32,000 bases of DNA. Source: Pyrolobus fumarii 1A (lineage in GTDB: Archaea; Thermoproteota; Thermoprotei_A; Sulfolobales; Pyrodictiaceae). The position numbers and the translations under genes are program-made. Every line of letters begins with the position of its first letter. The stretch's first letter is position 1. Location: positions 810,001 to 842,000 of the forward strand of contig NC_015931.1 of the NCBI RefSeq assembly GCF_000223395.1, written 5' to 3'. Shown here one piece after another: positions 1-32,000 of this stretch. Below the pieces are notes generated by a model, which searched no databases, had not been told where the DNA came from, and saw only the letters and a program-made list of their open reading frames with translations.

Positions 1-710
1 GTAGCAGCGCGTCAGTATCAACTGTCTTTGCTGCTGCGCTTCTAGATGCCGTAGAGGGCACCGTGGAGGAAGAACGCGTCGCGGAGCTAGCATTCGAGGC
101 CGAGGTGGTACATCACGGCAAACCTAGCGGTATCGACAACACCGTCGCGTTACACGGAGGCTTCATACTATACCACTCGAGGCTAATCTACGAGCGCATA
201 ACGCCAGGCACAAGATTCACACTGATACTTGCCGATACTGGCGTGGAGAGGAGCACAAGGAAGGCGGTAGAGTTTGTACTATCTAGATACTCTAGGTTAC
301 GGGGAGCTGCTAGCCTGGTCTACCTGGCCGCATGGAAGCTTGTAGAGGAGGCGGCCAACGCTGTACACGTTGGCGATGCTAGGCGACTCGGAGAGATAAT
401 GGATGTTGCGCATGGCCTGTTGTACGCAATGGGCGTCTCTACCCCCGAGATTGAGCGCCTCGTCTGGGCAGCTAGGCGAGCTGGCGCTTTCGGAGCAAAG
501 TTGACCGGCGCTGGCATGGGTGGCGTTGTGATAGCTCTAGTGGATGAGAGTGTAGCGGAGAAGGTGGCAGAAGCGCTTCAAGACTCCGGTGCTAAGTGGG
601 TTCGAACAGCTAAGCTGGGCGTTGAGGGGCTAACACGAGTAGAGCATGTTAAAACCTGGGAGAGCAAGAGTTTGGATGAGGGGCTAAAGAGTGAACAGCT
701 TCGAGGCTAA
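1..710 (+). CDS. mvk: Mevalonate kinase (GHMP kinase family), C-terminal ~235 aa; the 5' end lies upstream of the window
   Basis: The reading frame is open from nt 3, with no stop before the ORF-track start at 63. GHMP-kinase motifs HGKPSGIDN and KLTGAGMGGVVIALV are present. Stop TAA at 708-710. Confidence 0.85.
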   Translation, partial: SSASVSTVFAAALLDAVEGTVEEERVAELAFEAEVVHHGKPSGIDNTVALHGGFILYHSRLIYERITPGTRFTLILADTGVERSTRKAVEFVLSRYSRLRGAASLVYLAAWKLVEEAANAVHVGDARRLGEIMDVAHGLLYAMGVSTPEIERLVWAARRAGAFGAKLTGAGMGGVVIALVDESVAEKVAEALQDSGAKWVRTAKLGVEGLTRVEHVKTWESKSLDEGLKSEQLRG

Positions 711-720
711 CTACGCAGTT

Positions 721-1146
721 ATGGCGTTGCTGGCGCTTCTGGGGTTCTTCGGGACACTAGCTGCATACTTTATCGCGAGGATAATAACTTGGGGGCCTAG
801 CCATCCTTTCAAGAGAGCACGTTACGAGGCGGGTAACCCTCCCCGCAGAAGAGCACGTGTCTCTACAATACCCCAATACTACGGCTACATTATCATCTTC
901 ATTGTACTTGATCCGCTCTTCGCGCTGCTGTTCCTAACACCGCCAAGCTCTGCTCTAAACCCACTACGCACACTCATGTGGGTAGCACTCGTCTCCGTCA
1001 TACTCATACCGCCGCTACTCTACGCGCTCCACTACGCCGAGAGAATCGAGTATTGGGTTTGGGATAGGCGCGGCATGGAGGCACTTAGAAGAGCCCATGA
1101 GAGGCGTCGCTTAGCCCTCATCGAGCGCTCCAAGAGGCAAAGCTAA
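721..1146 (+). CDS. Small integral membrane protein with a NuoA/ND3-like loop motif (function uncertain)
   Basis: ATG 721 lies 11 nt after the mvk stop; the ORF-track GTG at 691 would overlap mvk. It has an N-terminal hydrophobic helix and two more hydrophobic segments. The segment KRARYEAGNPP...YYGYIIIFIVLDPLFALLFL resembles the YECG...FDVE region of complex-I subunit A, but the Glu is missing. Confidence 0.55.
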   Translation: MALLALLGFFGTLAAYFIARIITWGPSHPFKRARYEAGNPPRRRARVSTIPQYYGYIIIFIVLDPLFALLFLTPPSSALNPLRTLMWVALVSVILIPPLLYALHYAERIEYWVWDRRGMEALRRAHERRRLALIERSKRQS

Positions 1147-1197
1147 TAATGCTTGTCTTTTGACCTTCTTCTTTGGAAGACTCAGCCCTCCTCGGCT

Positions 1198-1284
1198 GCG
1201 GGGGTGCCCGAGCCAGGTCAAGGGGGCGGGCTCAAGACCCGCTGGCGTAGGCCGGCGTGGGTTCAAATCCCACCCCCCGCACCA
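1198..1284 (+). tRNA. tRNA-Leu, anticodon CAA, class II with long variable arm, encoded CCA, no intron
   Basis: Hand-folded cloverleaf. Acceptor GCGGGGG/CCCCCGC. Anticodon stem GCGGG/CCCGC with loop CTCAAGA. Variable arm GGC-GTAG-GCC. T arm GTGGG-TTCAAAT-CCCAC. Discriminator A followed by CCA. Confidence 0.95.
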
Positions 1285-1382
1285 CTCGCTTCTCTCACAC
1301 CACGTATCCTACGCGAGGCAGAGAGCCTCTAATACTCCTCCTGGCGCCAGACCACCCCTCGGGGCTCCTAGCTTTGCCAGTC

Positions 1383-3170
<1,788 letters not shown>

Positions 3171-3178
3171 ACCACAAC

Positions 3179-4543
3179 CTAGCACTTACTGATAGTTTTC
3201 TCTGCATAACTCAACGCCTCTTCTACCAGAGCCCTGTACGCACCCACGAAGCCCTCCGGCCTCAACACTTTCTCCAACTCATCCCTTGTCACCAACCTAG
3301 CCACGACTGGATTACGCAACAGCGCCTCTACCAGCGGCTCACCACGCTCATAAGCTTCTCTCGATACACTCATCACTAGCCTGTGAGCTTCATGCCTGGC
3401 CATACCCTTCGAGACTAGTAGAGCAACCACAGCTTCACTTAGCGCATGTCCACGCGTAAGCTCGAGGTTCCTCTTCATCGCATCCAGATTGAACCTCAAT
3501 CTCTTCTCGAGCAGCTCTATGGTGTCAACAAGCATCTGGTCAATCGTTAGTAGCATATGAGGTATCCATACCCTCTCGGCACTACTATTTGTAAGGTCGC
3601 GCTCGTGCCATAGGGCTATGTTTTCTAGAGCAGGAACCACTAGTCCACGTGTTATACGAGATAGGCCACATATACGCTCTGAGACGACAGGGTTAGCCTT
3701 ATGAGGCATTGCGCTGCTACCAACTCTGCCAAGCGGCGCTTCAACCCACTCGCCTATCTCCGGCCTTGACAGTTCCCTCACTTCAAGCGCAAATCTTTCC
3801 AGCACACCCGCTAGGCTTGCAAGCTGACAAGCTAACTCGGCTAGAGCTTCGCGTGGCGCAACTTGCGTTGTTATTACGTGAGGCTCTAGGCCTAGTTTTT
3901 CGGCTACCTTCTTGCGCAAGGCAAGTGCCTTCTCGACACCCCACAATAGCGTCCAGAAGGCCAGCGTACCGACACTCCCCCCTATCTTGGCTTTCACAAC
4001 ACGCTTCTCTACGTCACACAGAGCCTCGTAACGCCTAGCCAACTCGTACACGTAGTTGGCTAGCTTAAAGCCCAGTGTGACTGGCGAGGCATGCTGCCCA
4101 TGCGTCCGCCCAACAACAGGAACGTCAACATACTCCTTGGCTAACTTTGAAAGTATCTTTATAATGTGCTTGACACGAGCCTTTACAATTCTAACCGCCT
4201 CGCGTATAATGATAGCCCACGCGGTGTCAACTACATCATAACTTGTTAATCCTAGATGTACGTACCTGGCTGCTTCACCACCCGCCTTCTCGCCCAACAG
4301 TTCTGCTAACGCAGCAATATCGTGGCCACGTTTCTTCTCAGCTTCAAGCCACTCTTTGACAGTTATGCTCTCGGCTGCGTCACGTACCTTCGCTGCAATC
4401 CCGCCGGGCGCCAATCCAAGCTCCTCCATAGCCTCGACAACAGCTACCTCCACACGCAGAAGATGCCTCATCCACGATTCTAGAGAGAGCAGGTCACGCA
4501 TCTCCTTGGAGCCATATCTCCACTCGAATACGCACACAGGCAA
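3179..4543 (-). CDS. purB: Adenylosuccinate lyase
   Basis: Fumarate-lyase superfamily signature GSSAMPHKANP. N-terminal WRYGSKEMR is typical of PurB. Length 454 aa. The start is TTG 4543, or GTG 6 nt downstream. Confidence 0.9.
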   Translation of the reverse strand: MPVCVFEWRYGSKEMRDLLSLESWMRHLLRVEVAVVEAMEELGLAPGGIAAKVRDAAESITVKEWLEAEKKRGHDIAALAELLGEKAGGEAARYVHLGLTSYDVVDTAWAIIIREAVRIVKARVKHIIKILSKLAKEYVDVPVVGRTHGQHASPVTLGFKLANYVYELARRYEALCDVEKRVVKAKIGGSVGTLAFWTLLWGVEKALALRKKVAEKLGLEPHVITTQVAPREALAELACQLASLAGVLERFALEVRELSRPEIGEWVEAPLGRVGSSAMPHKANPVVSERICGLSRITRGLVVPALENIALWHERDLTNSSAERVWIPHMLLTIDQMLVDTIELLEKRLRFNLDAMKRNLELTRGHALSEAVVALLVSKGMARHEAHRLVMSVSREAYERGEPLVEALLRNPVVARLVTRDELEKVLRPEGFVGAYRALVEEALSYAEKTISKC

Positions 4544-4719
4544 AGCCTCTTGGCCCGAGATGCCAGGGGTGCCAGGACCAGTATGAGTCCTACACGGGGC
4601 TCGGTGGCGACCCCTACCATCTTCACAGCCAGGTGGGCTCAGCCGCGGCGGGACTGCCGCTCCTCACAACCCCGAAGGCGAATAGTAGTCCAGGTATCCG
4701 CATAAAACTAGGGTTCAAC

Positions 4720-5484
4720 TTGACGCTAACCAGTGACGTGGAGAGAGCCGCACGGCTGATAGCGAAACGTGGCCATGTAGCCGTCCTCACGGGTGCGGGC
4801 ATCAGCGCTGATAGTGGAATACCCACTTTCCGCGGCAAAGACGGCCTATGGAGGAGGTTTAGAGCAGAGGAACTTGCCACGCCAGAAGCCTTCCGGCGCA
4901 ACCCTCGTCTAGTTTGGGAGTGGTATAGGTGGCGCATGGAGATTATAGCACGGGCGCAGCCCAATGAAGGACACTACGCTCTCGTCGAGCTGGAGAAGCT
5001 TGGACTAGTAGATTGCCTCATCACACAGAACGTTGATGGTTTACACCAGAGGGCCGGCTCGAAGAACGTCATAGAGCTACATGGCAACATATGGCGGGCA
5101 AGATGCACCAAATGCAGCTATACTATTGTGTGGGACGAGCCGCCACCCTTAGAGAGTCTGCCACCACGCTGCCCTCGCTGCAACAACTTGCTGCGTCCAG
5201 ACGTGGTATGGTTCGGCGAACCAATACCGGAGGATGCATGGAACAACGCGCTAAAATGCGCGATGTCGGCACGAGTGATGCTCGTGATCGGCACCAGCGG
5301 CGTTGTATATCCCGCAGCCCTACTACCATATATCGCGCGTGAACGAGGAGCAGTTGTCATAGAGATTAATGTAGAGCGAAGTGCCTTGACCGACGATGTT
5401 ACGGATATCTTCCTGAGAGGAAGAGCCTCAGAGGTATTACCACAACTCGTGAGGCACGTTAAAAACATGCTGAGTGCCAACTAG
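4720..5484 (+). CDS. cobB: NAD-dependent protein deacylase, Sir2 family
   Basis: Motifs GAGISADSGIPTFRG, QNVDGLH and HG, plus a zinc module CTKC...CPRC. The start is ambiguous: TTG 4720 or GTG 4738. A TATA-like ATAAAA at 4702-4707 fits GTG 4738 slightly better. The ORF-track start at 4633 is unlikely. Confidence 0.88.
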   Translation: MTLTSDVERAARLIAKRGHVAVLTGAGISADSGIPTFRGKDGLWRRFRAEELATPEAFRRNPRLVWEWYRWRMEIIARAQPNEGHYALVELEKLGLVDCLITQNVDGLHQRAGSKNVIELHGNIWRARCTKCSYTIVWDEPPPLESLPPRCPRCNNLLRPDVVWFGEPIPEDAWNNALKCAMSARVMLVIGTSGVVYPAALLPYIARERGAVVIEINVERSALTDDVTDIFLRGRASEVLPQLVRHVKNMLSAN

Positions 5485-5506
5485 CCTGAACCTAAGGCTC
5501 GTCTAC

Positions 5507-6799
5507 TCAACTGATACTGCCTTTCTCGAGCGCAGCGTTAAGATTACCCTTCTCGAGCTCCTTTATGATCGCGATGTACTCGTCATGGCTCTTTGGAGTC
5601 TTGAATACTATCTCACCCTTCATTATCTTCTCTTTCAACTCCTCCATTATCTTCCAAGCCTCTTGCGGTATCCACTTCTCACGCTGCTCCTTCACAATCT
5701 TCACTACCTCTTCAGGTGTCAAGTCTTTCAGTCTACCAGTCTCGTAGGCTAGCTGTGCGAACCACTTGACGCCTTCCAGATCCCATATGCCGACGCCTCC
5801 CTCTTTGAGACCAAGAGTATGGATTCCACCCTCCCAGTTACCCTCGACTACATTGCGTATAGCCGTGTATACTGCAACATCTACGCGCTTAGCACCACTG
5901 AGTATAATGTGGTATGGGTCGTACCATTCCTGGCTGGCATCCTGGCCTATGGCGAATGCTATTCCATAGCCTTTCTCGTTCCACTCTCTTACAGCGTCAA
6001 ACATGCCGACGTGTGTGAGGCCCGCGAGACCGTAGAGCACCTTAGCACCTTTCTGGAGCAGGTCCCAGGCTGCGCGATAGCCCTTCTGAGTATCGGTGAA
6101 GGTGCCTGTATACGTCCATAGCAACTCAACTTTCTTGCCAGTCTTCAGCTCGTAGTACTTTGCGCCGAATAAGTAGCCTATGTGGAACTTCCAGAGCGGC
6201 GGTATATCCATACCGGCAACCGCGCCGATCTTTATTGGCCCCGTCTCACCCTCCACCTGCATAATCTTGTCCGCAATGCCAGCAGCTAGAACGCCTATCA
6301 ACGCTGCACATTCCTGCTCACGGAATAGTATGTCGATCTCGTTTTCTCTAACCACACCGGTAGTCGCGTCGATAAGCGCATACTTCTGCTGCGGGAACTT
6401 GTCAGCCGTCTTGTTCAACGGGTCGGTCCAGAGGAAGCCCACCAGGATTATCACATCATACTCTCCGGTTTTGCTCAGCCTCTCCAGCAGAGGCTGCATG
6501 TCAGCCTGGCTTCTAGGCGTCGAGTACTTCACCTCTACTCCTAACTCTCTAGCCGCTCTCTCAGCACCAAGCCAAGCCATGTCATTGAAGCTTAGATCAC
6601 CACGTCCACCAACATCGAACAAGACTAGTACTTTGGCCTTTGGTTTCGGTTTTGTTTCTACACCCGTGCTTGGCGTGGTACTTGTTTCGCCGGGTGTGAT
6701 TGGTGAGGGTTTCTCACTAGGCTTTGCAAGAAGTACCGCTGTGGCTAGTGCAGCCGCCACTATCACAATAACAAGTGCGATGAGTAGGTTACGGTTCAC
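5507..6799 (-). CDS. BMP/PnrA-family ABC transporter substrate-binding protein (nucleoside/purine-type), membrane-anchored
   Basis: BMP-family core VLVLFDVGGRGDLSFNDMAWLG. N-terminal TM helix followed by a Thr/Pro-rich linker. GTG start at 6799. Divergent from the cognate ATPase/permease genes. Confidence 0.85.
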   Translation of the reverse strand: MNRNLLIALVIVIVAAALATAVLLAKPSEKPSPITPGETSTTPSTGVETKPKPKAKVLVLFDVGGRGDLSFNDMAWLGAERAARELGVEVKYSTPRSQADMQPLLERLSKTGEYDVIILVGFLWTDPLNKTADKFPQQKYALIDATTGVVRENEIDILFREQECAALIGVLAAGIADKIMQVEGETGPIKIGAVAGMDIPPLWKFHIGYLFGAKYYELKTGKKVELLWTYTGTFTDTQKGYRAAWDLLQKGAKVLYGLAGLTHVGMFDAVREWNEKGYGIAFAIGQDASQEWYDPYHIILSGAKRVDVAVYTAIRNVVEGNWEGGIHTLGLKEGGVGIWDLEGVKWFAQLAYETGRLKDLTPEEVVKIVKEQREKWIPQEAWKIMEELKEKIMKGEIVFKTPKSHDEYIAIIKELEKGNLNAALEKGSIS

Positions 6800-6831
6800 T
6801 ATGCTCCACCCGGGTTAATGCCATGTATCTA

Positions 6832-6841
6832 GATTATAAAA
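6832..6841. promoter_or_regulatory. TATA-like element (GATTATAAAA / TTTTATAATC) in the divergent BMP-transporter intergenic region
   Basis: It is the most AT-rich element I see in 6800-6958. It lies about 38 nt upstream of the GTG start of the minus-strand binding-protein gene. Its use by the plus-strand operon would imply a 70-120 nt leader. Confidence 0.4.
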
Positions 6842-6958
6842 CGGTTGTAGTGTCGGATTCAACGTGGGAAGTCAAGGTCTAAGGCTTCTAAGGTTCGTCT
6901 ACACAACGTTTTGCCCCGGGAGAAAGCCCTGAGAAAGAGCGCCACTTACGCTGTTGAA

Positions 6959-8437
6959 ATGCTAGGCATTGTGAAGGTATACCCGGATGGCACTGTAGCA
7001 CTGAGAGGCGTCGATTTCCGTGCCCGCCCAGGCGAGATTCATGCGCTTCTAGGCGAGAATGGTGCCGGCAAAACAACGCTCATGAGGATATTGTACGGCG
7101 AGATTCGCCCCACGCGTGGAGAGATACGTGTGTTTGGAGAGAAAGTGTCGTTCAGAAGCCCTCGAGATGCGCTTAAACGCGGTATCGCAATGGTGTATCA
7201 GCATTTCTCACTGGTGCCCACTTTCACAGCATTCGAGAACATATACATGGCTGTAGGCAGCATATCGAGGGTATCGCGGAGAGAGTTGAGAATCGAGGTA
7301 GAAGAGCTGATGAGAGAACTTGGTTTGAAAGTACCCCTAGACGAAGTTGTCGAGAAGCTACCCGTCGGCATTCAACAGAGAGTAGAGCTGCTCAAGGCTC
7401 TTGCGCTTAAGGCTAAGATATTGATACTTGACGAGCCTACCTCGGTATTGTCGCCTGCGGAGGCTGAGGGTCTGTTCAGGTTACTTAAGAGGCTCCGGGA
7501 TGAGGGCCACACTGTGATATACATCACACACAAGTTGAGAGAGGTACACGAATTAGCAGACACAGTGACTGTAATGAGGCGCGGCAAGGTAGTAGCCTCA
7601 TCCCTTGATGCGAGAAGTGTTGACGAAGCTACACTGGCGAGACTTATGGTTGGCGAGGAGATAGTCACCCAAGCCTACCCGCTATCTCGTCGTGTTGGCC
7701 CTCCGGTGCTTGTTATACGCGACTTATGGGTTCGTGGCGATCGCGGCGAGTGGCGAGTACGTGGCGTTAGCCTCGAGGTTAGAAGGGGAGAGATACTCGG
7801 CATAGCTGGTGTACAGGGAAGCGGACAGAATGAACTTGCGGAAGCTATAGTTGGCCTACGTAAACCGGAGAAGGGTACGATTCTCCTGGATGGCGTCGAT
7901 ATAACACGACTTAGTGTTGAGGACCGTTACCGCTTGGGTATAGCGTACATCATTGACTCTAGGAGCGTAGGCCTCGTACAGGATATGAGCGTGGTTGATA
8001 ATTCGATACTCACGTGGCTATGGAGGTTTGTCCGCCGCGGGATGATAGACTATAGTGAGGCCGCATCACATGCAAAAAGGATCGTTGAGAAGTATAACGT
8101 TGTCACACCCAGCCTGTGGTCACGGGTGCGCTACTTGAGCGGGGGCAATCAACAGAAGTTGCTTGTAGGCCGCGAGGCGGAAAAGCAACCAAAACTACTC
8201 ATTGCAGCCGAACCTACTCATGGTCTAGATGTGCGTGCCGCTAGGTTTGTACGCGAAACGCTAGTAAAGTTACGCGATGAGGGTATTGCGGTACTCCTAA
8301 TATCCTCTGATCTGGATGAGGTGCTCTCGGTCAGTGACCGGATAGCCGTGATGCATGAGGGTCGTATAATTGCTGTCGAGCCCCGGAACGAGATGAGTAG
8401 AGAGAAGATCGGCTTGCTTATGGGTGGTGCAGCTTGA
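6959..8437 (+). CDS. ABC transporter ATP-binding protein with duplicated ATPase domains (CUT2/RbsA-like, BMP system)
   Basis: Two Walker A motifs (GENGAGKTT and GVQGSGQNE) and the signature LSGGNQQK. ATG 6959 is preferred over the ORF-track TTG 6911. Confidence 0.88.
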   Translation: MLGIVKVYPDGTVALRGVDFRARPGEIHALLGENGAGKTTLMRILYGEIRPTRGEIRVFGEKVSFRSPRDALKRGIAMVYQHFSLVPTFTAFENIYMAVGSISRVSRRELRIEVEELMRELGLKVPLDEVVEKLPVGIQQRVELLKALALKAKILILDEPTSVLSPAEAEGLFRLLKRLRDEGHTVIYITHKLREVHELADTVTVMRRGKVVASSLDARSVDEATLARLMVGEEIVTQAYPLSRRVGPPVLVIRDLWVRGDRGEWRVRGVSLEVRRGEILGIAGVQGSGQNELAEAIVGLRKPEKGTILLDGVDITRLSVEDRYRLGIAYIIDSRSVGLVQDMSVVDNSILTWLWRFVRRGMIDYSEAASHAKRIVEKYNVVTPSLWSRVRYLSGGNQQKLLVGREAEKQPKLLIAAEPTHGLDVRAARFVRETLVKLRDEGIAVLLISSDLDEVLSVSDRIAVMHEGRIIAVEPRNEMSREKIGLLMGGAA

Positions 8438-9510
8438 GAGGCAGAGAACTACTCGAGCCAGTGTTAGAGACTATGTTGGCTCTTGTTGCGGGTATGCTAG
8501 CCGGTTCACTAATCCTGATAATGTTTGGCTATAACCCGCTTGACTACTACGCAGTGGTATTTAGCGAAGGCTACATCGACCTGCTCTATCTCCTTGAGCG
8601 TGCAACGCCTCTCATTGCCACCGCACTCGCCTTCGCGATCCCACTCTATGCAGGGCTCTTCAACATAGGCGGCGAGGGCCAGATGTATCTAGGCGCGCTC
8701 ACAGCACTCGTTGTCAGCATCGCGACACACTCGTGGGTTGCTAGCCTGGCTGCGGGCATCATAGCAGGTCTCTTTGTCGGTGGTTTGATAGGCTTGCTTC
8801 GAGTCTATCGAGGTGTAAACGAGGTTGTATCCTCCATAATGTTCAACTGGATACTATATTGGGCTATGCTGTTCCTCGTAACTGGTTATCTCGCGGATCC
8901 TCATATACCGCACCAGACCATACCTGTACCCAGCGACGCACAACTGAAGCCCATAGGCGACGCACTACCCTCGGTCTTTATCCTCGCCACTCTCTCGACA
9001 ATAGTCGCTTACCTCCTGATATACAAGACTAGCCTGGGGTATCAAATGCGCGTTGTAGGCTATTCTACGCGCACCGCACTCTATGCAGGCATAAAGCCTG
9101 GACGCATTCTCGTACTAGCATTGCTCCTCGGCGGCGCATATGGAGGGTTAGCGGGTGCACTACAAGTCTTGGGTGTGACGCCCAGCATAGACTCTACATT
9201 ATCGGCGCTAGAGGGCCTTGGTTTCGAGGGTATCGGCGTAGCTCTTCTGGCTAGGCTCAACCCACTTGCCATTATACCAGCAGCCATCTTCCTCTCCGGC
9301 TTGATAATAGGCGGTCAATTTGCCGAGGCGAACCTAGGCACACCACCTCAACTAACAGACGCGATAATAGGCGTCATTATTGTTGCACTAGCTCTACCGT
9401 ACGCCTACAGAGTGATTGTGAATAAGCTGCGCGCTACCCGGCTTACACGCGAGGCGCCCCAAGTTGCTAGAGGCGTGGCTAGTCGCGGCACTAGCGATAG
9501 GGGCGCTTAA
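8434..9510 (+). CDS. ABC transporter permease (BMP-system, YufP-like)
   Basis: Polytopic hydrophobic protein. The TTG start overlaps the upstream TGA stop (cTTGA), which suggests translational coupling. GTG/ATG alternatives lie about 30-40 nt downstream. Confidence 0.8.
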   Translation: MRGRELLEPVLETMLALVAGMLAGSLILIMFGYNPLDYYAVVFSEGYIDLLYLLERATPLIATALAFAIPLYAGLFNIGGEGQMYLGALTALVVSIATHSWVASLAAGIIAGLFVGGLIGLLRVYRGVNEVVSSIMFNWILYWAMLFLVTGYLADPHIPHQTIPVPSDAQLKPIGDALPSVFILATLSTIVAYLLIYKTSLGYQMRVVGYSTRTALYAGIKPGRILVLALLLGGAYGGLAGALQVLGVTPSIDSTLSALEGLGFEGIGVALLARLNPLAIIPAAIFLSGLIIGGQFAEANLGTPPQLTDAIIGVIIVALALPYAYRVIVNKLRATRLTREAPQVARGVASRGTSDRGA

Positions 9511-10360
9511 CTTCATGACGCCAGTACTTCTAGCCACCATTGGCGAGATTATAACCGAGAAGTCTGGAGTAGTAAACATCGGGATTGAGGGAGTAATCAA
9601 TCTCACAGCTTTCATAGCTACTGTGGTCGCCTTCTACACGGGAGACCCCTGGGTCGCCCTCACAACAGCTATGATAGCCGGGTTGGGTGCCGGCCTGGCA
9701 CATGGAGTGATAGCCGCCTATCTGAGAGGAGACCAGATCGTCGCCGGTATAGGATTTAACATGATAGCTTATGGTGTCACGGTCCTCGGGCTAGTAGCCC
9801 TATGGGGTCAGTATGGGTCCTCACCATCAATACCAACCCTACCATCCATAAGCATTGGACGAGGCCTACCATTATCCCCACTAGCCATAATAGCAGTAAT
9901 CATTGCAGTATCCACATGGTACTTCTTGACAAAGACCGACACGGGCCTAAGGCTGCAAGCCTGTGGCGAAGAACCACGAGCAGCTGAAGCCATGGGCGTC
10001 AATGTCCTCCTTGTCCGCACCCTCGCAACGGGCCTGGGGGGCCTGCTAGCCGGGCTAGGCGGCGGCTATCTCGCACTGACACTAGGATCGTTCACACGCG
10101 GCATCGCAGCCGGAAGAGGCTTCATAGCACTAGCTAACGTCGCCTTCAGCGGCTGGAACCCACTGATAGCCATACTGGGCGCCTATGTATTCGGGTTCCT
10201 CGAGGCTGTCGCTATTACGTTACAGAGCATCCCAGCACTACAGGAGTACAGCTATCTCGTCAATACACTACCCTACTTGGGCACACTGCTAGTGATAGCA
10301 GGGTTTAGATGGAGGGCTAGAATGCCACGCGCGTTAGCAAAACCGTACATCAAGGAGTAG
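9464..10360 (+). CDS. ABC transporter permease (BMP-system, YufQ-like)
   Basis: Polytopic hydrophobic protein with the N-terminal motif LLATIGEIITEKSGVVNIGIEG typical of this permease family. It overlaps the upstream permease gene by 47 nt if TTG 9464 is used. Confidence 0.8.
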   Translation: MLEAWLVAALAIGALNFMTPVLLATIGEIITEKSGVVNIGIEGVINLTAFIATVVAFYTGDPWVALTTAMIAGLGAGLAHGVIAAYLRGDQIVAGIGFNMIAYGVTVLGLVALWGQYGSSPSIPTLPSISIGRGLPLSPLAIIAVIIAVSTWYFLTKTDTGLRLQACGEEPRAAEAMGVNVLLVRTLATGLGGLLAGLGGGYLALTLGSFTRGIAAGRGFIALANVAFSGWNPLIAILGAYVFGFLEAVAITLQSIPALQEYSYLVNTLPYLGTLLVIAGFRWRARMPRALAKPYIKE

Positions 10361-10376
10361 AGTCGCACACGCAGCC

Positions 10377-11882
10377 TTAGGAGCGCCTTAACCACTTATC
10401 GAGTGTCGAGCCGCTATCCCTCTTCTTCAATACCCTCTCCACAAACCTATCCCTAACCGGCTCGTAAACCTCCTTGTAGAACCTCTGGGGATCCATCAGC
10501 ACACTCTTTGGGAACTTCTTTACATACTCAAGAGCCGCTCTCCACGCCTCCTCAAAGTTAATACCAGCCTCTTCGAACTTCCTTGTAACCTGTCGATCGA
10601 AATCCTCGGGACGTTGCTCAACCCCACCCATCATGAACCATCCATCAGGGCCCACCTGCACCTTCTCGCCTGCAACAATCTTCCATTCCCCTTCGCCACC
10701 GCCCCTCCTATAGTAGCGTTTGGAGGAAGACGACTCGCTAGCACTACTGGCAACGTGTATCCTGGCGCGCCTCGCAGGCCCATAGTACTTGGCCCATGCG
10801 TAGAAGATTGCGCGGTTTAGACCGAAGCTCTTCGCCTTATCCATGTCGCCGTAGAGCAGGTAGTAACGAGCAGCCTGCAACAAAGCCATAACAGGAAACC
10901 TGCCGGGTTCGCGAGGCTCACTAGGCCTCAACGCTTGTTGTACTAGGCCGGCGTTATACCCGAAGCCTAGCTTGGAGGCTCTTGCTTCCATTAGCGTTCT
11001 CTTCTTCACCTTGCCTATTCTTTTCAATGCCTCCTCTGCTAGGCTGGTTGCCTCGCCTCTCTCATAGACCCTCCAAGCGCTAGGATCGTGTTGATAGCTA
11101 TCCGGCCTTGACCAGTCGGGTGTAAATTCGTCGAGAGCATCTGGTTTTAACGTTACAGCTACACTATCTAAGCGTCGGTGCAGGCTTAGGGGCGCTGTGA
11201 ACACCCTCTTTGGCGCCACGAGGTTCTCTATCTTTATCATGCCTTTGCTTTTGACGACTACCTCCCATAGCTTGGGCTCAAGCGATTCGAGAACATACTC
11301 TGCAACGGCAAATGCAACATCTATGGGATGCGCGCCAAGATGTTCGTAGTCGAAAGCTCCCTCGTGTATCCTCAGGTGCATCCCTGCGCCGCTCCAGAGC
11401 AGGTAAACGCTACGCTTGACGCCACGCTCTTCTAGCCACTCGCTAATCAAGCGCGCCGCCTCAACGACATACTTCCAGGCATCAGCAACTCTGGACTCAT
11501 CAACGATATCAATGTCTATGAATACCGTTGCAGCTTTTACATTACCATCGTACCCCTCTTCAACGTCACTAGGCGTTTCCAGCCTTTTGAACAGCTCTAT
11601 GGTGCCATAGAAAGTCCTAGGCTTGATGGCTTGGAACACGCTAAGAACCCTAACAACGTCTCCTGGCTTACAAATGCTCAACGGCCTTCTTTCGAGCCAC
11701 CTCGCCCATCTCTTCCCTTCACCCTCAACTGCAGCCCATCTACCACAAAGGAATGCAGCTACCTCCTCAGCTACATCACCACGTTTATAGTACTCAACTG
11801 GATTCACTGGCAAGAGGCGGAACCCCCACACTATCTTTTCACGGTGTAGTAGGGAAACCGTATTTTGGGCAAATGAGGACAA
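10377..11882 (-). CDS. Archaeo-eukaryotic-primase (AEP)-like protein with a long helical C-terminal extension
   Basis: Ordered motifs are TVFIDIDIVD (aa 119-128, nt 11499-11528), LLWSGAGMHLRIH (aa 161-173) and KRVFTAPLSLHRR (aa 225-237), matching AEP motifs I (DxD), II (SGxGxH) and III. TTG start at 11882; GTG 11831 is an alternative. Confidence 0.6.
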   Translation of the reverse strand: MSSFAQNTVSLLHREKIVWGFRLLPVNPVEYYKRGDVAEEVAAFLCGRWAAVEGEGKRWARWLERRPLSICKPGDVVRVLSVFQAIKPRTFYGTIELFKRLETPSDVEEGYDGNVKAATVFIDIDIVDESRVADAWKYVVEAARLISEWLEERGVKRSVYLLWSGAGMHLRIHEGAFDYEHLGAHPIDVAFAVAEYVLESLEPKLWEVVVKSKGMIKIENLVAPKRVFTAPLSLHRRLDSVAVTLKPDALDEFTPDWSRPDSYQHDPSAWRVYERGEATSLAEEALKRIGKVKKRTLMEARASKLGFGYNAGLVQQALRPSEPREPGRFPVMALLQAARYYLLYGDMDKAKSFGLNRAIFYAWAKYYGPARRARIHVASSASESSSSKRYYRRGGGEGEWKIVAGEKVQVGPDGWFMMGGVEQRPEDFDRQVTRKFEEAGINFEEAWRAALEYVKKFPKSVLMDPQRFYKEVYEPVRDRFVERVLKKRDSGSTLDKWLRRS

Positions 11883-11896
11883 AAGGCCAAACAGCG

Positions 11897-12772
11897 ATGC
11901 GAGATATAGCTAGACGCGCTAAGGTCGTGTTTATACTCGTCTACCTACTTCTCTTGTACTACCTGCTTTACAAGCTGCTACCCACGGCTCTCCAGCCGCC
12001 ACCTAACCCGCTAGCAGCCTTAGCATCGCTAGTAGTGTTTCTAACTGCCGAGGTTATCAGGAGCGCACGTCTAGCCCTGCTGTATTGGGGGCGTTTAGAC
12101 CACAACGTCTTCTGGAAGGCTCTTCGAGCGAGGCTGGCTGGCAACGTCGTGGCAATCGTCACTCCCAGCGTTGCTGGCGGCGAAGTGGTACGCGGCCTCG
12201 TACTCCACGGCGAGCTGAGCTGGGGCGCCGCGAGGGCTATAGGAATAGCCTCCATTGACGGAGGGCTGGACATGGTTATTGACTACGCACTTGCATTGGT
12301 CGCACTGTTGCTAGGCGCTGCCCCTGCCGCGCCACTCCCCGAGCTACTCTCGCTGCCACCGGCGCTTCTATGGATACTAGTTCTTGTTCTAATCACGACT
12401 AGGCACGCACACCGTATGCTAGAGGCTCTAGCCGGTAGACTGAAGGAGGGGAGGCTTGGCAGGATAAGTGGATTAGTTAACGAGGTTTCGGGTATCCACG
12501 TACCACCCTATCGCCTTGCAGCATCCCTCCTGTTATCCATCGCTGCTTGGCTTCTCCAGACACTCAGCTACGCTCTATACTCGGGCATAGAACTGGACAA
12601 GAGCTTGGGCTGCGTTACAGAGCTTTACCTGATGGGCGTCATACCTTCTCCTGGTGGTATTGGGCCCGGAGAACTGCTACTGGCTAACTCGTGCCCCGGA
12701 ATAGCGTCTTGGAGAGCTGCAGCCCTACTGGTGTCCACCGTACCTGGTATACCCTTGGTTCTAAAAAAGTAG
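11897..12772 (+). CDS. Polytopic membrane protein, UPF0104 / lysyl-phosphatidylglycerol-synthase-TM (flippase-like) family
   Basis: RSARLALLYWG...LAGNVVAIVTPSVAGGEVVRGLVL matches the family hallmark (R..R..L, then TP-x-x-GGE-x-x-R). Multiple hydrophobic helices. ATG 11897 is preferred (ATG 11873 also possible); the ORF-track start at 11753 overlaps the divergent gene. Confidence 0.6.
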   Translation: MRDIARRAKVVFILVYLLLLYYLLYKLLPTALQPPPNPLAALASLVVFLTAEVIRSARLALLYWGRLDHNVFWKALRARLAGNVVAIVTPSVAGGEVVRGLVLHGELSWGAARAIGIASIDGGLDMVIDYALALVALLLGAAPAAPLPELLSLPPALLWILVLVLITTRHAHRMLEALAGRLKEGRLGRISGLVNEVSGIHVPPYRLAASLLLSIAAWLLQTLSYALYSGIELDKSLGCVTELYLMGVIPSPGGIGPGELLLANSCPGIASWRAAALLVSTVPGIPLVLKK

Positions 12773-12775
12773 GGG

Positions 12776-13834
12776 TTAGATCATGCCTTCGCGTGCAAGC
12801 ATCTCAGCAATCAGTATAGCATTACCAGCTGCTCCTCTTATCAGGTTATGACCAAGGACAAGATATGCTAGTAGTCTATCTTCGACCATCCTGGCTCGTC
12901 CCGTAACCGAGCTCATCCCGCCGCCTTCCATTCTGTCAAGCCTAGGTTGCGGCCTGTCAACCTCCCTCCTATACACTACGGGCTTCTCCGGTGCCATGAA
13001 CGGTTTCTCGCTGCCCCAGGGCCTCCACGACTCCCAGGCTTGCACAACATCCTCCACACTTGCAGGTTTTGATAGGTATGCGTACACGCTCTCGAGGTGA
13101 CCGTGTAACACTGGAACACGTGTAGTCGTAGCGTGGATAGTGAACCTCGCCCATTCTACACGGTCTCCGCGATAAACGCCTAGTATCTTGCGTGGCTCAT
13201 TGGCTAGCTTCTCCTCCTCCTTAGCGATGAACGGTACTATGTTATCAAGTATCGCCATGGATGGGACCCCGTTGTACCCTGCACCACTCACTGCTTGCAT
13301 GGTAGTCACTAGCACCTTCTCTAGCCCAAAGTTGTCTAGGAGGGGCTTGAGGCTCAATACTAGTATAGCTGAGGAGCAATTCGGGTTCTTGTATATCGCG
13401 CCGCTCCACCCTCGTCTCTGCCTCTGGATCTTCACGAGACCCACATGATCCCAGTTAATCTCAGGAACGAGGAGAGGCACATCCTCCTCAAGCCTCATTG
13501 GGCTAGCGTTAGATACCACCGTGAATCCTCTTCTAGCAAGTCCAGCCTCAATCTCACCGGCAACACTACTAGGCAGAGCTGAGAACACGACATCTACCTC
13601 ACTCTTGGGCACGTTATCCACGCCAACCTTCTCTACCTTGATGCCGCAAAGGCTCTCGGGAGGGCTACCACCAAGGACCCAGTTGACGGCCTCACAGTAA
13701 CTACGTCCTGCACTTCTCTCCGAAGCCGCCACGTAAACTATCTCAAACATTGGGTGCTCATCAAGCAGCTTTACAAACATCTGACCCACGAGGCCAGTAG
13801 CGCCTAGCACTGCAGCCCTCAACTTATCCGGCAT
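12776..13834 (-). CDS. asd: Aspartate-semialdehyde dehydrogenase (archaeal type)
   Basis: N-terminal Rossmann motif AVLGATGLVGQ and active-site Cys motif NPNCSS. Length 352 aa. A paralogous acyl-CoA reductase of the same family cannot be excluded from sequence alone. Confidence 0.85.
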   Translation of the reverse strand: MPDKLRAAVLGATGLVGQMFVKLLDEHPMFEIVYVAASERSAGRSYCEAVNWVLGGSPPESLCGIKVEKVGVDNVPKSEVDVVFSALPSSVAGEIEAGLARRGFTVVSNASPMRLEEDVPLLVPEINWDHVGLVKIQRQRRGWSGAIYKNPNCSSAILVLSLKPLLDNFGLEKVLVTTMQAVSGAGYNGVPSMAILDNIVPFIAKEEEKLANEPRKILGVYRGDRVEWARFTIHATTTRVPVLHGHLESVYAYLSKPASVEDVVQAWESWRPWGSEKPFMAPEKPVVYRREVDRPQPRLDRMEGGGMSSVTGRARMVEDRLLAYLVLGHNLIRGAAGNAILIAEMLAREGMI

Positions 13835-14049
13835 TATCAGGTCCCACGTCTACACACCCACTACCACCAGTTAAGGAGAGAAACGCGGCCACGTGCACCA
13901 CTCAGAACTCCATTGACGATAGACGAGTGTCTGTAGTATATACGGGACCTGTGCACAGGATGATACCCCCTACCATCCTGTTCAGGCGAGACACGGGTTC
14001 ACCACTTGCTTCACGGTAACACCATCCGGTGTTCCCCACGGGTAGCCAC

Positions 14050-14688
14050 ATGGATACTACCATCACGCCGGGGAGGCCTAGGGGACGCAAAGTCATAATC
14101 CTCCTTGACCATCTCCTGGCTAGTGGAGAGAAGGGTGCGACCGCCGCCGAACTAGCACACGTCGCCGGCATCGCATCCAAACAGGTCTATCCACTACTAC
14201 GATGGTGGATCGAGAAGCGTGTAGTTATCGTGGAGAAGGTTGGATGGCTAAACATCTACAAGCTCAACACGAGAATAAAGAGGGCCCTCGAGAAGCTACT
14301 ACGTATAATACTCCGATCCCGTGAGGCACGCGTAGCATCTCTAGCTCAGAGACTTGCTGAGCACAAACTACTCCGCCGATTATCACCTGTCGAGAAGGAG
14401 ATACTCGCCCTACTAGCCGAGAGGATACTATCTGGTTCACCTTACCTGAGAATCCACGCAGAAAACCCCAGACAAGCCCTCGACATACTCAAAGTAAAGC
14501 TTGAGTCGCGTTTCCGCGCCCTCGGTTTAAACCCTAACGAGATATCAGCACTGCTCCTAGAAACAGATGAGGCGCTTAACGAGCTAAACGAGGCAGGTCT
14601 AGTCTACATGGCTTGGGATACACGTAACCACACACTTATTCTCAGGCTTGACAAATCCCTCGAGGAAGAGCTGCACCAGCTTCTCTAG
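14050..14688 (+). CDS. Hypothetical DNA-binding protein with N- and C-terminal winged-helix-like modules
   Basis: The N-terminal part, GATAAELAHVAGIASKQVYPLLRWWIEKRVVIVEKVGWLNIYKL, has a helix-turn-helix plus beta-wing pattern. The C-terminal part, DEALNELNEAGLVYMAWDTRNHTLILRL, looks like a second wing. The middle is helical. ATG 14050 is preferred; GTG 14029 is an alternative. Confidence 0.55.
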   Translation: MDTTITPGRPRGRKVIILLDHLLASGEKGATAAELAHVAGIASKQVYPLLRWWIEKRVVIVEKVGWLNIYKLNTRIKRALEKLLRIILRSREARVASLAQRLAEHKLLRRLSPVEKEILALLAERILSGSPYLRIHAENPRQALDILKVKLESRFRALGLNPNEISALLLETDEALNELNEAGLVYMAWDTRNHTLILRLDKSLEEELHQLL

Positions 14689-14900
14689 CTTAGCTCCCTC
14701 CTACAACTACAACTACTACTATCGTGTTCTGCGCACCTGCGCGTATGCGATACATTACCGCAGCATCAGCTCCCACTCTCCCGTACCTTCACCCCACACA
14801 TCTCGACATTTTATCCGAAAGAGTCTCAAACCGTCTCATTATGACTATGAGAGGTAGGGATATAGGGGTGTTACAAATCGTTCCACTTGAAGTGCTGGTT

Positions 14901-14918
14901 CTCTTGCATCTCTTGCAT
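14901..14918. repeat. Tandem 9-mer CTCTTGCAT x2; the core GCATCT recurs a third time at 14941-14946
   Basis: Read directly: ctcttgcat ctcttgcat ct ... acGCATCTtg. It lies in the long non-coding region 14689-15387. Confidence 0.9.
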
Positions 14919-15055
14919 CTTTTGGACAAGATCAACATACGCATCTTGTTATATTCTATACTTACAGGCTAGAGTCAGACCTGAGAAAGGCTAGTAAAAT
15001 GGAGAGAAGGACGAGATGTCTCAAGTATTTTGAGTAACTTGTCACAATGTGTCAA

Positions 15056-15314
15056 GCCAGGATGATCGGAAGAAGTGTGCGTGGTGCACGCGTGTTTGTG
15101 CTGACAAGCGCCTAGAGGATGGGTGGGCGCCCCTGGCGCTGGGCTGGCTGAAGATGTGTAGTAGTAAATGGTGCTCAGCGGGGGGTCTGGTGTCCGCCGG
15201 TCATCGTCCCCCGGTTTCGGGGGCCTCTGGCGGTGGGCGGGCGTGTATTGCAGGCACAGTTCAAGGGTTGATATGTGATTAGATGCAGTAACCGGCTGTC
15301 CAAGGCGGGCTTTT
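15056..15314 (+). ncRNA. Candidate structured non-coding RNA of unknown class (~260 nt)
   Basis: A markedly G/GC-rich block (by eye) sits inside an otherwise AT-richer intergenic region. A TATA-like TATTTT lies at 15026-15031, about 27 nt upstream. The ends are complementary (15056-15069 GCCAGGATGATCGG with 15292-15306 CCGGCTGTCCAAGGC, 12 pairs including G-U). Internal hairpins include TGCGTG/CACGCG (15078-15092), GCGCC/GGCGC (15127-15139), and CCCCCG-GTTT-CGGGGG (15207-15222) nested in CCGCC/GGCGG (15194-15198 with 15229-15233). It ends at TTTT 15311-15314. The only ORF here (15049-15282) encodes an implausible Cys/Gly/Trp-rich peptide. Confidence 0.35.
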
Positions 15315-15387
15315 GGGTAGAAAAGACAGGGTTAACTATCATGTACTTCCTGCTGATTATGATTGGGTCGAACGGAGGTTGGCCAGC

Positions 15388-18300
15388 ATGCACCGACTGT
15401 ATAATTTCTCGTTGCAAGTGATCGTAGCACTTGTCGTGCTTACTATTGCTGTGCCTATCGTTGCTGCTGGAGAGAGTGTAGTGTTGAAAGCATGGCTAGG
15501 TGTTGGAGGCGTAGAGGGCGACGCCAGGCTAGTATGGCTACCCTGTAACGGCTCATTAACGCCATTCTACCATATCGTGTATGTCGTGCCGCCCGGGTAC
15601 GATGTTGCTAGCGTGAAACCCGTCGTAGTATGGAGGCAGGGTGTAGATCTGCCTGTTCTACCTCCAGCGGCTATAATAGAGAGAGTATATCCTAAAGCTG
15701 ATACGAGCTTTGCAAGCCACTCCTACTCTTGCAAAGCTATTGAGGTGCAGCATGGTGTATGGCGGGGTGCAGAGATAGTAACTGTGTTAGTTGCGCTGTA
15801 CTCGAGTAGAGGGCTAGCCGCAAGCGTGAGCGCGTACATAGATATAGTCAGGCATCCTGGCGAGAAGAGCTTCCTGTACCCCCTGGACGCCAAGCTGTTA
15901 TACTCGATAGCGACGAAACCGCCGATATCCTCTCTCGGGAGTATCAAAACGCCATACAATATTGGAATAATCGTGGTCACGCGTAGCATGTTTCTACCTG
16001 TTGTCGAAGAATGGGCGGAAATCAAGGAGAGACAAGGCTACCGTGTAGAGATAGTTACACTGGAAGATTTGTGCAAGAGGATGGCTGCGGGTATCGATCT
16101 GCGTGAACAGCTAAGAGATTACATTCGCAGGTTGTACGAGGAGAGTAATGGTGTCTATCGCTACCTAGTCATAGTTGGCGACGCTAGCGGAAACTTCTGG
16201 AGCTCGAGCATAACATCGTGCGACGTGTTGAGCCCCTGGGAAGTGCCAACACAGTACTTCTATAACCCGGCATCAGCGGACGACGTTAGGACTAGTCACA
16301 GTGGATACTTCGTCCCGTCTGACATATACTATGTCACCTTTGACGGCAACTGGGATGCGGATGGAGACGGGATACTTGGCGAGTACCCGGACGATGTAGC
16401 AGCATACGATCCGTACCCTGAGATGATCGTTGCCAGGATACCCGTGAGGAGTCTTGCAGAGGCTAGACAAGCTCTATTAGCCATGGAGGATGTTTACCCA
16501 ACTACAAACTCGATACTCCTAGCTGGCTCCATACTCTACTATCGCGGCGAGGAGCCCTATCCAGAGCTAGCTGCGCAAGGAGACACTATGCTAGAAGGCC
16601 TCTATTCTTCAACGCTAGAGCCGCTAGGGTGGATAAGGGCAGAGAGGCTCTACGAGCACTATCCGGTAGAAAAGGTTATAGTATCACCGGTTGACCTTAA
16701 CGGTAACCTAACCCACGACACTATGAGACTCGCTTTACAAAGCGAGACCCGGATGGTGACAATCTTCGCGCATGGAAGTAAGAGTTGTGTATGGAGGAAG
16801 GTATGGGTGAGTGATACAAATGGAAATGGAGAGCCCGACCCGGATGAGATAACATTCAAGCCTTTCCTCTGCGCCGAGGATGCGCCACTAGTCAAGCCGC
16901 AGTTGCTCTATGCTACTGCAGCCTGCCTTACAGCCTATTTTGATGACCCCACATTGCTATCTCTAGGCGAAGCTCTCGCTGTACAGGGTTCGCAGTATGT
17001 GGGTTGGAGCAGGATAACGTTCGGGCCTCTGCTTCCTCCAGATGCGCAAATGGATCCTAACAAATGGTGTTGCAGCGACCGTCTCGTCTACTACCTATAC
17101 CTGCATCTCGTAGCGCGCGACTCTGTAAGTCGTATTGGTGATGCGTTGTTACACGCGCTTGTAGAGTATGTTAGTACTGAGCCGTTGGATGCGCAGGGTT
17201 TTGACGGCAACGTGTCGAGGCGTGTGTTCTTCGCCCTAATGTATATGGGTGATCCGACTCGCCTTGCGTACTCGACACCGACGCTCTTCAACCCCAGCCT
17301 AAGTATCATCCCGACAACACCATACTCCACGGTTAACGTTGTGTTAAAGCTGCTCACTAAGCGTGGCGAGGTAGTGGAAAACGCACCAGTAACTGTTTAC
17401 AAGCTACTCGAGCCGCCTTATGGCATAAGCCTACCTCTAGGCCAGAAGTACACTCTACAAGATGGCACGGTAACGTTCAGTCTCAATGTTGGTGTTGAGC
17501 CGGAAAGCTACATCGTATACTACCCTGGTAGCACAGTACCCCCAAACCCGCTTGAACCAACAGCAGCGATAATCACGCTCAACACGAGCCTAGCCCCTTG
17601 GGTGGTAGCGACTCCATCTACACTAGCGCCAGGACAATGGGTGACAATCGTAGCATGTAACTTCCCCCGACTCTCACAGCTAGAGGTCTACGCCGAGGGA
17701 GTTCTAGTCACGAAGGTCTACACCAACTCGAGCGGATGTGCTGCACAGCGTATTGCTCTCCCATACACGCTGCCCCCAGGGAGGATCGCACTCACTGTGG
17801 TGTACCCGCGCGATTCCAGTATCCGAGCATCAACAAGCATAGTCATCGTGTCAAACTTGTTGATGGATATGCATGATAAGCTAGAGCGAATAGAAGCTAG
17901 GCTGGCCACTGTAACAGACTACCTGAGGAGTCTACACGAGAAGCTACAAGCTATCTATGAGAGTCTCACGGCATTACAAGACGAGCTTAGCAAGCTAGAG
18001 CAAGCTAACCGTGTGGTGCTGAACGAGCTAAACATAACGGCTACAACCCTAATACACGAGCTCGACATGCTCGCATTACATGTCAACACGGTCAAGGAGT
18101 TAGTGGTGAGCATGGCTAGTGACGTAAAAGAATCGAAAACAGTGTTGTACAAGGTTGTTGAGAATCTGGATGGCTTAAGCGAAAAAATGGCTAAGATACG
18201 CGAGAAGGCAGTAAAACTCGAGGAACTACTCAACAACCACTCTAGTAGGTTGGCAGAATATATAGAAGAAACTCGTTCACAGCTACTCCAGGCGATCAGC

Positions 18301-18789
18301 GAGGCACGTAATGCACTAGGGGAGGCTATCCAACAGCTAGACAGCTTGACTAGAGACCTTGCTACAAACATATCACGCATAGATGCCAGGCTAGGCAGCG
18401 TTGACGCGAAGCTCGCGAGGCTCGAAGAGAACATAACAGCCATTCACGGTAAAATTGTCGAACTCCAGGGACGCATTGCATCGGTATCATCGAGGCTGGG
18501 GAAAGTGAATGTCGTGTTAACCACTCTGCTAGGCAACATGACAAGGCACCTCCTTAGACTCGAGAACGAACTTGACAAGAGCACGTCGGACATCATGAGT
18601 GCAGTGATGGAGTTAAAGAGTATAGTGGATGGCAGGTTGAGAGTGATAAACGTCACGCTAGATGATATAAAGAGTAGGGTCAGTAATGTCGAGCAGGTAA
18701 GTCATAGACTCACGGCGCTAGTAGTGGCAGGCTTAGTAGCGGCTGGCATTGCAGCCGGCGCAGCGCTGCTGAGGAGAGGAGGGTCATAG
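15388..18789 (+). CDS. Surface-anchored clan-CD cysteine peptidase (C25/gingipain-like) with Ig-like domains, a long coiled-coil stalk and a C-terminal TM anchor
   Basis: ATG 15388 gives a signal/anchor helix (LQVIVALVVLTIAVPIVAAGES) and has a TATA-like GATTATGA about 30 nt upstream. C25-like core: IIVVTRS...YLVIVGDAS...PSDIYY...IVARIPV. Catalytic dyad candidates are IFAHGS (His codon 16771-16773) and ATAACLTAYFDD (Cys codon 16924-16926). Heptad-rich segment at about 17851-18710. Hydrophobic C-terminal helix at 18709-18771 followed by RRGGS. Many N-x-S/T sequons. Confidence 0.8.
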   Translation: MHRLYNFSLQVIVALVVLTIAVPIVAAGESVVLKAWLGVGGVEGDARLVWLPCNGSLTPFYHIVYVVPPGYDVASVKPVVVWRQGVDLPVLPPAAIIERVYPKADTSFASHSYSCKAIEVQHGVWRGAEIVTVLVALYSSRGLAASVSAYIDIVRHPGEKSFLYPLDAKLLYSIATKPPISSLGSIKTPYNIGIIVVTRSMFLPVVEEWAEIKERQGYRVEIVTLEDLCKRMAAGIDLREQLRDYIRRLYEESNGVYRYLVIVGDASGNFWSSSITSCDVLSPWEVPTQYFYNPASADDVRTSHSGYFVPSDIYYVTFDGNWDADGDGILGEYPDDVAAYDPYPEMIVARIPVRSLAEARQALLAMEDVYPTTNSILLAGSILYYRGEEPYPELAAQGDTMLEGLYSSTLEPLGWIRAERLYEHYPVEKVIVSPVDLNGNLTHDTMRLALQSETRMVTIFAHGSKSCVWRKVWVSDTNGNGEPDPDEITFKPFLCAEDAPLVKPQLLYATAACLTAYFDDPTLLSLGEALAVQGSQYVGWSRITFGPLLPPDAQMDPNKWCCSDRLVYYLYLHLVARDSVSRIGDALLHALVEYVSTEPLDAQGFDGNVSRRVFFALMYMGDPTRLAYSTPTLFNPSLSIIPTTPYSTVNVVLKLLTKRGEVVENAPVTVYKLLEPPYGISLPLGQKYTLQDGTVTFSLNVGVEPESYIVYYPGSTVPPNPLEPTAAIITLNTSLAPWVVATPSTLAPGQWVTIVACNFPRLSQLEVYAEGVLVTKVYTNSSGCAAQRIALPYTLPPGRIALTVVYPRDSSIRASTSIVIVSNLLMDMHDKLERIEARLATVTDYLRSLHEKLQAIYESLTALQDELSKLEQANRVVLNELNITATTLIHELDMLALHVNTVKELVVSMASDVKESKTVLYKVVENLDGLSEKMAKIREKAVKLEELLNNHSSRLAEYIEETRSQLLQAISEARNALGEAIQQLDSLTRDLATNISRIDARLGSVDAKLARLEENITAIHGKIVELQGRIASVSSRLGKVNVVLTTLLGNMTRHLLRLENELDKSTSDIMSAVMELKSIVDGRLRVINVTLDDIKSRVSNVEQVSHRLTALVVAGLVAAGIAAGAALLRRGGS

Positions 18790-18837
18790 CCCCCGGTCGG
18801 CGGCGCCTGACTCCCCATCAATATCGGGCTACCCGCG

Positions 18838-18841
18838 TTTT
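18838..18841 (+). terminator. Oligo-T tract downstream of the surface-protease gene
   Basis: TTTT lies 49 nt after the TAG stop, in a 69-nt convergent intergenic region. Archaeal termination typically uses oligo-T. Confidence 0.3.
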
Positions 18842-18858
18842 CCTCACACCGGGGCTCC

Positions 18859-20568
18859 CTACAGAGTTGTCACGAGACTCCCTATCTCCTCGGCTATATC
18901 TACAACCATGCGTGTCGCTTGACGTAGTACATTTCGAGTCTCGTCGTCACTGTAGCCACATGCTCTATACGCGTGTTCAACTACCTTGCTTTCTAGTTTT
19001 CCCGCCCTAGCCCTAAACGCTGGATGTGGCAGCTCAGGAAGCTCGGGTAGCGGCGGGAATGTAACGACAACCTTACTCCTAATGCCACCGCTGCTTAGAA
19101 GCTCCCCTATAGGTGACGTGTCTAGCTCATGTAAGGTGTAGACCCTCTTGTTCTCGCGGTGCACGACCAGCACGGGCTCATCTCTAGAGTATACAGGATA
19201 CACCGTGTACGTGACTATTATCAATGGAGTGTTTTCAAGCGCCTCGAAGTATGGTTGTAGCATCCTCTTTATCGCTGGAAGCGATACTCTACGAGAGCGC
19301 CTTGTCATCCTCGATACTATTATGTTGGCCTTTTTGCCGCTAAGGTAGAGGCTCGGGGGGTGTTTCCTCGCTGTAAGTACTCTAGAGTATATGCGGAGTG
19401 CTGGACACGCCCAACGGCCATCCTCTAGCTTCTTCAGCCCCTCATAGATGCTAGACTCGTTGAAAGCTAGGAGTTCCGTCACAAGCTCTATTGACGGGTC
19501 TGTCAAAAGCCTGGCGCACTGCTCCAGTCTCTCCGGTCTATTCTCTTCGAGCTCGCTGTAGTTCACTAATGTGTCAACTATGCACTCGAGGAGCCTCCTC
19601 TCAAATCCCTCAACGCCTTCGAAACTCCTCTCGTAGAGTTGGAGGGCGGCGAGCATTAGAGTAGAGAGGAGGCGTGAGGCACCGGCTTCGTAAGCCAGCA
19701 CGACATCGTGAAGGTACACCTCGCTATACATGTACATTCTGCCTAGGAGCATGTTCTCTACGACCGATACACCCTTGTCGATCACCCCTACGTCGCTGTG
19801 GGCACCTCCAGGCAGCTCAGTCGGCGGCTCCCATGCAAGCACTAGTACGCTTATGAGGCGGTCCAAGTCGTACAGGCCATAGCTGACTCCAGCGCTTCTA
19901 CTATCACGTAGTAGATAATCACCTCTGTCAACATCCACTGTGCCGCTGAGGAGACGGGCAGGTATCCACAGTGCCTCGTCCTTCACTTCCTTGCTATCGC
20001 CGTACGAGTACTCTAAAATGGATGTCACAAGATCGAGTACGGTATGGGCGTGCAAGCCGCATAGTGTATCTTGCTTTGCGAGTAGCAGGTTGACTAGCAT
20101 AGTTGTTAGCTGTTCGTGCCCAGTAACTGGTATTGAGAGGCTCTCGGGGCCGTGTGCGCTTGAAACCACCTCATAGTCTTGTAGGGCTGTTTCGAAGACG
20201 TGGCTCCAAGCCAGATGGCCGAGGTCGTGTAGTAGCGCGGCTATCCCAGCAGCGCAGCGATACTCGCGGCTTTCGACGAGACGCTTTGCTAGCTGTGCGG
20301 CCTCGCTACCTTCTCCGTATATTCTCAGCGTGTTACGTACTATCGCATCAAGGGCTGTAAGCATGAGGTGTGCTACTCCGAGGCTATGCTCGAATCTGGT
20401 ATGCTGTAAGCCGGGATACACATAGTGTGATAAGCCTGTCTGCTTTATGTAGCGTAGTCTCTGGAAAAGCGGGTCATCAATGAGCTTGAAGAAGTCGGAG
20501 GGTAGTACTATGCTCGTGTGAACAGGATCCTTCACTATCTTAAAATCTGTGTCGAGCGGCACAGTCAA
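18859..20568 (-). CDS. HD-domain phosphohydrolase, SAMHD1/dNTP-triphosphohydrolase-like (COG1078 type)
   Basis: N-terminus KDPVHTSIVL...FQRLRYIKQTGL...HTRFEHSLGVAHL, plus LLHDLGHLAWSH and DVDRGDYLLRD, the canonical H..HD..D constellation of this family. Confidence 0.85.
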   Translation of the reverse strand: MTVPLDTDFKIVKDPVHTSIVLPSDFFKLIDDPLFQRLRYIKQTGLSHYVYPGLQHTRFEHSLGVAHLMLTALDAIVRNTLRIYGEGSEAAQLAKRLVESREYRCAAGIAALLHDLGHLAWSHVFETALQDYEVVSSAHGPESLSIPVTGHEQLTTMLVNLLLAKQDTLCGLHAHTVLDLVTSILEYSYGDSKEVKDEALWIPARLLSGTVDVDRGDYLLRDSRSAGVSYGLYDLDRLISVLVLAWEPPTELPGGAHSDVGVIDKGVSVVENMLLGRMYMYSEVYLHDVVLAYEAGASRLLSTLMLAALQLYERSFEGVEGFERRLLECIVDTLVNYSELEENRPERLEQCARLLTDPSIELVTELLAFNESSIYEGLKKLEDGRWACPALRIYSRVLTARKHPPSLYLSGKKANIIVSRMTRRSRRVSLPAIKRMLQPYFEALENTPLIIVTYTVYPVYSRDEPVLVVHRENKRVYTLHELDTSPIGELLSSGGIRSKVVVTFPPLPELPELPHPAFRARAGKLESKVVEHAYRACGYSDDETRNVLRQATRMVVDIAEEIGSLVTTL

Positions 20569-20573
20569 GGGCG

Positions 20574-20912
20574 TTAGGCCATAGCTGCGATGAGCTTAGC
20601 CACCTTTTCAACCTTCCTTTTAACCAGTGGGCTGAGCTTATCCACGTGAAGCCTTACACTGCCATCATTCTGTTCTAAGAGGCCAGCTGCGGCAAGAACC
20701 TCCAGCTCAGCGCGCAGGTCACGAGTACCGCCAGCAATTATGACGTTGCGCTTCTCCTTGGCGCGTTTCAGTGCAGCCTCGATATCCTCCACCCTAGCCT
20801 CGCCACCGTTAGCCGCCAGGTAGCCCAGGAGGAAGTCGCGAAGGAAGAGCACGCGTCGCGGTAGAGTCAGTTGCAACTCATCACCCTCTAGTAGCATAGC
20901 GTTGATACTCAA
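20574..20912 (-). CDS. Small hypothetical protein (112 aa), possible winged-helix fold, co-oriented 5 nt upstream of the HD gene
   Basis: ORF of 112 aa with an ATG start. VEDIEAALKRA...LEVLAAAGLLEQNDGSVRLH suggests a recognition helix plus wing. The 5-nt gap to the HD gene implies an operon. Confidence 0.55.
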   Translation of the reverse strand: MSINAMLLEGDELQLTLPRRVLFLRDFLLGYLAANGGEARVEDIEAALKRAKEKRNVIIAGGTRDLRAELEVLAAAGLLEQNDGSVRLHVDKLSPLVKRKVEKVAKLIAAMA

Positions 20913-20993
20913 AGATTGGCACCGGGTCGGTGCGACAAGAGTATTACCAGTTTAGCGTATCACGCGCGCCCCACAGTAATATTATTTGAGGGG

Positions 20994-23000
20994 CTACATG
21001 TGCTCGAGTATAACCTCGCCATACTCACCTCTCTTAGCCATCCACCCTGGAGGCACAACCACAGTAGTGTCGCTAAGCTCCAGTATAGCAGGTCCTTCAA
21101 GGGCACGTGGTATGCCACGATACACCTTAGCCTCAACCCAGCCGGCATTCAGGTAATAGACGCGCCTCTTGCCCACCTCTCGTCCCTCCGGCTCGCCACT
21201 ACGTAGCTTCGGCCTCTCCACCTCGCAATACACTGTAACTATCGCGGTGTTGACGACTATTGATGGCAGCGGCTCTGGAGGCAAGTACCCATAGATCCTC
21301 TTGTAGGCCTCAAGAAACGCCCTCCTGACGAGTGACGCGTCTCTAGCATAGGCAACGCGTATGGGTTCCAGCTGGCCGCTAAACCCGACCAGTAGTGTCA
21401 CATCCACACGAGGCTCGCACGATAATAGTCTAGAAGCTTCCTCGGCAACTATCGATGCACGCCCCTCTATGATGCGAAGAGTCTTCTCGTCAAGAACCTT
21501 GCCTACGTGGATACGCGTGGATAACCTGAACTCTGAGAGTAGGAGGCCAAGCGCCGAGAAGACACCAGCGTATGGTGGTATTACAACCCTTGATATCCCC
21601 AGCTCTTCTGCCAGCTCAGCAGCGTGTAACGGACCTGCACCACCAAATGCGTAGAGTGTGGCGAGGGAGGGGTCAACACCCCTCTCTATGGTAACCAAGC
21701 GGATAGCTCTAGCCATCTCGACGTTAACCAGTCGAAGTACCTCAGCGGCAGCATCATAGGCGTCTAGACCAAGCTTCTTCCCTAGAGCTTCATAGACTCG
21801 CATAGCAGCACTAGCGTCGAGCGTTAATAGCCCGTTGGCTAGAACCGGGGGTAGTCTGCCCAATAGGAAGTGAGCGTCGGTGACGGTCGGCTCAAGACCT
21901 CCCTTGCCATAACAAGCTGGCCCTGGCTCGGCGCCTGCGCTCAACGGTCCGACGCGTAGTGCACCTCCCGCATCAACCCATGCTATTGTACCGCCGCCAG
22001 CCGACACCTCGACAAGGTCTACGTGGGGCGCTCTAACGGGATACCCGCTACCTCTAACAAGCCTACCCGCATGGAACTTGCCGCCAACCTCGAAATACTC
22101 GGTGATGTAGGGCTCACCTCGTATAACGAGTGCCGCTTTGGCGGTTGTACCCCCCATGTCAAACGAAACCACGTACTCGTCTCCACGTAGCTTTGCAAGT
22201 GTGGAAGCCGCGACAACACCCGCTGCAGGCCCACTCTCTATGAACAATACCGGCTTCTCAAGAGCAGCTTCGATAGGAGCGACACCCCCGCTGCTCTGCA
22301 TTACCAGCAGTTTCCCTGTGAACCCTCGTTGTCTTAGCGAGCTGAGAAGGCGCTCAAGATACCCTCTAAACAGTGGTCTTAGCATCGCGTTAACAATGGC
22401 TGTCGAGAATCTCTCATACTCGCCTGGTGACGGGTCTACAGAGCAACTAGTTAGCACATCAAGAGCTTCGGGACAGAATCTCTTCACAAGTGAAGCAATA
22501 CGATTCTCCAACCTCCCCTCATCTACATAGCAATGTATGAGTGCTACAACATAGACCGTGTTTGGGCTACACGTTCTAGTCACAAGCCTCTCAACTTCGT
22601 CCACGCTAGGCTCGGTAAAGCTACCATCAGGGTAGAGCCGCGCATCAACCTCAAGACGGTTATAGCGGGGTACAAGAGGGCGCGGCTTAGTAAAGAACAT
22701 GTTATACGGCTCGGGTCGCGCCTGTCTACCAATCTCCACAATATCGCGGAACCCCTTCGAAGTTATCAAGACTATATTTGGAGGCTCAAGACCAACCTGT
22801 CCAAGAAGCATATTGGTGCCGAGGGTAGTCGCGTGAATAAGGACACGTGTACCCGAGACCCCCGCTAGCCGCTCAACAGCCTCTACTACGCTGACCCAGG
22901 GTCTCGAGACGCGTGTCAACACCTTTACACTCGTGACACGCCCAGAGGCCGGATCGTAAGCAACTCCGTCAGTGAATGTACCGCCAACGTCTATGGCCAC
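20994..23000 (-). CDS. Hydantoinase/oxoprolinase family protein (HyuA-like, ATP-dependent)
   Basis: The family N-terminus (V)AIDVGGTFTDGV is present, with a second ASKHA-type segment VVSFDMGGTTAK. GTG 23000 is preferred because a TATATA element at 23041-23046 lies inside the longer ORF-track version (start 23048). Confidence 0.85.
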   Translation of the reverse strand: MAIDVGGTFTDGVAYDPASGRVTSVKVLTRVSRPWVSVVEAVERLAGVSGTRVLIHATTLGTNMLLGQVGLEPPNIVLITSKGFRDIVEIGRQARPEPYNMFFTKPRPLVPRYNRLEVDARLYPDGSFTEPSVDEVERLVTRTCSPNTVYVVALIHCYVDEGRLENRIASLVKRFCPEALDVLTSCSVDPSPGEYERFSTAIVNAMLRPLFRGYLERLLSSLRQRGFTGKLLVMQSSGGVAPIEAALEKPVLFIESGPAAGVVAASTLAKLRGDEYVVSFDMGGTTAKAALVIRGEPYITEYFEVGGKFHAGRLVRGSGYPVRAPHVDLVEVSAGGGTIAWVDAGGALRVGPLSAGAEPGPACYGKGGLEPTVTDAHFLLGRLPPVLANGLLTLDASAAMRVYEALGKKLGLDAYDAAAEVLRLVNVEMARAIRLVTIERGVDPSLATLYAFGGAGPLHAAELAEELGISRVVIPPYAGVFSALGLLLSEFRLSTRIHVGKVLDEKTLRIIEGRASIVAEEASRLLSCEPRVDVTLLVGFSGQLEPIRVAYARDASLVRRAFLEAYKRIYGYLPPEPLPSIVVNTAIVTVYCEVERPKLRSGEPEGREVGKRRVYYLNAGWVEAKVYRGIPRALEGPAILELSDTTVVVPPGWMAKRGEYGEVILEHM

Positions 23001-23082
23001 TCTCAGCGCTTCTACACCTCCACTTTGCACGAGGCCACCTATATACACCTAGAGTTACGTGTTGCGTCTATGGGGGATGAGG

Positions 23083-23123
23083 CCGGTCCTCAACCGCTGC
23101 CGATAGTGAAGGTTGAGGACCGG
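23083..23123. promoter_or_regulatory. Perfect 13-bp inverted repeat CCGGTCCTCAACC-N15-GGTTGAGGACCGG upstream of the sugar ABC operon
   Basis: Read directly. Arms are at 23083-23095 and 23111-23123 and are exact reverse complements. It sits between the divergent hyuA-like and binding-protein genes, 78 nt upstream of the TATA box at 23201. Confidence 0.6.
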
Positions 23124-23200
23124 ACCTCCGGCCGACCCCTCACCCAAACTATGTTAACCGTAAGGTGCCGACACGGAAACGCTTACATTCGCAGACTCCG

Positions 23201-23208
23201 ATATATAA
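23201..23208 (+). promoter_or_regulatory. TATA box (ATATATAA) for the CUT1 sugar ABC operon
   Basis: It lies 24-31 nt upstream of ATG 23232, the spacing expected for a leaderless or short-leader archaeal transcript. Confidence 0.6.
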
Positions 23209-23231
23209 GGCCCCACCTGGAGGTGGCGACG

Positions 23232-24950
23232 ATGGCTCTCCGCTCCTCCTCGAAAATAACGGCAGTAATAGCGGTGATAATCATAATAGCTGCTATTGCG
23301 GTCGGCCTACTGCTCATGAAGCCAAGTGCTCCGGAGAAGACGAGCAGTCCCGCTCCCGCATCGCCTACGGCCACTGAGAGTGTAGCGCCAGCTCCCAGTA
23401 AACCCAGCATAACCGGCAATCTAGAGGAGGACATCGTATCGATAGGTAAGTATCTCGTCGCGCATGGTATACACGAGGTCACGTTCACAGCGTATGGTAA
23501 GGGCGACCCGAATAGCGTCATAAGGGCGTATGGTATCGTTGAGGCTGCTTACCGCCTCAACAAGATACTAGAGAAGCACGGTATAGACTTGAAGATCAAG
23601 GTTAAACCGGTATTCGAGAGAGGCGGTAGCGTCAAGGCCGACGAGTTCCTAATGGCGTACCAGCAGGGCACCAACCCCGACATAGTGGCACTCAGCTACA
23701 TCGAGGTAGCACCGCTAGCCGACGCAGGTGCAATCCTAGACATAACCCCTTGGATGCAGAAGTATGAGAGCGTCTGGAACGACTTCTACGCTGCCCTACG
23801 CGGCGCCGTGACGTACAAGGGTCGCATATGGGGCCTGCCACAGGACACCGAGGCTAGGCCACTATACTGGCGCATCGATGTCGCCGAGTGTATAAAGGAG
23901 AAAACAGGCAAGGACATCCTAGCCGACTTGTACGAGAAGGTGCGCGAGGGCAAGGTCACCTGGCACGAGGTGTTCGAGTATGCAAAGCTAGCCAAGGAGA
24001 CTGGCTGTGCAGAGTGGGGTCTGATACACCGTAAGGGAAGTGCACATCCGGACCTGATACAGTTCATCTACGCGTATGGTGGTACTCTAGAGGAGCCGGG
24101 CACGGGCAAGCTAGTGCTTGATGTACCTGCGGTCTATAAGTGGCTCTACACGGAGTGGAAGTTCGCCCAGGAGGGCCTCCTGCCCAAGGACATGATGCAG
24201 TGGGACTGGGCCAAACAGATACACCCAACAGTAGTTGATGGCAAGACGTTGATATTCATTGGCGGCACCTGGCACTGGACAGAGTGGCAGACTAAGCCGT
24301 ACCACACCGACCCTAAGACGGGAGAGAAGAGGCCGCTAACGGCGGAGGAAGTCAAGAAGTACTTCTACTACACTCTCTTCCCTGCTGGCGACCATGGCGG
24401 CAAGCCTGTAACTCTAAGCCAGCCATTCGTATGGGTGGTGGCTGCAAACGCTGGCCACCAGAACCCGAAGTACGAGGAGTTAAAGGACGTCTACCACATG
24501 CTAGCCTTCCTTCTAGTACTGAAGGCTAGCGACCCCGACATCAACGCGATACACAGTATAATCTCGGCTCACCTGCCGGTGAGAGGCGAGGCCGAGAAGC
24601 TACTAAGAGACGAGAAGTGGATAGAAAAACTGAAGAATCTAGAGCTAGACCTGGCACCAGAAGTCAAAGAGGCAATACGAGATATCGTCGCTAAGACCGT
24701 CAATCCGATAAACATCGAGTTCCTGGCTGAGGCCTCCAAGATGCTAGCCTACACGCACCTAACACCCAAGCACCCGCTATACGGCAAACTAGCTCAGATA
24801 TTCGCGGATGCTGTTGATAAGGTGCTGCGTGGCGAGCTAACACCCGACAAGGCGATAGAGTATATCAAGCAGAAGATACAGGCAGACCCAGAGCTAGCGA
24901 AGTCTGTTGTCATTCGCGGCGAGATACCCAAGGATTGGCAATTCCCATGA
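23232..24950 (+). CDS. ABC transporter extracellular solute-binding protein (family 1 / CUT1, sugar-type), membrane-anchored
   Basis: ATG 23232 gives an N-terminal TM helix (ITAVIAVIIIIAAIAVGLLLM) followed by a Ser/Thr/Pro linker. Large Trp/Tyr-rich periplasmic-type domain. First gene of an SBP-permease-permease-ATPase operon. Confidence 0.8.
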   Translation: MALRSSSKITAVIAVIIIIAAIAVGLLLMKPSAPEKTSSPAPASPTATESVAPAPSKPSITGNLEEDIVSIGKYLVAHGIHEVTFTAYGKGDPNSVIRAYGIVEAAYRLNKILEKHGIDLKIKVKPVFERGGSVKADEFLMAYQQGTNPDIVALSYIEVAPLADAGAILDITPWMQKYESVWNDFYAALRGAVTYKGRIWGLPQDTEARPLYWRIDVAECIKEKTGKDILADLYEKVREGKVTWHEVFEYAKLAKETGCAEWGLIHRKGSAHPDLIQFIYAYGGTLEEPGTGKLVLDVPAVYKWLYTEWKFAQEGLLPKDMMQWDWAKQIHPTVVDGKTLIFIGGTWHWTEWQTKPYHTDPKTGEKRPLTAEEVKKYFYYTLFPAGDHGGKPVTLSQPFVWVVAANAGHQNPKYEELKDVYHMLAFLLVLKASDPDINAIHSIISAHLPVRGEAEKLLRDEKWIEKLKNLELDLAPEVKEAIRDIVAKTVNPINIEFLAEASKMLAYTHLTPKHPLYGKLAQIFADAVDKVLRGELTPDKAIEYIKQKIQADPELAKSVVIRGEIPKDWQFP

Positions 24951-24963
24951 GGGGTGGATACAC

Positions 24964-25917
24964 GTGAACGGAAAGAGATCCGCACTCATCTTTTTCCTCG
25001 GCCCTGCATTAGCTCTCATCCTTGTGTTCTACATAGTACCTCTTGTGCTCACCGTGTATGTGTCTTTCACGAACCTTAGCAACTGGAACCTCATGAGCAT
25101 GAAGGTCTTGGATGACCCATTGTACAACTATGAGAGGCTCCTGCATATGTTCCAATATGATCCAGATTTCCGCAAAGTAGTCTATACAACGATAGTGTTC
25201 ACGCTGGTCACGCTAGTGCTTAATGTGGGCGGTGGGTTACTTCTAGCGCTGATAGCGTACCTCATGGAAGAGAGACTTTCAACAACTTTCCGCGCTCTTT
25301 GGCTACTACCCAGAATGACGCCTGTTGCGGTATACGCGCTTCTATGGTACTACTTCTTCTCCGGCTCGGCGTTCGGCACCCTGAACGCCTTCCTAAGAGC
25401 AATGGGGCTAGTAGAGGAGCCCATAGGTTGGGGTACAAGCCTTGACATGCTGCCATGGGGCGCGTGGCTAATCATAATATACGTGAACATGCTTGTCGGT
25501 GTGAGCTTCGGGATGATAGTATTCTACTCGGCATTACGTAACATACCTTGGGAGCATGTAGTAGCGGCCCGCGTCGACGGGGCTTCAACGCTACAACTCT
25601 TGCGCTATATACTCATTCCATCTATCCGTTGGCACCTGGTCTTCGTCACTGTCTGGCAGCTTCTCTCCCTGCTGACCACATACGCGCATATCTTCCTACT
25701 TGTTGAGTGGGGGGCTGTTGATAGATGGTGGGCGAGTACATGGTCCCTCTACGTCTTCATGCAAGCTTTCTACTCGGGTCCCGGTGTTCGAACAGAGCAG
25801 GGTCTTGCGGCTGCAGCAGCCTCAATACTCGTGATAATAGGTGCGGGGCTTGGGCTACTCTCACTACGTCTGCTAGGCTTTCGCAAGATGATGCAGCCCC
25901 CGAGGGGTGAGGTGTAA
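24964..25917 (+). CDS. ABC sugar transporter permease (MalF/UgpA-like)
   Basis: Polytopic, with the EAA-loop segment AARVDGASTLQLLRYILIPSIR. GTG 24964 is preferred; the ORF-track TTG 24907 overlaps the upstream gene. Confidence 0.85.
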   Translation: MNGKRSALIFFLGPALALILVFYIVPLVLTVYVSFTNLSNWNLMSMKVLDDPLYNYERLLHMFQYDPDFRKVVYTTIVFTLVTLVLNVGGGLLLALIAYLMEERLSTTFRALWLLPRMTPVAVYALLWYYFFSGSAFGTLNAFLRAMGLVEEPIGWGTSLDMLPWGAWLIIIYVNMLVGVSFGMIVFYSALRNIPWEHVVAARVDGASTLQLLRYILIPSIRWHLVFVTVWQLLSLLTTYAHIFLLVEWGAVDRWWASTWSLYVFMQAFYSGPGVRTEQGLAAAAASILVIIGAGLGLLSLRLLGFRKMMQPPRGEV

Positions 25918-25923
25918 CTGGGC

Positions 25924-26910
25924 ATGCGGCTGCGGTTCACGCTGTTTCGTACACGTGGGGCTAGAGGCGTTACAGGTGAAGCTAGACCACGTGATGTCGA
26001 GACACTCCCTAGGAGAAACCTTACACTAGCCTTGGCGCTCGGCGCCGGGCTCGCCAGTATACCATTGGTAGCAGTCTACGTGTTGCTTGTGCTTACGAGT
26101 TTCTCAGATACTGTGGTCACGGGCGTTGAGATCCTTGAGGGCAGGCTACCCAAGTTTACGTTACGATACTGGGAGGCGTTGCTACAAGGACGACTAAGTG
26201 CGATAGTGATGATGCCAGTGACTATCGACGTACCAGCAACCATAGTGAACACGTTGATTATAGCGCTTGGTGTATCACTCGTAACGACTCTTGCAAGTAC
26301 AATGGCGGGTTATGCGTTCTCGCGTATGAAGTTCGCTGGCCGAGAGAAACTCATGGAGTTCATCATATTGTTGCACGCGTTCCCAGGTGTGGCACTGCTA
26401 ATAGGTGTGTTCTTCGTCTACGTGTGGATGTTAAGAACGCTGTTTGTGAATGCCCCCTACGAGAGTAGGGTTGCGTTTGTATTCGCTTATACCATACTGG
26501 CTAGAGCATCGCTAGAGATACCGATGAGCATCTGGCTCATGAAGGGCTTCTTTGATAGGATACCATGGGAAGTTGAGTGGTCGGCGCTCGTGGACGGCGC
26601 ATCAAGGATACGTACATGGTGGAAGGTTATACTGCCGCAGGTTAAACCTGGAATAGCAGCCCTCGCGATATTCTCGTTCCTAGCTGGTTGGGAAGACTTC
26701 ATCTACGTCTACGTGTTCTTATATCAGGGTACAGGTGGCGCAATGCATACGCTAGCAACTATGATAGAGCAGCTCACGGCCAATCTGGAGACGGCTGAGT
26801 TACCCCTAGCGGCGGCGGCGGGCGTCCTCTACTTGCTACCAACGATACTGTTCTTCCTTGTAACGCAAAAACTGCTTCTCGAGACTTATGGTGGCGGTGT
26901 AAAGGGCTAA
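25924..26910 (+). CDS. ABC sugar transporter permease (MalG/UgpE-like)
   Basis: Polytopic, with the EAA-loop segment SALVDGASRIRTWWKVILPQVKPG. ATG 25924. Confidence 0.85.
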   Translation: MRLRFTLFRTRGARGVTGEARPRDVETLPRRNLTLALALGAGLASIPLVAVYVLLVLTSFSDTVVTGVEILEGRLPKFTLRYWEALLQGRLSAIVMMPVTIDVPATIVNTLIIALGVSLVTTLASTMAGYAFSRMKFAGREKLMEFIILLHAFPGVALLIGVFFVYVWMLRTLFVNAPYESRVAFVFAYTILARASLEIPMSIWLMKGFFDRIPWEVEWSALVDGASRIRTWWKVILPQVKPGIAALAIFSFLAGWEDFIYVYVFLYQGTGGAMHTLATMIEQLTANLETAELPLAAAAGVLYLLPTILFFLVTQKLLLETYGGGVKG

Positions 26911-26992
26911 CCAGACAGCTTTTACCATCCGCCTCGCGAGGATACACTCGCGGGGCTACATTCTAACCAAATTGTGGATGAAGGGTGATTAC

Positions 26993-28105
26993 ATGGTTGA
27001 GGTTCGACTAGTCGAGGTATCGAAGCGTTTTGGCAGCGTGGAAGCATTGAAAAATGTGACATTAACGTTCGAGGATGGTGCTTTCACAGCCCTGCTTGGG
27101 CCCAGCGGCTCGGGCAAAACAACACTCCTATACATCATAGCCGGTATATACAAGCCCACAAGCGGCAAGGTGTATTTCGGCGAACGTGATGTCACCAACC
27201 TACCGCCGAACAAGAGGAACATCGGTCTAGTCTTCCAAAACTACGCTCTATACCCTCACATGACAGTCTACGAGAACATAGCATTTCCTCTTCGCCTTAG
27301 AAAGTTGCCACCAAGCAAGATAGATGAGAAGGTTCGAGAAGTTGCAAAACTGTTGCATATAGAAGAACTCCTAGATAGGTATCCTTCGCAGTTATCAGGC
27401 GGCCAGCAACAGAGGGTTGCAATGGCACGCGCATTGGTAAAAGAGCCAGACGTGCTTCTACTCGACGAGCCGCTATCCAACCTAGACGCGCTGCTCAGGG
27501 TGAAAATACGTGCCGAGCTGAAGCGGTTGCAAAAGGATCTTGGCATAACAACGATATACGTTACACACGATCAGGCAGAGGCGCTTGCAATGGCTGATAC
27601 AGTCGTTGTCATTGACCGTGGTGTCGTGCAGCAAATAGGAAGCCCTGACGAGATATACAACAACCCGCGTAATCTATTCGTAGCCACATTCATAGGCTCG
27701 CCGCCAGCCAACATAATCACCGCCAAGGTCGTGAAACGTGGCAAGGAAGTGTGTGCGGCAGTTGGTAATACGCTGATATGCCCGGATTACAAGATAGGCG
27801 TTAGAATGGCTAACCTAGAGGAGGTAGTCATAGCGTTTAGACCCGAGCATGCAGAGATATCAGAGGCTCCGCTTGAAGGTATGGTTAGCTTTGAGGCAGA
27901 GGTGTATGCTGTTGAAACTCTAGGCAGGGAGAATATAGTAACGCTCGTTGTCGGCGCTACTCCAGTAAAGGTTGTCACTAAACCTGATGTGAGACCGCAA
28001 CTAGGCTCCAGAGTGTATATCAACGTGCCAATAGATAAGTTGAAGTACTTTGACCCGGAGACGGAGCTAAACCTCGAGTATATAGAGGTTGTGAATAGAA
28101 GCTAG
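26993..28105 (+). CDS. ABC sugar transporter ATP-binding protein (MalK/UgpC-like)
   Basis: Walker A GPSGSGKTT, signature LSGGQQQRVAMARAL, Walker B LLLDEPLS, and a C-terminal regulatory (TOBE-like) extension. ATG 26993. Confidence 0.9.
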   Translation: MVEVRLVEVSKRFGSVEALKNVTLTFEDGAFTALLGPSGSGKTTLLYIIAGIYKPTSGKVYFGERDVTNLPPNKRNIGLVFQNYALYPHMTVYENIAFPLRLRKLPPSKIDEKVREVAKLLHIEELLDRYPSQLSGGQQQRVAMARALVKEPDVLLLDEPLSNLDALLRVKIRAELKRLQKDLGITTIYVTHDQAEALAMADTVVVIDRGVVQQIGSPDEIYNNPRNLFVATFIGSPPANIITAKVVKRGKEVCAAVGNTLICPDYKIGVRMANLEEVVIAFRPEHAEISEAPLEGMVSFEAEVYAVETLGRENIVTLVVGATPVKVVTKPDVRPQLGSRVYINVPIDKLKYFDPETELNLEYIEVVNRS

Positions 28106-28127
28106 CTCGTGTGTTTCATAAGGCTCC

Positions 28128-28164
28128 GCTCCTCTTGCTTGTTACCGGGCCATGAGGAGCTTTT
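28128..28164 (+). terminator. Hairpin plus TTTT downstream of the sugar ABC operon
   Basis: GCTCCTC (28128-28134) pairs with GAGGAGC (28154-28160) and is immediately followed by TTTT at 28161-28164. It begins 23 nt after the malK-like stop. Confidence 0.45.
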
Positions 28165-28252
28165 CGGGGAGAGGGAGCCGCCCGTCGCCACCGCTCAAAC
28201 GGGCGGGGTGACTGGGCGGTTACCCTGCCGAGCCCGCAGTTGAGACAAATCG

Positions 28253-28900
28253 TTATCTAACAACATCCTGGATACTCCTAATCTCGACTCGAGGCACGCC
28301 GCCTTGCAACTTGAGTGTGGCCACCTTATCTTCTAGCAGTGTACACTTGGGCAGGCTATGAGTGGCTACTGCAGCCCAACGGCCATGGTGCGACACGCAC
28401 ATTCTCTTAGCCGCCATTATGAGAACTGGTGTGCGTCTAGCGCCACTCTCAGCTATCACAGCTATCATTGCAGCGGGTGATCCGCCAGTGTGTACCAACT
28501 TGGCTGCAATACGCTCTGTACTTGAGCCCTCCCTAACAAGTCTCTGTGTATAAAGTTGTACAATAGCTCGTTTTGAACGGCGTAGAGGGTCGGGGGGTGA
28601 GGCTGTAACGAGCATATTGCGGGTGACGGTGGGTGTGCATACCATTAACCAGGCTAGGGCATGGCCGCCTAGCACGGTAAGCCCGAAGCCACATATCCAG
28701 TCGCTAACGGAGACCGCATAGACGCCTCTGCGTATCCATCCAAGCTTCTCAAGTGGATCTAGATGGGCTGCGTACATTACTGAGGAGAAATTGCGCTCCT
28801 CGAGATATAGTAGCCCCTCGCAGCCCCTACAAGAGGAGAGAGCATCCAACACATCACTTGACGGCTCGGTCTTTGAGGCTAACAATGCTAGACCAGGCAA
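28253..28900 (-). CDS. Hypothetical protein (215 aa), no recognisable family
   Basis: It is the longest ORF in any frame here, and its codon usage resembles neighbouring genes. It has a TTG start and no TATA-like element in the GC-rich 115 nt upstream, so it is probably co-transcribed with 29016-29465. Low Lys/Glu content for this genome lowers confidence. Confidence 0.4.
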   Translation of the reverse strand: MPGLALLASKTEPSSDVLDALSSCRGCEGLLYLEERNFSSVMYAAHLDPLEKLGWIRRGVYAVSVSDWICGFGLTVLGGHALAWLMVCTPTVTRNMLVTASPPDPLRRSKRAIVQLYTQRLVREGSSTERIAAKLVHTGGSPAAMIAVIAESGARRTPVLIMAAKRMCVSHHGRWAAVATHSLPKCTLLEDKVATLKLQGGVPRVEIRSIQDVVR

Positions 28901-29015
28901 CCCCTAGCCTCACCCGCACGGGGGCTCGGAGTAGCTCGCCCTCATCAGCGGGGCTGTGTACAGCCCCTCCGGCGGTGGTTCGACTCGCCACCGCCCCGGC
29001 TCTACACCCCTACGT

Positions 29016-29465
29016 TCAAACCAGGTATATTGTAACCGCCTCGCCAGGTACCTCCTCGCGATAGAGCTTCCTCTTGGCGCTGGTCTCGAACATCACACCC
29101 TCGCTCGTAACCACGACATAATCGTAGAGGAAGCCACCCGGTGTTATTATCGTCAAGTAACGATCCAAGTTCTCAATCTCTGTTAGTCTCACCTCAAAGT
29201 ATCCAACCATTCTAGTGCCGTCGATGTCGACTCTCGGCGCCTGAACCCCATGTATGCCCACAGGCACGTCTATGTAGACTCTCTTCCGTTTATCATCGGA
29301 GTATTCGCGTACTGCGAACTCTGAGGCCTCTAGTCTAACACTGCGGGGTTCAAGATCGAGTTCGAAGCCATCGCCACGTAGTATCATAACATCCTCGCTA
29401 ACCTCCATCTCCAAGGCCTTGCCTGGACCCCACTTGACGTAGAACACTGGCTTCTTCCTCGGCAT
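29016..29465 (-). CDS. Hypothetical protein (149 aa), predicted mostly beta-strand, no recognised family
   Basis: ATG start, TGA stop, composition typical of the neighbouring genes. TATA-like GTTTTAAC on the minus strand about 40 nt upstream (plus coordinates 29503-29512). Confidence 0.6.
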   Translation of the reverse strand: MPRKKPVFYVKWGPGKALEMEVSEDVMILRGDGFELDLEPRSVRLEASEFAVREYSDDKRKRVYIDVPVGIHGVQAPRVDIDGTRMVGYFEVRLTEIENLDRYLTIITPGGFLYDYVVVTSEGVMFETSAKRKLYREEVPGEAVTIYLV

Positions 29466-29615
29466 ATCCTCTACCCTAGCCTACGTCACCATTGTAGAAG
29501 ACGAGTTAAAACTAGAGTGGTCTACCTTGCGGCACTAGCAGGCACTTCAAGCTATCCAAGCCCCATATCACATAATTCGCCAAGGGGCGAGGCTCTATCC
29601 TTCCCGGGAGTATAC

Positions 29616-30044
29616 ATGAGCGAGAGGCACACTCATCCATCTAGAGATCCTCGAGTTATACGAAAGATGGCTGATCTACTTAGAAGCGGTGCAGCGATGC
29701 TAGCAGAGCATTGTCCCAGATGCGGATTGCCTCTATTCCGCCTCAAGAGCGGCGAGATAATATGCCCGGTGCACGGGAGAGTGTATGTAGTGAAGACTGA
29801 GGCCGAGGTTACTAGAGCGACAGTTGAAGGAGTGCTTGAGCAGCTAGAAAGGCTGCTTGTAGAAAAGATAGGGTCTAGCCTTGAAGCGTTAAGGCAAGCA
29901 GAGTTCACAGACGATGAGAAACCACGGGCGCTTATAATGTGGTTGGAAGCGCTTGAACGCGTTGAGAGGATACTGCAGAGCATAAGGGGACAGCTAAGGC
30001 GGGGTGAAGGCAAGGAGGAGGATAAGAGGGAGAAAAGAGGGTAA
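29616..30044 (+). CDS. UPF0148 / autoantigen-p27-like zinc-ribbon protein
   Basis: MADLLRSGAAMLAEHCPRCGLPLFRLKSGEIICPVHG is the hallmark N-terminal zinc ribbon of this archaeal family, followed by a helical acidic/basic tail. ATG 29616 is preferred over the ORF-track start at 29517. Confidence 0.75.
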   Translation: MSERHTHPSRDPRVIRKMADLLRSGAAMLAEHCPRCGLPLFRLKSGEIICPVHGRVYVVKTEAEVTRATVEGVLEQLERLLVEKIGSSLEALRQAEFTDDEKPRALIMWLEALERVERILQSIRGQLRRGEGKEEDKREKRG

Positions 30045-30155
30045 CAGTGAGGAAGTCCTCACCCTCTTGGTGATGACTGGTCCGCTGGGAGACCGAACCC
30101 GCGTCGGGCCCCGGGTCGTGAGGAGAGGTCGGCGTGCTGATGTACTGCTGTAGCG

Positions 30156-31895
30156 CTATGCCCTTAGTAGCGGTGGGCGTTTCTCCGTGACTCTCTTCCT
30201 AACCTCTTGCAGCATCTCGGTCACTCGTCTTGGGAAGTCCTGCGGTAGTTTCTTGAACAGCGGCTCCACCTTGCCTATGCGATGACCAGGTTTGAGTATC
30301 TCTGTGCCTGCCTCCTTCCACCTGCCTTTCTCGTGGACACTACCAGGCAAGTTTAGCATCTTCCATAGTCTCTCGGCAGCATCTGGCGTGAAAGGCGCCA
30401 ATAGTATGGCAAGGGTCGCTATGCTATTTGCAGCCAGGTACATTGTTGTAGCAGCGTCTCGAGGATTGGTCTTTATCGCGTCCCACGGGGCCTTAGCGTT
30501 AAGATACTGGTTGCCAGCTCTTGCAAGCTCTAACACTCTCTCCAGGGCAAGCTTCAGTCTAAATCTATCCATTTCCTCAGCAACCCTCTGTGGAGCCTCC
30601 CTAACAGTTTCGAGGAAGTTCTTGTCGATCTCGTTTAGCTCTCCGGGCTCGGGTATAGTGGAGTCAAACCTAGCCTCAATGAAACGCAATACACGGTGCA
30701 CGTAGTTCCCTATATCATCGTTAAGCTCCTTGTTGATTATTCGCGTGAACTCCTCCCATGAGAAGTTAGTGTCCTTAGCCTCTGGCCGCATCCTTATCAA
30801 CGCGAACCTCCAATAATCGACAGGTAGTATCTCGAGTGCCTCGTCTATCCAGATGCCCCAGCGGCGGCTCTTGGAGAACTGCTGACCTTCATACATGAGG
30901 TACTCGGTCGCAGAGATGTAGTATGGTAGCACGTAGGGCTCTCCACTCGCCATTAGCAACGCTGGGAGTATTATAGCGTGGAATGGTATGTTATCCTTTC
31001 CAACAAAGTACACCGTCTTTGTCTCCTGGTTGAACCAGTACTCCTTCCACCTCTCGGGCTCACCCTTTTTCTCGAAGTACTCGATAGTTGCAGAGATATA
31101 GCCGAGGAGCGCCTCAAACCACACGTAGATAGTCTTGCCCTCGGCGCCGGGGAAGGGTGCGGGTATACCCCACTTGTTGTCCCTCGTTATACTCCTGGGT
31201 TTTAGCCCCTCTCGTACCCAGTTGAGACTATAGTTCTTGACATTGTCGGGCAGGCTACTCTCCTCTAGCCACTTGAGCACCTTGTCGCGCAACTTAGGTA
31301 GGTCGAAGAACCAGTGTCGTGTCTTTCGGAACTCGGGCTTAGACCCGCAAATAGCGCATTTCGGCTCCTTTAGCATTGTTGGGTGTAGCAGGCGGCCGCA
31401 ATTCTCGCACTGGTCGCCCCGTGCATACTCGTAGCCACAATATGGGCACTTGCCTACTACGAACCGGTCGGGCAGAAACATCTTATCGCGGGGGCAGTAT
31501 GGAAGTATCTCATCCTGCTCGAACACGTATCCGTTTTGATACACTTTCATGAAGAACTCTCGGACAAACTTCTTGTGGGTCTCGCTCTCAGTCCGCGTAT
31601 AGTTGTCGAAACTTATTCTCCATTCTCGGAACAGCCTTGACACATACTCGTGAGCCTGGTCAGTAAGCTCGCGTGGCTGCACACCCTTCTTGATAGCCTC
31701 TATCTCTATTGGAGTCCCGTGCTCGTCACTACCGCTGACAAATACTACGTCCTCCCCCCGAAGCCGTAGATAACGCGCAAACACGTCAGCAGACAACACC
31801 GAGCCGACTAGGTTGCCCAAGTGTGGCACGCTATTGACGTATGGCCATGCTGAGGTGACGACCCATCTGCCCACTTTGGCGGCACCCCGCAGCAT
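30156..31895 (-). CDS. metG: Methionyl-tRNA synthetase
   Basis: HIGH-type motif [13 protein letters not shown]-type motif KFSKSRRWG, and zinc knuckles [18 protein letters not shown] / CAICG. Length 579 aa. Confidence 0.93.
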
Positions 31896-32000
31896 CCGTG
31901 TCCAACGCTAACCGGTATACCTTCCTCCTCACCCCTCTACTATAGTAGCTGTGCACAACGTGCAACTCTATCGGGTTTATGGCGGGTGATGTTCTGGCTC

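Follow-up and report, generated by a model that had tools for sequence, protein, structure and literature searches.

Accounts of archaeal DNA replication usually feature one primase, PriSL, to which PriX is added in Sulfolobus, and prokaryotic archaeo-eukaryotic primases (AEPs) other than PriS are generally ascribed either to mobile elements or to NHEJ in bacteria. What, then, is the AEP-like protein encoded on the minus strand of the Pyrolobus fumarii 1A window (the whole stretch of 32,000 nucleotides analyzed here)? The initial annotation offered two answers, a lineage-specific PriS fused to a PriX/PriCT-like helper or a second undescribed primase-polymerase. The first is contradicted by the separate PriS found in relatives, and its helper likeness is unsupported. 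The second, whose activity is a prediction, is favored by the separate PriS of Thermogladius, Staphylothermus, and an Acidilobaceae contig (L024). What is new is a family without a database model or a name, with an accessory fold of its own and a tail resembling a clamp-docking motif. If this reading is true, a conserved chromosomal second AEP adds a missing player to genome maintenance in hyperthermophiles, where template damage is constant.

Gene structure and start codon

The ORF list of the window gives a 501-aa ORF with a TTG start (Table 1), whose residue numbers are used throughout. Translation probably begins at the GTG at 11807 (residue 26), giving 476 aa, since the NCBI annotation has this length and since the homologues and the tblastn matches begin at residues 13–31. 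The TTG at 11882 is disfavored because it would create a head-to-head overlap with the divergent neighbor, whose in-frame ATGs lie at 11873 and 11897. The later start also fits the AlphaFold model, in which residues 1–21 have a pLDDT <50.

All the peptides quoted in the initial annotation were located. TVFIDIDIVD corresponds to residues 119–128 (nt 11499–11528) and PRTFYGTIELF to residues 88–98, while WSGAGMHLRIH begins at W163, 38 aa past D125, and KRVFTAPLSLHRR begins at K225, 56 aa past H169. The helical block (329–368) and the Ser/Gly/Arg-rich linker (381–401) are both present as claimed, and the protein indeed has a long C-terminal extension past the AEP domain.

Table 1. Features of the P. 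fumarii gene and its product (positions in the window; residues of the 501-aa ORF).
Feature	Position	Strand	Remarks
Mechanical ORF, 501 aa + stop	10377..11882	-	TTG start
Probable true CDS, 476 aa + stop	10377..11807	-	GTG start = residue 26; identical to NCBI 'hypothetical protein [Pyrolobus fumarii]'
AEP (primase-polymerase) catalytic domain, residues 26-296	10995..11807	-	AF2, Foldseek, hhalign, weak PF01896
Motif I, D123-I-D125, predicted metal ligands	11508..11516	-	34/34; aligns to FDIDAD of PriS
Motif II, W163-S-G-A-G-M-H169	11376..11396	-	W, S, G, G, H invariant; aligns to PriS FSGNRGFH, one residue deleted
Motif III, K217-I-E219-N220	11223..11234	-	E219 34/34, proposed third carboxylate; aligns with invariant Sulfolobus PriS D235
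Putative nucleotide-binding element, K225-R-V-F-T-A-P-L-S-L-H235-R236	11175..11210	-	aligns to KRLIRIPNSLH of PriS
Linker 1, disordered, variable, residues 297-326	10905..10994	-	low pLDDT, poorly conserved
Helical hairpin, near-invariant, residues 327-368 (GRFxVMALLQAARYY...KSFGLNRAIFYAWAKYYG)	10779..10904	-	24 invariant positions; pLDDT 97-99
Linker 2, disordered, Ser/Gly/Arg-rich, residues 369-397	10692..10778	-	pLDDT <50 for 371-395
C-terminal alpha/beta domain, residues 398-486, beta strands then five helices	10425..10691	-	second half of C-module; no structural relative found
PIP-box-like motif, S492-T-L-D-K-W-L498	10389..10409	-	end of basic disordered tail; short helix 494-499 in model

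The AEP catalytic domain

Does the N-terminal region really have an AEP fold? In the AlphaFold model (pLDDT 84.9 for the whole protein and mostly >90 for the catalytic domain), the N-terminal ~270 aa form this fold, and the initial assignment was borne out by both Foldseek and hhalign. The best 50 of 50 Foldseek matches in PDB are AEPs, 42 of them at E <= 1e-3; LigD PolDom (2r9l, 5dmu, 2fao) and Prim-PolC (6sa0, 5op0) rank first at E 3e-6, followed by human Pri1 and Pyrococcus PriS. When the family was compared with 24 canonical PriS sequences by hhalign, a probability of 94.5% (E 7.8e-8) was obtained over 215 columns, the match stopping at residue 256. The family profile (A1, from 34 diverse homologues with identity down to 43%) found Pfu PriS among the PDB sequences at E 0.03 with every motif aligned. 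PF01896 matches 12 of the 34 members weakly (best E 3.7e-4), its curated threshold being reached neither by the target nor by any of the 34, and PF21686 (LigD_Prim-Pol) weakly matches two. The single target sequence has no match in Pfam (even at E <= 10), in NCBIfam, or by phmmer against PDB. Thus, the AEP relationship is visible only through profiles and structure. Judging from the model, the N-terminal domain is a member of the AEP superfamily, with the fold, the DxD, motif II, and the third acidic residue all present.

In the A1 alignment, D123, D125, W163, S164, G165, G167, H169, E219, T229, P231, L232, S233, and H235 are invariant in 34/34 homologues, while K225 and R226 are kept in 33/34. 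The set includes D123, D125, and H169, which the initial annotation had singled out for a conservation check. As a sequence pattern, the motif set is far in excess of chance expectation. The active site appears to be under selection, since its catalytic residues are fixed across the 34 homologues and are retained in AEP-only short forms.

The initial annotation had named three catalytic motifs, of which the DxD and the SGxGxH hold. The third, KRVFTAPLSLHRR, lies past motif III and turned out to be the nucleotide-binding element, and the third acid is E219 in a K-x-E-N context, aligned with D235, the catalytic Asp of Sulfolobus PriS. The metal ligands would be D123, D125, and E219, with S164 and H169 contributed by motif II, and K225, R226, T229, S233, and H235 would bind the nucleotide.

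Two of these positions depart from PriS: the motif III acid is Glu instead of Asp, and in the hhalign alignment the invariant Thr229 takes the place of the conserved Arg/Lys that PriS has six positions ahead of its His (Sulfolobus R247). The archaeal 'H-R-H' signature was ruled out for the family, since the Arg of this signature is the one replaced by Thr229. Because of the Thr and the Glu, the chemistry or the substrate could differ from that of classical primases. Could the protein then be an AEP-fold nucleotidyltransferase acting on RNA, in repair or tailing, or have another non-DNA function? These two residues hint at altered substrate handling, divergent AEPs occur in RNA-repair systems (PMC5862659), and the accessory fold has no known match. 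Nevertheless, the PIP-like tail described below and the nature of the relatives (PriS, PolDom, and a mobile-element primase-helicase) point to DNA, and no RNA-ligase or kinase-phosphatase partner was found in the gene neighborhoods. An RNA-acting enzyme is very improbable.

Comparison with canonical PriS

Is the protein simply the PriS of its lineage? The family shares the AEP fold with PriS/Pri1 (PF01896), and the N-terminal YY region, DxD, SG..G.H, acidic motif III, and KR...P.S.H elements are collinear in the two. In contrast, the zinc-knuckle Cys residues of the PriS alignment (C108, C116, C128, and C145, between motifs I and II) fall in a gap of the family. The absence of a zinc knuckle, noted at the outset, agrees with the presence of only two Cys residues (46 and 71), neither of which is conserved. 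The PriS C-terminal domain (PF20873) has no match in the target or the 34 members. Motif II is one residue shorter (WSGA-GMH versus FSGNRGFH by hhalign), in line with the initial annotation, and the family adds an unrelated C-terminal module of ~200 aa. The direct similarity is marginal: by BLASTP, the target matches Sulfolobus PriS at E 0.3–0.5, whereas true crenarchaeal PriS proteins match at E <= 1e-46.

A canonical PriS and a family member occur together in the complete genomes of Thermogladius sp. 4427co (P0464 with P0059), Thermogladius sp. KZ2Tp1 (P0476 with L028), and Staphylothermus hellenicus (P0429 with P0068). On contig L024, 3.3 kb separate the family gene from a PCNA-PriS-TFS cluster, whose PriS passes PF01896 with 64 bits (cut-off 26.8). 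Since the best 120 matches listed in PriS-seeded searches include no Pyrolobus entry, the co-occurrence comes from these relatives. A lineage-specific PriS was thus rejected, because canonical PriS coexists in complete genomes and on one contig and because the BLASTP score is marginal. The family is a paralogue distinct from PriS, as seen from their co-occurrence in related genomes.

The C-terminal module

The extension consists of a helical hairpin and an alpha/beta domain, which together form a two-part module (C-module) of ~200 aa. A separate model of the C-module has a pLDDT of 84.7 and a pTM of 0.78. Among the 34 homologues, conservation is higher in the C-module than in the catalytic domain. 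In some lineages, the C-module is also encoded by a stand-alone gene, and AEP-only genes exist too. Higher conservation and stand-alone genes suggest that the C-module is an autonomous functional unit. The separate genes were considered as adjacent two-subunit operons, and this was rejected: the inspected C-module-only and AEP-only genes have no neighboring partner.

Is the C-module a PriX- or PriCT-like helper, as the initial annotation had suggested? This proposal found no support. Confident as the model is, Foldseek detected nothing significant for it, the best E being 3.8 in PDB and 0.53 in BFVD, and the C-module profile (A2) gave spurious matches alone among the PDB sequences, including matches to the Kv1.1 T1 domain at E about 0.4. 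No PriCT Pfam match was found in the target or the 34 members. An identity as PriX, PriL-CTD, or PriCT was therefore dismissed for want of profile or Foldseek similarity, the helical bundles of ORF904 and RepB' included. A likeness of the helical hairpin to the Ku70 SAP domain (1JJR, E 0.14 with profile A1) is attributed to chance; it was not repeated with the A2 profile or with Foldseek.

What the C-module has in common with PriX is its position and presumed role, namely a flexibly tethered accessory unit that is a separate polypeptide in some lineages (Sulfolobus in the case of PriX). In contrast, it has no detectable sequence or structural similarity to PriX or PriL-CTD, lacks Fe-S cysteines, and contains a beta-strand subdomain besides helices. 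AEP primases generally require a second domain to initiate synthesis (PMC6393858). By analogy with other primases, the C-module may serve as a helper, and it would hold the template and the initiating nucleotide as PriX, PriL-CTD, or the bundles of plasmid prim-pols do. The family would offer a tractable thermostable system for AEP initiation without a PriL/PriX-type or zinc-finger helper, and its orphan fold, which has about 45 invariant residues, would be a target for structure determination.

The C-terminal tail and a proposed function

The C-terminal peptide KKRDSGSTLDKWLRRS, which holds L494 and W497, looks like a sliding-clamp (PCNA) docking motif by sequence. The PIP consensus used was of the Qxx[ILM]xx[FWY][FWYLIM] type (PMC3504372). 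A PIP-like core was found in 27/34 of the A1 homologues with the strict pattern and in a further 5/34 with the relaxed pattern. At the extreme C-terminus, the strict core occurs in 47 of 74 loci (64%), compared with 13% in the background and 10% in shuffled sequences; such short motifs thus arise in tails at a chance rate of ~10–13%. The motif was not found in the Thermogladius members, and the strict pattern was not found in ~1/3 of members. The Gln of the consensus is usually missing in the family, as in the Gln-less PIP motifs of Dpo4 and other translesion polymerases (PMC3504372). The STLDKWL tail is not mentioned in the initial annotation.

How may these parts work together? I consider it probable, on balance, that the family is a chromosomal second AEP, a PCNA-tethered and PriL-independent primase-polymerase for repair or damage tolerance, whose gene is vertically inherited and ancient in thermophilic Thermoproteota. 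The enzyme would be a self-contained primase-polymerase that requires no PriL, and the tail would dock it on PCNA. Its job would be to reprime or to fill gaps where forks have stalled or lesions have been processed, while bulk Okazaki priming would stay with canonical PriSL. No PriL gene was found adjacent to the family gene at any of the 83 loci. The family might also give a useful thermostable primase-polymerase, cf. TthPrimPol in whole-genome amplification.

Might the enzyme instead be a second, or even the main, replicative primase, in which the C-module replaces PriL and PriX and PriSL has become redundant or specialized? The complete active site is homologous to that of PriS, the PIP-like tail would put the enzyme at the fork, the L024 gene lies close to PCNA and PriS, and the family is conserved broadly and, it seems, vertically. 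Against this, canonical PriS is kept in the same genomes of relatives, and PriS and PriL are near-universal and single-copy in archaea according to a survey (PMC3914693). No family member was seen among the matches listed for named Sulfolobaceae. An inactivated form (P0134) and the split forms occur within the family, which is unusual for an essential enzyme, and the best structural matches are repair AEPs. A replicative primase is thus quite unlikely.

The repair primase-polymerase proposed above would follow the same logic as eukaryotic PrimPol, a second AEP with a core, a flexible linker, a helper domain, and a docking motif (PMC3899013, PMC5457501, PMC6393858). PrimPol has a zinc finger of the UL52 type as its helper and binds RPA through its docking motifs, whereas the family helper has no Cys/His cluster and its motif is PIP-like. 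No direct sequence or structural match to PrimPol was found, and none appears among the Foldseek matches listed.

Distribution and gene neighborhood

How widespread is the family? A genome scan, which covered genomes other than that of P. fumarii itself, found members in 352 species genomes of Desulfurococcales, Thermofilales, Bathyarchaeia, Methanomethylicia, and Nitrososphaeria. Neither Pfam nor NCBIfam has a model for the family, its members are named "hypothetical" everywhere, and a full-text search found no description of it in the literature covered. A bolder and more tentative suggestion is that the family may be an ancestral, PCNA-docked 'archaeal PrimPol' of thermophilic TACK archaea (Desulfurococcales, Thermofilales, Bathyarchaeia, Methanomethylicia, and thermophilic Nitrososphaeria), self-sufficient, with a helper of new fold that handles initiation and the template and can also act as a subunit of its own. 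On damaged templates, this enzyme would restart or repair replication, and it would have arisen independently of eukaryotic PrimPol. I regard this as possible rather than probable.

In prokaryotes, AEPs other than PriS belong mostly to mobile elements (PMC5862659). Did the gene come from such an element? The layout of an AEP with an accessory domain is shared with mobile-element prim-pols such as pRN1 ORF904, RepB', PolpTN2, and the PrimPol-PV1 supergroup (PMC6393858, PMC5862659). A relative of the family AEP domain (P0268, E 3.6e-19) also has this layout; it is joined to PriCT-1-like and MCM-like parts, in surroundings that resemble a mobile element. These observations could mean that the family is what is left of an ancient integrated element, a replicase now domesticated or in decay that serves no cellular role. 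In contrast to mobile-element prim-pols, the family is chromosomal, and its accessory module is unlike their helical bundles by Foldseek. No integrase, plasmid, or viral neighbor was found in the window or at the inspected family loci, 2.9 million viral contigs contain no member, and the GC content of the window is unremarkable. The chromosomal, non-mobile setting described initially therefore stands. With no match in PHROGs or PADLOC either, an origin in a phage or a defense system was rejected. Given also the invariant catalytic residues and the 352 species genomes, a replicase without a cellular role is extremely improbable.

The neighborhood of the gene is mostly unconserved over 83 loci. 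No conserved operon partner was found beyond a loose association with DUF72, and an apparent 'cluster' with an ABC-ATPase neighbor was a paralogue artefact. A DUF72 gene lies within about 6 kb of the family gene in five lineages (9/83 loci), operon-like in one; none was found in the Pyrolobus window. At L017, L018, and L041, which belong to one clade, DUF72 directly adjoins the family gene. DUF72 is a computationally predicted endonuclease-IV-like enzyme (PMC3828134).

It should be asked whether the enzyme only extends primers and plays no part in priming, as a repair polymerase of the LigD-PolDom/Prim-PolC type that fills gaps or processes ends between a nuclease and a ligase, its C-module binding DNA ends or partners. 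By structure, LigD PolDom and Prim-PolC match best (E 3e-6 to 3e-5, target-normalized TM 0.5–0.6). They likewise lack a zinc knuckle and are stand-alone repair AEPs beside a replicative primase. The weak PF21686 matches of two members and the DUF72 and DNA ligase genes near the family gene in some lineages agree with such a role. In contrast, the identity to these proteins is 13–18%, and they have neither a C-module nor a PIP-like tail. No Ku, LigD-type ligase, or phosphoesterase was found fused or consistently adjacent in the window or at the 83 loci, and a DNA ligase gene was nearby only at the AEP-only loci of Bathyarchaeia. Moreover, the profile is nearer to PriS (PF01896 in 12/34, hhalign) than to PolDom, and it is priming AEPs that typically carry a large, conserved accessory module (PMC6393858). 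An extension-only polymerase is unlikely on these grounds.

A repair role for the primase-polymerase is suggested by the proximity of DUF72, by the best structural matches being repair AEPs, and by the neighbors of the gene in Bathyarchaeia, where an AEP-only gene adjoins a DNA ligase gene on the opposite strand and a RecA-family ATPase gene.

[quoted passage not shown]

The target ORF, which starts with a TTG, is real: all peptides quoted in the initial annotation were found where it placed them, and an NCBI "hypothetical protein [Pyrolobus fumarii]" of 476 aa is 100% identical to the ORF. The residues D123, D125 and H169 of that annotation were numbered on the 501-aa ORF, as they are here. 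The GTG at 11807 (residue 26) is more likely to be the true start than the TTG at 11882, because the NCBI annotation has 476 aa, the homologues and tblastn matches start at residues 13-31, and residues 1-21 are predicted to be disordered in the AlphaFold2 model. Moreover, a start at TTG-11882 would collide head-to-head with in-frame ATGs (11873 and 11897) of the divergent membrane-protein gene. The mechanical ORF of this LPG_synthase_TM-like neighbour runs over the 5′ end of the target, and its real start is probably ATG 11873 or 11897. The divergent promoter region from the neighbour's ATG to GTG 11807 would then measure 65-89 nt, and a TATA-like GCTATATC occupies roughly 11905-11912 of the minus strand.

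Features of the window and DUF72 genes near family genes at other loci
Feature	Locus	Coordinates	Strand	Remark
tRNA-Leu (CAA)	window	1198-1284	+	87 nt; overlaps start of mechanical ORF 1257-3170
Target ORF	window	10377..11882	-	501 aa from TTG
PIP-box-like peptide STLDKWL, residues 492-498	window	10389-10409	-	extreme C-terminus, after basic disordered stretch
LPG_synthase_TM-like neighbour, mechanical ORF	window	11753-12772	+
ORF near C25 gene	window	14029-14688	+	no Pfam match
Peptidase C25 gene	window	15313-18789	+	1158 aa
ORF near C25 gene	window	18859-20568	-	no Pfam match
DUF72 gene	L007			within about 6 kb of family gene
DUF72 gene	L017	1375-2082		within about 6 kb of family gene
DUF72 gene	L018	5229-5936		within about 6 kb of family gene
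DUF72 gene	L041	5294-5995		within about 6 kb of family gene
DUF72 gene	L059			within about 6 kb of family gene
DUF72 gene	L082	8968-9678		within about 6 kb of family gene
DUF72 gene	L089	2979-3683		within about 6 kb of family gene

As a single sequence, the target has no match in Pfam, NCBIfam or PDB sequences. An alignment of 34 family members (identities 43-76%) was used as a profile, whose best PDB matches are Pyrococcus PriS (1G71, E 0.03; 9F26 and 9F28, E about 0.27), aligned exactly at DxD, SG.G.H and KR....P..LH. Taken singly, 12 of the 34 members have weak PF01896 matches (best 3.7e-4) and two have LigD_Prim-Pol matches. The AlphaFold2 model of the target is a confident one, with a mean pLDDT of 84.9 and most of residues 26-296 above 90, and AEPs occupy all 50 best places in a Foldseek search of the PDB, 42 of them with E <= 1e-3. 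They include LigD PolDom (2r9l, 5dmu, 2fao), Prim-PolC (6sa0, 5op0), human, yeast and Xenopus Pri1, Pyrococcus PriS, CAPP and S-2L PrimPol. In the profile-profile comparison (hhalign) with 24 canonical crenarchaeal PriS, the probability is 94.5% (E 7.8e-8, 215 columns). Taken together, these results make the assignment to the AEPs solid and bear out the AEP fold first proposed.

The active site

Invariant among the 34 members are D123, D125, W163, S164, G165, G167, H169, E219, T229, P231, L232, S233 and H235, including the three residues whose conservation had been left to be checked. By column counts in the hhalign output, D123/D125 correspond to D101/D103 of Sulfolobus PriS, K225-R226 to K243-R244, H235 to H253 and A223 to D241; position 223 is Asp in 14 of the 34 members, while it is Ala in Pyrolobus. 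WSGA-GMH169 corresponds to FSGNRGFH179 but is one residue shorter, having lost the Arg, a difference that the initial annotation had noted for motif II. E219 corresponds to D235, the third catalytic Asp of Sulfolobus PriS, which is invariant in the 24 PriS. Thus, motif III of the family is K-x-E219-N, and KRVFTAPLSLHRR, originally proposed as the third catalytic motif, is actually a nucleotide-binding element downstream of it. A real difference lies at T229, an invariant Thr where PriS has the invariant R247. The PriS Cys cluster (C108, C116, C128 and C145) aligns to a gap, and the only two Cys of the target (46 and 71) are not conserved, confirming that the zinc knuckle is absent. The bridge between motifs I and II is one long helix (129-152 in the AlphaFold2 model), as in PolDom-type enzymes. 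The catalytic-site variant is unusual.

A second AEP beside PriS

Is this simply the PriS of its lineage? The target matches Sulfolobus solfataricus PriS (reference identical to PDB 1ZT2_A at 330/330 residues) only at E 0.3-0.5 in BLASTP, whereas the genuine PriS of Thermofilum pendens, Desulfurococcales, Fervidicoccus and others match it at E <= 1e-46 and have PF01896, some together with PF20873. A second search was seeded with Desulfurococcales PriS. Among the matches listed, PriS and a family gene co-occur in Thermogladius sp. 4427co (P0464 and P0059, which share the 1,326,527-bp chromosome), Thermogladius sp. KZ2Tp1 (P0476 and locus L028) and Staphylothermus hellenicus (P0429 and P0068; 1,580,347-bp contig). 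A tblastn search of all fetched loci with the PriS set added an Acidilobaceae contig (L024), where a canonical PriS (1559-2743, minus strand; 64 bits to PF01896) adjoins PCNA and TFS, with the family gene (6001-7329) 3.3 kb away. The reading as a lineage-specific PriS is thus rejected; the family is a conserved AEP whose catalytic site looks intact and which occurs alongside PriS. It is a paralogous second AEP, as seen directly in these relatives and, for P. fumarii, as inferred from them and from the near-universal, single-copy occurrence of PriS and PriL in archaea (PMC3914693). The alternative of a second undescribed primase-polymerase therefore holds as far as the second AEP is concerned. 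On L024, an M28 peptidase lies between the PriS-PCNA-TFS cluster (1559-4113) and the family gene; this is one case and could be coincidence.

The C-terminal module

After the AEP domain of the target comes a disordered linker, then a helical hairpin (327-368) that is near-invariant; a second disordered linker, rich in S/G/R, leads to an alpha/beta domain (398-486). Modelled alone, this C-module is confident (pLDDT 84.7, pTM 0.78). No structural neighbour was found in the PDB (Foldseek best E 3.8, probability <= 0.06) or BFVD (best E 0.53), and a sequence-profile search gave no match of substance. The helper bundles of PriX, PriL-CTD, ORF904 and RepB' (5OF3, 3M1M, 3H20; PMC6393858), expected in the searched PDB library, were unmatched. 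Homology to a PriX/PriCT-like helper is thus not supported, and the accessory fold, as modelled, is new. A helper role by analogy is plausible, since AEP primases generally require a second, initiating-nucleotide domain (PMC6393858).

The C-module behaves like an autonomous unit. In Bathyarchaeia, Nitrososphaeria and other lineages, there are C-module-only genes (170-214 aa; P0159, P0169, P0185) and AEP-only genes (about 290-300 aa; P0143, P0150, P0154), with no partner half adjacent in the loci inspected (L084-L089). P0134 (458 aa, Logan assembly) has FIG for DID, E for the motif II His, K for E219 and I for H235, while its C-module is intact and fully conserved. It looks like an inactivated paralogue, which suggests a function for the C-module that does not depend on catalysis.

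P0193 (401 aa, Nitrososphaerota MAG) has an FkbM-type methyltransferase domain fused N-terminally to a truncated AEP-only family domain lacking the DxD region; it may be a true chimera or a fusion made by the gene call. At its N-terminus, P0268 (1288 aa; L090 2656-6522) carries an AEP domain related to that of the family (E 3.6e-19); it also matches PriCT-1 and the MCM P-loop weakly and ends in a wHTH. It lies among small orphan ORFs, and the next gene, which overlaps it, is of the DHH (RecJ/Cdc45-like) type. P0268 probably serves a mobile element of archaea as its primase-helicase replication module.

A PIP-box-like tail

The initial annotation did not mention the PIP-box-like peptide at the C-terminus, which takes forms such as LLDFL, LDTFF and LLDWM in other members. 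Of the 34 aligned members, 27 have the strict core [LIM]xx[WFY][LIFMWY] and 5 more a relaxed form; among full-length locus proteins, the strict core occurs in 47 of 74 (64%), compared with 13% for neighbouring ORFs and 10% for shuffled tails. Archaeal PIP boxes share a consensus and usually lie at the C-terminus, and in Dpo4 and further translesion polymerases the Gln tends to be absent (PMC3504372), as it is in the family tail. I infer that this tail binds PCNA. The AEP-only proteins have PLDKQIL or PLDKWII at their ends, after a basic stretch.

Distribution and gene neighbourhood

At 90% identity the family falls into 585 clusters; at 50% identity it has 543 representatives, of which 91 have E <= 1e-30. 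It occurs in 352 species-representative genomes. The hosts are Pyrodictiaceae, Desulfurococcaceae, Acidilobaceae, Thermofilales, Bathyarchaeia, Methanomethylicia, Nezhaarchaeales, thermophilic Nitrososphaeria and one Njordarchaeota MAG. Full-length members outside Thermoprotei, 40-45% identical, occur in the latter (L080, Asgard-labelled) and in Methanomethylicia/Culexmicrobium (L051, L060, L071); horizontal transfer, binning contamination or wider ancestry could be the cause. Every named member is labelled "hypothetical protein", and no description was found in the searchable literature. The family is distinct within the known AEP superfamily and has no Pfam or NCBIfam model.

The Pyrolobus gene has an ABC transporter, a membrane protein and an aspartate-semialdehyde dehydrogenase as its neighbours, while other lineages have different housekeeping genes; clustering all ORFs of 83 family loci gave no strongly conserved neighbour. 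A domesticated replicase of a mobile element is a rival explanation. The chromosomal, non-mobile context first described holds at the family loci inspected, where no integrases or viral genes lie nearby; 2.9 million viral contigs contain no member, and PHROGs and PADLOC gave no match.

The sole neighbour recurring across lineages is DUF72 (PF01904), at 9 loci in five lineages (31-54% identity among their family proteins); none lies in the Pyrolobus window. In one Desulfurococcales clade it directly precedes the family gene on the same strand, 2-64 nt away. The role of DUF72 (Tm1631) as an endonuclease-IV-like repair enzyme is a purely computational prediction (PMC3828134, PMC4939058). In Bathyarchaeia (L087 4598-8885; L088 1728-6015), the AEP-only gene has as neighbours a PadR regulator, a RecA-family ATPase (RadB/KaiC-like) and, in divergent orientation, an ATP-dependent DNA ligase.

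Possible function

With moderate confidence, the putative enzyme would synthesise nucleic acid on DNA templates, its C-module assisting the handling of the template or initiating nucleotide and its tail docking on PCNA; RNA-directed activity is a rival. More tentatively, the enzyme may carry out repair or damage-tolerance synthesis by repriming or filling gaps. A second replicative primase and a PolDom-like, extension-only polymerase are competing readings. In favour of the repair role, canonical PriSL already does replication priming, the nearest structures are repair AEPs, some lineages have DUF72, ligase and RecA-family neighbours, and the PIP is non-canonical, as in translesion polymerases.

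Elsewhere in the window, two ORFs without a Pfam match lie near a gene whose product has a peptidase C25 (gingipain-like) domain.
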